Below, in pieces: positions 1-64,000 of a DNA stretch of 64,000 bases. The notes under the pieces were generated by a model that ran no database searches, was not told the origin of the DNA, and worked only from the letters and a program-made list of their open reading frames with translations. This DNA is from Phyllosticta citribraziliensis. Its lineage: Eukaryota. The first letter of the stretch is position 1. Every line of letters begins with the position of its first letter. The DNA lies in NCBI RefSeq assembly GCF_038025025.1, contig NW_027117339.1, positions 1,240,001 to 1,304,000 of the forward strand, in the 5' to 3' direction. The translations under genes and the position numbers were made by a program.

Positions 1-1368
1 TCAACAGTGCGCCTAGCCGAGCGCGCTGGCGATGTCTTCGTCTTCAACTGGCCCATCGATAGGCCTTTGGTACCAGGAAAGCCACTGTTGAAGGCTGACG
101 ACGAAGTCTGGCCATTCAAGCTGCACAATGACGCGCTGGAGCACGACGAAAAAGCGGGCATTGGCGGCCGCTGGGCCAACGTTCGCTCTGAAGTTGTCGC
201 GCGTTGGGTCCGCAGGGGCTACCAGGCCAGCAGAGAAGACGACATGGAACGGGAGGTCGCCGAGGACAGCGGCGTGATGATTGAAGAGCTGTTGGCTGGA
301 TATCGCGTTGCGGCTCTGGGTCACCGCGGAGGTGCTGCTCGTCATCCTCCGGTTCCAGAGTCGTCGAGCGATGAGAACATGGATGGTCACAGCAGCCCCG
401 TTGGAAGTGGACGTGATGTGCACATGGAGGTGGACAATGATGGTGTCGCCGCTGGCCTCCAGTTTCTTGGTGATGTCAACGGCGAGGATACATCCAATGG
501 CAATGGCATGGTCAGCGGCTATGGAGTCAACGGAATTGGGGTCAACGGCAACGGCATGACCAACGGCTATGGAGTCAACGGCAATGGCATGGTCAACGGA
601 AATGGCGTCGTCAACGGCAATGGTATCAACGGCAACGTCACATCCAACCACAACAGGGGCTTTACGGCCATCAATGCTAGAAGAGCCACTCCTACGCCAG
701 CCGAACCTTCTTCTGAAGCATCCTCTGGCGCTCGCTCGCCCCCATCGGAGGGCAGCTATTGGTCTACTGACGAAGGCGAACAGTTCGTTCGCGACGAAAG
801 CGACCTCGCATTCGCCAACGGTCGCTTGTGGGCCCACTTGCTTGCGGAGACTGAAAATCAAAAGCGAGGGGAAAAGTCCGAGTCCGAGTCTGAGCAAGAG
901 GAGGAGATACCGTCCGAGCCCGAGTTCGAGCAAGAGGACGATGAGGAATCCGGGTACGAGGGCGAGGAAGAGTCCGAGAAAGAGTCCGAGCAAGAGGCAA
1001 AGGACGAGCATGAACGGAACGAGCATCAGGATGGTCATCAGGACGGTGGGTCCAAAGGGGGCGAGAAGGAGGACGAGGAAGAAGTGAAGAATCGCTATCG
1101 ACGCGACGACGAGGGTGACAGCGATAGTGACGAAGACGAGGAGCAGCCGTTGCTGAAGCGCTCAGGCAAGGGAGAGGACGGTGAGGATGGAGACGAGGAA
1201 AATAAACAGGGTGATGGTGAGGAGGGCGAGCGTGGCGAGACGAACAGGACCCCTATTGGCGGTGTTGTCGTCCGCACACCTCCCCCTCCGCCTCAGCAGG
1301 TTTCGGAAGACTCCTCATCTGATGAGTTGGATCTGAGCAAGCTGACCATGTATGAGTTGGGTCATTGA
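1..1368 (+). CDS. Hypothetical protein, 5'-truncated by the window edge; N/G-rich repeats followed by a long acidic low-complexity tail
   Basis: Frame open from base 1 to TGA at 1366-1368 (>450 codons), coding-like codon usage, E/D-rich C-terminus; no recognisable domain. Confidence 0.7.
   Translation, partial: STVRLAERAGDVFVFNWPIDRPLVPGKPLLKADDEVWPFKLHNDALEHDEKAGIGGRWANVRSEVVARWVRRGYQASREDDMEREVAEDSGVMIEELLAGYRVAALGHRGGAARHPPVPESSSDENMDGHSSPVGSGRDVHMEVDNDGVAAGLQFLGDVNGEDTSNGNGMVSGYGVNGIGVNGNGMTNGYGVNGNGMVNGNGVVNGNGINGNVTSNHNRGFTAINARRATPTPAEPSSEASSGARSPPSEGSYWSTDEGEQFVRDESDLAFANGRLWAHLLAETENQKRGEKSESESEQEEEIPSEPEFEQEDDEESGYEGEEESEKESEQEAKDEHERNEHQDGHQDGGSKGGEKEDEEEVKNRYRRDDEGDSDSDEDEEQPLLKRSGKGEDGEDGDEENKQGDGEEGERGETNRTPIGGVVVRTPPPPPQQVSEDSSSDELDLSKLTMYELGH
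496..645 (+). repeat. Imperfect coding tandem repeat (GTCAACGGCAATGGC-like units) encoding VNGNG/NGYGV repeats
   Basis: Translation NGNGMVSGYGVNGIGVNGNGMTNGYGVNGNGMVNGNGVVNGNGINGN. Confidence 0.85.
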
Positions 1369-2486
1369 GGAGGTATCCTGGATTGTGGAGTGGCTCGACG
1401 GATGTTGTCCAGAAAGGGGAAAGGCATGAACGGAGCGGCAGCAGCGCAACTTGCGTACCGCATCATCTTGCTAACGGTCATTCCGGATACGGTTGAAATT
1501 GGGGGCGGTCGCGTGGGACGCCGATTTCTTTCGCTTCTTCTCCTTCTCTTTCTTTTCTCGACTGCTCTATTCGTTCGGGCTAGATCAGTCGGTCGGTTAG
1601 TTAGTTACTGGTTTGCCTTGAGCTGCATAACTACTCATCTCGGGTAGTCAGTTGGTCAGAAGGGGGCTAGCCAGTCAAGTCTGTAGCAAATCAAATGGAA
1701 AATCGGCCTCTCTTCTTACCTCTCTTGTTTGCCTTACCTCGGTCACTGTCTTCTTTTCACCTCGCTTGCTTGCTTGCTTGCTTGTTTTTGTTTTGGCATT
1801 TGGTAAACCGGGCTTCAGGAAGAGTAGTGTGCAGGTGTCGAAGAAGAAAGATGGTGGTGTGGATTTTGCCTACTTTGAAGATAATGGCTGGATCAAATTA
1901 CCCAAGACTGGTCCAGCAAGTCACGCTAATCACATTGTGAACTTTCAAGAATCGGAATCCGGGGTCCGACCAAAGGGTTATTCTTCTGTACGGGCATAGT
2001 CTATACATCGTTGTGGCCAAAGAGCTGTCTGACGAAGGGTCATTGGCGGCCCAGTTTGTCGATCAGCCATTTCACGTACAATCTTTGCCGCGATGTCGAA
2101 GATTTCAAAGTACTATTCCAGGCAACTAGACCAGTCAAACGGTGCGGGAAGTATGTGGCAGCGAAAGAGAAAAGCAAACAGTACACCAAACTTCGAGAAT
2201 ATCATCAAAAAAGATCTTGCAAACAGCGCGCGCGAAAACTCCAAGGCACAGTGGTCTCTGCCTGTCCCTCTTCTGCCTGTGTATCAACGGAGAAAAGCCT
2301 CCAACCTCCCGAATCTACAATGGCTGCCGACTGCCAGCCTATTGTTTGCCACTCATCGATCAGACAAATAAGAAATGCCCAAAGAATCACTTCTCTTCTT
2401 CTTCAGCCTTCGACAATGCCAGACTCGCTATCCATTCTTTCGCTTTCACCCACGGAAATATCGATCAATCAACGTCAATTTTTTCT

Positions 2487-3533
2487 TCAGGTGAAGGCCA
2501 TGCTCTTCTTGATCTCGGCAATGGCCAACGCCGGGTTGAGGCCCTTGGGACACGTCCTCGAGCAGTTGAGAATGGTGTGGCAGCGGTACAAGCTCATGCT
2601 GTTGTTGAGGGCGTCCTTGCGGGCGGCGGTGCGCTCGTCGCGGCTGTCGGCGATCCAGCGATAGCTCTGGAGCAGAATGGCGGGGCCCAGGTACTCCTCG
2701 GAATTCCACCAGTACGAGGGGCACGAGGTGCTGCAGCAGGCGCACAGGATGCACTCGTACAGGCCGTCGAGCTTGCGGCGGTCCGCCTTGGATTGCCTGT
2801 TCTCGCGTCCGTCGGGCGGCGGCGTGTCGCGCTGCAGGTACGGCTTGATGCTTCGGTATTGCTTGTAGAATTGCGTCAGGTCGGGGACGAGGTCCTTGAC
2901 GACGTAGGTGTGCGGCAGAGGGTAGATTCTCGAGGGCTGAGCCGTCTCGGTGGGGATGCGGCCTGGGGCAGATTAGTCTCGAGAGTCGGCAGTAGGAGTG
3001 ATCCTGAAGAGAAGGTGGTACGTACAAAGGCAGGCAAGGGTGTTGACGCCGTCAATGTTCATGGCGCAGGATCCGCAGATACCCTCACGGCACGAGCGGC
3101 GGAAAGTCAAGGTCGGGTCGATTTCGTTCTTGATGCGGATCAGAGCGTCAAGCATCATGGGTCCCGTCTTCTTCAGATCCAGCGTATACGTCTGCATGCG
3201 CGGCTTGGACGTCGGCTCGTCTGGATTCCATCGGTAGATGTGGAACGTCTTGATCTTCGCATCGGGAGTAGGCTTGGGGTCGGTGACGGTGCTCGTCTTG
3301 GATTCGGGCACGACCGAGGCCATGCCGCGCTTCCACATAGTGGAGGCAGGAGTCGCGACTGCGCACGAGGGCCAGCAGTTAGCATTGTGGCGGTTATGAT
3401 GTCGTGTGGAACAGACGCGGGGGAGGCGAGAATGGCGGGCGAATGGAGGAGAGGGTATTGCAGAAGAGGGGCGGTCATCAAGACACTTACTCGCGCTCCT
3501 GGAGAGTCGTGCCAATGCTCTTGTGGTGGCCAT
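2487..3533 (-). CDS. SDH2: Succinate dehydrogenase iron-sulfur subunit, mitochondrial (3 exons: 3533-3491, 3358-3026, 2962-2487)
   Basis: [73 protein letters not shown]e-S motifs; GT..AG introns with CTAAC/CTAAT branch sites. Confidence 0.97.
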
Positions 3534-3691
3534 GTTGAAGACGTTGTCGTGTGTGGAGACCAAGCTGCTGGAGAGGAGGAAGAAGCGGTCTTGGAAGAGT
3601 AGAGCGAAGGCAATCGTCACGGGAAAGATGTTCCCTCAAGAAAGAGAGCCACCCGGAATGCCCTCGGCAAAGGCTCGATTACGCTTGGGCA

Positions 3692-3711
3692 ATCTGCCGC
3701 CCTCTGATTGG
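3692..3711 (-). promoter_or_regulatory. CCAAT box with bipartite CSAAT-N12-RWT (CBC/HapX-type) site upstream of SDH2; second CCAAT at 3798-3802
   Basis: Minus strand reads CCAAT-cagagggcggca-GAT, about 160 bp upstream of the SDH2 ATG. Confidence 0.55.
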
Positions 3712-3914
3712 CTGGAAGCCCCCATCAATGATGTATTGGACTTCTGATTAAGGGCCTGGCCGCCCGTGCGCCGTGACTGTAACCTATTCGTGCCATGATT
3801 GGCTGGCTCGGCGTACGTGACCATCGGCACGAGTATTTTTCGGAACGAAGCGGCCATCGCAGTCGGATCGGATCGCGGAGCCGCATCAGTTCAACATCTC
3901 AACGCGCACGCTTC

Positions 3915-5036
3915 ATGCTGCGACTTCTCCCTGCTAGAACCCTCTGTCGCGTCTGTTTTGCTCCAACCCGAGCGGCTCCGTCTCTTCTCCGCTTACCCCG
4001 AGTCGTTGCACGCATCCGACAACCGTCTCTCCCGTCATCACCGAGCTTCGCCGCCCTGTTCCACCGCCGTAACATGGCCTCCGCTCCTCTGCCAATCCAT
4101 CTGATCCTCGACTGGGATGGCACCCTCACAGCCAAAGACACGCTGCACTTTCTTGGCCAAATAAGCGCAGAGCACGCCGCCAAACATGTCGCGCCGCCAA
4201 CCTCGTCCTGGGACGACATTGTCAAAGCCTACGTCGATGATCTAGACGCCCATGTCCAGGCCTACCGCCCTTCCTCCAGTGAACGCACCACCATTGCCGA
4301 AGAGACGGCATGGCTTGCCAGTCTGGAGGACGTCGATTTGCGCAGCGTCAAGCGCGTCGAAGACGCCGGTCTGTTTGCAGGCATCACTGCCGACTCCGTG
4401 TCCCAGGGGGCAGCCAAAGCCGTCGGGAGCGGCCAACTGCAGCTGCGCAAGGGATGGGAGGATCTGCTCTTTAGAAACGAGGGCAACCACGGCGTCTTGC
4501 GAGGCAAGATTAGCATTCTGAGCGTGAACTGGAGCGCTACCTTCATCCGCGAGGCACTGCTCCACGCCGCCTACGACACAAAGACGTTGCAGTCGTCCCT
4601 CATGGATGCCGATGCGCTGCGCCGTACCCTGCAGAACATTGACATTTCTGCCAATGAGTTTGAACGTCTTGACCACCGCAATGGTTCATCCGGTCGACTG
4701 ACCAAGGCTGGGGAAAAGGGCATCAGGACCAGCCAAGATAAACTGCAGCGCATGCCCATCCCCCACAAATATGGTGGCGATGAGCTAGTGATTTACGTCG
4801 GTGATTCGTGCACCGATCTAGAGGCATTGCTTGCCGCCGACGTGGGCATTTGCATTCGAGATGAGCCAATGGGTAGCGGCCAGAGGGAGCTTGCAGAAAC
4901 TCTAGAGAGGATCGGTGTTCCGGTCCACCGTTTAAAACTGCTGGCAGAGATGCCGCCGCCTGATGATAGTCGGATTGACCTGTGGTGGACGCCAAGTCTT
5001 GAGGAATTGTCCATGTCACTCGATTCTTTGAATTAG
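3915..5036 (+). CDS. HAD-superfamily phosphatase, CTO1/YCR015C- or TH2-HAD-like; putative mitochondrial presequence 3915-4073, alternative start 4074
   Basis: HAD motif I LILDWDGTLT, motif II ILSVNWS, motif IV YVGDSCTDLEALLAADVGI; Arg/Leu/Ser-rich acid-free N-terminus. Confidence 0.85.
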   Translation: MLRLLPARTLCRVCFAPTRAAPSLLRLPRVVARIRQPSLPSSPSFAALFHRRNMASAPLPIHLILDWDGTLTAKDTLHFLGQISAEHAAKHVAPPTSSWDDIVKAYVDDLDAHVQAYRPSSSERTTIAEETAWLASLEDVDLRSVKRVEDAGLFAGITADSVSQGAAKAVGSGQLQLRKGWEDLLFRNEGNHGVLRGKISILSVNWSATFIREALLHAAYDTKTLQSSLMDADALRRTLQNIDISANEFERLDHRNGSSGRLTKAGEKGIRTSQDKLQRMPIPHKYGGDELVIYVGDSCTDLEALLAADVGICIRDEPMGSGQRELAETLERIGVPVHRLKLLAEMPPPDDSRIDLWWTPSLEELSMSLDSLN

Positions 5037-5415
5037 GTTCACATCAGACATAACACATGTCATGCAAAAGGAGACGCTGTCACGCTTGGTAAAGTATTGA
5101 TACAGAAACATACCCCTGGCACAGCGGCTACCCAGAGAGTATTCGTCCCCTACTACGAATGAATCAACGCAGATAGATTCAGAAAGTGCCATTTGTTTTG
5201 GTCACTCGCGTGAAGTGATTTTGTAGTTTCTTGAAGGCAAAACCTGGCCATACCAGGCTGCAAAACCAAGACCAGAAAGAGAAGCAAAGGTATCAAAAGC
5301 CCGAGAATGGAAATCCGCCAAAACATAGACTCGGCGAGTCCTTAGACCTCAGAGTAGCCAGCCCTACGCCGTGCACCATCAGCACCGTGAAGCAGGCGTG
5401 TGGGACGCAAGATGC

Positions 5416-6101
5416 TCACTTTTTGCCTCCAATCTTGCCGAGCAGGTCCTTGGCCTTGTCTCCCAAGCCCCTCACGTCGTCTCTTTCGCCCCCATGTGCC
5501 GCCCTCTCGCGCTCGATCTCACCACTGGTGCGCTGCTCGGTGTGGCGCTTGGCCTCCAGCGCCTCGTCGTCTGTCATTTTGGTGACGTTGGCGGCGCCGC
5601 CGCGGCCAAAGTGAAAGTTGCCTTCGGGTTCACGGTGAGCGTGGACGGGCGCTTCGACATCCTGAGCCGCGCGCGCAATCTCGGGGTGGGCCGGGTCGTT
5701 TTTGGCCATGTTGCCGCTGCCGCCGCGGCCCGTCGTGTACAGCTGCGACTTGATGGTCGGGGTGACGAGGTCTTCGGGCTTGGACATGGAGGAGCGTCGG
5801 TCTCCCGCCGCAATGTTGCCTGCAAAGGACATGTCTGCGTCAGTCTCGGCCGATCGATTGTCTTGCCGCAAAAACGAATTGCGCGTCCGCCTCCTCTTGT
5901 CAACATGTCTGCGGCATCGGCTGACCCGAAGGTCGCAACCATGATGCTGATCGACGCTGCAAGGCAGACGTTGTTGCGTCGACGAGGGTGAACAGGGCAG
6001 AGGGTGAGATAAGAAAACGCACCTGCGCCGCCGCGCCCATGCGACATGGCGCGCGCAGCAGAGCCTTGGCCGTCGGTCGAGTGACGAATATCGCCAACCA
6101 T
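5416..6101 (-). CDS. DUF3602 / PAR32-like small protein with GRGGAGN repeats (intron ~6022-5820)
   Basis: SHGRGGAGNI, YTTGRGGSGNM, FHFGRGGAANV motifs; GTGCGT donor, ACTGAC branch and TTGCAG acceptor. Confidence 0.85.
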
Positions 6102-7696
6102 GTTTGTAGTGGTTGTTTGAGTTTTGGAGGGTAGTCTTCTTTGGTTTGGGAGCGCTCCCTGTCGTAGGCGTTGAAGACTGAGCGACAGATTAGGGGACCC
6201 AGGTGACAAGCGTGTCAAGCCACCGAATTCGACCGTGACGTTGGAGGGAAGCTACGAGGACCCTGTGACGAAAGCGGACAAGTTGGGCAACAACAACAAA
6301 GGGGATCGTCTGTCTGTCAACTGCCGACAGCAAGGCGAGGCACAATACCGTGTTCCAGCGAAGCCCACAAGCGCTGCTCAGCGACAGCGAAAACCCAAGC
6401 TTTTGAAAGACGGTCCAACTCCACCTGTGCGAGGGTTGGGTGCGGATGCGGCGCACATCATGTGGGGGAGAAGAGATCGCGGGCGCACTTTGCAGCGCAC
6501 GAACGGGGTTTGCTGCCAGGACTCGTAAGGCGTTCGCCCAAAGAGACGGCCAGTACAGGTGAGAGAGCGAATAGTGTCGAAGGGTTAGCCAACGGGAAAG
6601 GCTTGATGGGGTTCCCATCACGTAAGAGTTTGCCCGTGGATGAGGAGCACAAAGGCGTCGTCTAGCCTGCAAAAAGCCATCCAACCCTTGGCCTGCAGCC
6701 TCGAGCAGCTGGCTTCGGCCTCATGACTTCCGCTCTCGCCATTTGCGGGGCGCGGAGTGTTCGCGCGTCGACACGAATGCGGACGTTGAAACGTGACGTT
6801 AGGCGACTGAGGCGTGCAATGATGCGATGAGCCCCAACAGCGTTCATAGCCTCAGGCCCGGCTATCAAGGGGGCCGTTGCCGCGACAGACGGCAACAGGG
6901 TTCGCGGCATTGCCAACAGGCAGCTCGCGGGCGGCGCGGAGGATTTTGTCGCTTGGGTGAGACGACCAACGCGGTGCTTGCGTTGGGTGCGAATAGAGTT
7001 GGGGAGTTGGCTTTGTATGCGCGGAGACCTGAGAGATGGAGAGGGCTGTGATTGCACGGGACAAGCTACAAGGGTCGGTGGGGACCAGTACGGATCACTT
7101 GGGCAGGCTGGCAGATGCATGATGAGACGGCAGGGGATGTATGATCTCCATATTATTCTTCGAAGCGACTCCACCCTCCAACAACACCGTTCCACGTCCA
7201 AAACAAAACAAAAGTACAACACCAATCCGATCTAGAACCCCAGAAGACCAATCTATGTTCCGACCCAAAAAAATATCCCAAGCCCAACGAGTTCGTGTCC
7301 TGCCGCGAGGCACCCGTCTATCTATTCTCCGTCTATTCCCAGGAAAACAAAAAACTCCACGCTATGCAGGCGATCGTGTCGCAACGAGGTCGTCCAAAGA
7401 ATAATGCTTCCAATCAGACCCAAAAGCGCCGCCAAATGCAAGTGTTCTATAATGGTGTCGTCGTCCAAGAAGGCGTAATATCGAATGGTGATTCGGAGCC
7501 AAAAAAAAAAAAAAAAAAAGTAAGGTTGCAGCGAGTGGTGCGCCGTGGGTGTGCAGTGGAGCTGGGCCTGGGCCGCTAATGGTGTGCGGGCTTGTTTGGT
7601 GCCCGTTTGGTCCCCGTGAAGGATTATTCTGCGCAACTGTCAATGAATTGTCCACGAATGAATGTAGGATTCGGTGGGAGCATTCTTACCAATTTC

Positions 7697-7843
7697 TTAG
7701 GAGCCGTAGGGGTCGCGGCTGTTGCCCGGGTCGGGGTCTGCGCGGGCCATGATAGATTGCTGGCCTTTGACGGAACGAGAGGGCAGAGAGGTGCGAGCAA
7801 CGCGGTGGTTGATGGAGTTGGAAGCGAATGCGGCGGCAGACAT
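7697..7843 (-). CDS. Candidate 48-aa micro-ORF (MSAAAFASNSINHRVARTSLPSRSVKGQQSIMARADPDPGNSRDPYGS) with a 3'-UTR intron at 7689-7629
   Basis: ACCACAATGTCT start context, C/A-rich leader, upstream TATATA at 8039-8045, GTAAGA donor 7 nt after the stop, ATTGAC branch and GCGCAG acceptor. Confidence 0.55.
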   Translation of the reverse strand: MSAAAFASNSINHRVARTSLPSRSVKGQQSIMARADPDPGNSRDPYGS

Positions 7844-8038
7844 TGTGGTAGAGAGAGAGGTTGGCGCGAGGTATTAAATATTAGGGCGTCGAGAGGTTGG
7901 TTGTTTGGACGAGTGGACGAGAGGGCGTGTTGGGCGTGTTTATTATTTGTGTGCGAAGACTAAAGGAAGGGTATGCTCGTCTGGAGGCGTCGAGGATGGC
8001 TGGTCTGGCTGGGGACAGGGAGAGGCAGTCCGGGGGTC

Positions 8039-8045
8039 TATATAT
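8039..8045 (-). promoter_or_regulatory. Putative TATA box of the micro-ORF transcript
   Basis: ATATATA about 195 bp upstream of ATG 7843, followed by a pyrimidine/CA-rich leader. Confidence 0.5.
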
Positions 8046-8592
8046 CTGGTCGACAGGGCAGGATAGGAAAGGAAAAAAAGGGCTGAGGGCTCACAGGGCG
8101 AAAGATGCCACGGCGGTTGGATTGTTGAAACGGTCGAGTTATGACGAGCTGCCCTGGCGGAAGCAATACGGGGCGGGCGGCGCTGAGTGTTTTCCATGGC
8201 ACCCAGGCAGTTGAACGACGCTCTGTGCTGCGCCAACATGAGAGGCTTCATGGCATCCCGCGGCCAGCACGGGCTGTGCACGAGTGGCTTTCGTCCGGGT
8301 TGTTGCGCACGTCCCGGCGGTAGGTATTCGATTGGCCATGACGATGGGGCTTCAGCTTTCTCGAATCGTTCCATGATCCCTGTGAGAAGGTTGACGCGGA
8401 CCCGCTGTTGTGCGAGCTGCTGCTGTGCGCTGAGCTGGGTGCTGATGGCAGCCATGTCCTGATCCCGAGGCCGGCTTCTAGAACCCGTGACGTACTCGCG
8501 CATTCAGCCCAGCGGAGCTCCAGAGGAGAGGCAAGGCGCTCTCTGCGGACCGCGGCAGCTCGTAAGGCAGCGCTGAGGGTTTGGCGACGAGA

Positions 8593-8616
8593 GGGATGGG
8601 ATGGGATGGGATGGAT
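8593..8616. repeat. (GGGAT)n microsatellite
   Basis: gggatgggatgggatgggatggat. Confidence 0.8.
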
Positions 8617-11600
8617 GTCAGGAACAGGCATGGCGCCGTCAAGCCCACGCAGAGTGAGGCAATGATCCAATATCCCTGCGGAACCCTGCGCAACCACACA
8701 CCCATGCCTCCCGCCAGCTGCCATGCGATATGGATCGCATTTTTTGTTCAACCAAGCCGCCAGCCAGCCATCCCAAGGGAGCCGACGTCGAGCCGCATGT
8801 CCAGCACCAGCACCAGCATCAGCACCAGCACCTCAGCGCAGCCAATATCGGGCACGAGGCCGGGCTTGAAACATTGCTGTTTAGACGACGATCCGAGCAT
8901 CCAACCTGGCCAGCCGAGGGTTGGCGCGCGCAAAAGGGGGGGAGGGGGGCTCCCAGGCTGATTACGTCGACCTGTTGGATCTCAGTGCTCTTCAGCTTCG
9001 AGAAGGAAGGCCTCAATCCGGGCTGAGCTGGCGCTTCCGCATGACCCGTCGACCCCTTCCCTTCCCTTCCCTTTCGCGCCGAACGGTGACCTCAATCGTC
9101 ATTGTAGGTCGTCACTGAACAGGACAGGAACAGGGGCACGAATCACATGACGTGGATGAATCAAGACAGTTGAATGTCGAGGTCGAGGCTGGCTGGCCAA
9201 GGTATCCCAGCTCCCGGCCAGGGGGTCGCCGCCACAGTCTTGGCCTCGCTTTCCTTGGCCATCCGGGAACGCGCCCCCTTTCCCGCTTCCCGCCCGCCCA
9301 CCTGCACCACATTGAGCCCTCGTGGGATGGATGCTGCTGTAACCCGCGCACAATGGTGGTGCAGCAGTCGTCTGCCATGGCATGCCATACAACCCACCAA
9401 CCCGTCACGTCACCTGCCGGGCGTTGGATGGGAACCGGATCCGCACGCGCTTGCGGCAGATCTTCAGGAGAGAACCCCAGCACTGGGAGGTCCCCAAGAA
9501 TAGACAGCCATCTGCTCTGCTTTCCCAATTTAGCAGACCAGAACAAAAATGTTTCGCTTCATCCTCGCCGCTGACTATGGGATCCCGTTCAAACATGACT
9601 AGCTCCAGCTTGCGAGACGCCTGAAACGGCTCTCTCGAGACCCACTCTGGCCCATGAGGCTCTGGACAGCGAGATGACTGTGGCTGCAACGCGCGTACAT
9701 GATGCTTGTGGCTCGCGTCGATTGCCATCATCATTTCTCTCTGCTTCTATTCCTCTTTGATGGCGGCACGTCACTCGGCCAACAATTTACCTAGCGGATC
9801 CATTCCATGTCTGTTGCATCTTCCAAATCGTGCTTCAGGCTTTCCACCGACGGCGGGCCTCTTTCTCAAAGCAGCCAGCTGCCGCTCCAGCGACATGGTA
9901 TGGCTATGGCAGTGTGCGACAGGCGCCTGCCCGTCTCCAAAACACTGGTTAAGCTCTCCTGGGAACTGGGTCGCTGCCGTGTCACCGCCTCGCCACACTT
10001 TGTTCGCCTGTCGGGCTCCCGCTGGCGTGCCTGTGGCGCCGCCGCTGCCCATGCACGTCTCACAACTCTGGCTGTCTGTCGAGCAACCATTCCAGCGTGA
10101 CAATCAATCTTTGCTGTCGCCCAAGACACATGGCCATGCGACGCGACGCGACGCAACATTGCACCAACCCTTCAGCTGTCCTCCACTCCGCCGTCACCGT
10201 GCCGGCACTGCCGCCAGCACACCCACCCGCGCAAACAAAGACACCCAAAATAGCTCATCGCCTCCTCTGTCCCATCTCTTGTCCAAGCCAAAGTCAATGA
10301 CGGCAAGCGTTGCATCTTCATCACGTCGTCGACACTTGCCGCCGACGCCGGGTCTCAGGTTCAGGTCGTTCGGGGTCTTCAGCCCATCAGCCGCTCCCGA
10401 TCCACATTAACGACTTTGCCCACTTTTCCCCGTCCGCTTGCAGGCATTCCGATATTGATGATCTGCTCCCAGGGCGCCCTTTCCCTCGTCCTGCACGTCA
10501 ACAAAACGACGGCCTTTTTTTACTTGTTGTTCGCCTCGCACATGCACGCTGCGCCCGCCCGCCTACCTGGATGGCCTTCCTGCAATGCGCCTTGTTTTTT
10601 TCCCCAATGCCACAGCAGCAGGTCCATCAACTTCTGTCGCTGGCTGAAAAGAGTCATTTCGTTAAAAAAGATTCTGCGTCCTGGGCCCCAAAAGCAACTC
10701 CAACTTTTTCTCCACCACCCTGATCTGCACGCGTCAGAAAGCAGGCACCCGCTCCCTGTCGCTGATCGCTCGTCGTCCGCCCGCCCACCCTTCCCGCCGC
10801 GCTTGGCTGCCGCGCTGCCGCTACCACTACCGCTACCCGCCGTACGCCGCCCTGCCTGCCTGGCTGCCAACTGACGAAACACCCGTCATCCCAACAGCTT
10901 TGCGACCCTTGACCGATCGAGAACGAGTGCAAAACGGCTCGACTTTCCCATCAACACCTTGGCCGCTGACGAGTGCTAGACGCGGCTCGCTTGGCCATTG
11001 CTTAAACCGCTCGCTTGCCGTTTGTACCCAACACCAAAAGGCAAAGTGGCTCGAATCTAGACAAATCTGGGTTCAAGTGACTCAGCATCAATCGCTGCTC
11101 GACTTGACAAGGTTCCTCGGTCCCTGAAAAAACACTGCTGACTTGCTACCGCTGCTGCCCAGCGGGCCGGGAATTTAGACTTTTGACTCGATAAGCCGCA
11201 GGCCCTGTGGATGTACGCATCATATGGCACCAATTTCAATTTTTTTTTTTTTTCTTTCTCTTTCTCTTTCCTCCTTGGACTTTGGCAGTCAACCTTGTTC
11301 GTCGAAGGGCAATCGTGAAAATATTTCAACGTGTGACGAAATTGCCGCGTGGTGAGCATACCTCTTACTCAAAGGCACCAGCACATCGCGATCGATGCCG
11401 TTCTCGGTCAGCATATACTCACTACACCAAAGCCAACCCAAAAAGACAGTGTCTGGGCAGCAATAGATACCGCTTTACTTCGGTCGTCCTTTGCACCGAG
11501 CAGAGCCGCCGACTGCCTATCTTCCAACCCTGTCGAAGCATCATTCATCGGACGACTAGACAGACAGAGAGAACGAGATGCTTGACTCGCACAAGCACGA

Positions 11601-11911
11601 GCCCAGATGGAATGATTGCTCCTTTGACTTTTTGTTCAATTCGGGAAGCGTCAAAGCAAACGACTACCACAATCCACATGGCGGCCAAACCGCGAGCGTC
11701 TTTTTCCTTTCACGTCTCTTTACCACCACTGCAGCCCAACATCTCATACTCAAGACGTGCTGCAGCACCATGCATCTGATCGACTTACAAGCCGTGGTGA
11801 GCAAAGGTAGTTGGCTTCGTCACTTTCACATGCGTCAGTAGTCTCTTCTCGCACAATTGGATCCATGCAGAAGAATTGAGTACCCCTGCCAATCAACACT
11901 CTGCCCACCGG

Positions 11912-11935
11912 CCAACCAACCAACCAACCAACCAA
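11912..11935. repeat. (CCAA)n microsatellite; complementary (TTGG)n at ~12326-12348
   Basis: ccaaccaaccaaccaaccaaccaa and tggttggttggttggttggttgg. Confidence 0.8.
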
Positions 11936-13018
11936 AGCCAAACAGATTCTGCCCAATCAATCAACCAACAGAAACACATAACCATCTGATCGGCGCTTAA
12001 ACTCCCCCAAAAACCTCCTGTCTCAACTCACACTTTTCCACGTATCCGCCCTCCGCCATGCCTACCTCCGCGATTGGTCCACGGCGCGCGCCCTGCCGCC
12101 TCCAACCACGCACTCCTTGAGCCTCCTCGCGATCGACCGTCCCTGGCTGGCCGGCGGCTGGCCGGCTGAGCGCAGCGGCACTGCGGCACGGCGGCCGTGG
12201 CGGCAGGGAAGGCCTGCCCTGCGCCTTGTTTCCCCCTGTCTCGCGGTGCATGGGCGGAAGGGAAGGAACAAGCAAGGTCCCGCGCCTTGCCGTTTCCGTT
12301 TTTGCATATGAGGCTTTCCGCTTCCTGGTTGGTTGGTTGGTTGGTTGGCTGGCGGTCGGTCGCCGCTCGTTGGCTGGCTTGTCGATTGGATCGCGGCTAT
12401 GCACGTGTCAAGACTCGCACAAGAGCCATGACGAGTAAGTGCGATAGGTGAGCAGTCAGGAAGCATTTGAGCGCGTGCAGTGTAGGTGTTCTTCAGGGAT
12501 TGCAACACGGAGCATTCGAGCCCCAACACGTAATTCGCCAAAGCCTTGATCGCGTGCGCCATGACTTTGTCACCAAGCCTCGGCCTCTTGTTGAATTGGC
12601 GACCTCGTATCGTCGTGACCGAGCTTGGGAGCAGACAGGACAGGCTGCGGCGCGATTGCGTACTCTTTGGTCTTGGTCAGGGATTGGCAAATGGCATCCC
12701 GATATAGGTGCGTGATTGCCGAGTGTCCTTCTCGATCACTTTTTTCTTTGTGCACCGCCGCCTCTTGCCACTGCTGGGCTGTCATGTATGTATGCACTTG
12801 ACGGTGGAAAGGGACACAATGCTCCACTTCAGAATTCGTTGGCTTCTGCAACTGAGGTGTGAGGCTTGCTACAGTTCCTTTTCCATTTTCTTTTTGCCTG
12901 TGCGCTGTTCTTCTTCGATTCCACGTTCGGCAATCGAACACGCCCTTCCGCCGCCACGGAAAAAAAGCCAGCCCCCTATCCATGTCTGCCATGCGAGGAT
13001 GTCTTGGTTGCTCTGTCA

Positions 13019-15063
13019 TCAAACCTCCTTTTGAACAACGACCACGGTGCTCTCGCTCTTCTCCACCCCGAGCCCCGTGTCCTGAGCAAGCGTGCGGTCT
13101 TTCTCAGAGTTCACCGCCTTATTGCCCACGGCGTCCTCGCCGTCAAAGTACTTGGAGATTTCCTCAAGCGGCGTGTTCCGCGTCTCGACATAGAACCGAG
13201 AGATGATGGCGAATTCAATAGCGAGCCACACGCACTACAGTGGCAATTAGCAAGTGACGCCAGCGCCATACGAAAAAAGGAACCACATGAATGCAAGAGA
13301 CAAAGAAGCAAGTCTTACATAGAAAATATAGTACTTCCAGTGCAGCGCATCGAGGGCGATTGGGTTGACAAAAGTCGAGACGAACAGCGACGCGTCGATG
13401 CAGAACCACAGCACTGCGATGCCCTTGGCACGGATGTTGAACGGCAGTATCTCCACGGCGTAGCCGACCATCAGGCCCGACCAGGCAGTGTTGTAGCAAA
13501 AGTAGAATAAAAAGATCATCTGCGAGGATTAGTAGAGTCAGGTCAAGGCTGGTCAGTACGAAGCAGGGGGTGGCGGTACAGGGGCAAGGGGGTCAAAATC
13601 AGGGGTGCGCAACGCAGACTTACGAACACGACCGCGTTGCCCATGGCACGGTTTTCGTAGCTGCTGAGCTCCAGCCGTGCCGACAGAACCGTCCACACGA
13701 CGAAGCAGACCAGCATGCCAGCGGTCGACCCGAGGAACAGCTTTCGTCGGCCGACGCGGTCCACGACGAAGCAGGACCCGACGGCCACGCACGCGTTGGC
13801 AATCTGCAGCACGCCGTTGATGACCAGCTGCTGGTTGCTGTCGGTGATGCCGACCGAGGCGAGCACCGAGCTCATGTAGTACGACACGAGCCCGTTGCCC
13901 GACCACTGCGAGAAGAGGCCGAGCGTGGCGAGGATGAGCAGCCGCCTGCGGTTGCCCTTGGTGCGCCACAGCTCGGCCCAGCCGCCGCTGGAGTCGCATT
14001 CGGACTCGAGTTTGAGCGTCGACTTGATTTCTTCAAACTCGACCTGGACCATTTCGTCGTCGGCTGTCCGTGTGGAGCGTCAGTGCCAAAATGTCTCAGG
14101 CCTTGGTGCACAGGAATAAGTAGAACGCACCATTTCCGTTGGCGTGTACTTTTGCCAGGACCCTCAAGGCGACCTCTTGATTCCCCTTGCTAATGTGCCA
14201 TCTGGGGCTCTCGGGCACAAACCACACAAAGCAAAGCTGCAGCATTGGCGGTGCGGCCTGAACCATGCTCGGCACGCGCCAACTCCACTGGTTCATGACC
14301 TGGCTGGTGCCGAAAGTCAGCCACGCCGCCACGATGCTGCCGACATACCACGTTGTGTTGTAGACTGTCGTGAAGGTGGCTCGGTGCTGCGGGTGCACCA
14401 GCTCGGCGATCAGGAGAGGAGAAGCAACGTGCGCAATGGCCACCCCAAAGCCGACGAGAAAGCGCCCTGCAATGAACATGTGGAGGTTGAAGCTGGCGGC
14501 CTGGAGTCCTACTCCCAGAATCATGACGACCGCTCCGGAGAAGATGGCCATGCGCCGCCCGAAAAAGTCGGCCAAGTAAGGAACAATGGGCTGTGCAAGT
14601 ACTCCACCTAGGAATAGAATTGAACTGAAGAGACCGACAATGGTTCCAGTGGGATGGTCGAAGTCTGACAGTTGTTAGCGCGAGGCGAATGTCAAAGTCA
14701 TTCAGACCAAGGTAAGTCTGGATGATGCAAACATTGCCCTCGTAAACATAGCCAGAGCAGCAGAATTGTGATCGTGATCCAATCCATCCTCGGTCTAACG
14801 CCATGGAGAGACAACGCTTACGCACATTCTTTGAATTGATCCAACGCAAGTAGACCATTGACCATGCTCGAATCATAACCATTCGTTGCCTGCAATGGGT
14901 TATCGATCCGCCGCTCACAGTACCTGGTAAGAGTACTTACACTAGTGAGCACCACAAACATCAAAATGAAGTAAACTTTTCGCATCTCGGGTTCCTTCCA
15001 CCACGTAACTTTGGGGAACTCCTGTCCAGCGAGACGAAAATGGCCTCTGGAAGCGGAATCCAT
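13019..15063 (-). CDS. MFS sugar porter, lactose permease / cellodextrin-transporter-like (multi-exon)
   Basis: ATNGYDSSMVNGL, ADFFGRR, AELVHPQHRA, WRVPSMVQ, VPESPRW, FSQWSGNGLVSYY, VDRVGRRKL, EILPFNIRAKG, ETRNTPLEEI sugar-porter motifs in successive exons. Confidence 0.93.
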
Positions 15064-16093
15064 GCTGACAGTAGTGGTGGTAGCTGGGACGAGGAAATAG
15101 GGTTGACGGTATAGTTTTTTTGAAAGCCCTGAACATCACGGCTCCCTCAATCGCTTCCAGTAGCATTTATACATCTTTCGAGGACTTTTTTCGCTTGAAC
15201 TCGTGGTTGGCTTGGCCACTTCCCGCTCGCGAGGGTCCTAGAGCCCAGAGCGCCGACAGGATCGCATGTCGGGCCAACATGCCTTCTGGACTAATGGGCA
15301 CGGGCTTCTCGAAGAACCTATGCGGTTTAGCTAGACATTCGAGTGGGGAGAAAGTGCACGGTTGGAAAAGCAGAGCTGAGCGTGCCCGTGTCTTGCCACC
15401 GGCTAGTCAGACTGCCTTTGACCAGTTGTTGTGGAGCAAGGACGTTAGAAATTCATTGACTGTCTGCACCTCTGAACACTTCGTTCTTGGGAAGCACACC
15501 CTTCTTTACCTGAAAGGCGGCGCTGCCGTTCTATTCAGTTTTTCACCCCCAGACCCCTTTCCACCATTCCCCGGTCTAGGCGCGACTCGACAGCAAAGAT
15601 CCACTTGGTCTGTGGAGGCGGTGTAAAATTTCCAGATCTGGCTAGACTTGTCGAACAAGTCAGACCACGGCGAATTCCATGTCTTAGCGAAGTCTCATGC
15701 CCTTTCCAGGAGTTTTCGAGCACAGTCGGGGTGTGTACAAGAACAGCGAGAAACGGCGGGGAAATATTCTGGGGCATGACGAAGTCGCAAAGGAAAACCG
15801 AAGGCTCGGCTCGGTCGAATCGCGTGTATCTTGCCGATCTGCCGATGTGGAGGTAGCACGGCATGGTGGTCGACACGGACGTTGGCGGCTATACTGACTG
15901 ACTAGCGTTTGCCCGGGCCGGAGAAGATGTTAGGATCAGGCCTATCGGGCCCATCGTCTAGTCTTTGTCGGGTGGTCTTGATGTGGTGTTGGGGACCGCG
16001 GGTTGGCCGCGTACCGTCACAGGTGAGATGATCATGAGTACAAGACTCTGACCCCACAACGTGCTTTCAAGAACTTTGACCTCTTCCGGGATT

Positions 16094-16896
16094 TCAGTCT
16101 GGGTCGCTCTCATCGTCTGCATCGAGGTCTTGGTCCTGGCTGTAATCGCTCGCAGAATCGTCGTCTAAGTCGGACTTGGCTTGTCTTGATCTTCGTCTTT
16201 GCGGAGCGCTATGCTGCTTCTCAGAAGTCGCTTGTGGATCGGCCGCATCTGATTCCGGTTGGCTCTGATGAATTTCTGGGGCAGCCGAGCCGGTTCCATA
16301 TCCCTCGATCACGCTGCGAGCCCATTGCAAGCCATTCCACGCCCGAGGCATATCGATGTTGTCCATGTTCTCTCCTTCGATGAAAGCAAGATCACCGGTC
16401 GAACCCAGCAAGTCAGCGGCAGCCTCCTCGATCAAGATGGCCATGGCCAAAAGTGCGGTTTCATCCATGCTTCTGTAATCCACTCGGCTATCCTCCCCAT
16501 AAGAAGCATTGTAGTAGTCGGACGTGTACGCGTGGAGAGCCTTGACTAAGTCTGATTCCGGTAAACGCTGATGCTCCCCAAGATGTCTGTCGGCGTCGTA
16601 TGGGTCATTTTCTTCATATCGGTCGGGCGCGTTTCTCATTCTAAAGAGAACTTCCTCTGGCGGGACGGGAAGGCGAGAAGAAGACGCCGTGTCCCGGTCT
16701 TTGGCGACAAACGGTTCTGCAAACATGAATCCATTACTAGAAACGCGTCCTGGGTGATGTGAGTTAAAAAGTTGTGTGCACGGCAGTGGACGCATTCACC
16801 TGCGACAGCATCATAGAGAGTTGCTGTCCTTTTCTTCGCCAGCGGCTCATCAGCCAGGTCGGAGCTGAGAGGGTGGTCAGCTTTACGTTTAGGCAT
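16094..16896 (-). CDS. RRN10: RNA polymerase I upstream activation factor subunit Rrn10-like protein (intron 16799-16750)
   Basis: TLYDAVAGRV, VPPEEVLFR, LPESDLVKALHAYTSDYY, SMDETALLAMAILIEE resemble the UAF_Rrn10 family; clean 50-nt intron. Confidence 0.7.
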
Positions 16897-17139
16897 TGTG
16901 GTTTGTTTGGTTGTGGAATAAAAGGTGCTTCGGGTGACGCGATGGCTTAATGCGCAAACGGTCGCTCCGTGTGCTGTAGCACCCCGCCCCACGTACGGCG
17001 GTCCATAGAGGTGTCAGTGCAGTGCCGTCGCGCGCGGACCGAACCGAGGTAGAGCTGCTCTGCTGCGGATGCGGCTTCACGTTCACCACGCCGCCATGCC
17101 AGTTATCACTGACGGCGCAAACAACCGTCCCCTTTCCTC

Positions 17140-20100
17140 ATGGCTCCGGCGCCCAAAAAGCAAGCGGCTTTGCAGGCCGAGGTTGCTCTCCTGCCCTCCC
17201 TGTTCAACTGCCTGGTAAACCTGCCCGCCTCACTGGTCTCGGTGCTGGTCAACACCAACACTGTAAGCACGCGCACTCTCTCAGGCCACGGAGCTCTGCT
17301 AACGTCCCAAGATCGCCCAAAATGTTGTCGTCGAGCTCACCTACCGCCAACCTGTCCCTGGCGACGGCGCGAATCCCAATGGCGCATCCACCGTACAAAA
17401 GTCGGCTTTCTTTGGCTGGACCGGCATGCAGGCCCAGCGCAAACCAGCGCCCGTCGTCGGAAGAGATGGAATTGCCGGCAGTAGAGGGAGCGCGGTTCCC
17501 CGCGACTCAGACTTGTCCGTAGTGGAGCTGGACGCGACCTTTGGCCGGCTCCTTGGGCTCAGCGAAGGGCAGAAGGTATACAACCCTCACAACACACCTG
17601 CGGTCTAGGGCGCTCATTGACCAGCCTTAGTAGGTTGGCATTTTACTCCACGTAGAACCTCCCCAGGCACATACAATTGTCATCGAGCCCTTGACACCAG
17701 CAGATTGGGAGAGTAGGTCAAGCAAACCGGTTGGGAGAGCCGCGCTAACTGCGCATGTATAGTGATTGAACTCCATGCCCAATTTCTGGAACTCAATTTC
17801 CTCTCGCAAGTTCGTGCCTTGCCAAATCCCGGGTATACTCCCTCGGCAGACGCGCAGAAGCAGCCGACTCATCCTCTGACATTGCATCTCTCACTATCAT
17901 CAAATGCGAACGTCATAGTAACTGGCCTTACTCCCGCACCGTCCTCGACGACCCCCTTTGTCAAAGTCTCGCCCGATGCCGAGGTCCACGTTGCTGCCAA
18001 GACCCGCCAGAGACCTGGCAGAGGTGACAGCCGCAGCGTTGCAAGTGCGGGTCGCAAGAGCCAAGGCGGCAGGAGCACTGCTAGTACAGTGAAGACAAGG
18101 CGAGGAAAATCGGAGCCCACTCGCCGAAACGCCATATTCCTTCGCGGTGTGGACCGCGATCTTGCAGAAGATTGGTTCGAAGATGAAGAAGATGCAAGAA
18201 ATGTCGGATTGAAAATCTGGGTGGATAGGGATGTCCAGCTCACAAAAGCTTTCAGGGGAGTCACCTGGGTGTATGTCTCTGTTGTCAAGCCTTCTGGCAT
18301 CAAGGAACCGGTGGATCCGCAGAAGGAGGCAGAAAGAGAAAAGTCAAGTACTCGCATTGTCGCAAAACTAGGCTTGTGGGACGATGCACCAAACAGCCAA
18401 CATGCCGCCTTGTCTTCAGCGCTCTGTACATCCCTAGGCGCACATGGCGTTGTCGGCGGCCTGGTGCGCCTCGAGCCGGCTCCCCCACAAGCCAGCAAGA
18501 CATCATCGGACCCAAGTTCTCTCCGAACTCTCAAGATTTTTCCGTTCGGTACGTCGGTGCCACAGCACAAGACAGGTCTTAGATTTGGTGGCGAAACCAA
18601 GCAGGAAAAGGAAGAGGCTGCCCGAAACATAAGGCGCGTGTACGAGGAAGACAAGACCAATTCGATTCTTGAGGGCCCTTTGACCGATGGAATGATCCTA
18701 CCGCCCGTCCACGGAGGCTCATGGGAATGGGCCGGCGGGATACTGCGATTCGAACCCTCCGACTCATCCGAGACTGGCAAGAATAATCCGCCATGGTTCA
18801 TTGGAATAGAACGACGAGGCCTCCCTCTCGAGGTTGAAGGGGATATTTCCAAGCCACCAAGTGCCCTGGAAGGCTGGTCGCCAGGAGAAGGTCTTCCAGA
18901 AAAACCTCCAACTCTCGTGGGAATCGATCCTCTTATAGAACAGCTTACATCGCATCTCACCCAATCATCCTCGGTCCTCCTGACTGGTGGTCTTGGTTGT
19001 GGAAAGACGAGCTTGTCGCACCTCCTGGCGCATCGATTGCGAAACGAACATCTCTCTCACATTTCCTACTTCCCTTGCCGCTCATTAGTCACGGATGAGA
19101 CCCGGGTATCTACTATCAAGGAATCCCTCGAAAGGCTCTTTGCAGTTGCCTCGTGGGGTGCTAGGCTAGGTGGACGTTCGGTCATAATTCTTGACGATCT
19201 GGACAAGCTGTGTCCCGCGGAAACTGAGCTGCAGGTTGGCGGTGAGAATGGCCGAAGCAGACACGTCAGCGAGTGCATTTGCACGATTGCAAGACAGTAC
19301 TGCTCCATGGACTCCCGCGTCGTTCTCCTCGCTACGGGCCAGAGCAAGGAAGCTTTCAACAACGTTGTGATTGGAGGTCACGTCGTCCGAGAAATCGTAA
19401 GCTTGAAAGCTCCGAATAAAGAAGGAAGAAGAAAAATCATGGAGAAGCTGGTGTTGCCGGATATGCATGAACAAAAACCTCAAAGACTCAATGGCACGAG
19501 CCCCACGAAACCAGAAGAGAGCCCCTGGATGGAAGGCTCTGCTTCCGGGAGCAGGCCGAGCAGCTCTTCTACCAAAGACGAGTTTCAAGTAGATCCCGCC
19601 CTCGATTTGCTTGATCTGGCTGGCCAGACCGATGGATACATGCCTGGTGATCTCGTGCTCCTCGTGTCTCGTGCACGCAGTGAATCTCTCATTCGAAGCG
19701 TCAGCGCTTCCTCATCCGAAAGTGTCACTTTGACGCAAGCAGATTTCACTCGGGCACTTGATGGCTTCACTCCAGCATCATTGCGCAATGTAACTTTGCA
19801 ATCCAGCACCACGCGCTGGGACAGCATCGGCGGCCTCCTCGCGACTCGGCAGACTCTTCTCGAAACTCTTCAGTACCCCACCACATACGCACCAATATTC
19901 GCGCAGTGTCCACTGCGTCTTCGTTCCGGTCTTCTTCTCTACGGTTACCCGGGCTGCGGTAAGACGCTGCTTGCCTCTGCCGTGGCCGGCGAATGCGGTC
20001 TCAACTTTATAAGCGTCAAAGGCCCAGAAATCCTCAACAAGTACATCGGCGCGTCCGAAAAGTCCGTTCGAGACCTGTTCGAGCGCGCCGAGGCAGCTAA

Positions 20101-21040
20101 GCCGTGCGTTCTCTTCTTCGACGAGTTTGACAGTATTGCGCCCAAGCGCGGACACGACTCGACCGGCGTAACAGACCGTGTCGTCAACCAGCTCCTTACG
20201 CAAATGGACGGCGCCGAGGGACTGTCAGGCGTGTACATTCTCGCCGCCACCAGCCGCCCCGACCTCGTCGACCCGGCACTGCTGCGTCCAGGCCGTTTGG
20301 ACAAAAGCCTGTTGTGCGACATGCCCGACGAAGAGGAGCGGCTCGACGTGCTCAAGGCCGTGACCCGCAGCCTGCGCGTTGCGTCCGAGGTTCTGGATGA
20401 CGCGCAGACGCAGCGCTCGCTCCGCGAAGTCGCGCGTCGCACCCAGGGCTACAGCGGCGCGGACCTGCAGGCTGTGGCGTACAACGCCCAGCTTGAAGCC
20501 ATTCACGACGTCCTGGGCGACCATGATCTAAGCGTCGACGACGGCTCCAACCGCAAGGGTGGCAAAACTAAGGCCCAGCAGAATGGCGTACACGGCGGTA
20601 AAAAGGGTAACAAGGAAGTCGACTTTATGCACTTTCGCTTTGGGGACGAAGACGAAGAGAGCGCCAGAGCTGCCATTGGTCCCGCAGCACTGGGCGAACG
20701 CGCAAAGATTAGCGCGCAGATTGCGAGCATGCAGGCGATGCGACGGAGACAGAAGCAGCTGCAACATGCGGCCCTATCGCCCGACGATGGTGAAGAGAAC
20801 GGTATTGGCGCGAAGAAACGGAATGGCGGGGAAGGAGACGAAGACGAGGAGGAGAGTAAGGAGCCCGTGATTGAGTGGAAGCATTTCGAAAGCTCGCTGC
20901 GGACAACGCGGAGCAGCATCAGCGACCAGGAGAGGAGGAGGCTGGCGACTATTTATAAGGAGTTCATCGTTGGCAGGAGTGGAGAGATGCCGTCTGGGCA
21001 GGGCGGGAGTGAGATTGGTGGCAGGACGAGTTTGATGTAA
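17140..21040 (+). CDS. PEX1: Peroxisomal AAA ATPase Pex1 (introns ~17263-17311, 17576-17633, 17712-17762)
   Basis: N-terminal NCLVNLP, GWTGM, IEPLTPADWE; two AAA modules (GGLGCGKT; LLYGYPGCGKTLLA, FFDEFDSIAPKRGHDSTGVTDRVVNQLLT); C-terminal IGGRTSLM. Confidence 0.96.
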
Positions 21041-21514
21041 AAGCACACATCTTTGGGAGTCGTGTTTATGACCTATATACATACACCCTTGGTCAATGGA
21101 GCAGCGCAAGTTTGGCGAGCAAGGCTTGTTGCCAACAAACGTGACGAATAAACAGTGGTGGAACAGATGGGGAGCACTTCAGCATCTATTCTGAAGAGAT
21201 GATAACAGGGACCATTAGCCATTACCTTCGTCGAGCCTCTCGGAACAAAAAACGTCCATCATGCGATTGTCATCGAGTCATCCATCACCCCTTCAAAATT
21301 AGAATGTGTCACCGCTAAGTGTACATTACAAAAAATGGTATTGTGGTTGAAACGCCGCCAGCAATCTTACAAATCCCATGATCAACAAGCTGGATGGATG
21401 ATGCTTTTTCACTTGCCAACGGTGATTTGAATTCGCAGTCCTCTGCTTCATAGCCGCCGCCGTGTCAAGACTCCAGTGTGGTATGCCTCTCTACAGTCCT
21501 GTGCGAACAGCTTT

Positions 21515-22455
21515 CTACTGCTTGAGAACCTTCTCCGCCGACTCCTTGACCGATGATACGGCGTCCTTTGCCTTGTTCTCGAGGGACTTTTCCCGGCCGC
21601 CGAAGCTGGAGACACGGTCAGCATATTGTGATCAATTGTAGACGACGCCCATTCTTGTATCCGACGGATCTGCAATTGCTGGAGATGGACGTACTGCCAG
21701 TAGTTCAGGTAACGGTAGCCCTGCGCAGCTTGTGCGGAGAAGTTGACGAAGTGGCAGCCAAAGAGAAGGTAGTTTTTGGGGCTAACGGCCAGGGCGTAGC
21801 GCATGAAGACGGCGGAGTAGCAGGTCAGGGCGCCCGTCATCGTACCGGAAATGCTGTAGCGCGCTTGTTAGCATCGACCACAAATCCTCCTAAGCGCGAA
21901 GCGTTTTCAAAATTTCTTTGGGCGTGGTTGTCCCCCAAGTTTGCCGCACGCCCTTTGCCATTGTTTTGCTCGACGATCATAGAATCCCGGCTGTCGTGTG
22001 AGCCGACTCCGTCTGACGTCTGTGCCGAGTGGGGGCACAGATTATCCCCCGAGAGCCTCAGCTGGACGACATTGACTGCGGAAGCGGCAGGCGCGGATGA
22101 TGCATGGCGGACTTGGAAACCATGGCGCGTAGAATGCGAAGTAAAGGGACTGGATTTTACATTTCAGGGTCCTTCTGGGTGTCCATCACCGCCGCGAGCG
22201 GGATGCCGAAGTTCGACGCGGGGCCCCAGAAATCTGTTGGAGAACCCGGCAAGTTAGCCACCTAGCACAAAACCAGCGCTGCAACGGAGACCACGATTGT
22301 AATTGCATCATGAGCTGCGACAATGGGCTGCGAAAACATGAAAGCGCACGAAAAGCGCAGCTGTGGTGGGCAGCAAACGTACGGGTGGAGAAGAAGTAAT
22401 CCAGCGCCTTGTTGGAGCGGATTTTCGCATTGATAGCCTTGATCGCGGCGGCCAT
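21515..22455 (-). CDS. MPC1: Mitochondrial pyruvate carrier subunit 1 (4 exons)
   Basis: [61 protein letters not shown] after splicing. Confidence 0.94.
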
Positions 22456-23023
22456 GGCGACGGAATCGTTCGACGAGCTAAAGGAAGGGTGGAGAGGCAA
22501 AGGGGAGCGAGGAGAAGTTGTTGAGGGTTGCGATGACTGCACTGGCTTCCGCGATTGCAACTTGCTTTGGTCAGCGCAAGCCTGATTGGAGATGTTGAGA
22601 GCGGGCCTTCGGGCGGAAGTGGGCCCGGGGTCGGTCACGTGTGGGGATCCGCTGCCGCAACAGCAATCGGATGCCCTCTCCTATCGGACAACTAGGTGCG
22701 AGGAGTATGTATTCACGCTTTGAAAAGTGACTTTATTCGGTGCTTGTGCCCGCTTGGCTGTATTTGCCTTTTCAAGGTATCTCTACCCCCCAACGCCCAG
22801 TATTCATACTTCTGAGTTCCTTTTCCGACTACCAGCCGGCGCCAAAATCAGGGCGAGCACAATGGGCAAGCCGCGGTGTTGATTTGATGCGCCAAACGCT
22901 TTCGAGTCTCTGACGACCACCGGGTGCATATTCCAGCTTTAGAAGAATGGCACGTGGGTTTCATAATCGGATTTCGAGTGTCTTGAGGATTTCGTTTAAG
23001 CTTGGATATGGTCGGAGCCCCAT

Positions 23024-23969
23024 CTACCTGTTGAATCCAGGACCACCGGGGAATCCACGACCACCGGGAGGAGGTTGAAAGCCGGGTGGGAAGCCAGCTA
23101 CGCATCATTAGAAACGAGAATTGGCAACGGATCAATGTGATACTTACGAGGAGCACCACCTGGGAAACCTTGAGGAGGAAAGCCGGCTGGGGAGGATCAG
23201 TATCTTGCTGTAGCAAAAGCACATCTATAAACTTACGAGCTCCAGGAGCAGGACCACCACGGCCGGGAAAGCCCGGCGGTGCACCCGGCGCACCCGGGAA
23301 TCCACCTTGTGGAGGAGGGAAGCTACCGAAGCCAGCGGGACCTGGGCCACCGACACCAGCAGCAGGACCAGTAAGTCCAACGGGAAGACCTCTGCCCGCC
23401 GGCTTGCTGATGCCCGGGCCTGACGCCAAAGTCGCTGCAGCAGAAGCTGCACCACCAGGAGCAGCGGCACCAAGTCTGGTGGATGGATCCGCCGGCGGAG
23501 GACCCTCAACGGAGAGGGAGACGATGCTGTTTCCACGAACGATGGTGAGGCCCAGAGTTCGTTTCTCTTCGGCTTCGACGAGCGGGGCGGTGGCAGCCCC
23601 CGGCGCCTGGCTTTTGGTGGACTTGCGCTTTACGCGGCGGAATTCTTCGGTGTCGGCGAGGACCAAGTTCATATGCTGCATCACCACATCAGCATTATTC
23701 CCAGACTGTTGTACTGCGTCCCGCTCTTACTTTGTCGAAGGCCAACATTTGGCCAGCCATCTGGCGCCCGTCACATAGTGTAGCGCGCATTCGGTAGTTG
23801 ATCTGGAGTCGTCAGAGGAACATTTCGGAGACGCGTGAATCGAGGTCCACTCACGAGGTTTTGCTACATAGAAAAGCGTCAGCTGGCTCTGTTAACGAAC
23901 ATCTTTGTAGCTTTCGGCGCGAAGGCGAAGGAGGCTTACCATCTTGCCTTGTTTGTTAGCCTGCGCCAT
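23024..23969 (-). CDS. SMB1: Small nuclear ribonucleoprotein SmB (multi-exon, includes 9-nt exon 23863-23855)
   Basis: KQGKM-QNL-INYRMRATLCDGRQMAGQMLAFDK-HMNLVLADTEEFRR, RTLGLTIVRG Sm fold; Pro/Gly-rich tail. Confidence 0.94.
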
Positions 23970-24465
23970 GATTGAAGGGCGCGTGCGAACACGGCTTTGC
24001 AGACAGTTGGAGAGTGGGAGAGTGGGCGGAGGTGGGCGAAGGTCGCGGATTGATGATGGAACTTCCAGTCGCGCCAGCAGGCAAGCTAAGTAAGGTATAC
24101 AGATGCAAGACGTCGAAACCGAGGTCGCGCCGCAAATCTTGGCGGCGGTGCCGGTGATGGCTTTGCGCCTGAGGCATAAAGCAGCCACAAATTTGATTAA
24201 TCAGATGCAAGAATTGAAGCAATTGATGATGCCGAACACTACGAGCAGCTAAGCAGATCAAACTGCCAGAACTTGCGCCGTCAATCCGCGTTTGTTGCGT
24301 TCTATCGCTGCGAATCACGGGCTTGGCGACGCATCCCTGTCGGGCTAAGCGAGGGTTAGCGGCTCACACTCTCCTCTCCACCAAAATTGTCCAAACCTCC
24401 AGTCTCGCACCTCGACGTTCACGACCGGCCTGCACCACCGACAACACTAATCACCCGCAGACAAA

Positions 24466-25176
24466 ATGGTACGCGCCCTGCATCATCGGCTGCATCGCTC
24501 GCATCGCTGACCATTTATTCAGGCCGAGAAACAGGACAAGAGCCAGAACCCCATGAGGGAGCTGAAGGTGCAGAAGCTCGTTCTCAACATCTCCGTCGGC
24601 GAGTCTGGTGACAGGCTCACCCGTGCCGCCAAGGTGCTTGAGCAGCTGTCCGGTCAAACGCCCGTCTACAGTACGAATCGCACCGCCCGCATCGCTCGAC
24701 CGCGCTAGCCCGCTGACGATGGATCTCTACAGGCAAGGCCCGCTACACCGTCCGTACCTTCGGTATCCGCCGTAATGAAAAGATCTCCGTCCACGTCACC
24801 GTCCGTGGCCCCAAGGCCGAGGAGATTCTCGAGCGTGGCCTCAAGGTCAAGGAGTACGAGCTGAGGAAGCGCAACTTCTCCGAGACCGGCAACTTCGGTT
24901 TCGGTATCTCTGAGCACATCGACTTGGGCATCAAGTACGACCCTGCGATCGGTATCTACGGAATGGACTTCTACGTCTGCATGTGCGTATGCCCAAGAAG
25001 CGAGAGGAGTATGCTGGGGAGGGAAAAATAGGCTGACAGAGCTTCACAGGACCCGCCCCGGTGAGCGTGTTGCCAAGCGCAGACGCGCGCAGAGCAAGAT
25101 CGGCCACTCCCACAAGATCACCCAGAGCGACACCGTCAAGTGGTTCAAGAACAGGTTCGAGGCCATCGTCAGGTAA
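24466..25176 (+). CDS. RPL11: 60S ribosomal protein L11 (uL5); first coding exon is the ATG only; 3 introns
   Basis: [85 protein letters not shown]. Confidence 0.97.
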
Positions 25177-26932
25177 ACGGATTGTCTGCGAGTCTGGGGA
25201 ACAGCAGCAGCATCTCGTGTGAGAAGGGGAATGGGAGAACCAAAAACAGAATTCCTGGGTTTACGGGCATGACGGAGTCTTTGAGCCAGCAGGATTTTGC
25301 AAACACGTTCGGTCGGCGTATACCCCACGACAGTGGGACAACTCGGTGTAACTACCAAAAGGGACAAACACTACGACTTCGGCCTATCAATGGAGCCTTT
25401 TCAGCATGATCAAAACCAACAATGGAGGCTTCACTTGGGTGAATGTTCCGCATAACCATTGTCGATCTGCTACAACTCTATTTAAAGCTGTTTGTTCGTG
25501 AACCGATGAGGACCAATCCGCCGGGGAAATGTCAAGCCGACCTGCTGCAGTCAGCCAAGGTAAGTGGTGCAAGTGTGTTATCCTCAGCTTGTGAAATTCA
25601 GACAATGCTTTTCCCGACTCGCATAGATGGTCGACTTTGCCACTCCGGCCGTATCTGGACATATTGTTCGCTTTCCATCCGAGTCTCTCGTCAGCAGTCC
25701 GGCCTGCCAGCGGTATTCAGCCACTCCTGAACAATCCTACCCAAATGCTCCCCAAGTTGCTCTCCAAACGTGCGCCGGCCCTACTGTTGCCACTCCAAGC
25801 TACCCCACGAGGGATCCGTATCATCCGCAGTAGGCGCTCCCATGCCCGGACACCAATGATCTCGAGCAGCAACACAAGCTGTCCTCGAACACCTTTCCAC
25901 CCTCTTTTCCAGCTGCTTTTGGAAGTTCTGCCGTTGAGTAAGGCGACCAACAAGATGACTGGGATGGCTGCTTTTCACAATGGAGATGAGACGATCAAAC
26001 TGATTGACTGGAGGAGGGCCAAAGTCGAGCGACATGACATGTATGCTGGGGTGAGCACAACGATCTAAATATGTAAACAAGCCATGCGAACAATCCAATC
26101 CGTACCTCAATGTGCGACTGCCAAACATGACCACATCCCCACACCGAACCATTGATCTACGTGTTGTCTTGATTCCTCGTCACTGTTGCACAGCAAGCGG
26201 GTTTCACAGGAGATGGTAGTATCCCGAGGGCAGCGGTAGTACTGAGCGACAACGCTCTTGGATTCCGTAGCCATGGTGTTGAACGACTGCTACCTGTACG
26301 CAGCAGCCGTAGCTGTGCAAGGAGTTGACATCTCTTTAAGCACCCACTACACGTAGCTTAGCTGCAAACTCAAGAAGACAACGGTAAAACAACAGTGTGA
26401 GAGTTGATTGACTGTTTTTGTGCAATTTGCCCGACTACACGTCCTTCCTTCGCTGTACAGACTGACACTAGTTCCACCCACTGACTACGTACTGCTGACA
26501 AAATCGAACGCCTGCTTTTTCTGTGTGGTTCGCATCCATTCCAATGATTCAGACGGGCTAGAAAGAGGTGTGGCTGAGGGGTGGAGCGCACACACGCTGT
26601 CCATACTGCCTTTTCGGATCGACACGGCGGTGCAGCATCGAGTTGAGCCATTTTCAAGACATCCGCTGCTTTGCTGCTTTTGTCAACATTGCGGCGTCCC
26701 TTTCAATCTGCTTTTGCGCGGGGCATTTTCAATCCCGCTGCTAACCAGCTCGACAATCCTTCCAAGAGGTGTTCCGGCAATATTCCAGTCTTCATTCCGA
26801 ATCAGCAGCAGATCGACCCATCTCGCAGTCTGCGGCTAAACACATCACCAGCTTGCTTCTCCACAAATTTCCTCGGTAACAAGAAGAGCCATCATCCCCC
26901 CTTTCCTTTACCATTGTCATCATTCAAAATAT

Positions 26933-27956
26933 TTAGATGGCTTTCCTCCGCTTGCCCAAGGCGACGGCACCGGCACCGCCGCGCGGGGTGCCCGAAGTCT
27001 TGAGGTTGTAGGCGCGCTGGTCCTTGAGCCAGCGGCGGTAGTCGGCCACGGAGCCAATCTTCTCGCCGTAAAAGTCGGGCACGGGGTTCGTGTACGACGA
27101 CTGCGCGGGATCGACGCGGAACGTCTTGATGCGGTGGAGGAAGGCCTTTTCTTTCTACATGCACGCGGAGAAATGTTAGTTTACCAAGCGGAAAGAGCGG
27201 GGAGAAGGCGTGGGGGAAAAGCAATGGACGGAGAAGAGGAGCAGCGTAGAGGCGCGGCCGTCAGGCTCAAACGCAACGTGTTTTGGAGGTGTGGGATACG
27301 GGACTTGACAGAGGGGAAAAGCGAGGGAGAAAAAAGAAAAGAAAACGCACCACCGCGATCTGGCTCCCAATGCGCCTGTACCAGAGCCTAAACACGGCGT
27401 CGCCCAGCGCGGGACCGAGCAGCCATCCCACGCAACCGGTGCCAATGACGCTGAGGCCCATGACGATGAGCGGGTCCAGGCCAAACGTCGTCGCGCCTAC
27501 GCTGTCGAGGTTCATGCTAAGCACAAAGTAGGTGCCGCCGGCCGTCGAGGCAATGGCCGCCAGCACCGACGACAGCAGCGAGATGCGACGCCGCGTCTTG
27601 CGCATCGCGAGGAAGCGATTCCACGTCAGCGTGCCATCGGGGCTGGGCGGTGTGGTCGATGAGGCTGTGGGGGACGCGGTGGCATTGGCTGCCGCGGACT
27701 GTGTGCTGCTGTGCCGGACCAAGGGAGCTGTGCGGGAGGGCTGGGCCAGCTGGGGCCGGACGGTGATCGTGAGGCTAGGGGTGCGCTTGGTTTGGTGCGA
27801 TGGCTGCAGGGCGATTGATGATGATCGTTGTGGTGCCTTGGTGCTGTAGGAGGCAGTATTGACGCATGGGACGAAGTTGGCCGACAGGTAGCGGGGACGC
27901 AGAGCCGCATTGGCGACAGAGGCGGCGCGCACGGGGAGAGCAGTAGATGTGAGCAT
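26933..27956 (-). CDS. PAM17: Presequence translocase-associated motor subunit Pam17 (one intron ~27350-27157)
   Basis: Mitochondrial presequence; [67 protein letters not shown]. Confidence 0.93.
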
Positions 27957-28989
27957 GGTGGCAGGGCGAGTCGTGGAACGATGGAGAGAGAGGTATACAG
28001 TACAGTCGATAGAGCGAAGTCGATATTGCGCGTGGTGGAGCTCGCGACGTCAGGATAACTAAGGTAACGGCGCCAGGGCCACCTTGACTTGGCGCGGGCA
28101 GGGATGGCCATGGCGTGGGTTCCCCGCTGGACAACGTGAACCTAAACTGGGGAGCTGAGCTTGAAACCTGCGAGTCACCAGCAACCATGGTCAAGGTCGT
28201 GGTCCGGTCCGGTGCCTGGTTCCAGGCAGTCCGACTTTGACACAGCACAGCTCCCAACTGTCACGCGCCATCGAGACACCCTCCCGGCAAGTCTGACACT
28301 ACCCATCTCATGCCTACCTTCGCCGCCGCTGGCTCGCACGTGGTACAACATGATACACGCATGGTCAAAAAAAGGTTCTCGTTCTCCTATCATACACTTC
28401 CCTCTAACCAACGACTACTCTTCACCGCTCCAGGGGCAAAAGTCCTCGATGCATTCTGGCCTTCCAACCGCCCAAGTGCGTGCCCTCTTCAACTCCGTCG
28501 GCCAATTGACCATGAGACTTGTATATGAAAATTGCCTGGGGCATGCAGAATAGAAGTGATGAAGCAATTGCGATGCTGGAAAAAAGAAAAAAGGACGTAC
28601 TGCTCGATTGGCTGCTCTCAAAACGCCAAACAATTAAGCAAAGCAGTCCAGACCAAGGAAATGGGTATTCGAACAGAACAAAAAACCCGGATCAAAGTGC
28701 ATTGGTTGCCGAAGGATGACTGCTGGCAGTGGGTTGGCGACCCATTGCCAGGCTAGGCCGGACGTCTTTCGACGCCTCGACCAAACAGAGCGCGGACAAC
28801 GGTTGCGTGGGGGACTCCACAAAGCCAATACTGAAACTGACCAACAAAAAGAAAAAGATCTGCAGACGCTTATGACCATCTTTGCGCCGATTGCTTTTGA
28901 GCTTCGTCCAGAACGGTCTAAAGCTGCTGAGAGGCCGGCCTCCTTGCTTTCAACTTGCAGTTGTGAACCAAGAACGGTGGTGGCGACGC

Positions 28990-31283
28990 TCAATTGTGGG
29001 ACAGGGCAATTGGCGACAGAGGTTTCATCGGAGAGAGTTTAGGCAAGTCGTTGTTGCGCATGCCCGTGCGGTTGGCCTGTGTGGGCGTGACATCCTCGTC
29101 TTCATGTTCGCGGGAACCAGTCGCGTTGAGAGGCGGGGGCCGAGGCTTGTCGGGCGTCGAGCTGTTGATTGTCGAGGGCTTGCTGCTTCCAGACGATTCG
29201 GCCCGCTCATTGTCTTCTTGCGGGCTTTCTTGATTGCTGTGCGAGTGCGACGACGACGGAGGAGGAATGGCAGGGTACTTTTCAGGCTCCAGGATGCGCA
29301 TCTCCTTCTCCAGATACTCCTTTTCTGTCCAGCAACCCTGCCAACAGTTGCGCCAGTCTAGGACAAGGAACTGAAAACAAAAGGCCTCAATCTTCATACA
29401 TGGCTGGAAACAAATACAGAGGTTCCGGTAGTCCATTTTGTTCTTCTCTGAACAGGAGTGGAGCAGGCTAATGTGGCAAGTGATGGCGAACAAGAGGTAG
29501 TAGTTAAATGGTGGAAGCTTGGACAATTCGTCCTTGAGCATCTGTGGCGTCGTTTTCGCGTCGCGGCAGTTTTCTTGGATCTTCTGTTGGGTGGCCTTTG
29601 GGAAAATCTCGTCAGGAAGCTCTCGGAGCCAGGCCTTGAACATGGAACCGATGATGTTGATGTCGTACAACTCGTCCTCGTCGAACAAATTAATATCAAG
29701 TTCTGTGCTCATTCGGTCAGTCTCGTCGAGTACTAGCTTGCGTCATTCGAGCGTACCTTTGTCAAATCGCATTTGCCAATACTTGACGTCTTTGCCGCTG
29801 CCTGGTACACGATACAGACCCTCTTCTTCGCACCCATTCATGTTCAAGTAGCTAGCTACTCGTTAGCGGCCCGTCTGCCATCCAGTCGCTTGGAAGCTAC
29901 TCACTCGATACACCTCCAAGGCAACGCAGGCATCCAAAACTCCGTCTTGTCCTTGGATGCTGCCAGCCTCTTGGATATTCTGGTTCTCCGTGTTTGCTCG
30001 ACCAGAGGAAGGTTGATGACTTTGCACACATAGTTCTCATCCAGATGAGGGCCATGGTCCCGTTCGTGTGAGCTTCCGTTGCGTGTGAGTTTTCCAAAGA
30101 AACCTTTGCCGGCCTTGCCAGCTTTGCCGAGGTTGGCCGCGGTTTTCTCACCCGTGGTCTTGATGTTGTTGAAGAATGTTGCTCCACCGCCGTCCTTGAA
30201 CGAAGTCGAAAATGAAAAATTGTCCTTCTTCTCTTTTTGATGCGAAGAATGGCTTCCGTCAGGGTCACGGTCGGCAGACCGAGTACGGGGCTGTGAGTTT
30301 AGCATATCACGAAATGCCTTGTCCTGGATCGGCGCGGTGCGCAATCCGTTCTCAGGGACTGGCCTTTTGCGCTTATCTTCGGAGCGCTTTTCGCCTTGGT
30401 CGGAGGCGGGTGCGAAACGATGTGCCAACGGAGAGGGTTTAGGTTGCTGTACTTCGCTGTTGTTCACTGCGTCATCGGATCGAACAGAGCGAGAACGTCC
30501 GAGCAGATTGAAGCGATTTTTGGCGTTGGGTCTCCTCTGGGATCCGAATTCCGAAGGCAAAGGATGCTGAGACGATTTGGTGCTTGCAGCGTCGTTGCGC
30601 TGGTCAAAGTCGTGAGTGGTATCTAGAGGGCGCACACCGTTAGAGATCGGCAAGACTTGTCCGGGCAGCATGATTTTTCGCTTACCACTAGATATGCTAG
30701 CGTTGTCCAGAGACCTGCTCACGTCTGGAGACGACCCTGACGCTTGCTTGTAGGGGTAGGGGTGATGCGAGGACGACGGGACCGGTCCCGATTCTGAGAC
30801 CTGTCTCATCGTTGACATGCCACCCTCTGCCCCCACTCTCGTCGTCGACTTGGACGCTTTGTGGTGCGAAAAGAAGCGCCGCGACGAGTCTTCGCGAGGA
30901 GGGGTGGCCGAGTGAGCAGATCTGGGTGGCGCCGGGTGATGGTGCGAGTCCTGAGAGAGGTTGTTCATCTCATGGTGGCTCGATGCTAGTCTCGTGGGCG
31001 ACGCAGGGCTCTGAGGGCTTTGTGGACTCTCGGCGCTCGACGACTGGGTCGCGCCTTTGTTGATCTGATTGCTCGAAGACAAGGAGGGAGATTTCGGCAT
31101 CTTTCGCAACGTCCTCCGCGGTTGGGCCCAATCCAACGGCTGTGGCACGTATTAGCCGTGTGCGCGCTCAATTGGCAGACGAGGCAATGTGACGAGTCAA
31201 AGGGCTCGAGGATGCAGTGCGCGGTTGGCAACGACGGTCAAGGTGGGCGGATGGGTGTTTACCTCGACACTGTTGTCCGACAT
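28990..31283 (-). CDS. RhoGAP-domain protein (multi-exon; start uncertain, 31283 or 31100)
   Basis: FWMPALPWRCI-YLNMNGCEEEGLYRVPGSG (arginine finger), DINIIGSMFKAWLRELPDEIFP, KNKMDYRNLCICFQPCM; MSDNSVE exon splices in frame to PLDWAQ. Confidence 0.9.
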
Positions 31284-34227
31284 GACGATTAGCTTCGATT
31301 CCAGCGAAGACACGGGGTGGAATGTGGGCATCCGCGCCATACACACCTGACGGGCCCGTCACCCTAAGATGAATGGGGCCCCGAGAGACTAAGCAGGAAC
31401 CCGCAACCAGGCCAGCTAACCTGTACTTGTGCAACGCGCGGATCGATTGTGCTTTCGTGGCGCTTGTTTGGTGTTGGGTAGGCCGGCGGGATTCGACAAA
31501 GGGGAGTCGGCGTCAGTGGTGGAAGCTTATGCGCGAGCTGGATTTAGTCCGTCAGCCGAGTTGTTACACGACCGAAGGAGGCAATGGCGGAAGCACAATG
31601 GGCACAGCAAACGGCGAGGAGACTAGACGGGCAATTGGGGGAATGGGAGAGGAGGGGGAGGGGATGAGAGAGGAAAGAGAGAGAGAGAGACAGGGCAAGG
31701 AAGCGAGGTGCTTCAACGGCTCTGGTTTCAGGGCAGACAGAACAAAGAGGAGCGACTTACAATCCGCACGGGCGGGTCGTCTCGGAGTGCCGGGGGCAGG
31801 GTGACACGGTATCGTCGTAACGTATGGAGGGCGAGGAGGAGCTGAGGTGCAGTGTGAGGAGCAGACGCGATCCGGGCCGCAGGAGGCACCGCGTGGATGA
31901 GGTAGGGCCAGGGCCAGGGCCGGGAGGGGCGAGGCAGGCGATTTGTGGGCTCGGGACAGAGAGACACAGACAGGCTGTGCGTAGCGTAGCGTAGCGCGAG
32001 GGTGGGTCGACGAGGTCGCAACAATGCACCAGAGCAGGACGGAGGTGTTGTCGGACGGGAGACGGAGACGGGGAGCGGTGGCTGGCGAAAAGGGACGGCG
32101 GCGGAGAGGGAGCGGGTGCCTGGTGCTGGCTCGGTCTTGGGGTTAAGGTAGGTTGGAGAAGGGCGGCGGCAGCTCAGGGCAGGCAGAGGCAGGTCGTGGG
32201 GGAGCGAACACAGACGACGACGACGACGACTCGGGGGGGCAGGCGGAGGGCGGAGCAGTGCCGTAGCGCGTGCGACGAGAGGTCAGGTCAGCGGAGGGCA
32301 ATTGTTTCGTGACCTGAGGTGGGCTTTGGCCTGGAGCGATGGATGCAGCTAGCTGTAGTCGCAGGTCCAAGTCAGTCGCATCTGGTGTGGGCGGCGTCCA
32401 GGAGGTCCTTGTAGGGCTCTTCGGGCGGCTGTTAGAGCCGCCGTCTTCTCCCTTTCTTGGGTTCCTGTTCCTCGCTCCGTGAAGTCTGATGAGGACCGCC
32501 AGACTTGGTAAATATAGATGCTCTGAGCCTCCCCCCTGGTCCACCGCAATCTGAGCAGAGACCGGAAAGTCGTGGCACACAGCATGAGGTGCAGATAGGC
32601 AGCCTTCATCCGCTTTATCAACCACCCATCTAGGAAGCTTTTAAGCTACACTCCTCGCTGTAAATTTTCTAGGCGAGGGAACCAGGAGCTTTCGTCACTT
32701 TTGACTTGCCCAAGTCGTAATTACTTGTGTCGTCTCTGCCCACTCCGCTGCTGGGCCTCCGCTCCCCCCCCACTGCGCCCAACACCACGCTTTGTCCGGA
32801 CGATCAAACACCCACCGCTCTGATCCGGCGCAGCTGTCGTCACCTTGCACTTTGATATATGAATACCGTCCGGTCATGCCATTGCCGCGCGCTGATGACG
32901 ACGACAACGACGACAATCCCACCGGCAACAACAACGACTCAGGTCGAGATGGCTACATACGAGAAGGCCCCGCGCGCGGCTCGCATCGCCCGGACCCCTG
33001 TCCCGACCCCCGACCTCGCCATGGCCTGCAGCGGCACTGCGTATTCCTCATCTCTTCTGCCCTGCATTGCTCCATGTCTTTATGGCATGCTTGGCAGTCG
33101 CGGCATCTCCTGAACCGCGTCCACGGCATGGCTGTGTGGACAGATTGACTCGGTTGAACAATGCCCAAGGTTTCTGTTCTTGGAAAGCGACAGCCGCAGC
33201 AAATGGACCATCGTGAGAGCAGTGCTGTCAGAGTTTACCCCAGCCTGGCGTTGAAACAAATCGTCTCTCGTGGCCATCGAGGTGCCGTTGTTTCACCGCC
33301 GCACCTGACCGAATTTTTAGATTGGCATTGGGCGCGGCCGACACCATCGCGACGACAACTGGAGACGACGACGAAGAACATGGCTTCTGCCAAGCTCACT
33401 TGGACGCCAACACCATCCGCGCGCTAAGGCACCCGGTTGGCATGAAACACTTACCTTGGGCTAGCTGCCCGTCTGGTCTCTTTCTGTTACGGCTCATAAA
33501 GCAGCTGCAGCCCATCGTCGTGGGAAGAACAGCCATCGTCTTTGGTTCCAAGGCAGCGGCTCCGGCACTTGGCTCTGCCGCTTCCGGGACCAGCAGCTGG
33601 TCCAGGTGGTGGTGGTGGTGGTGAGATGCACACGCAATGCTCACTCGCGCTTCTCTCGCCTCGATCCGTCACTCCTGGTCGTCAGCAATCGAATTGAACG
33701 CTGTGGACCATGGGTTTGTGATAAGGGAACGAGGAATGGCAATCTGGATGGCACCCCGACCATGGACTTGCAGCAAACAAGGTCATCGGTGACGTCGTCT
33801 GTGCGCCGCCGATGAATCGAGGCCATGGGGGAGTCAGGTCTCCGCGTCCCCCGCGTGCCTGCCGATCCTCCACCCGCACCTCCAAGCTCGCTGACATGAC
33901 CTTCTCACCTCCACTTCCAACTCAGTTCCAACTTCTTGCTCTGTAAATAATCTCATGAGCGCAGCTCTTGCTCCCCTACCTGCCCTTCGCCTCTGCCGCA
34001 TCGGGAACTCGTGCTCGAGCCCTCAGCGTCCCTTTGGTGCCGTCTCTTTCTTTGGCATCCTCCTCCCGTCTCCCAACATCTCTTCTCCACTTTCATCTGC
34101 ATCTTTCAACCTTGGAAACGCTCTCAAACATTCTCAGCCATCTTGATAGCTTGCATTGCTCCTGCGCCTGTCCACACGCTCAGAGTCTACCGCATCATCC
34201 GCATCGTCCATCTTTTAGCTCGACGAA

Positions 34228-37200
34228 ATGGCACCAACTACAGTCTACTACCTGCCTCTGACCGACGGTGGAGCTCCAGATGTCCCTGGCGGCTACATAT
34301 ACATGCCACCTCCCACCGACAAGCCCTACGTTGTTCGATTTGCCATTGACGGCACCAGCTCCATCTGTCGCTTTGGCAGCTTGTGGGTCAACATTCCCGC
34401 CAAGGGCGAGCAGTTTCAGCGCGATCGCTTCCGGGAATACAAGTAGGTTTGCTGTGTCTGTGTGAAGTCGGCTGTTTTTGACAAAGTCAGGCTTCGTCCC
34501 GACTTCAATGGCACCATTGAAATTGACTACCCCATCTACTCTGCCGGCGCCTTTGCCTTCTACTCGACTTACACGCCTCTGCCGGAATTCTCCCCCGATG
34601 ACCTTGTTTCGCCCAAGCCCACCAAGACGCCCACCTACTACATCGACGTGTCGCCAAAGTTGAAGCTCGGAAACACACTCATGCCGCTAGACTCGCTGTC
34701 CATCTTCTCCGTCATTTCAAAGTTCATGGGCAAATACCCGACTGACTGGGAAAGCCACTTTGCGGGCATCAGCCAGAGGGGCTACAACATGGTGCACTTC
34801 ACTCCTTTGATGATGCGAGGAAATTCCAACTCGCCATACAGCATCTTCGACCAGCATCAGTTTGACAAGAACCTGTTTCCTCGCGGCGAGCAGGACATTG
34901 CCGCCATGGTCGAGAAGATGAAGGACCAGTACAAGCTGTTTGCTTTGACAGACGTCGTCTGGAACCACACTGCCAACAACAGCAAGTGGCTGGAAGAGCA
35001 TCCGGAAGCTGGATACAACCTCGAAACCGCACCCCATTTGGAGGCTGCACTCGAACTCGACACTGCGCTACTCAAGCTTGGCAGAGAACTTCTGGAACTC
35101 GGCCTCCCCACGACCATCAACAGTTCCAACGATCTTGAGAAGATCATGACTGCCATCAAAACTGAGGTCGTTGACAAGCTCCAGCTTTGGCAATACTACG
35201 TTGTCGATGTCGAGCGCAACACCAAGGAAATTGTGAAAGCATGGACCGAAGGCGAAATCACGTTCCCCGACAATGCATTTGGCAGACTCGGCGTCGCAGG
35301 CATACAGGAAGCCAAGAATTGGTCATCCAAGGAAAAGGTAGACTGGCTCATCCAGCACGCCTTTCTTGGAAACGACAGGCTTGGTCAGAGGTTCCGCCGC
35401 CGGTTGGACCCCAGAACTGCTGCTGCCCTTCTTGCCGCTCTCTTCGGCCGATTCGAGAGCAGGAAGTCCGGCACTCCAGACGAAAGGAGCGCATATGACA
35501 CCATGCACAAGTTCCTCCAGGATGTAAATGTTGAATTCTACAAGGAATACGATGACGACGCTGTAACAATCATGGACCAGCTGCGCAATCGCATCAAGTA
35601 CGTCCGTCTCGACGACCACGGACCGAAACTTGGTGCAATCAACAAGAGGAACCCCCTGATCGAGTCTTACTTCACGAGACTGCCGGACAACGCGACGACC
35701 AGAAAGCACAGCAAACGAGCTCTTGCCCTTGTCAACAACGGTTGGATATGGGCTGCCGACGCAATGAAGGACAATGCCGGTCCACAGTCTCGCGCATATC
35801 TCCGCAGAGAGGTCATCGTGTGGGGTGACTGCGTGAAGCTCCGCTATGGCAAAGGCCCCCAGGACAACCCATTCCTGTGGGAATTCATGACCAAATACAC
35901 TCGGCTTATGGCCAAGTACTTCACGGGTTTCCGCATCGACAACTGCCACTCGACCCCAATCCATGTTGCCGAGCACATGCTGGACGAAGCGCGCAAAGTC
36001 CGACCCGACCTTGTCGTCGGCGCAGAGCTCTTCACTGGGTCCGAGGACATGGACTTTGTCTTCTGCAAACGCCTAGGCATCAGTTTCCTGATCCGGGAGG
36101 CCATGCAAGCTTGGAGCACCCAAGAGTTGAGCCGATTGGTCCATCGCCACGCAGGTATTCCCATTGGCAGCTTCGAATTGGATGAGATCAGCCAGGTCGC
36201 TGCCTCTTCTGAAAATGTCAACGGTGCTGGATCCCATGAGATCGTCCGGAGAATTCGGCAAAGCCCCGTCCACGCCCTGTTCATGGATTGCACTCACGAC
36301 AACGAGGCACCGGCCCAGAAGCGCGATGCGCGAGACACGCTCCCAACAGCTGCCCTTGTGGCAATGTGCGCTTGTGCCACGGGAAGTGTCATGGGCTTTG
36401 ACGACTGTTACCCCGAGCTCATCGACCTGGTTCATGAAACCCGCAGCTATTCGTCTGCATACTCGACCGCAGGCTTACTCAAGGTCGAGGCAGCAGAGGG
36501 AGGCATTGGCGGAATCAAGAAACTTCTCAATCAAATCCACACGCTCATGGGCCAAGACGGTTACGACGAGACATTCATCCACCACGACCGCGAGTACATT
36601 ACCGTACATCGCGTGCACCCTCATACCAGGAAGGGATACTTCTTGGTTGCCCACACCGCCTTCCCCGGCTACGGCAATGGAGATGGTGGCTTTCCCCCTG
36701 TGCATCTCCCTGGCACGAAGGCCAAGCTCATGGGCTCGTGGTCGTTTGAGGTTGATGCGTCTGCTCAAGCCAAGACGAGCGTTAGAAACGACAAGAAGCT
36801 GCTGCGAGGCTTGCCCAGTCGGACCAAAGATATCACCGGAGTCAAGATCGAATCGAACGGCGACAACACCACCATTTCAGTCCCCGCCAACTTCAATCCT
36901 GGAAGTATCGCCTTGTTCGAGACTTGGATCCCGAGCTGCGAGCACTCCGAAGGCCTTGACAAGTTCGTCGCAAGCGAGGGTGCATCCGCATTCAAGAACT
37001 GCAGCCTCATCGACCTCAATCAAATTCTGTACCGCTGCGAGCCCGAGGAGCGAGATTTGAGCGGCGGCAAAGATGGCGTGTACACTGTTCCCGGCGTTGG
37101 GCCACTCGTCTATGCTGGTTTGCAAGGCTGGTGGAGTGTCCTGCGCGATGTCGTCAAATACAATGACCTCGGCCATCCAATTTGCAACCACCTTCGCGAG

Positions 37201-38963
37201 GGCCAGTGGGCTCTGGACTACTGCGCTGGAAGGCTCGAGAGGTTGTCGAAACAGCCTGGATACGAGAACCTCCACGCAGTCTCGACCTGGCTCAACGAAC
37301 GATTTGAGGCGATTCGCAAGATCCCAAACTTCCTTTTGCCAAGATACTTTGCCTTGACGATCCAAACTGCGTATAACGCTGCTGTTGCTCGCGGTGTTGA
37401 GCTTTTGAACGACAACGTCCGCAACGGGCAGAAATTCCTCCAGAAGCTTGCCTTGGTCAGCATTCAAGTGACCGGTCACATGAACAACGCGTCGCTTTGG
37501 CCCGAGAAGTCCGTTCCCTCCATGGCAGCAGGTCTGCCGCATTTCTCAAACGACTGGGGAAGAGCCTGGGGCCGAGACATTTTCATTTCCCTCAGAGGTC
37601 TGTACTTGGGCACTGGTCGTTACACCGATGCGAGGGAGCACATCGTGGCATTCGCCAGCGTTGTCAAGCATGGAATGATCCCCAATCTCCTCAGCAGCGG
37701 CAAGCTTCCCCGATACAACTCTCGAGACTCGGTTTGGTTCTTCTTGCAGAACATTCAAGATTACACCAAGATCGTGCCGAAAGGCAGTGGCCTTTTGCAG
37801 GAGAGCGTCAAGCGGCGGTTCCAGCCGTATGACGACACCTGGTTCCCTTGGGACGACAAGCGAGCCTACTCGACCAAAAGCACGATCGAAGACGTAATTC
37901 AAGAATGTCTGCAACGCCATGCCTCTGGTATGTCTTTCCGAGAGTATAACGCCGGTCCGAACTTGGACAGTCAGATGAAGGACCAGGGATTCAACATTGA
38001 CATTCATCCTGACTGGAAGAGTGGAATCATTTTCGGAGGCAACCAATTCAACTGCGGCACCTGGATGGACAAGATGGGCGAGAGCGAGAAAGCCGGCAAC
38101 AAGGGTGTGCCTGGAACGCCTCGCGATGGAGCTGCCATCGAAATTACCGCCATGCTTTACAGCGCCTGCAAATGGGTTGCAGAACTGCACAAGCAAGGTC
38201 TCTACAAGTACGATGGCGTTGACATCTCCAATGGACATCTCAAGTTCTCCGACTGGGCGGCCAAGATCAAAGCCAGTTTCGAGTGGGCTTACTACATTCC
38301 ACGCGACGAGGTCGATGACAAGAAGTACGATGTCAACACCAGCATCGTCAACCGCCGTGGCATCTACAAGGACCTGTACCGCTCAGGCAAAGAGTACGAA
38401 GACTACCAGCTGCGTCCCAACTTTCCGATCGCCATGAGTGTGGCACCGGACCTGTTTGATCCTGACAAGGCTCTTTATGCCATCTACATGGCTGACAAGA
38501 TTCTCCGCGGCCCCACGGGCATGGCAACGCTTGACCCCTCGGACCTCAACTACCGCCCCTACTACATCAACTCGGATGACTCGACAGACTTTCACACTGC
38601 CAAGGGACGCAACTACCATCAGGGACCTGAGTGGCTATGGCCCACTGGCTTCTTCCTGCGTGCCTTTTTGCGTTTCGACTTGATGCGACGCAAGACGCCC
38701 GAAGAACGGATTGAGACCTACCAGCAGGTCACCAGACGGTTGCACGGGTGCATGGAGGCGATTGATCAGAGTCCGTGGGCTGGACTGACGGAGCTGACGA
38801 ACAAGGACGGTGCTTTCTGTGCGGATTCGGTGAGTCATGACACTTTCTCTCTTGACCTGCAGATTACTGACGCAATCTTCAATAGTCTCCCACACAGTCA
38901 TGGTCGGCTAGCTGCCTCATTGATTTGTACCAGGACGCAAAGGAATTCACAGATGGGCAGTAG
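34228..38963 (+). CDS. GDB1: Glycogen debranching enzyme (4-alpha-glucanotransferase / amylo-1,6-glucosidase); introns ~34443-34490 and 38830-38885
   Basis: GYNMVHFTPL, DVVWNHTA, GFRIDNCHSTP, MDCTHDNE, WGRDIFISLRGL, CGTWMDKMGES, NYHQGPEWLW, SPTQSWS. Confidence 0.97.
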
Positions 38964-39453
38964 AACTGGGGCAGTAAAGGCGTTGGCAGAGGATCGACAA
39001 GACCTAGACCTAAGAAAGTGGTCAGTTGGAGCGAATCGGTGGGGGAAAATCCGGCGGTAAGAACCAACCTGAAGTTTGCAGGACGAAGTGTTGGTGGACA
39101 GGTCACGGAATAGTCTCGTTTTCATCCTGTCTCTTCTCCCTTGGTAGTCAGATGGCACCTAGATCCTAGACCGATTGTCGATTGGTAATAATGGTATCCC
39201 TCTCCCTACTGCATGACTTCTCCGGCTGTATTTGAGGTGACTGATGGATGCTCCCTACGTGTTTCTCAATACTTGTGATTCCCATCGTTTTCCTCAGGCA
39301 TTCCACGACAGTGTGTCTGGTGTGGGGGATGTGCGACCAGGATTCGTTCTCGCCGGAAAATAGTCGGTCAATCAACGCGTCACGTCGCGTCGAGGGCGAC
39401 ACGGCCAAGCCTATTCACGACATCCAATCAACCAGCCGCCACACACCACAACC

Positions 39454-42400
39454 ATGGCCCCCAGCAGCTCGCCCTTTGCTTCCTCCCAGACCAAGAAGCA
39501 GGCGTCCATTTCGAGCTTCTTCCAGAAAAAGCCGCCCACCAACGCGCCAAAAGAGAAGCCAAGGGCGCCGCCTGAGCTTGCCTCTTCACCTCCAATCGAA
39601 GTTTCGAAAGCTGCGCCCGGATCCGGTGACCCAGAGCAGCTCTCGAACGACGAAGATGATGGCGATGAACCCTCCGTCTCCAGACGCAAATTCTCGAACG
39701 CATTGAAGCGTGCGAAGACGACTGAAGCAGCGGACGAGAACGCCGTCCTGGTTCCAGCAGCCAAAAGACCTCGCCACAACGTTGTAGACGACGACGACAA
39801 CTATGAGGAAGACAGCAAAGATGTTACCGTCACACAACCTCCTCCCACGCAAATCGATCCTTCCGAAGACGGCCGCACATCCCTGGGGCGCGTGAGCGAT
39901 GCTGGCCTCAACGGCACCCGCGGCGCAAAAGTGACGGAGCGCACATCGCGATACCTCTTTTCTAGCTCACCACTAGTGGCTGCAGAAGGCGAAAACAATG
40001 CAGAAGGCGAAGACGAGGACTCGAAAAGGCGCAAGGAGCGGTTGCACAAGCAATTTGTCAAGAAGCTGGGACGGCCGGATAGCATGGCAGAAATTAAACG
40101 AAAGAACCATGTCTTGGATGGAGCAGAATCAAAAGAGGGCGAGGAAGGCGGCGAAGATGATGGCGTCTTGGATGAAGGTGATGAAGAGCCGGCACCCAAA
40201 GGCAAAGGGAAGGGCGGCGCAAAGGCAAAAAAGGGCGCGAGCAAGTTGACCCCAATGGAAAAGCAGATTATCGAACTGAAGAAGAAGCATGCGGACACAA
40301 TCCTGGTCGTCGAGGTGGGGTACAAGTTCCGCTTCTTTGGCGAGGATGCCCGAGTCGCAGCGAAGGAGTTGGGAATCGTGTGCATTCCCGGGAAAATGAG
40401 GTTTGACGAACGTGTGTTGCCCGCCCATCTTCCTTGAAATCAAGTGATGTCGTTGCTGACGATTCGAAGATCCCTCTGAAGCGCACCTCGACCGCTTTGC
40501 CGGTGCCAGTTTCCCTACGCACCGTCTCCATGTCCATGTCAAGAGGTTGGTTGCCGCAGGTCACAAGGTGGGCGTCGTGAGACAGCTTGAAACCGCAGCG
40601 CTGAAAGCTGCGGGAGAAAACCGAGGCGGTCCATTCGTCCGCAAGCTCACGAATCTTTACACCAAAGGCACCTATATTGACGACGTCGAGGCTCTCGAAG
40701 GCAACGGTGCAGGTGCCAATGGACCCTCAAACAGTGGACACTTGCTCTGCCTTACGGAAAGCAATGCCAAGGGATGGGGAACGGACGAGAAGGTCCAGGT
40801 TGGCATTGTTGCTGTACAGCCATCTACCGGAGACATTGTTTACGACGACTTTGAGGACGGCTTCATGAGGAGCGAGATTGAGACGCGACTGCTACACATT
40901 GCGCCTTGCGAATTTATTGTCGTTGGCGAGACCTCGAAAGCAACCGGAAAAATGATTCAGCACCTGTCGAGATCAAAAAGCAATGTCTTTGGAGATCAGG
41001 CACGGGTTGAAAGAGTCGAGAAAGTGAAGACCATGGCTGCGCAAGCTTACAGTCACATTTCCAGCTTTTACGCGGACAAGGTCAAGGATGCCGAGGGCAG
41101 TTCGGATACAACAAACGTCTTGGACAAGGTCCACCAGCTGTCCGAGCATGTCACGATTTGCCTTTCGGCAATGATCACTCACATGAGCGAGTATGGCCTC
41201 GAGAACGTCTTTGACCTCACCAAAAACTTTCAGCCGTTTTCTGCTCGGTCCCACATGCTACTCAATGGAAACACGTTGACTAGTCTCGAGGTGTACCAGA
41301 ACCAGACAGACCACACCGTCAAAGGCAGCCTCTTCTGGACAATGGACAGAACCAAAACCCGCTTCGGCCAGCGACTTTTGAGGAAGTGGGTTGGGCGGCC
41401 CCTTCTCAGCAAGCCACACCTTGAGGAGCGCATCGCAGCCGTGGAAGAACTTCGGAGCAGTGAAAAGCTTGCCTCGACTGACAAGTTGAAAAGATTGCTG
41501 TCTCAGATTCGGACGGACCTGGAAAAGTCACTGATCAGAATATACTACCAAAAGTGCACCCGTCCGGAGCTCCTCGGAGTCCTGCAGGCGCTTCAACGGA
41601 TCGCTGGCGAGTACGCACATGTAACGTCTCCAGGAAGGGCCGGATTCAAGTCGGAACTCCTTCAATCGGCGATTGCGAACCTGCCACTCATCTCGGATGA
41701 TGTGGTTGGTTTCCTTAATCGCACAAACCTCCAAGCAGCCAAGGAGGACGACAAGTACAACTTTTTCCGAGAAGAGCACGAGACGGAAGACATTACCGAT
41801 CACAAAATGGGGATTGTGGGTGTCGAGCATGAGCTCGACGAACATAAAAAGGACGCAGCAGCGACGCTCAAAAAGTCCAAGGTGCAGTACGTGACAAAAT
41901 CTGGCATCGAGTTCCTCATCGAAGTGAGCAACACAGAAGTCAAAAGAGTGCCAGCCTCGTGGATCAAAATCAACGGCACCAAGGCTGTTTCTCGCTTTCA
42001 CACGCCAGAGGTCAAGCGTCTTATTCAAGACAGAGACCTTCATAAAGAAGCACTGGCAGCCGCCTGCGACGCGGCATTCAAGGCCCTCTTGGGTGAAATC
42101 GCGACCAAGTACCAATCGTTCCGCGACTGCATCCAATCCCTCGCTACGCTCGACTGCCTGCTGTCCCTCGCCGAAATCAGCAACCAACCGGGCTACGTGA
42201 AGCCCTCATACGCGGACGACATCTGCATCGACGTCAAAGAAGGCCGGCACCCCATGGTCGAACAGCTCCTCCTCGACTCGTACGTGCCCAACGACATTTC
42301 GCTCTCGTCGTCGGGCACGCGCGCGCTGCTCATCACGGGGCCCAACATGGGCGGCAAGTCCAGCTACGTGCGGCAAGTGGCGCTGATCAGCATCATGGGA

Positions 42401-43130
42401 CAAGTCGGCTCGTACGTGCCGGCGTCGTCGGCGCGGCTAGGCATGCTCGACGCCGTCTTCACGCGCATGGGCGCCTTCGACAACATGATGGCGGGCGAGT
42501 CGACCTTCATGGTCGAGCTGTCCGAGACGGCCGACATCCTCAAGCAGGCGTCGCCGCGCTCGCTCGTCATCCTCGACGAGCTGGGCCGCGGCACCAGCAC
42601 CCACGACGGCGTCGCCATTGCCGCCGCCGTCCTCGATCACATGGTCCGCGCCGTTGGCGCGCTCGTGCTCTTCATCACGCACTACCAGAACCTCGCCAAG
42701 CTGGCCGACGGCTTCGATGGTCAGGAGCTCAAGAACGTGCACATGCGCTTCGAGGAGGGTGACAGCAGCGGCGGCGGCCGCGAAGAGGTAACCTTTCTGT
42801 ATGAGGTTGGCGAGGGCGTTGCGCACCGCAGCTACGGCCTCAACGTTGCTCGTCTGGCCAACGTGCCCGACGCGGTGATTGACGTGGCGGCTGTCAAGAG
42901 CCGCGAGTTGGAGGACGAGATGCGGAGGCGCGGTGTCGCTGGATTGTGAGTTTTCCCCAATGGCTATATCGCCTTTTCCTGTATCCACCCCACTGAACTT
43001 CTTTTTTTTGCTTTTTGGTCGCCTGCGTTACTGACATGTGGTGAATAGGTCAAGCGCCATGGCGAGGTTGCTGGACAAGGGCGAAGACGCCGACTTGGAG
43101 GCGCTAATCAGCGGTGTCGAGCAGCTATAG
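39454..43130 (+). CDS. MSH3: DNA mismatch repair protein Msh3 (introns ~40412-40470 and 42946-43049)
   Basis: N-terminal PIP box [29 protein letters not shown] (Msh3-type K), [38 protein letters not shown]. Confidence 0.96.
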
Positions 43131-43789
43131 TGTCCTTGGTTATGGCGATTACTGTGAAAATTCTAGAGCGGGTATGGCGTGTAACTCGACGGAGTTTCTT
43201 GTGTGCAGCAAAGTATCCGATGGGTATTACGGCTTGGCTACAAGAGGCGGCAAGGTATAGCTACAAAGGCTTTCAGCGATCAAACGGGAATTATAAAAAG
43301 CATTTCAACCAGGCAATTTCGCAATTGATTCCCTCGTGTCCGATCTTCGGCCTTGCGAGCGTTCCACGGAGGCCACATTCCTCATCGGGTAGATGGACCC
43401 CGGCAGTCGTCCGCACCCGTCCGCAAAAGGCTGCAATTGCAAGAATATAGTTGAAGACAGGGAAACAAGTACTTTTGCTGTGGACAAGTACAATGTACGA
43501 GAGGCATGATCGTTAATTGTGACGTGAAGGTCAAAAAGTGGCAGCAGAAAACCGAAATTGTTAGCTAACATGCGTGCTGTCGTGACAGCAACGCCTGGGC
43601 TAAACGGAAGAAATGAAAAAATCGTCAAAGATACCTTGGATATACAGAACTGTGCCATTGAAGCCATTGAAATGCCATCACGTCGTGACCTCGTTCAGCC
43701 ATCTATTTTTGTTTTCCCGTGAATCGTGTTTTTCTCTGTTGTCCTCATGCCAGTCCACAGCTACTCAACGCTAGATGGCAATGGGACGA

Positions 43790-45206
43790 TTAGTGCGGAC
43801 TGCCATTGGCGTGCCGCTTTCCGTTCAAGGTCTCGTCGGCGTCGCCGATGCGAGGATGGCTCTTCGATTCTCCGCTCGAGAAGGGACTCTTGCTGCGCCT
43901 GCGACCACCAGAAGTTAATTTGTGGGAAGGATAAAAAACGGGCGAGCTACGCACGATCTCCTCCGTTGTGCCTCCTTTCTGAAGTCTTCAATGATCTTGA
44001 GCATTTCCTTGCGTCCAGCGCTTGCATCAAAGTCCTTGTCGCGCATGCCCATGCCGACTTTTTCTTTGGAGCCCGCTCTCAGAAGCTTGTTCAAAAGCAA
44101 GTGTCGCATCATCAGACAGACGTAGACGCCACAGTCGCTGCCGTTCTCTTGCTGGGGGGAATCGCGCATGGGCACGAATCTGATCTGTTGGCGCAAGATT
44201 GACGATATCTTGTTCGTCACGATGTAGGCCTCCCGGTCGTTGGACTGCTGCAGCGAGTCGTAGTGGAAAGCAACGCCGTCGACGGTGCTGACGACCAGTA
44301 ACGACCAGTGCGAACCGCCCTCTGCCTCCATGACATTTCGACAATCGTTGATGGGGAGAAATATATGCGTCGTCTCGTAGAAGTTGGGCAGGGCGTCTTT
44401 GACGATGGCAGGATCGGGCGTCTGGAGGAGCATGAAGACCATCGAGGGGCGGAGAAGGTTGATTCGGGCTCGCGGGTATTCTACCAGCTTCTCATGTTCC
44501 AGGTACCTGTGTGGATCCAGTGTCAACGTTGCTGCGTCGTTTTCGTCCTGTTGGCAGGTGGCAGTACTCTTCCCAGAATGAAATTGCCTATCGTCATGTT
44601 AGGAAGCCTTTCCAGTCCATAGCTGCAAAGTACCAACACTATCGTTCAACCAGTCTGACCGTATGCAGCTCACATCCTCCTTGGTTACTGAGTATACCAT
44701 TAGCGCTTTACGATGGACAGGGCGGGTAGGATTCGCAACATACGGGATACATCGTGATCTGCAGCGGCGTTAGCATCGTCGCTGGCTCTAGGGTGTGGCT
44801 TGCTTACAGCTGAGGTACGTATCGTGTGGTGATAGCTGCTGCGTGGTCAGCGGCATGAATCATACAGCCTTGAGTAGACTCCGATCTCGGTGCTCGAGAG
44901 TTGAAGACGGGTTCCGGGATGCGCCAGGCCGAGTTTGATTCGTGGGTTGCGAAGCGGTCGGAGAGAAGCATTGGAAGGCTCTCTCTCGGCAGAGGCAGAG
45001 ACGCAAGCTGGGCGACCGACATATTGCAGTCGATGATGTGCAGAGGCGGTTCGACGGACTGGCTGGCGCATCTCGGAGCCGTGGTACGTGTGCGGCACAA
45101 TTGCGGGAGTGCCAGAGGGCTGGGATAGTCAAAGTTCCACACGGACACTTACATTGTCGCCGAAATGTTTGCTCACACGGCCTCCAAAGGGGTGGAAGCC
45201 AGACAT
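43790..45206 (-). CDS. DEN1: NEDD8-specific cysteine protease (Ulp1 family, DEN1/SENP8/NEP1-like), several short exons
   Basis: YLSYHDVSL, DWLNDSAISFWEEYLEHE, FLPINDC, GGSHWSLLVVS, HYDSL, PQQENGSDCGVYVC catalytic motifs. Confidence 0.9.
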
Positions 45207-46183
45207 TGTAGGGTAAGGGTCAGCAGTCGGAGACAGAGGGAGAGGGAGAGGCTGTGGAGGTCCAGATGTAGAAAGAATTGGTAGAGCAAGGGATGAAGGG
45301 TGAAGAGGGGAGTGTATTGGGGATGGTGTTGAAGGCCAAGCGGCGAGAAAGTTGGTGCGGTTAAGTTAGGTGGGTGCCAGTGTCCAGTCCTGGTCGGGTG
45401 GGTCTGTGCAGTAGTGCAGCCGCGGGTGATGACGTTTGTGGGGTTCCCTCGACCTCGACCACCAACCGAACATGGATCCAGTCAACGCTCTCTTCTTGCA
45501 CTGCCCAATCCATCTCATCCATTTCTAGTCGATCGTTGCCTCATTATGCCCTCGTCCCACGACCCTCTCTTGCACATGTGCATCCACAATTCTCCTTGAA
45601 CATCATGACCGCCAAGAGCACGAGACCCTGCATCCGCCAGGCCAGGAACACCTCCCGCCTTTCTCCACCTACTCAATCAGAATCACGGTCGACGTGGAAA
45701 ACTCCCGTAAAATTCATTCATCTTGCTCCTCTCACCACGCTCCTTCGAATTTCTCGGCTGCTTCCTTCCTCCCGCCCGCAGCGACGCGCAGCCAGACTTA
45801 CTCCAACATGGACTAGCCCCAGCGCTGGCAGACTAGTGCGCCCAAACGAAGGAATGCACGCACACGTCATCAATTCTGTGAGCTCGGCAACATCGCGTCC
45901 CGAGACCTACTGCCAAATTTTGCAGCACCGGACGCGCAAGTATTGACTGCTCCATGTGTCAACCCTGCTACGAGTTTCTGAGGCTTGGTAGCAACTCCAA
46001 GTATGAGAGCAGATGGGAACACTCATACATTACAATAGGTAATTAACAGGAAACATGCAACTAGCAATGATGGTTAGTCATGAGGGCATTCATACAGGAT
46101 ATTTGGACGACTAGGACGCAGTCGATATGGGACCAAGGAAGGAGAAACAAGCATCAGTGCTCCTCCGACCGTGGAAAGATCAA

Positions 46184-49100
46184 TCAGCGCAAGCCCCCTC
46201 GAATGACGGCCACCTGGCCGTTCTTCGGACAAAGTAGCGATCCATCTCGCATCAACGCGCAAAGCTCCAAGTTCTTACCACTGGTCCAGCCCCGGGGTAT
46301 GAAGAAGTACCGACGCTGGGGATCCAGGCCAATGTCAAAAGAGTCCGGTTTCAATCTGTATGTGCAAAGCCAAAGGTCCGAATCCAGATATGCCAGCCTC
46401 GAGCCCGATAGAAAACCCAAGGGGACATTGACTTTTTCTGCAATGTGTCGTGGGATTGGGAGCTCCGGAAGATTCGCCATCGAGTAGTCGCGACTGTCGG
46501 GACTCAAAGAAGAGCTGTTGAATACAAGAACGCAATTGGTGACTTTTCCTCGAAAAGGCCCTATGCTGATCTGTACAAGCAAATGCTGCCTATCAGGATC
46601 CACGATTACCCTCGTCACTTCCATGTGGTCTTTGACCTTGTCCAAATAATCTGGGGAAATTGACGTCAATGCAGTCGCCATTGAAGTCGCCATGGTCTCC
46701 TCCTCGCGAACACTTGTAAAGCTGTCAACGCGCGTAGAAGCTCTTCCCAGCTTCATGCGACGCTGTTCGCTGAAATCGGCCCAGTCGAAAATTCGCACAT
46801 CATGTGGGCCAACGCCGAGAAAAAGATTCTCGTGAGTTGGGTGGTTTAACCATTTTCTTTTTTTACTGCGCTCGAGGGATGCAGAGATGCATATTTTGCT
46901 GCAGTCGACTGATCGAATCTGGCATTTGTCTTGGAAGACAAGCAGGAGCAGCTTCGAGTCTCTGCTTAGAAGCATTTCATTCGGTCGGACGCGTTTCGAG
47001 TCGACTTCAACGAGCGTCTTGCTAACATGATCGAGGCTCAGGTTTTTGGAGCGGTCCACCCGTGTGAGAACGATGTGTCCATCCATCCACGCAATAAGCT
47101 GCTGCCCATCGTCACTCCACCTGAGGTTGCTGCGGCACATGGGTCCAAACCCCTTTGCTAATTGGAGCGAATCGCCCGTGTGAGCGTTGCGGAGTGTGGC
47201 CGGCCCATCAAATTCACCTGTGCAGTATAGTCTTCCAGTGGGGGCAACTGCCAGAGCATCGATATCTTCAAAATCCTCGTCGTCGCTTTGTGACGTGTGG
47301 GACAAACACGACGAAGTCGGATTTTCGCTCGCGTTGTCCAGAAACGTCTCTTCGGACGCACCGAAGAGAAGCAAATTGTCGGAGGTCCACGCATTCAGGG
47401 TGTTCCACCTAATGTCGTAGAAGCGGGTGCAGTCGGGACTGAAGGCCATGTCCGTGACCAAGTCGTCTGATGGGAGCTGGTACAATGGCACCAACGTGGC
47501 AAAGTTCCAAACTGTGACCGTTCCGTCGGGGCGACTGGACAGAAACAGTTTGCCGTTCGAGCTGGCAGCAACCTCATCCGCGACTGCTCGCACTTCCTCA
47601 TACTCGTCTGTCACCGGATGCCACTTGAAAATGCATGCTCCCTTGACAATGCCAATGATGTGGCCACTGACCGGATTCCAGGTGAAGCGCGGAACACGCA
47701 GCCAAGATGACGAGAGATAGGCCTTGACTCGGAATTCGCCCTTTCCAACGCATCTGCCGATACACTTGGCTCCATCGACTGTCCACACCGCCAATGGATA
47801 GCTTCTATACGACACCCCGATCTGTGTGGCATCTCCATTGAAGGCGACACAGACGGGGGTGTTGATAAATGCTCCCTCAATGTGTTGAGTCTCCCTTAGT
47901 AGCGCTGAATCAAGGATGCGCCAGCCTCTATCAAAGTCATCAATATGGAGCCACAACACAATTCTGTCATCCATGACTGCGTAGACCTTGCTGTCATCAG
48001 AAGCAAATGTGATCGCCTTTGCATCGTTATTTGCTGGGTTTTCGCAGGACGCTAGCACTTCTCCTGACGGTATTGACCAGAGTTTGGTAGTGCTCTGATA
48101 GCCAAAGCTGATCAGTCTGGTACCCGCTTTGTTGAAGCTGATCTTGGACACATGCTCTCCATGGGACAGGACAACAGTTTGTGAAAAATCCCCGGAGCTC
48201 CAGATGAAAATCGTTCCATCAAACCCCAGGACAGCAATGTGGTGCCCAGCGCATATTATCTGATCCGCGTTCACCTTGTCGGGTAGGTCGATCTTAGCCA
48301 GGTTATCGTCCCACTTCTTGTGTGACATGCCGGATACAAGCACTTGAGCCGAGTCTGGATTGTGGAATTGGCGGTGTATGAGCGAGTTTTCTGGACAAAA
48401 GGGGGGAATGAGTTTGTAGACGACGGCGGGATCTTCGATTAGGTGGAAACTGAATTTGCCTATCACTTTCACGAGGTCGACAGTCCACTGATCCAGAATT
48501 TCCAGGTCCGAAATCCGATGGAGCGGCTGGCTACTACCCGCCAGCAGTCTTTTGGCGACGCGGCTGTGGTTGCGCAATATGTTTGATGAGCTGATCATGA
48601 CCTCTAGTTGGCCGACGAGAGACAACGTATGGATCCATGACAGAACCGCCGGGCTTTGTAAGAACTGAACAAGGAGCTTCAGAGAAGCGTCTTTTCGACT
48701 GCTGTGGCGCAAATGATATGGCCAGGAAACTGCAGCGTAGCAGATGAACGGCTCTTCCAACTTGAAAGCCTCCGAATCTTTCAGCAGCTTGACGCGCAGT
48801 CTACTATCCATCAAGGTGGAGAGACACTTTGCAAACAGTTCGCCGTGGGCCTCCCCCAAATCAACTGCAAGCTCGGATCTTGTGATTTGAGTGAAGTATT
48901 CGCGAGCCGTCTGGTGAACCATTCCAACCTGTCCGGTGCCGTCCACATGAATGAACTGCCCGCAGATGTCCCGTATGGTACTCTTGAGATCCAAAAACTC
49001 GGGGAACGCTGGTCTCAGCGCCTCGGACAGTTCCTTCAGATGCAGAGAGCGTTGCGAGCAGAGAGTCCACTGAAGCAAAGCCTTGGAAAGGCGGCGATCG

Positions 49101-51133
49101 CTCCTCCGAAGGCTTTTGAGAATGCCAATTTCCATGTGCCGGTAGAAATGACTCATCTCATCCGGCACTTCGTCCAAGACCTCGTGTATGGCTTCTTCTA
49201 TGTGGCATTGCTGGATCTGCTCCAGTACCAGGCGTGCCCAAAGAAAGTTGCCATGGGCTCGACTCATTATCCTCTGCTTGACTTTTTCTCTGACCGCCGT
49301 GCTGCCACGCATGTAACTCAGTCCCTGTTCGACCAGCAGCTTGATGTCGTTCATGTTATGGCCGGTCCCATGCTTGTCGATCCTGCCTACGGAAATTATA
49401 CGAGAAAGACGGTCGAATTCAAAGCTGAAAGAATCCGTACTCCGACTGAATATGCAAATTCGAATTGCGGTCTGAGATGAGGAAATGCCTTTCAGAAGGT
49501 GAATGAACGCTCCCGGTGACTCAGACTCATCCAGAGCATCAACTACCCAATATAAAGGATACTCGAGCTTCATTCTGAACAGAATCTCCTCGTAAATCTT
49601 GCGCCAGATCATGGAGCAATCAGCCTTCCCAAGCCAAGAGCTTTCCGACGAAAGTTTCACCAAAGCGCGTCGGAATTCCGGTATGTCGCGAGCAATCTGG
49701 TACGCGAGAGACCTTAGAACGTAGCCCAATGACTGCTTCTGAAGATCGTTGGACCTGAAAAAAAAATATTGGCAATCGTATTTTGACCGTCGGAGCTGAT
49801 CGATCAAGTAGCTTGAAATTGTCGATTTGCCGCTAGCCGGAGGAGCGCTGTACCAAACGATTCTAGATCCTGGGGTCGGCTCCATCCACGAGAGAATTTC
49901 TGGCTCGTCGAACAGCCATTCGCATGTCCCGTTGATTCTCTGATGACGGAGCTCCACAAGGTCCTCTTCAGGGGTTTTCGATACTGCCAGTAGCCTTTGG
50001 ATGACTTGCTCCTCGTCGGCTGCTTGGTTGTGTAAAGCCCTGGAACTCGCATCTCTCAAACGACCCATGATGTCCTTGAGCGTATTCAAGACGGTTGTGT
50101 AATTCTTATCTCGAGGACTCGAAAATTTGCAGACGTCGTGGTGGTCGGCATCGAGAGGAATGGAGATTTCGCTTGGATAGCCCAGCACCGACGATTCCTT
50201 TTCCAGAATCTTGATCTTTGTAGGTCCAATAGCGGTTGCCAAAGTCTCGTAGAAGGAGTAGATCAACAGTTTTGGTGCAATGTGGCGGAATTGTTCGTTC
50301 ACGTCTTCAATCGTAGTAGATGTCTTGACCAAGTCTTGCACGAAGCCTTTTGGTGATCTGAGCGAAATCGATAGAATCCTATTGAGGATTTTCGCCAAGT
50401 CTGTACCGCGGTGCGGAGTGGAGAGGAACACAACCCCAGAAATTGATTTGACAATCTCCTTGTATTCCACGTCATTTTGGCCGAGGAGATAGGCTTTCTT
50501 CACAACCAGTCCGCCCATGGAGTGAACCACAAAGAGAATGGGAACTTTCCCGATTCCAAGAAGCTCACCTTTGCTACATCTTCCGCGACGCATTTCTGAC
50601 AGAAGCTCTTTCGCAAACGAGGTTATGTTCGAAATGCTTGCTGGGGTGCGGGAAGAGAAGTCGGCATTGTAACCAAACGTCAAGATGCGAGCTTGGCTTA
50701 TGTCTGAATCGAGAGGAAGCCAGTTCCCAGGCCAGAACCTTCTAAGGTCATGATTCTTGGACCACGTCTTTCGACTTCCACCTCCTAGACCATGCACAAA
50801 AATGATGTCAAGAGGAGCCTCATCCGATGGTTGGTGAACGACGTGAAGACCATAGTCATTCCCCTCGACAACGTCTGGAAGCGAATCATGTCGGTCTATG
50901 TCCACCGGAACCGAGGTGGGCAGGGTGCCGCCGGAGCCAGTCTTCGAACTGGAAAATTTCCGGATGCTTACATCAAATAGCGATGGCTTTAAGGTTGACG
51001 CGGCGCTTAGATTGCCTTCAGATTCTGAGGCATTGCGGTATTTGCTCTTGAGTGACTTGGTCGATCGAAACTTCTTCAGCTGTTTGTGTATTGTTAGTGT
51101 AAGATGCCGGCAAGGGTGAGCGAAAAATACCAT
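46184..51133 (-). CDS. Fungal NLR-like STAND protein: SesB-like alpha/beta hydrolase - NACHT - WD40 (ATG exon plus intron 51130-51080)
   Basis: DIIFVHGLGG, VVHSMGGLVVKKA, FLSTPHRG, DADHHDVCKF; GTCEWL, P-loop APPASGKST, Walker B YWVVDALDES, GNFLWARL, HQTAREYF; C-terminal WD-like repeats. Confidence 0.92.
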   Translation of the reverse strand: MVFFAHPCRHLTLTIHKQLKKFRSTKSLKSKYRNASESEGNLSAASTLKPSLFDVSIRKFSSSKTGSGGTLPTSVPVDIDRHDSLPDVVEGNDYGLHVVHQPSDEAPLDIIFVHGLGGGSRKTWSKNHDLRRFWPGNWLPLDSDISQARILTFGYNADFSSRTPASISNITSFAKELLSEMRRGRCSKGELLGIGKVPILFVVHSMGGLVVKKAYLLGQNDVEYKEIVKSISGVVFLSTPHRGTDLAKILNRILSISLRSPKGFVQDLVKTSTTIEDVNEQFRHIAPKLLIYSFYETLATAIGPTKIKILEKESSVLGYPSEISIPLDADHHDVCKFSSPRDKNYTTVLNTLKDIMGRLRDASSRALHNQAADEEQVIQRLLAVSKTPEEDLVELRHQRINGTCEWLFDEPEILSWMEPTPGSRIVWYSAPPASGKSTISSYLIDQLRRSKYDCQYFFFRSNDLQKQSLGYVLRSLAYQIARDIPEFRRALVKLSSESSWLGKADCSMIWRKIYEEILFRMKLEYPLYWVVDALDESESPGAFIHLLKGISSSQTAIRICIFSRSTDSFSFEFDRLSRIISVGRIDKHGTGHNMNDIKLLVEQGLSYMRGSTAVREKVKQRIMSRAHGNFLWARLVLEQIQQCHIEEAIHEVLDEVPDEMSHFYRHMEIGILKSLRRSDRRLSKALLQWTLCSQRSLHLKELSEALRPAFPEFLDLKSTIRDICGQFIHVDGTGQVGMVHQTAREYFTQITRSELAVDLGEAHGELFAKCLSTLMDSRLRVKLLKDSEAFKLEEPFICYAAVSWPYHLRHSSRKDASLKLLVQFLQSPAVLSWIHTLSLVGQLEVMISSSNILRNHSRVAKRLLAGSSQPLHRISDLEILDQWTVDLVKVIGKFSFHLIEDPAVVYKLIPPFCPENSLIHRQFHNPDSAQVLVSGMSHKKWDDNLAKIDLPDKVNADQIICAGHHIAVLGFDGTIFIWSSGDFSQTVVLSHGEHVSKISFNKAGTRLISFGYQSTTKLWSIPSGEVLASCENPANNDAKAITFASDDSKVYAVMDDRIVLWLHIDDFDRGWRILDSALLRETQHIEGAFINTPVCVAFNGDATQIGVSYRSYPLAVWTVDGAKCIGRCVGKGEFRVKAYLSSSWLRVPRFTWNPVSGHIIGIVKGACIFKWHPVTDEYEEVRAVADEVAASSNGKLFLSSRPDGTVTVWNFATLVPLYQLPSDDLVTDMAFSPDCTRFYDIRWNTLNAWTSDNLLLFGASEETFLDNASENPTSSCLSHTSQSDDEDFEDIDALAVAPTGRLYCTGEFDGPATLRNAHTGDSLQLAKGFGPMCRSNLRWSDDGQQLIAWMDGHIVLTRVDRSKNLSLDHVSKTLVEVDSKRVRPNEMLLSRDSKLLLLVFQDKCQIRSVDCSKICISASLERSKKRKWLNHPTHENLFLGVGPHDVRIFDWADFSEQRRMKLGRASTRVDSFTSVREEETMATSMATALTSISPDYLDKVKDHMEVTRVIVDPDRQHLLVQISIGPFRGKVTNCVLVFNSSSLSPDSRDYSMANLPELPIPRHIAEKVNVPLGFLSGSRLAYLDSDLWLCTYRLKPDSFDIGLDPQRRYFFIPRGWTSGKNLELCALMRDGSLLCPKNGQVAVIRGGLR

Positions 51134-51585
51134 CTTGTCGAGTTTCACGCAGCATTGATGCGCATTGGTCTCACCGTTGGAATATAATCACGGTTGCCGC
51201 GGTTCCTTTGGGAATGGAAAAATAGACCAGCAACCCTGTGACTCCCGAACAGATGCTCCGAATACTGTAGATGGAGAAGACAAGAGAGCGCCCGAGTCTG
51301 TGGTGTTATCGAAGGACAACTCATTCTTTCAGGATAATTCCCAGCGATTATGCGCGCGCGCCCCAGAGTCACTCGGCCAGGATTGGTGCATTCGGTGGGG
51401 ATGTGGTGGGTCGCTTCTCCGAAAGAGGCGAGTTTCCCCTCACTTGCGCCAACAATAGATCTCCCTAAGCGCTTCGCAACACACGACCTCATTAGCATAG
51501 CAGGATCTTTGCGACAGAGCTTGAGAAAGTTCCGACAATCTCGAACGAGTTTCCAGGTCACTTTTGCAACCTCTTTTTCTGAAAC

Positions 51586-52753
51586 ATGAGCAGGTCAGTC
51601 AGCACTCGTCTCGAGAACGTCGAAAGCGGGCCATATACAACGTCGAGCGACTTCGTGGTAGACGAGAATGTTGTCGCCAAATTTCCTGCCGGCAGTCGGG
51701 TCAGGTCCGCCATTCGACTGGCAAAGTCGACATGGACAACCACAGCACGCCTGCGAGTCGAATTTCCTGGAGGATGCGAGCGGGAGTTCTTCCTCAAGGC
51801 CGCTACCGAGGACGCTGGTAAGGCACTGGCAAAAGGTGAATTCCATGCCATGTCTGAAATCTTCAAAGTGGCTCCAGATATGGTTCCCCGGCCGTGGTCT
51901 TGGGGGAAATATGCAACTGGCCATCCAGAGACCTACTTTCTCCTATCAGAATTCGTCGACATGGACGAGTGCGTCCCTGATCCGGATCAACTTTGCCGAA
52001 AATTATCACGGCTGCACCAAGAAAGCAAGTCTCCGACTGGTCAATTCGGTTTTCACACCGTGACCTGTCAAGGACAAACTCCTCAGGCTGTATCCTGGGA
52101 AAGCAGCTGGACAGCATTCTTCCTCAAGTTACTACGCCATGTTGTGCGACTGGATTTCGAGACGAATGGTTACTGGGAAGAGCTCGACGTTTTGGAACGC
52201 AGAGTCATTGCGCAAGTAATTCCGAAACTGATCGGAGCGCTCGAGAGAGATGGAAGACGTGTTAAGCCTTGCTTGATTCACGCAGATCTTTGGGAAGGAA
52301 ACACAGGGACGAGTCGGAAGACGGGCGAAGTCTTCATTTTCGATGCCGCCTCGATCTACGCCCACAACGAAATGGAGACCGGAAACTGGAGGTGTCATTA
52401 CAACAAAATACACAGAAAGGTGTATAGGGATACTTACCTACGATATGTCAGGCCAAGCGAACCCCTGGATCAATGGGATGATAGGAATCGAATGTACTGC
52501 ATTTATTTCAACATGATGTTCTCAGTCAATCATCACAGAGCAGGACATGCAGTGCGACAAACGTAAGTGAATCAATGCAAAAGTACGGTGTTGTCATTGA
52601 CGATGATGCAGCGCATATGATGACATGTACTTTCTTGTCGACAAATACGCTCCATTTCCGAGCAATGAGGGACCAGCAAGATTGCTGGAAAGCGAGAGGG
52701 TCTCGCTGTCAGCAGAGAGGGATCACACCGCTTCTGATTCCTGGAAGATTTAA
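51586..52753 (+). CDS. Fructosamine kinase family (protein-ribulosamine 3-kinase-like) protein; intron 52563-52611
   Basis: FFLK, GEFHAM, SPTGQFGFH, PCLIHADLWEGN, IFDAASIYAHNEME, DDRNRMY. Confidence 0.9.
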
Positions 52754-53048
52754 GATGTAGCTCGTCGTTCATGTTGAATGATGACGGCAGAATCCAGACA
52801 TAGTATGACGCTCTTGCTATCTAGGTGTGTGTTGCCTGCTCATAAGACTTAGCGTCGCTTGAGGTGTCCACATGGAAGGTCAAGCAGGTCCACGTGCGTG
52901 TACACAGCCCCAGGGGCAACCCTGCCGGTGAGTAACTTGCTAGGTCAGTTCGCAATGGGCAGCCTGTTTTTTAATATTTTGCAGCGCCACGGACAACTCA
53001 ACATAGCGGTTGTTAAAGGCATGGTAGCTCTTCGCCTGTCTGCGAGGC

Positions 53049-53217
53049 TGAATGATAGCTCCCTGGGAGTAGCTGTAGTTGTAGTGAATGATAGATTACT
53101 AGGAGTGGCGATGGTAATGAACGAAAGCTCCCTACGCGCAACCGTGATAGCGGATGACTACTCACTAGGTGGGGCAATGGTGGTGAATGACAACTCCTTG
53201 ATCCCTGCAGTAATGCC
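53049..53217. repeat. Five degenerate ~33-bp tandem repeats (TGAATGAtagCTCCCTagg...)
   Basis: Units of 36,33,33,33,33 bp starting tgaatgatagctccctg / tgaatgatagattacta / tgaacgaaagctcccta / cggatgactactcacta / tgaatgacaactccttg. Confidence 0.75.
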
Positions 53218-54631
53218 AGGAACTGGCACTTCTTTTGATGTCTGCTGTGTCACTTTGTGAGAATTCATCTTGTCTAGCAGAGCTGCACTGCGGGATTCCT
53301 GGAAACCGGATGGCGCTGCGATTCTCTCTGACTTCGTCCAATTCATGTTCAAGACGCAATGACAAAACGCAGTGGCTTTAGAAAGAGAAGCGAGACCTAT
53401 GGCTTCGTGTCGTGCAAAATGCCGCCTTCCTCTTGCCCAGACGTCGCTTGCTCGGTTCAAATCTTGAGAAGTCCGAATGCAAGAGTGCTTATGCAATGCC
53501 GCCACACGAGGCGCTCAGTCGTGGCCATGCCATTAGCCGGTCAGAGCAACGGGCGTGCAAAGAAAAGAGGCACAACGGACCGTCGGCACGTCAAGCGGAT
53601 CAACCGGGCGGATCTGTAGAGTCCTTTTGCGGGAGATCGCTTAAGCAGAACATCCGGGATCCGGCTTCGTGTTTTTCAATTGGAGCAGTTTCAGGACAGT
53701 TGCCCAAATTTTAGATGAGGTCCTTCTCCAGTCGATGTTGGCGTTCCGCTGTCATTTGAGAGCGTGGCATGTTCGGCTGCGCTCCCGTGGACCCGGAGAG
53801 AGGCCGGAAATTCTTGTGGGTGGAAGCCAGGCAAGTCTTGGTGGCCTGCAACGCGTGGTCGGGCCGTGGCATCGACGCGTCTGTCTGCATGTGGCGGCGT
53901 CGGTACGACTCGAATTACCGTCTGATCGGTTCCTAGATCTGGACAGTGCCATGAGTCGAGCTGGCATCGGTTAGAGAGAGGGTGATTCGATGTCCCCCGA
54001 ATTACATGCACCGGCAACCGGGTTTCCTGTGATGTTTTCGAGTCGAGGAAAAGGCTTGAGTTGAGCTTGAACGGGTCCGCTGAAGCTTGGCCTTTGACCC
54101 CTTGGAGGCCGGGAGAGGCAAGCAGGAGGAGGAATAGTTCCAGAAGCAAACATGGCATGCGTAAAGGGGCGCATTGCTTGGCGTTTCAATTGGCGTAGCG
54201 AGCGGGACCGCCAAGCCTTCTCTTACTGCAAATCGACCTGGCCCGTGAGAGCAATGTCTTGGCGTGCCCCCGGTGTTGAGTCTGGATGGTGGAAACGGAT
54301 CAATCAACTTCACCGAATCGATCCACATTTTCCCGATGCGCTGTGTCTCCACCGTCCTGCTTCGTTCGGACGCCTGCTTCGGCCGCTGCCCGCAGCTGCG
54401 CTTTTGCCAGTCTGCGAAACGTCAGTCCTGTTTCATGGCTTTCTGCCCCCATGCTCCCTCAACTCCTGCAGCCCAGCTGCCAGATTCGCTTGGGTCACGC
54501 CGAGCGACTCAGTCGCTCCCGGAGATGACGGCCCAGAAACGGGTGTTGTTCTGGTGGAGAAATCGTCTCCGTTGTTGTCGAGTGTCGACATCGTGTGGTT
54601 CGTAGGCGAGTTCCTGGCTGTCGACCCTCCA

Positions 54632-54637
54632 TATAAA
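54632..54637 (+). promoter_or_regulatory. TATA box of the pectate lyase gene
   Basis: TATAAA about 110 bp upstream of ATG 54743, followed by a CT-rich leader. Confidence 0.6.
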
Positions 54638-54742
54638 TGTATACCTTTGTCTGCCTTGAAACTTCATTCACCATCCAGTCCTTCCTTCTTCCCTATTCCC
54701 TCTTTTCCAACAGTCGAGCCTGCTGTGCAGCCCACTATCACC

Positions 54743-55844
54743 ATGAAGACCGCAGCTCTTACAACCTTTGCCCTTTCCATGCTCAGCCAGCTGGCTCTGG
54801 CTGCCCCGACCAAGACCAACAACGAGAAGAGCAACGTCCTGGCCAAGCGTGCCGCCATTACTGATGGCCCCTCGGTTGGTTTCGCCACCCTGAACGGCGG
54901 CACCACTGGTGGCAAGGGCGGTACCACGACCACCGTCTCCGACCTGGCCAGCTTCACTGAGGCCGCCACCGCCGACGGCGCTCAGGTTATCGTTGTCAGC
55001 GGTACCATCGAGGGCGGTGCCAAGGTCAAGGTCACCTCGGACAAGACCATCGTCGGCCAGGACTCCAAGGCCATCCTCAGCAACATTGCCCTCTACGTCA
55101 AGGGCCAGAAGAACGTCATCATCCGCAACTTGACCATCAAGGAGGTTTTGGCCGAGTACGGTGATGCCATTGGTATCCAGGAGTCGACCAACGTCTGGGT
55201 AAGAATCCTCCTTGGTCCCGGACGCAACCCCTGAGCATGACTGACAGGCCTAGGTTGACCACTGCGACCTTTCTTCCAACCGTGACCACGACAAGGACTA
55301 CTACGACGGTCTGCTCGACGTCACCCACGCTTCCGACTACGTGACCATCTCCAACACCTACCTCCACGACCACTGGAAGGCCTCTCTTGTTGGTCACTCC
55401 GACTCCAACGGCGACGAGGACACCGGCCACTTGACCGTCACCTACGCCAACAACTACTGGAAGAACATCAACTCGCGTATGCCCTCGTACCGCTTCGGAA
55501 CTGGCCACATCATCAACAGCTACTTTGAGGACTGCAACGACGGAATCAACACTCGCCAGGGGTAAGTGGAAGCAGCTTTCCCAGAGAAGCTCACAGATTG
55601 CTAACACCATGACAGTGCCCAGCTCCTCATCGAGTCCAACGTCTTCTCCGGCCTGAAGAAGCCCATCTACTCCACCGACTCTGGCTACGCCACCGTCAAC
55701 GACAACGACTTTGGCTCCGGCGAGAACGCTGCTGAGGCGGGTAAGCTCTCCAAGTCTGACCTTGGCTACGAGTACACCCTCCTTGGCTCCGGTAAGGTCA
55801 AGTCCGCCGTTGTTGGTACCGCTGGTGCCACCCTCACCTTTTAA
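54743..55844 (+). CDS. Secreted pectate lyase, polysaccharide lyase family 1 (introns 55199-55253 and 55562-55616)
   Basis: Signal peptide, KR Kex2 site, GFATLNGGTTGGKGG, NVIIRNL, WVDH, YYDGLLD, KASLVGHSDSN, SRMPSYRFGTGH. Confidence 0.95.
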
Positions 55845-56555
55845 GCGACGGTCTTGGCTGATGGAGCATGACTGACGGTTGCAATTGATCGCGGTTTTCT
55901 TGAGAAATCTTGTAAATGATTATATCGAGCATAGCATGGCAATGAGCATCCGTTCTCTGGATTGAATTTTCGCGATTGACTGAGATGATTCCGTGTCCTG
56001 ACGTGTCTTGGGCCGCGTGTGACCAGGCTGCAGTGGTTCCCAACAGAATTACGCATGTGGTGAATTGGGGGCGGTGCGTGCCGCAATGCATGTTGGAAAC
56101 AGCCCCCTATGTGACTGGTAGAGGATGATAACTCCTCGGAAGCGACCATGGCAGTGGACGACAGCGTGGCGGATGAAAGCTCGGTGGCCGATGAAAGCTT
56201 GAGCGCGAACGAGCAGCCGACTTTTTGCTAGAAGAGTTGAGGGGTACATCCTTCTCTTCGCTGTCTGCGGGGCTACCTGAATGATCCGATTACGAGTCCT
56301 GGATGATCAGAAAAGAGTAAGACTTGTGATCTTGTGTCGGTGATGTTGGTCCGATGGTGAGCAGAGAGGGCGCGTGGTAAAAGGAAGTTTGGCGTTGAAA
56401 GAAGCTCGTTGGCCGGCCCAAGCTCCCACTCCCAGGCTCTGCGGTGCCGGTGCGGGTATCGATAGCGCATCTCCGGCACCTTCAATCCGGATCGGCAAGA
56501 AGCGGCATACAACAGTCATACTTTCTTTCGCCCCATCGCCTCGCATTGTTTGCTG

Positions 56556-57839
56556 ATGAAACCTCCTCGTTCCTTCCGTTTTGTTCGCAAATCCTGTCTT
56601 TTCTCCTCTCCTTCATCCCAATTCTTCTCCGGTTCCATCAGCGCACCCATTCGTCTCCAGAACCAAGCACGAACAATGACGGGCAACACCCCTCTTCACA
56701 ACTTCTACCCGGGACCCTCTGCGAAAAAGCTCGAGGCCACGGCATCGCACCTTACCAATGGCCACGCAAACGGCTCTGTCGACCACTGGGCAACGCCTGG
56801 CCCAGCGGCCTTTGATTTCCGCTCCGACACAATCACGACCCCCACTGCTTCCATGCTCACAGCCATCTCTGCAACTACGCTTCGCGACGACGTCTACCAA
56901 GAGGACCCAACCACCAATTCTCTACAAGAATGGATTGCCGACATGACTGGCAAGGAAGAAGGTCTTCTCGTAATGAGTGGCACCATGGGCAACCAAGTTG
57001 CGATCCGCGCGCATCTGGCCGGACCACCTCACGCGGTTCTATGTGACCACCGCGGACACATTCTGACTGCCGAAGCCGGAGGAGTTGCCAGTCTGTGTGG
57101 TGCCATGGTCCAAGGTGTGGTGCCTTCCAACGGACACCACTTGACACTGGAGGACGTCAAGGCGCATGCGTGCCTGAGCGACGACATCCACGGCTGCCCA
57201 ACCAAGCTGATAAGCCTCGAGAATACCCTCGGCGGAACAATCATGCCGCTGGAGGAGGCCAGGAGAATCAGCAATTGGGCGCGCGAGCACGGCATCATCA
57301 TGCACTTGGATGGAGCCCGACTGTGGGAAGCGGTCGCCGCCGGTGCCGGATCCATGAAGGACTACTGCGACTGCTTCGACACCGTGCAACTGTGCTTCAG
57401 CAAGGGATTGGGAGCCCCCATGGGAAGCATCATTGTTGGTCCCAAGGCCTTCGTCCAGCGCTCGAGATGGATCCGCAAAGCGATAGGCGGTGGTATTCGC
57501 ATGGCTGGTATCCTATCAGCTGCAGCAAGGACGGCCGTCGAAGAGACCTTTCTGGGAGGCAAACTCCAAGAGACGCATCAAAAGGCAAAGCGGGTTGCTG
57601 CAACTTGGGAAAAGCTTGGCGGCAAATTGGCCATGCCTACAGAGACCAACATGGTCTGGTTGGATCTTAAGGCGGCCGGCGTCGACCAAGCAGATTTTGT
57701 GAATCTGGCCCACCAAAAGGGCATCGATACTTGGGGTCCAAGGAACATCATCCATTACCAGGTCTGCGAAGAAGCCTTACAAAGGCTTGAGCAGACCATG
57801 GAAGAGGTCCTAGCCAAGGCCAAGAACGGCACAAAGTAA
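56556..57839 (+). CDS. GLY1: Low-specificity L-threonine aldolase; alternative start at 56676
   Basis: AFDFRSDTITTP, SGTMGNQ, ISLENTLGG, HLDGARLWEA, PLP-lysine CFSKGLGAPMGS; intronless. Confidence 0.94.
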   Translation: MKPPRSFRFVRKSCLFSSPSSQFFSGSISAPIRLQNQARTMTGNTPLHNFYPGPSAKKLEATASHLTNGHANGSVDHWATPGPAAFDFRSDTITTPTASMLTAISATTLRDDVYQEDPTTNSLQEWIADMTGKEEGLLVMSGTMGNQVAIRAHLAGPPHAVLCDHRGHILTAEAGGVASLCGAMVQGVVPSNGHHLTLEDVKAHACLSDDIHGCPTKLISLENTLGGTIMPLEEARRISNWAREHGIIMHLDGARLWEAVAAGAGSMKDYCDCFDTVQLCFSKGLGAPMGSIIVGPKAFVQRSRWIRKAIGGGIRMAGILSAAARTAVEETFLGGKLQETHQKAKRVAATWEKLGGKLAMPTETNMVWLDLKAAGVDQADFVNLAHQKGIDTWGPRNIIHYQVCEEALQRLEQTMEEVLAKAKNGTK

Positions 57840-59078
57840 AAACGGGACGAGCGATTTCTTCATTCTTGTACAGTTCTCATTTTCTTATTCTTCTCTTTGT
57901 TCATTGAAGTCCTCATGAGCGTTCACTTAAGAGTCAGCTGGGCGGAAAATGGCAAGATTGGTTGATCTGGGTGCACAATAGACGCTGGAAACAAAGTTCC
58001 TCCACTACCACGTCACTGAATATGTTTTTCTTACACCTCTGTCTTGTTGATATCTTGTTCTCGCCACTGGCTGGGAAACGGTGCGTTCGGCCCCTGACGC
58101 CCGGCACAATCTACTGGTGTCCCGCCCGTCAATGCGGATCTCGCTACCCGGATAGTGTGCGTCTGGCTTGCCCCGATGCACCCGTAGGTATTTTTCAACT
58201 TTCATCCTTTCGACATGAGCATCTCAGCCCTGCATCAAGGCGCACTTCGGCTGTGATTGGTCGCAGACCCGATACCCAAAAGAGGCAAGTGGATCCACAA
58301 ATCAGACGTTAAGGATCCCGACGGGTAGGGCGCCGACTACCGAGAATCGATCCCGCAGGTACGTACTCAACACACTCGCCATCTACTGACGCATCATCAG
58401 CTGAGATGCCCCAGGCGTCCACCATCTCAAAGAGCCGCCGGTGTGTAGCAGCACGCAACTTGCACCGCCTGACGGATTACGTGACGGACGCGGCCGTGCG
58501 TCCATTCGTGGCAGGAGTGAGGCAGTGCTTACCACCTCTCTACGGCTCGCGCGAAGATCAAGTTCCCACAACGAGTTCGCAAGCAATCCAGAGCCGGTGT
58601 GGCAGAGCGGTGGCTAGTTGACCCGCCAGCAGAGCCGTCCGTTACGCGTCACAGGGGCATTCTCCAATCATTGCGTTGCTCGGTCAGATGGGAAGAGCCG
58701 AGCAGCCTCGCTCATGCGTCATTGAGCCTCTTCTTGAACCGACAACGCGTACACCGCGTGGGAACGTTGGATGGCCGCAGTCACTGATCAGCCTAGCTGT
58801 TGCGTAGGCGCTTCATTTCCTTTGTATGCGCAGCCTTCCTTGTGAGCAGCAGGTTTGGAGTGAGATGGGTGTTGAAAAAGGCCACAGCCGTGCCGTTTGC
58901 GGCGAAACCATCACCGTCTTTATCTGCCATCATTCATTGACAGAACCCTCCCCTCTACGACTATTTTACATTCCTGCTCCCTCCCTTGCATTGCTGCAAA
59001 CCACCAATTACCGTCCCCAGCTAGTTACCCGGTCACCACGCGAGAGCTTTTCCAATCCAATTCCACCCCACGGCAACC

Positions 59079-59399
59079 ATGACTGCATTCCTCGCCTCCC
59101 AATTCGTCGGCCTGCCTGTTTTCATCAACGACTTTTCCGTCTTCGAGTCGCGCAAACACGATGGCGGGCCGTCAGAAATCAAAAAGCCGGCCTCGACATC
59201 CGCTCGGTCGACGCCTTCCGTCGAGCAGAATACCAAACAAGACCCCGAATGGCGCGGTCTGCTTAGCCTACCCACGCCCGAGAGAAAGCCAATCGAGCCC
59301 TGGTCCATCTACTTTCGCTTCCCGATCGTCCTCGAGCGCAAGGAGGTCGACGAGTCTCGCAACTACCGATCGCATGGCAACTTGGAAGAGCAGGATTGA
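59079..59399 (+). CDS. Orphan hypothetical protein (106 aa)
   Basis: CAACCATGA start context after a CT-rich leader; C-ending codon bias; no recognisable domain. Confidence 0.4.
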   Translation: MTAFLASQFVGLPVFINDFSVFESRKHDGGPSEIKKPASTSARSTPSVEQNTKQDPEWRGLLSLPTPERKPIEPWSIYFRFPIVLERKEVDESRNYRSHGNLEEQD

Positions 59400-60796
59400 G
59401 TGAAGAGAGAAACCAGGAGAGCTAAGCAGACGACGTTCGGCGCTCTGCTGAGGCCTTGCCTCGTTGTACCGACGCCTCCGCATCACATCGCCGACCACCA
59501 GGCCATTCATTACAGCTCTGCGTTGGAGCAAAGCCGACCCGACGCAGAAACCATCTTTCCTGACACCGTCGACTGCTTCATTCATCACGGCCGCGTCGTG
59601 TCGCGACACCACACCGACTACCTACCAGTTGAAGCCGCATTCCACCGCGCTTCCCCAACTCGCCACGCAAATGGCGCACTCGAACAGATCTCGACGACGA
59701 CCTCAATCACGATACCCACGCGCCCACGACTCTTTTACTTCTTCGCTTTCTCCTCCTCCTCATCGTGCCCCCTCCCTCCTTCCGGCGGCCGCTGCCTTGT
59801 TGACTCTTAGTCCGGCGCTGCGTTTCGAGCTGCTTTGGCACGGCGTACGCGCAGTTTGGGCGCGGGTCGCGGCTGTCGCCACTGTCTCGTCGAGCCCGAG
59901 GCCGGGTCGTGCTGGCAAGCGCGTGCAGGCTGCAGCTTCGTAAGGTTGTGCTTGCGGGAGAATCGAGCCATGGGCGAACAGGACTCTGCCTTGTGTCTTA
60001 ATGTGCTGAGGCGTTTTTGAGGGGAGTGTATTTTATGTATCTGCTCAAGATCGAGAGAACGAAGGAGAGGATCGACGTCTCGTCTAAACGATGCCACGTC
60101 CATTGTGACGAGATCCATGTACGGTAGACGAAATCAAACTGCCTCGAGCAACTCGAACGAAACATGTACCCAAAGTCTGTCTTCCAGGTTGCTTCTCTTG
60201 ATATCCTTTGTTGTTAGTTCACTCTTCTGTCACGACGTAAGTCTTGCAGATTTTTTGAACTTCCAAAGGTGCATTGGCTTTTCTATCTAGAGATTTTCCG
60301 CACCGCGAGCGTACTTCTCGTTGAATAATTCCTCGCACTGGATTGAGCACATGTCCTGTCGAAGACCACCTTGGTGAAGCACAGCCGCACGACCAAAGGA
60401 AACCCTCTTGATGTAGCCATGCAATTGATACTTATGCGTCATGAAGACGTGAGTACGACCGTGAGGATACTCGAGGATGCGGTCGCGTTCTGAGTTGAGC
60501 GACCTCTCTTGTTTCCTGCCTCAATGTTAGCTTACGTATCTTTTCAACCATCGCGCGGTGACTTACCCAAGCTCTCAAGCTGTACTCTCCCTCACAAGGG
60601 ACCCGACGAGCATGGTTCGGGATTGGGAGCACCCTGCACCTGCGACGACGATGCTGTTCAGAACTGTCGCGGCCATCGTGTGCGCGATCAATTCTGACTG
60701 CGTGACCGGCTGTGGGTTGGATCGCAGGCCAGGGCCACGGCCAGTAGTCGCGCGCGTAGGACCAGGACTAGCAGGAGGAGCAGAAGATTGACCATA

Positions 60797-62301
60797 TCAT
60801 TCTGCACCGTGACGCTCTGCTGCCTCCCTTGCTGCCACCCTCTCTGCCGCAGCAAGTGCCTCCTCCTCCGTAACGACGTGAGGCTCGCCAGTCAGCACTT
60901 CGGGCTGCGGGATTTCCCCAGACGCCTTTGCCTCGTCGACTCCGGAAGCTCGTGACTTGCAGTTGCTGGTTTCGCTTGCAGTGTCGTCATCCGGCGTTGC
61001 AGACTGTGCAGGCAGAAGCGGACCGTACTTCATTGACAATAGAGTCATGATGAAGAACCAAGTCTGCATGTCGATGTCCTCGGTGTTCAGGCCTTGAGCC
61101 ATCCGGTCGAGCGTCGTATGCACGACGAGGTTCTGAGCTTCCCCCCCCAAGCGCGACAGGACGTAGTCGTACTTTGCCTCGTCGTCCTCGAACTTATCGC
61201 CGTCCATCGCCATCTTCAGCAGCATCTGTGCGTCGAAGGCGGGGAACGCACCTGGGTCGCCGGAGAAGACGTCAGGGTCTGGGAAAACGGAGGGATACGA
61301 GGCCGGGGCACCTGATTGATGCGCTTCGTCTTGGGCGCTCCTATCCTGGTCGTCGGCATCCTCAGCCTGCTGCGGAGAGTCGCATCGAGCAAGCTGGTCA
61401 ACCTCTTCTTCTGCCGGGGTAACAGCGGCTGGTGGTACAGGGCGGAAGGGAACCGAGAACGAAAAGTCGCAAGTTGGGAGACCCTCTGAACGGTTCTCGG
61501 AGCGACTTGGCGTTTGAGGCTGACCTGCAGGCTTGACGATGGTATAAGGAGTTGTGTTGAGGTGCTCCGATTCGGGAATCTTGAAGCGAAAGGGCTCCTC
61601 GGGTTTCGTCTCCAAAGCGCGTTCAAGCGAAGGTGGGGTAGCAGATTCCTCGATCTCAAGAGTTGTATTGGTCGCTGGGCCTGACGACGAGTCGAGCTGG
61701 TCGGAGAGCCGCGGAGTCTGAGGTATATACTGAGGCTCGTGAGCCGGTCGAGACGGTGAAGTCTTTTGGAAGCATTCAGACTCCGCTGGAGATGCTGACT
61801 CCTCCAGCTGGTTGACATCTTGAAGGTCGATGTAAGCCTGCAGCAACTTTCGCTTCATGCCTTGTGAAGTTGTTGTGGTGTTGCGCAGGGAAAACTCCTG
61901 GTTGGCATGAGAACCTACTTCGTGTTAGTCGGCAAGTTTCGAAAGACTGTCGTTGGTTCGTTTTCCGAGTGCTTTCACTTACTTCTCATCTCTTCCAACT
62001 CTCTATCCTTCATCCTCAGCTTGGCCTCCAGCAGCTCGATGCTGGTGGTTTGCGTGACGATGCCGTTGAAGAGGAGGCCGTCGGCGTCTGCATGCTGGAC
62101 GTGGTGCTTGAGGTCGTCTGCGCTGCCGATGCGCACGTCACCAACCCAGAACCCCAGCCGAGAACGAACGCCAGGCTCGCGAGCGAGAGGCCTGATATAC
62201 TGGTGGTGGTTTTGTCGCTGGGACATGCTGGTAGAGGTTTCTGGCGTGCTGGATGCCGACTGCACACTTCCAGACTTCGTGATCTGGTCCATGGAGCTCA
62301 T
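60797..62301 (-). CDS. Two-exon protein (~478 aa; intron 61982-61915) with a Ty3/gypsy Gag capsid-like domain
   Basis: AAACAATGA start; GTAAGT..ACTAAC..TAG intron joins ORF 62301-61983 in frame to ORF 61914-60797; FPDPDVFSGDPGAFPAFDAQM...DEAKYDYVLSRLGGEAQ...KYG resembles retrotransposon Gag. Confidence 0.75.
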
Positions 62302-62772
62302 TGTTTATACGTAGCTGGTTGGAAAGAAATTGAACGGGAGAAGGGAGAGAATGACAGAACTTTTGCCGGGTGTAAGGGTCAAAGGTTGCGGTTGAGACTT
62401 GATCGAGTCGACTCGGTTGCGGTGCTTGGTTGCGACGGCGGTGGTGGTGGAAAGCTGTGACAGGGTCGACGGACTTCGAAAATCAATACCACTGTGCGCG
62501 TCGAGATTTTCCAGCCTAGCAGCCAGAAGGAAGGCGCAACCACTAAGCAGAGAAAATTTCAAGCCTTTGACAAAAACATGACAGCTCCGACTTTGAAATG
62601 TTAATTTCGCAATGTATACACCTGATAGGGGACTCGTGATGACTATCCACTGCTCCTAATCATGATTCGCCACGAGGAAACAGCTGGGAATTTTCTCGCA
62701 GGCAAGCTTCAGCGCATCGCTCTATAAGCGAGAGAATGAGTTCAACGCGAGAGCCTTGCTGTTATTCTAGCT

Positions 62773-63509
62773 ATGGTGACCATCTTTTACAGGAGAGTCA
62801 GCGGGAGTGTTCATCCTCAGCAGGAGGTTCAAACTTACAATCCCAATTCTTTCCTTGGCCACAGAGGTAGAAACCTCCTGGCCTCCCGGTCCCGCTTCTA
62901 CTTTGAAACTTGATATCGATGTCCGACCCTCAACGCCTTCCAGCTTGCAGCTTTGGGTTCTTGATCGGCAACCTCAGGTGTGGTACATCGCGTCTCCAAT
63001 AACACTCGGGGCTGGTGACACAGCCATCATTGTCAAGGGCCATCTCTCCGACAAGATAAAAGGTATGAATGGCGCAAGGCTCTGCGCGGGAAAACACTTC
63101 TCTGCCCAAGAACATGATAAACGAACTGCTTCCCATTTTCAGATTAAATGATGGCGGAAAAAAGGGCTTCCCATGGAAGGCTTCCTCGTTTCCAGACTGC
63201 TTTTTCCAAGACTCAAGCGAGAAAGATGACGATTCATCATTTGCCAAATCTACAGTGCCTCGCTGTAAAGATTTGGCCTCAGCAGCGGATGGCACCTGGT
63301 ATTATACCTACCTTTCCTACAGGTTGCCGCAAGCAATTGCCTTTGCGACCAGCTTGCCACGAGAGCAATCTGGATCCAAGCCGACAATCGGCGTATGGCA
63401 ACGCGAACTGTTTCCAGCCGCCACACGAGACGAGATTGCTACGAAAGAAAGAACGAACCAGCCAGCTCGCATGGCAACGAGACAATGGCATGTGCGACGG
63501 AATCGGTAA
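62773..63509 (+). CDS. Possible multi-exon orphan gene (structure unresolved)
   Basis: Candidate introns ~62978-63023 and ~63063-63142 (GTATGA..TTTCAG) lead into a 120-codon open frame ending at 63509; no homology recognised. Confidence 0.25.
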
Positions 63510-64000
63510 AGACAGGCTCGACGAAAAAAGTCTTGAGATGCGAGTTGACCAAGCAAAAGAGCAGCAAGGCGCTGGCAAAGAGGCATGCTTGCGTTCATGA
63601 CTGGCTGGTCAGTTGAGGGAGGTACAGTGGAAACTAGACTTGGGCTTCGAGCGATAAGGCCGCATGCGAAGAGAAAGCGACGACAGCGAGGGAGAGGAAA
63701 GACGTTACGAAAAAGAAACCTCGCATCCTACTAGAGACAGCAGCAGAGCCACCACCATCGATGCAGCCGCCTGTCTCAGATGGCGAAGAAATTCAGCCAC
63801 CGCAAGCGCGTGGGAGATCGGCTGGCTGGATTACCGCACTGGCTGCCGGGAAAAGCCATTCTCACAGGGCTAGTCAAGCCAGCAAAACAAACAAGAACGA
63901 CAGCCAGCCACCGTGTCTCGCTTCGGCAAGGGCAGACAAGACAGTGTCTAGGCAATGCTACCACTTTTTCAGCGCATTTTCTGATGCCAATACAGCAAGT

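Follow-up and report, generated by a model that had tools for sequence, protein, structure and literature searches.

Several described systems resemble, in part, the locus reported here. In fungi, the arginine attenuator peptide and other conserved-peptide upstream open reading frames (ORFs) are short, possess a conserved C-terminal part and lie upstream of a gene. The lipopeptide pheromone precursors of Sordariomycetes are encoded by ORFs of only 20-30 codons that end in a CaaX box. The spacing between a stop codon and a downstream exon junction is also relevant, and the 50-55-nt rule for junction-dependent decay comes from mammalian work. In Neurospora, introns near or after the stop codon can recruit the decay machinery via the exon junction complex during the first round of translation, according to passages of two papers (PMC7746235, PMC9801653) citing Zhang and Sachs 2015. 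Micropeptides encoded by small ORFs (smORFs) form a further group for comparison. In the portions of the literature that our search returned, no smORF gene of a filamentous fungus was described, the matches being mostly from animals, plants and yeast, and the same portions held nothing specific to the peptide presented below (P0001).

We analysed a 64-kb stretch of DNA, referred to in its entirety as the window, in which a minus-strand micro-ORF of 48 codons, followed by TAA, lies upstream of a gene for a DUF3602 protein. The exon that bears the micro-ORF is carried by spliced contigs from three sequencing runs (X1, X3 and X6) and is therefore part of a processed transcript. The micro-ORF is a credible candidate for an unannotated micro-protein gene rather than a chance ORF. 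Judging from its codons and its conservation, we consider that the transcript on balance probably encodes a lineage-restricted, functional micropeptide, whose translation is predicted. The locus also combines mis-annotation with an unusual spacing of 7 nt between stop codon and exon junction. We infer the role of the peptide, its translation, a transcript start near the TATA box and the logic of decay set out below.

The micro-ORF resembles those of smORF micropeptides in that it is shorter than 100 codons, was missed by annotation, sits on a spliced transcript of the polyadenylation type, is conserved in a relative and uses coding-like codons. It differs from them in having a single homologue and in that its translation is predicted. 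With the arginine attenuator peptide it shares its layout, namely a short ORF with a conserved C-terminus upstream of a gene on the same strand, but the 1.2 kb downstream lack a main ORF of coding-like character. The lipopeptide pheromone precursors are alike in that a very short ORF, below ORF-length cut-offs, lies on a much longer transcript; identity with them was rejected, as P0001 has neither a cysteine nor a CaaX box and ends in ...DPYGS. As far as the published passages describe them, the Neurospora targets of decay through 3'UTR introns share with this locus a spliced intron past the stop codon and a filamentous-ascomycete-like genome. They differ in that the junction here lies 7 nt past the micro-ORF stop, so that a spacing above 50 nt is found only for an annotated 186-aa ORF further upstream (253 nt).

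The preliminary description of this DNA had proposed a hidden, spliced micro-gene, and every sequence element that it named was found: the ATATATA box, the C/A-rich leader, ACCACAATGTCT (7849-7838 on the minus strand, spanning the micro-ORF start), the ORF and the intron. The features are collected in Table 1.

Table 1 Features of the micro-ORF locus, in window coordinates.
Feature	Position	Strand	Basis or remark
186-aa ORF, product P0005, stop codon 7943-7945	7946..8503	(-)	Deposited protein, sources NCBI and UniRef
Upstream stretch, colinear in spliced contigs	8046..8582	(-)	Contigs extend further, to ~9138 if colinear
ATATATA	8039..8045	(-)	~200 nt upstream of the micro-ORF ATG; candidate promoter element
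Leader, C/A-rich, G-poor, ATG-free	7844..8038	(-)	C 44%, A 25%, G 12%
Micro-ORF, 48 codons + TAA, product P0001	7697..7843	(-)	ATG start, codon score, homologue P0002
Spacer from stop to 5' splice site, 7 nt	7690..7696	(-)	Variable between organisms
Intron, 61 nt, GTAAGA...GCAG, GT..AG	7629..7689	(-)	Removed in contigs of X1, X3 and X6
Exon 2 part in spliced contigs, starting AATAAT at 7628	7530..7628	(-)	Contig records of X1 and X3
Run of 19 T	7501..7519	(-)	Inside 7492-7529, skipped as repeat; flanked by the ends of the listed X1 and X3 pieces

That the spliced transcript is real is near certain. Contigs of four coded runs were aligned to positions 5200-8700 at 80% likeness (X1, X3, X6 and X20, with organism labels A, B, D and I, respectively). 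These runs come without an RNA record, and the RNA nature of X1, X3 and X6 was judged from their splice joints. In X1, a contig of 1577 nt aligns to 7530-7628 and 7690-8582 with 0 mismatches on both flanks and skips exactly 61 nt, and the ends of this joint (7628->7690) read CT..AC on the plus strand and hence GT..AG on the minus strand. Depths of 335.7 and 316.9 were observed in the two bins that contain the intron, where 335.8 and 316.9 were computed as 441.4 times the exonic fraction of each bin, and the intron is therefore uncovered in this run. The junction recurs in X3, where the last exon base carries a G>T change, and in X6, where two substitutions precede it and exon 2 carries an 11-nt deletion. 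The contig of X20 is colinear over 7268-8266 with the intron retained; since this run carries the stretch unspliced, the intron is present in a DNA-like form.

The neighbouring DUF3602 gene supplies independent support for these joints. Contigs of X1, X3 and X6 are also joined across its 203-nt GT..AG intron, and those of X1 across a further one of 56 nt. Removal of the 203-nt intron yields a frame from the upstream ATG (~6101) and restores a GRGGAGN motif across the junction. This supports the joints seen in the three runs as real splicing and shows that spliced RNA is the origin of their contigs. Under three organism labels and in three studies, splicing at 7690/7628 follows the prediction of the preliminary description exactly, and its canonical 61-nt intron, which opens with GTAAGA at 7689 only 7 nt past the stop codon and closes with GCAG at 7629, is not a chance motif.

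The coding character of the micro-ORF was assessed by its codon usage, scored as log-odds trained on six long ORFs from the window. Its length is uninformative, because the surrounding sequence is G-poor and 48 open codons are unremarkable there. C occupies the third position in 31 of the 48 codons, as expected from the C-ending bias that had been claimed, compared with 13/48 at position 1 and 20/48 at position 2, and an A stands at -3 relative to the ATG. The micro-ORF scores 0.18 per codon, with the remaining five frames between -0.10 and -0.27. It ranks second among the 193 ATG ORFs of 40-70 codons in the whole window and has the top score among ATG ORFs of at least 20 codons on both strands of the transcribed stretch 6340-9140. 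Reference values from the neighbouring genes are 0.31 for DUF3602 exon 2 and 0.19 and 0.11 for the sugar-transporter exons; a 319-codon ORF at 4080-5036 scores 0.18, and the first exon of DUF3602 (26 codons) scores -0.10. Six long ORFs of the surrounding gene-poor stretch score between -0.05 and -0.146 per codon. The codon usage of the micro-ORF is thus coding-like and matches the level of genuine genes in the window. A cruder chi-square test of base use across codon positions gave p=0.010, yet a rank of just 39 out of 193.

As the preliminary description had supposed, the micro-ORF is hidden from annotation, with P0001 being absent from a collection of 15 billion proteins. A phmmer search with P0001 against 1.84 billion representatives returned three matches at E<=0.001, of which one is true. 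This protein, P0002, has 50 aa and an E value of 1e-10, covers residues 1-48 of P0001 and was called as an ORF on a contig of 10,471 nt. The two align with 36 of 48 residues invariant, share both start and stop, and are separated by two indels, each in frame (-2 aa and +4 aa). The comparison is at the peptide level and with one homologue, and the intactness of P0002 is subject to ascertainment bias, as it was found as an intact called ORF. The changes are unevenly placed: the C-terminal 17-mer is identical (0/17 changes) versus 10 changes in 29 aligned N-terminal positions (Fisher p=0.0075). Two of the 7 spacer nucleotides vary among X1, X3 and X6 (the last two exon bases in X3 and X6), and since this sequence beside the junction varies, the C-terminal constraint is unlikely to be a splicing signal. 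Peptide-level conservation is thus observed in one relative.

Other candidates did not withstand inspection. The two remaining phmmer matches, P0003 and P0004 (E 2e-4 and 4e-4), were rejected as multi-stretch matches to repetitive proteins of 522 and 1001 aa. In a word-index protein search, P0001 alone gave no candidate and the P0001/P0002 alignment retrieved P0002 only. A metagenome scan with the same alignment gave 57 pattern matches, of which one (L001) passed tblastn; it was rejected because residues 17-38 lay inside an unrelated 101-aa frame on a 1.5-kb contig, without the C-terminal motif. No paralogue of P0001 was found in the window by tblastn (next best E 0.053). The micro-ORF could also be imagined as the remnant of a pseudogene, with a nonsense codon in a longer first exon; this was rejected, since the frame reaches another TAA only two codons into exon 2, and the end of P0002 matches that of P0001.

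The extent of the transcript departs from what had been proposed. The preliminary description envisaged a compact unit running from the TATA box to the intron. The contigs do not show such a unit, as they reach some 1.3 kb beyond the micro-ORF ATG on the upstream side and, in X6, run continuously downstream to 6223. The spliced X1 record has 556 extra letters past 8582 and that of X3 has 564 past 8574. Further records cover 6348-7489 in X1 and 6048-7491 in X3, and a single X6 contig, which includes the splice, reaches from 8075 to 6223 and thereby into the beginning of the DUF3602 transcript. Overall, contigs cover 6223-8582 and onward, as a signal that gives neither strand, transcript ends nor single-molecule linkage. 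A transcript may start close to the TATA box; the contigs pass this proposed promoter. The only minus-strand match to TATA[AT]A within 6340-9140 starts at 8044, inside the ATATATA element, and the 353 nt upstream of the micro-ORF, back to 8197 on the minus strand, are free of ATG. Between 9140 and 7844, 19 ATGs occur on this strand, so that few scanning ribosomes would be expected to arrive at the micro-ORF on a transcript that started near 9138. Loose poly-A ends were seen in X6 at a short T-run (8073-8079). Contig depths (113 vs 554 in X6 across 8075, 71.5 vs 1021 in X3, and 441 vs 1401 and 567 in X1 across the run of T) were dropped as hints of a start site near the TATA box or near the run of T, as each contig has one mean, which cannot rank the parts of a unit. 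A scan for bacterial promoters and terminators was set aside, the DNA being eukaryotic.

A non-coding interpretation has to be weighed as well, in which a spliced transcript, either long non-coding or read-through, shares its direction with DUF3602, may modulate that gene and carries the ORF without functional translation. We regard it as unlikely, though by no means negligible. The contigs exceed a compact unit (7530 to ~9138 in X1 and X3, 6348-7489 in X1 and 8075-6223 in X6), many ATGs precede the micro-ORF, no further coding-like ORF lies within 6340-9140, and there is no match to a protein family. The comparison with P0002 points the other way, as the start, the stop and the 17-mer are kept and the indels stay in frame even though a third of the N-terminal residues changed; the codon score of the micro-ORF stands at the level of real genes, and one contig covering two units is no proof of a single transcript. 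A related option in the preliminary description, that the locus hosts a structured non-coding RNA, found no support: no Rfam match at gathering score and no tRNA were found in the 64-kb window, no notable fold was seen (z-scores of 0.39 for 7690-7990 and 0.24 for the intron), and the intron cannot host a snoRNA, because 61 nt is too short.

The micropeptide reading must also be set against the existing annotation. The micro-gene had been described as lying in a gene desert, which stands in so far as no ORF with a Pfam match occurs between ~6190 and 13250. Of the 76 stop-to-stop ORFs of at least 70 aa in 5800-13600, 72 are without a Pfam match, and the four with a match are parts of the DUF3602 and sugar-transporter genes on either flank. 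The stretch is nevertheless transcribed and holds the annotated 186-aa ORF on the minus strand, whose product, P0005, is recorded on a contig of 2.78 Mb. Five other ORFs of the desert and the unspliced DUF3602 ORF are absent from the protein collection, which indicates that P0005 is a deposited gene model and not the result of blanket ORF calling.

It is improbable, in our view, that this 186-aa ORF (8503-7946) is the real product, with the micro-ORF and the intron in its 3' UTR. P0005 is the longest ORF of the transcript and has been deposited with NCBI and UniRef as sources, and X6 has fewer substitutions over 8073-8574 (18/502) than over 7692-8075 (27/384) or 6223-7606 (105/1384); such a conserved stretch may equally be promoter sequence. 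Its codon score of -0.05 is non-coding-like and similar to that of the other desert ORFs, it has no Pfam match, and only P0005 itself was found among 5.8 billion clusters searched at near lengths. For a transcript beginning near 9138, eleven ATGs would lie ahead of this ORF. The 7690/7628 exon junction follows its stop at a distance of 253 nt, an arrangement that, according to passages of PMC7746235, triggers decay in Neurospora. The 186-aa ORF and the micro-ORF share a frame, but a fusion of the two was rejected as well, since TAA TAA and a further TAA stand between them and X1 has no joint within 7690-8582.

The geometry of stop and junction can be accommodated by the micropeptide reading as follows. 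A minus-strand transcript of RNA polymerase II crosses 8582-7530, and its single intron (7689-7629) is efficiently removed. Translation of the 48-codon ORF would give a basic, hydrophilic and largely disordered peptide of 5 kDa. Because only 7 nt separate the stop from the exon junction, a ribosome that ends the micro-ORF would sweep the junction region, and by the usual distance rule an intron so close to the stop would not mark the mRNA for junction-dependent decay. Were the 186-aa ORF translated instead, the junction would lie 253 nt beyond its stop. Under the 50-55-nt rule, these distances of 7 and 253 nt suggest that reading the micro-ORF would spare the mRNA from decay and that reading the 186-aa ORF would not.

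Still less probable is that the micro-ORF serves as a conserved-peptide upstream ORF of a 5'-extended DUF3602 isoform and controls its translation or stability, for which the shared orientation, the X6 contig linking the micro-ORF exon to 6223 and a C-terminal conservation like that of arrest peptides would speak, but ~1.6 kb with more ATG ORFs (for example 7120-6662) precedes the DUF3602 ATG at ~6101 and contigs cannot show one molecule spanning both. The least probable of all, and very doubtful, is a self-contained regulatory switch in which the 17-mer would act in the ribosome exit tunnel during termination directly over the junction 7 nt away, while translation of the micro-ORF would decide whether the junction mark is cleared and hence whether the transcript is kept or degraded. 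In this reading the transcript could continue towards DUF3602, a strongly expressed gene. If true, the locus would combine peptide and splice junction in a device for which no fungal example has been described.

Returning to the micropeptide, the locus illustrates how annotation that favours the longest ORF of a transcript with RNA support can assign a wrong product, in this case a 186-aa orphan over a conserved, coding-like ORF of 48 codons. A real peptide would add one lineage-restricted micropeptide to a group of fungi in which hardly any such genes are catalogued. Its gene would also present, in nature, an intron only a few nucleotides after a stop codon, useful for testing in filamentous fungi at which distance a junction escapes decay. 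Should the peptide prove not to be real, there is still a non-coding transcript, spliced and conserved, immediately upstream of a gene that is very active.

The predicted properties of P0001 are those of a small basic protein, with a mass of 5.06 kDa, a pI of 10.8 and a GRAVY of -0.71. It matched 0 Pfam families at E<=0.01, gave no usable match in the ESM Atlas and reached a best E of 0.79 in a profile search of the PDB. Asp, Pro and Gly abound in its tail, and the constrained part would be the C-terminal 17-mer; the N-terminal 31 residues vary more, are basic, lack acidic residues and may be helical. These first 31 residues contain 4 K/R and 0 D/E in P0001 (5 K/R and 0 D/E in P0002). An AlphaFold model from the two-sequence alignment, of low confidence (mean pLDDT 62), places a helix at residues 3-19 (pLDDT ~65-71) in an otherwise unstructured chain. 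An organellar (mitochondrial) presequence at the N-terminus may be entertained as a possibility only.

The gene downstream of the micro-ORF on the minus strand, which carries a DUF3602 match, is interrupted by two introns seen as joints in contigs from coded sequencing runs (see table). The ATG at 5832 that opens its plain ORF falls within the first of these introns; once that intron is removed, the frame begins at ~6101 and carries a GRGGAGN motif across the exon junction. In the 56-nt intron, a TGA is overlapped by the 5′ splice site, so that the protein ends in ...GGKK when the intron is retained and gains six further residues when it is spliced.

Features flanking the micro-ORF, in window positions
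Feature	Position	Strand	Evidence
DUF3602 gene	5200-6370	-	Pfam match, E 4.7e-15
DUF3602 intron, 203 nt	~5820-6022	-	contig joints in X1, X3, X6
DUF3602 intron, 56 nt	~5363-5419	-	contig joint in X1 only
Short tandem motifs (CCCAT-like run and GCTGGT-like run)	8583-8700 and 8800-8830	-	
Sugar-transporter (Sugar_tr) gene exons	13250-14674	-	Pfam E 2e-25 and 1e-6

Unspliced contigs from the same three runs (X1, X3 and X6) cover 6348-7489. Neither a Pfam match nor, on either strand, an ORF with a coding-like codon score was found there, and the stretch could belong to a 3′ UTR, stem from read-through or represent a transcript of its own.

Upstream of the micro-ORF, the X6 contig alignment contains 18 substitutions in 502 positions (8073-8574), as against 27/384 in 7692-8075 and 105/1384 in 6223-7606, and that of run X20 has 4 in 276 (8237-8512). 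This low-substitution segment may represent a conserved promoter; alternatively, constraint may act on part of the RNA or on part of the deposited 186-aa ORF. Positions 8583-8700, in the region of the short tandem motifs, were left out of the contig alignment as repeats.

No further stop interrupts the reading frame of the micro-ORF for 18 codons after its TAA (7696-7643, minus strand); this extension takes in most of the intron and is closed by a TGA. The 48-codon window with the top codon score, 7753-7610, spans this extension, which probably arose by chance and would be relevant only if intron retention and read-through both occur.

The Pfam-empty stretch measures about 6.9 kb, and one of its boundaries is the 3′ end of the sugar-transporter gene near 13250.

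Follow-up and report, generated by a model that had tools for sequence, protein, structure and literature searches.

Retrotransposon gag genes that have been co-opted by their hosts are well studied in animals, with Arc, PEG10, RTL, PNMA and SCAN as examples. The mammalian RTL8 is a Gag relative reduced to the N-lobe of the capsid. According to the sections of the RTL8 study drawn on here, it binds the capsid N-lobe of PEG10 and lowers the yield of VLPs, and by itself it cannot form particles (PMC11684626). In Saccharomyces, Ty1 p22 and the endogenised gag fragment Drt2 are described, in the part of the source used here, as poisoning VLP assembly (PMC13709905).

For fungi at large, the systematic screen of Wang & Han (2021), which covered cases above the family level, lists three co-opted gag genes, Crtg12-14. 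They are single-copy and expressed, two of them are found in orders of the Dothideomycetes, and all are older than the divergence of families; two derive from Ty1/copia and one from Bel-Pao, none from Ty3/gypsy, and the sections of that paper used here report no fungal Ty3/gypsy-derived case (PMC8321522). A co-opted gag gene is recognised there by orthologues in synteny across species, by selection and by expression; of these, the gene described here has orthologues in several species and a processed mRNA. The titles returned by our literature search contained no later fungal co-opted gag of Ty3/gypsy origin, and those on transposable elements of Phyllosticta contained nothing on such a gene.

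Here we describe a gene of Phyllosticta citribraziliensis, located in a 64-kb stretch of DNA that was analysed as a whole (the window). It is probably a genus-restricted host gene, co-opted from the capsid N-lobe of a Ty3/gypsy-type gag. An earlier note on this DNA had proposed a co-opted capsid gene, and this reading is now supported by the N-lobe homology, the missing element parts, the splicing and the orthologues in six species.

Gene structure and transcripts

The sequence of the window reads as a spliced two-exon gene on the minus strand, encoding a protein of 478 amino acids. Its ATG at 62301 (minus strand) has the good start context noted earlier, with A at position -3, and an in-frame TAA lies two codons upstream. 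Coding exon 1 (61983..62301, minus strand) contains residues 1-106 and the first base of codon 107, matching the N-terminus of the annotated protein P0003. A 68-nt, phase 1 spliceosomal intron follows (61915..61982, minus strand), canonical as the earlier note had it: it begins with GTAAGT, carries a CTAAC branch site and ends with TAG. The rest of codon 107, residues 108-478 and the stop codon TGA at 60799-60797 are provided by coding exon 2 (60797..61914, minus strand). The spliced coding sequence of 1437 nt thus holds 478 codons and a stop in an uninterrupted frame, again as claimed, and its product is identical to P0003, an uncharacterised 478-residue protein of P. citribraziliensis.

The gene is expressed as a processed mRNA. 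The transcript evidence comes from contigs of one public run (X1), which is not on record as RNA; we read it as cDNA-like because its contigs skip three GT-AG segments. The junction 61983/61914, predicted from the sequence and earlier singled out for checking, is bridged by a contig that skips exactly 68 nt, with flanks of 91 and 360 nt. Besides this intron, two further GT-AG segments nearby are skipped by X1 contigs. At 100% identity, the contigs lack both the 68-nt intron and a 51-nt GT-AG intron of the 3′ untranslated region (60516..60566, minus strand), which the preceding exon meets 230 nt beyond the stop codon. Altogether the contigs cover 60299-62431 except for 61541-61552 and 62072-62254. 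The 5′ untranslated region (62302..62431, minus strand) extends at least to 62431, in a contig spanning 62255-62431, and the 3′ untranslated region (60299..60796, minus strand) at least to 60299, in a contig that spans 60299-61540 minus the UTR intron.

The Gag N-lobe-like domain

Residues 311-405 (61019..61303, minus strand) form a domain resembling the capsid N-lobe of Ty3/gypsy-type Gag, as judged from Pfam, profile searches, a structural model and a fold search. It consists of an N-terminal strand motif, PDPxxFSGD, and four helices. The Gag-like stretch FPDPDVFSGD...KYG recognised in the earlier note is indeed encoded at 61285-61022 (minus strand), its start being one base away from the 61286 given there.

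The Pfam family DUF4939 (PF16297), of the same clan as Retrotrans_gag and Ty3_capsid, matches the protein at E 5.9e-6 / 8.8e-6 and 26.0-26.6 bits, short of the curated gathering cut-off of 29 bits, with profile positions 25-79 of 112 aligned. The family is matched in all three close orthologues examined (3/3; E 1.2e-5 for P0004 and 2.6e-4 for P0005), and a precomputed protein-collection table assigns PF16297 to both P0003 and P0004.

An exhaustive search of 1.84 billion representative proteins with the family profile A1 returned 33 matches at E ≤ 1e-3, four of which are Phyllosticta proteins of full length; the remaining 29, from outside the genus, have E values of 2e-6 to 1e-3 in this library of 1.84 billion. 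All but one of these (28/29) belong at E ≤ 0.01 to one of the Gag families DUF4939, Retrotrans_gag and Ty3_capsid; 20/29 reach a curated cut-off and 11/29 have zf-CCHC. Outside Phyllosticta, every alignment is confined to profile positions ~270-405. Among 36 aligned sequences, 29 of them Gag proteins, G325 and L362 are invariant, and conservation is 90% or higher at P320, F323, K340, Y357, G364 and A366. The residues that the protein has in common with the Gag matches are the invariant Gag columns (PDPxxFSGD ... K ... Y..SRL.G.A).

With the Gag matches included, the profile finds Ty3 Gag (E 5e-8) and the capsid of PEG10 (E 3e-13) among PDB sequences. Among longer proteins it finds three full Ty3/gypsy gag-pol polyproteins of plants or algae, which indicate the family of the Gag-containing profile and not the closest relative of the Phyllosticta lobe. 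A profile of three orthologues retrieved no Gag from the sequences of solved structures, only the non-significant 4hlb (E 0.71), and a word-indexed protein search with the domain alone gave nothing beyond P0003 and P0004.

The model of the domain is confident (pLDDT 86), with four helices at positions 28-48, 52-61, 65-80 and 92-104 of the domain model. When it was compared with 48,161 chains by VIA-align, the best 14 rows were all retroelement capsid lobes, with Z from 7.8 to 5.2, in agreement with the fold suggested earlier. They include dARC1 (Z 7.8, rmsd 3.1 over 75 residues), PNMA2 (Z 7.6), copia (Z 7.1) and the N-terminal domain of Ty3 (6r22; Z 6.2, rmsd 3.1, 73/74 residues). Gag capsid structures occupy 32 of the best 50 rows; the structure of Drt2 (9rxy, Z 6.8) and a complex of the Arc N-lobe and a peptide (4x3h, Z 5.0) are also among the fold matches. 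The top Z of 7.8 lies within the range often reached by models that have no clear relative, and helical bundles can exceed it, so the fold argument rests on the families that fill the list and not on Z itself.

At E ≤ 1e-3, Foldseek retrieved no structure from the PDB, where the weak top rows were dARC1 (the best, E 0.39) and the Ty1 capsid, nor any from BFVD. In the Atlas, the neighbours of residues 300-415 are Gag families, with feature scores of 0.92 and TM of 0.58-0.65, and an RTL6 cluster is among the structural neighbours of the lobe.

A resemblance to Gag could arise by chance or convergence in a generic four-helix bundle whose N-terminus has a proline/aromatic motif, and a Pfam score under the cut-off, no Foldseek match at E ≤ 1e-3 and a middling Z would fit such a bundle; this origin is nonetheless most improbable given the Pfam E value of 6e-6 in the protein with further matches in the orthologues, the Gag membership of 28 of the 29 outside matches, the sharing of precisely the invariant Gag columns, the capsid lobes in the first 14 places among 48,161 chains and the Gag clusters that surround the domain in both language-model and structure space. 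The Gag pattern seen earlier stands above chance, with DUF4939 matches in the protein and its orthologues. Sequence and model together support the assignment of residues ~311-405 as a Ty3/gypsy-type Gag capsid N-lobe, with a Pfam match under the cut-off.

As a side observation, the weak top rows in BFVD were coat proteins or polyproteins of caulimovirids and ORF1 of a Penicillium metavirus.

Genomic setting and distribution in Phyllosticta

The Gag similarity was said to stop after the N-lobe, and it does: beyond the helix at residues 391-403, the full-length model contains disorder and a single helix (456-477), with no C-lobe, and no other Pfam family, Retrotrans_gag and Ty3_capsid included, matches the protein at E ≤ 10. 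The zinc knuckle motif CX2CX4HX4C does not occur in the protein sequence. Pfam likewise detects no protease, reverse transcriptase/RNase H, integrase or CCHC in the protein or in 22 flanking ORFs, consistent with what had been read from the letters. Gag and gag-pol proteins match the window at 61058-61441 only. The absence of a flanking LTR pair also holds in the DNA in view, which includes 1.7 kb upstream of the gene: direct repeats longer than 47 nt are missing from the 64-kb window, and those longer than 25 nt from positions 54000-64000.

The surroundings are an ordinary gene-dense region in which the neighbours are housekeeping genes. Their products are PEX1, Pam17, a MutS homologue, an LSM protein, a glycogen debranching enzyme, a fructosamine kinase, an NLR-like protein and, from a flanking gene at 56556-57839, a beta-eliminating lyase. 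A transcribed unit lies upstream of the gene. The GC3 of the gene, 0.649, is inside the range of its neighbours (0.54-0.71).

Two other identities were considered and rejected: a RIP-mutated relic, as there is no RIP signature (TpA/ApT 0.52), and a secreted effector, as the N-terminus, judged by eye, has no obvious hydrophobic signal peptide.

Full-length, intact relatives are found in six species, P. citribraziliensis, P. citrichinensis, P. paracitricarpa, P. citricarpa, P. citriasiana and P. capitalensis, with one protein per assembly, on contigs of 0.28-4.2 Mb that are mostly of Mb scale. Among the 1.84 billion representatives, none was found outside Phyllosticta; at E ≤ 1e-10 this library yields four proteins, all from Phyllosticta and none from P. 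citribraziliensis. Across the six named species and these representatives, sequence searches place the gene, so far, in this genus only.

Protein identity within the genus is as low as 52% and 29-30%, and two forms both labelled P. capitalensis share 43%. Compared with P. capitalensis, identity is 53% at the C-terminus, 37% in the N-lobe and 32-39% in an N-terminal module, and it drops to 9-15% in the linker and 24-25% in the IDR (tail, linker and IDR spanning 9-25%). The high divergence within the genus may reflect either an arms race or no more than weak constraint. In a neutral-substitution simulation, a crude one with a simple model without indels that relies on gene models made by other groups, the frame was still open in 1/300, 0/300 and 0/300 replicates once amino-acid identity had fallen to 79%, 52% and 30%, respectively. 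The simulation and the uneven conservation are proxies for purifying selection.

These data bear on whether the locus is a decaying retrotransposon fragment or a non-autonomous gag-only element, transcribed but devoid of host function. Such an origin would account for a genuine Gag similarity in a largely disordered, fast-diverging protein, and the window extends no more than 1.7 kb upstream of the gene. We still consider it very unlikely: the window contains no LTRs, pol or other pieces of gag, the gene has host-like GC3 and no RIP signature, its canonical intron is spliced out, and six species each keep one intact full-length protein per assembly, with no further paralogue at E < 1e-10 among the 1.84 billion representatives. 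Moreover, conservation is uneven and block-wise, and neutral drift left one of 900 simulated frames open. A co-opted host gene agrees better with these observations.

Modules, possible role and comparison with known systems

Upstream of the lobe, the protein begins with a conserved N-terminal module (residues 34-74, QYIRPL...GFWVGD...; 62080..62202, minus strand), delimited by alignment, conservation and the model, and predicted to be a beta-hairpin followed by a short helix. No Pfam family matches it, and an Atlas search with residues 30-140 led to none either, its top feature scores (0.85) being within the chance range.

A long helix comes next (residues 75-135; 61829..62079, minus strand), its DNA interrupted by the 68-nt intron, which thus falls within the sequence of the coiled-coil helix. 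The model shows a helix at 75-123, with block-mean pLDDT of 76-96 over residues 81-120. As a homodimer, two copies of residues 34-140 are predicted to associate with an ipSAE of 0.55, against 0.06 for the best of three controls, a pass that may reflect likeness to solved coiled coils. The dimer mark is reached by 21/30 proteins solved as one-chain pairs and by 0/23 solved as single chains; on eukaryotes these counts are 17/29 and 0/30. The predicted core is an in-register parallel coiled coil of residues ~81-109, with symmetric contacts at residues 81, 84, 88, 91, 95, 98, 102 and 105; at least 88% of contacts recur between runs, with a partner pLDDT of at least 77. The short coiled coil proposed from the sequence is therefore borne out by the predicted helix and homodimer. 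The orthologue P0004, as annotated, is without the coiled-coil segment.

Between helix and lobe lies a linker of ~175 residues (136-310; 61304..61828, minus strand), rich in Pro, Ser and Thr. It was described before as acidic and disordered, and it has 33 D+E against 13 K+R and a pLDDT mostly below 50; the alignment reveals short conserved motifs in it, EPFRF.IP and LPTCDFSF.P.RP. The protein ends with a conserved segment (residues 441-478; 60800..60913, minus strand; P.PEV.T..P....E.EA.AAAE.MA), its best-conserved part, with the predicted helix 456-477 at a block-mean pLDDT of 76-93.

We propose that, in an ancestor of the Phyllosticta species sampled, the capsid N-lobe of a Ty3/gypsy-type gag was retained, while the C-lobe, the nucleocapsid knuckle, pol and the LTRs of the element were lost. 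Today a spliced gene would combine this lobe with a coiled coil for dimerisation, an acidic linker and a conserved C-terminal helix, and two chains of the protein may pair in parallel, each holding out its N-lobe on a flexible arm. Having neither C-lobe nor nucleocapsid, the protein presumably can neither close a capsid nor package RNA, so the lobe most likely binds another Gag N-lobe or a short peptide. Isolated Gag N-lobes are known to bind either. On balance, we favour a co-opted gag N-lobe gene whose product is most likely a dimeric decoy or adaptor comparable to RTL8 or LDOC1.

The more specific roles, among them the restriction factor or scaffold of the earlier note, are less certain. 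Possibly, although we hold it to be unlikely, the protein has the same Gag N-lobe origin and acts as a cellular adaptor or scaffold: its groove would bind host peptides, as the Arc N-lobe does, and further factors would be brought in through motifs of the linker and through the C-terminal helix. Host-specific interactions are suggested by the non-Gag segments among the best-conserved parts, namely the C-terminal helix (53%), the N module (32-39%) and the linker motifs; the combination of coiled coil and N-lobe resembles host proteins of the LDOC1/RTL8 type, the peptide-bound Arc N-lobe (4x3h, Z 5.0) is among the fold matches, and the locus lies in an ordinary gene-dense region. However, Pfam and Atlas reveal no partner, localisation signal or known family for the non-Gag parts, the full-length model, with pLDDT below 50 across the linker, docks no internal motif confidently onto the lobe, and a housekeeping scaffold would not usually diverge so strongly inside a single genus.

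If instead the dimeric lobes bind Gag, the role that we prefer, tentatively, is that of a decoy: by analogy with RTL8 acting on PEG10, the protein would cap or poison Gag lattices assembled by any Ty3/gypsy elements resident in the genome. The lobes of the dimer would insert into lattices under assembly and cap them. A fast-evolving, genus-specific retrotransposon restriction factor, built as a coiled-coil dimer with two Ty3/gypsy N-lobes, is a rather doubtful reading. If true, it would be convergent with RTL8-PEG10 and with Ty1 p22/Drt2, using the capsid lobe opposite to that of yeast, and would give fungi their first example of Ty3/gypsy origin; lattice-poisoning defences would then arise repeatedly, from either capsid lobe.

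The gene would also offer a tractable fungal system for the early steps of gag domestication. Since Phyllosticta includes citrus-associated species, an expressed gene confined to the genus could serve as a taxonomic marker too.

Among known systems, the earlier parallel with mammalian Gag-derived genes is well founded. Like the sushi-ichi-type Mart/SIRH genes RTL8, LDOC1 and RTL6, the Phyllosticta gene retains only the N-terminal part of the Gag capsid, related to DUF4939, with neither pol nor LTRs and with a helical zipper N-terminal to the lobe; an RTL6 cluster is its neighbour in the Atlas. It would nevertheless be an independent event in a fungus, and no animal protein resembles it over its full length. 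It is also ~3-4 times longer, with ~175 acidic linker residues between zipper and lobe and with the additional conserved N module and C-terminal helix, and its gene has introns. Helical or coiled-coil segments upstream of the lobe occur in several of the retrieved Gag matches as well.

Arc, dArc1, PNMA2, PEG10 and Ty3 Gag, the best fold matches of the N-lobe, possess both lobes, often a nucleocapsid, and form closed shells, whereas the Phyllosticta model has no C-lobe. Ty1 p22/p18 and Drt2 of Saccharomyces are, like it, truncated single capsid lobes in a fungus. They represent the C-terminal lobe of Ty1/copia, in contrast to the Ty3/gypsy-type N-lobe found here, which is embedded in a larger multi-module protein and for which restriction is putative. 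Finally, unlike Crtg12-14 as described in the sections of the screen used here (PMC8321522), the Phyllosticta gene is of Ty3/gypsy type and so far confined to one genus. To these it would add a young, lineage-restricted, N-lobe-only co-opted gag with a distinct modular build.

Gene structure and transcription

The gag-like gene occupies 60797-62301 of the window on the minus strand and comprises two exons. Its start ATG at 62301 has an A at -3 and an in-frame TAA two codons upstream. The 68-nt intron runs from 61982 (GTAAGT) to 61915 (TAG), with a CTAAC branch site, and the frame continues after it in the second coding exon, from 61914 to the TGA at 60799-60797. The spliced coding sequence (1437 nt: 478 codons and the stop) gives a product identical, letter for letter, to P0003, a 478-residue protein listed at NCBI as an uncharacterised protein of Phyllosticta citribraziliensis. 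The earlier note, made from the sequence alone, had described this gene correctly and placed it to within one base; the residues it quoted map to 61285-61022. GC3 is 0.649, the neighbouring genes spanning 0.54-0.71, and a search of the gene for a RIP signature found none.

Two public sequencing runs, X1 and X2, neither on record as RNA, have contigs over this stretch. Those of X1 align to the window at 99-100%, and one omits exactly the predicted 68 nt (61912 to 61981, cut +2) between flanks of 91 nt and 360 nt, bridging the splice junction foreseen in the earlier note. A second X1 contig lacks a 51-nt GT-AG segment of the 3' UTR (60516-60566, minus strand); a third lacks a 55-nt GT-AG segment (62784-62838) of a transcribed unit upstream, likewise omitted by a contig of X2, a run from another study. 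As these three canonical intron-shaped gaps, all in minus-strand sense, look like cDNA, we take X1 to be derived from RNA. Together the contigs span 60299-62431, except 61541-61552 and 62072-62254, and are silent on expression level and transcript ends. The 3'-UTR intron puts its upstream exon junction 230 nt past the stop codon, a layout that marks transcripts for nonsense-mediated decay in many eukaryotes.

The surroundings are ordinary and gene-dense, with a glycogen debranching enzyme, a MutS homologue, PEX1, Pam17, an LSM protein, a beta-eliminating lyase, a fructosamine kinase and a NACHT-WD40 protein. An unbroken frame of 1667 residues at 46187-51187 (minus strand), with an NPHP3_N/NACHT-type NTPase, a winged-helix domain and WD40 repeats, is by its sequence assigned to the fungal NLR-like (STAND) proteins. 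The distance between the upstream transcribed unit (62565-64000, minus strand), whose 55-nt intron is seen in both runs, and the gag-like gene, with its known 5' end at 62431, is 134 nt or less. The ORFs of this unit, of up to 150 residues, have no Pfam match; a separate gene that continues beyond the window, a non-coding transcript and an extended 5' leader of the gag-like mRNA are all conceivable. An RNA contig at 58000-60026 has a word depth of 1462, against 13-72 for contigs over the gag-like gene; it shows no intron, no ORF above 163 residues and no Pfam match among the ORFs tried, and may represent an abundant short-ORF or non-coding transcript. An imperfect repeat with a period of 15-18 nt (CAACGGCAATGG...) at 495-638 (plus strand) falls within a longer open frame (1-1365), where its translation would be of low complexity and rich in Asn and Gly.

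The capsid-like lobe

DUF4939 is the sole Pfam family matching P0003 at E <= 10 (E 5.9e-6 / 8.8e-6; 26.0-26.6 bits, below the curated 29-bit cut-off), and the two closest orthologues match it at the same place. We searched 1.84 billion representative proteins exhaustively with A1, a profile of three close orthologues, which retrieved 33 proteins at E <= 1e-3. Full-length relatives from Phyllosticta account for four; in the remaining 29 the alignment is confined to the N-lobe domain. DUF4939, Retrotrans_gag or Ty3_capsid is present at E <= 0.01 in 28 of these 29 (a curated cut-off is reached by 20, a CCHC zinc knuckle found in 11), P0035 being the single one without any family. Residues common to the joint alignment, P320, F323, G325, K340, Y357, L362, G364 and A366, are the classic Gag columns. 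A profile that also takes in these Gag proteins (A3) matches the solved structures of Ty3 Gag (E 5e-8) and PEG10 CA (E 3e-13) and retrieves full Ty3/gypsy gag-pol polyproteins from a large protein collection, which fixes the superfamily as Ty3/gypsy-type. The domain matches the N-terminal part of Gag profiles.

The model of residues 300-420 (mean pLDDT 86) has a short strand and four helices. Foldseek gave no significant match to it in PDB or BFVD, its weak top rows being dARC1, Ty1 CA and caulimovirid coat proteins. With VIA-align, run against 48,161 representative chains, ranks 1-14 are all retroelement capsid lobes: dARC1 (Z 7.8, rmsd 3.1, 75 residues aligned), PNMA2 (Z 7.6 and 7.2), copia (Z 7.1), Drt2 (Z 6.8), Ty3 NTD (Z 6.2, 73/74 residues), and also PEG10, Arc and RSV. 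Z values of this size are unremarkable by the method's own note, so the weight rests on the nearly exclusive family make-up of the list, in which 32 of the 50 rows shown are Gag CA structures. For dARC1, PNMA2, copia and Ty3, the best match is the N-terminal lobe. ESM Atlas neighbours are Gag, RTL6 and PEG10 clusters (features 0.92; TM 0.58-0.65 over residues 300-415).

A chance likeness to Gag, which the sub-threshold Pfam score and the Foldseek result might suggest, is hardly credible beside the family content of both searches. We thus hold with high confidence, on sequence and model, that residues 311-405 form a Ty3/gypsy-type capsid N-lobe, as the earlier note had proposed.

Its list of absences was borne out as well. 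The full-length model of P0003 contains no second capsid lobe: past the helix at 391-403 come disorder and then a single helix (456-477). Pfam searches of P0003 gave no match to Retrotrans_gag, Ty3_capsid, zf-CCHC or any pol family; Gag and gag-pol proteins match the window solely at 61058-61441; and no LTR-like direct repeats occur within the window, which covers just 1.7 kb upstream of the gene. With no LTR, pol or nucleocapsid in the window, the gene is not an LTR element; lacking a C-lobe in the predicted structure, it is not of the capsid-forming class.

Other modules and conservation

Ahead of the lobe, P0003 has a Ser/Thr-rich tail (residues 1-33), a conserved N module (34-74; predicted hairpin and short helix), a long helix (75-135) and an acidic, Pro/Ser/Thr-rich disordered linker (136-310; D+E 33, K+R 13) with short conserved motifs. 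A variable linker follows the lobe, and then a C-terminal segment (441-478), the most conserved part of the protein. Two copies of residues 34-140 are predicted to pair (ipSAE 0.55, against 0.06 for the best of 3 controls). The same mark is reached by 21/30 proteins solved as same-chain pairs and 0/23 solved as single chains, and in a eukaryotic set by 17/29 and 0/30, with the caveat that a coiled coil may reach it through likeness to coiled coils already solved. Agreement between runs is at least 88% of contacts (pLDDT at least 77), and the closest contacts are symmetric (81, 84, 88, 91, 95, 98, 102, 105); their 3-4 spacing indicates an in-register parallel coiled coil. The prediction supports dimerisation of residues 34-140, and the coiled coil and acidic disordered linker of the earlier note are recovered. 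Since several Gag matches also carry coiled-coil-like segments N-terminal to the lobe, the zipper may have been inherited from the ancestral element. The annotated P0004 of P. citrichinensis lacks the coiled-coil segment straddling the intron (A1 columns 97-120), probably through a different intron call in the gene model and not a real deletion.

Orthologues, to which the earlier note had looked, exist as full-length relatives in six Phyllosticta species; each assembly contributes a single protein, in most cases from a contig of Mb scale. P. citribraziliensis has the identical protein on two contigs, read as two assemblies; identity to P0003 is 74-79% in P. citrichinensis (two strains), 47-52% in P. 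paracitricarpa, P. citricarpa and P. citriasiana (one 90% cluster), and 29-30% in P. capitalensis (five strains). The A1 search found no protein outside Phyllosticta at E 1e-10. Compared with P. capitalensis, the C-terminal segment is 53% identical, the N-lobe 37% and the N module 32-39%; the long linker reaches 24-25% and the variable linker just 9-15%. P0006 and P0007, both labelled P. capitalensis, share just 43% identity; four strains carry one form and one strain carries the other, a pattern suggestive of very rapid evolution, paralogy or cryptic species.

A decaying fragment would account for the Gag similarity and for the fast divergence of a largely disordered protein. Under simulated neutral substitution of the coding sequence (crude, without indels), stop-free frames survived in 1/300, 0/300 and 0/300 runs at 79%, 52% and 30% amino-acid identity; together with the block-wise conservation, this serves as a proxy for purifying selection. 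We regard decay as very unlikely. The gag-like gene is expressed and spliced, belongs to the host, is restricted to Phyllosticta and has retained a single Gag capsid lobe and no other part of the element; co-option of a gag N-lobe is its likely origin.

Possible role and relation to known systems

In the predicted parallel dimer, long, flexible, acidic arms would each present one of two N-lobes. Having no C-lobe or nucleocapsid, the dimer would neither build shells nor bind RNA as Gag does, which makes binding the most plausible task of the lobe, with other Gag N-lobes or short peptides as the ligands. A decoy against Ty3/gypsy Gag is a tentative possibility, attractive by analogy: RTL8, an N-lobe-only relative, reduces the yield of particles and binds the N-lobe of PEG10 (PMC11684626), and yeast Ty1 p22 and Drt2 poison VLP assembly (PMC13709905). 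An arms race would be consistent with how strongly the protein has diverged inside a single genus. A host scaffold or adaptor with no tie to retroelements is a tentative possibility of similar weight; the strongly conserved non-Gag modules fit such a role just as well.

In the available text of their systematic screen, Wang and Han describe three fungal gag co-options, two from copia and one from Bel-Pao, all above family level and none Ty3/gypsy-derived, and state that younger events would escape it (PMC8321522). Our literature search, at listing level, found no later fungal Ty3/gypsy gag co-option, nor any gag co-option in Phyllosticta. The modular build of the gene is unusual. It is like LDOC1/RTL8-type proteins in its plan of zipper and N-lobe, yet not orthologous to them, as its similarity beyond Phyllosticta is limited to the lobe.
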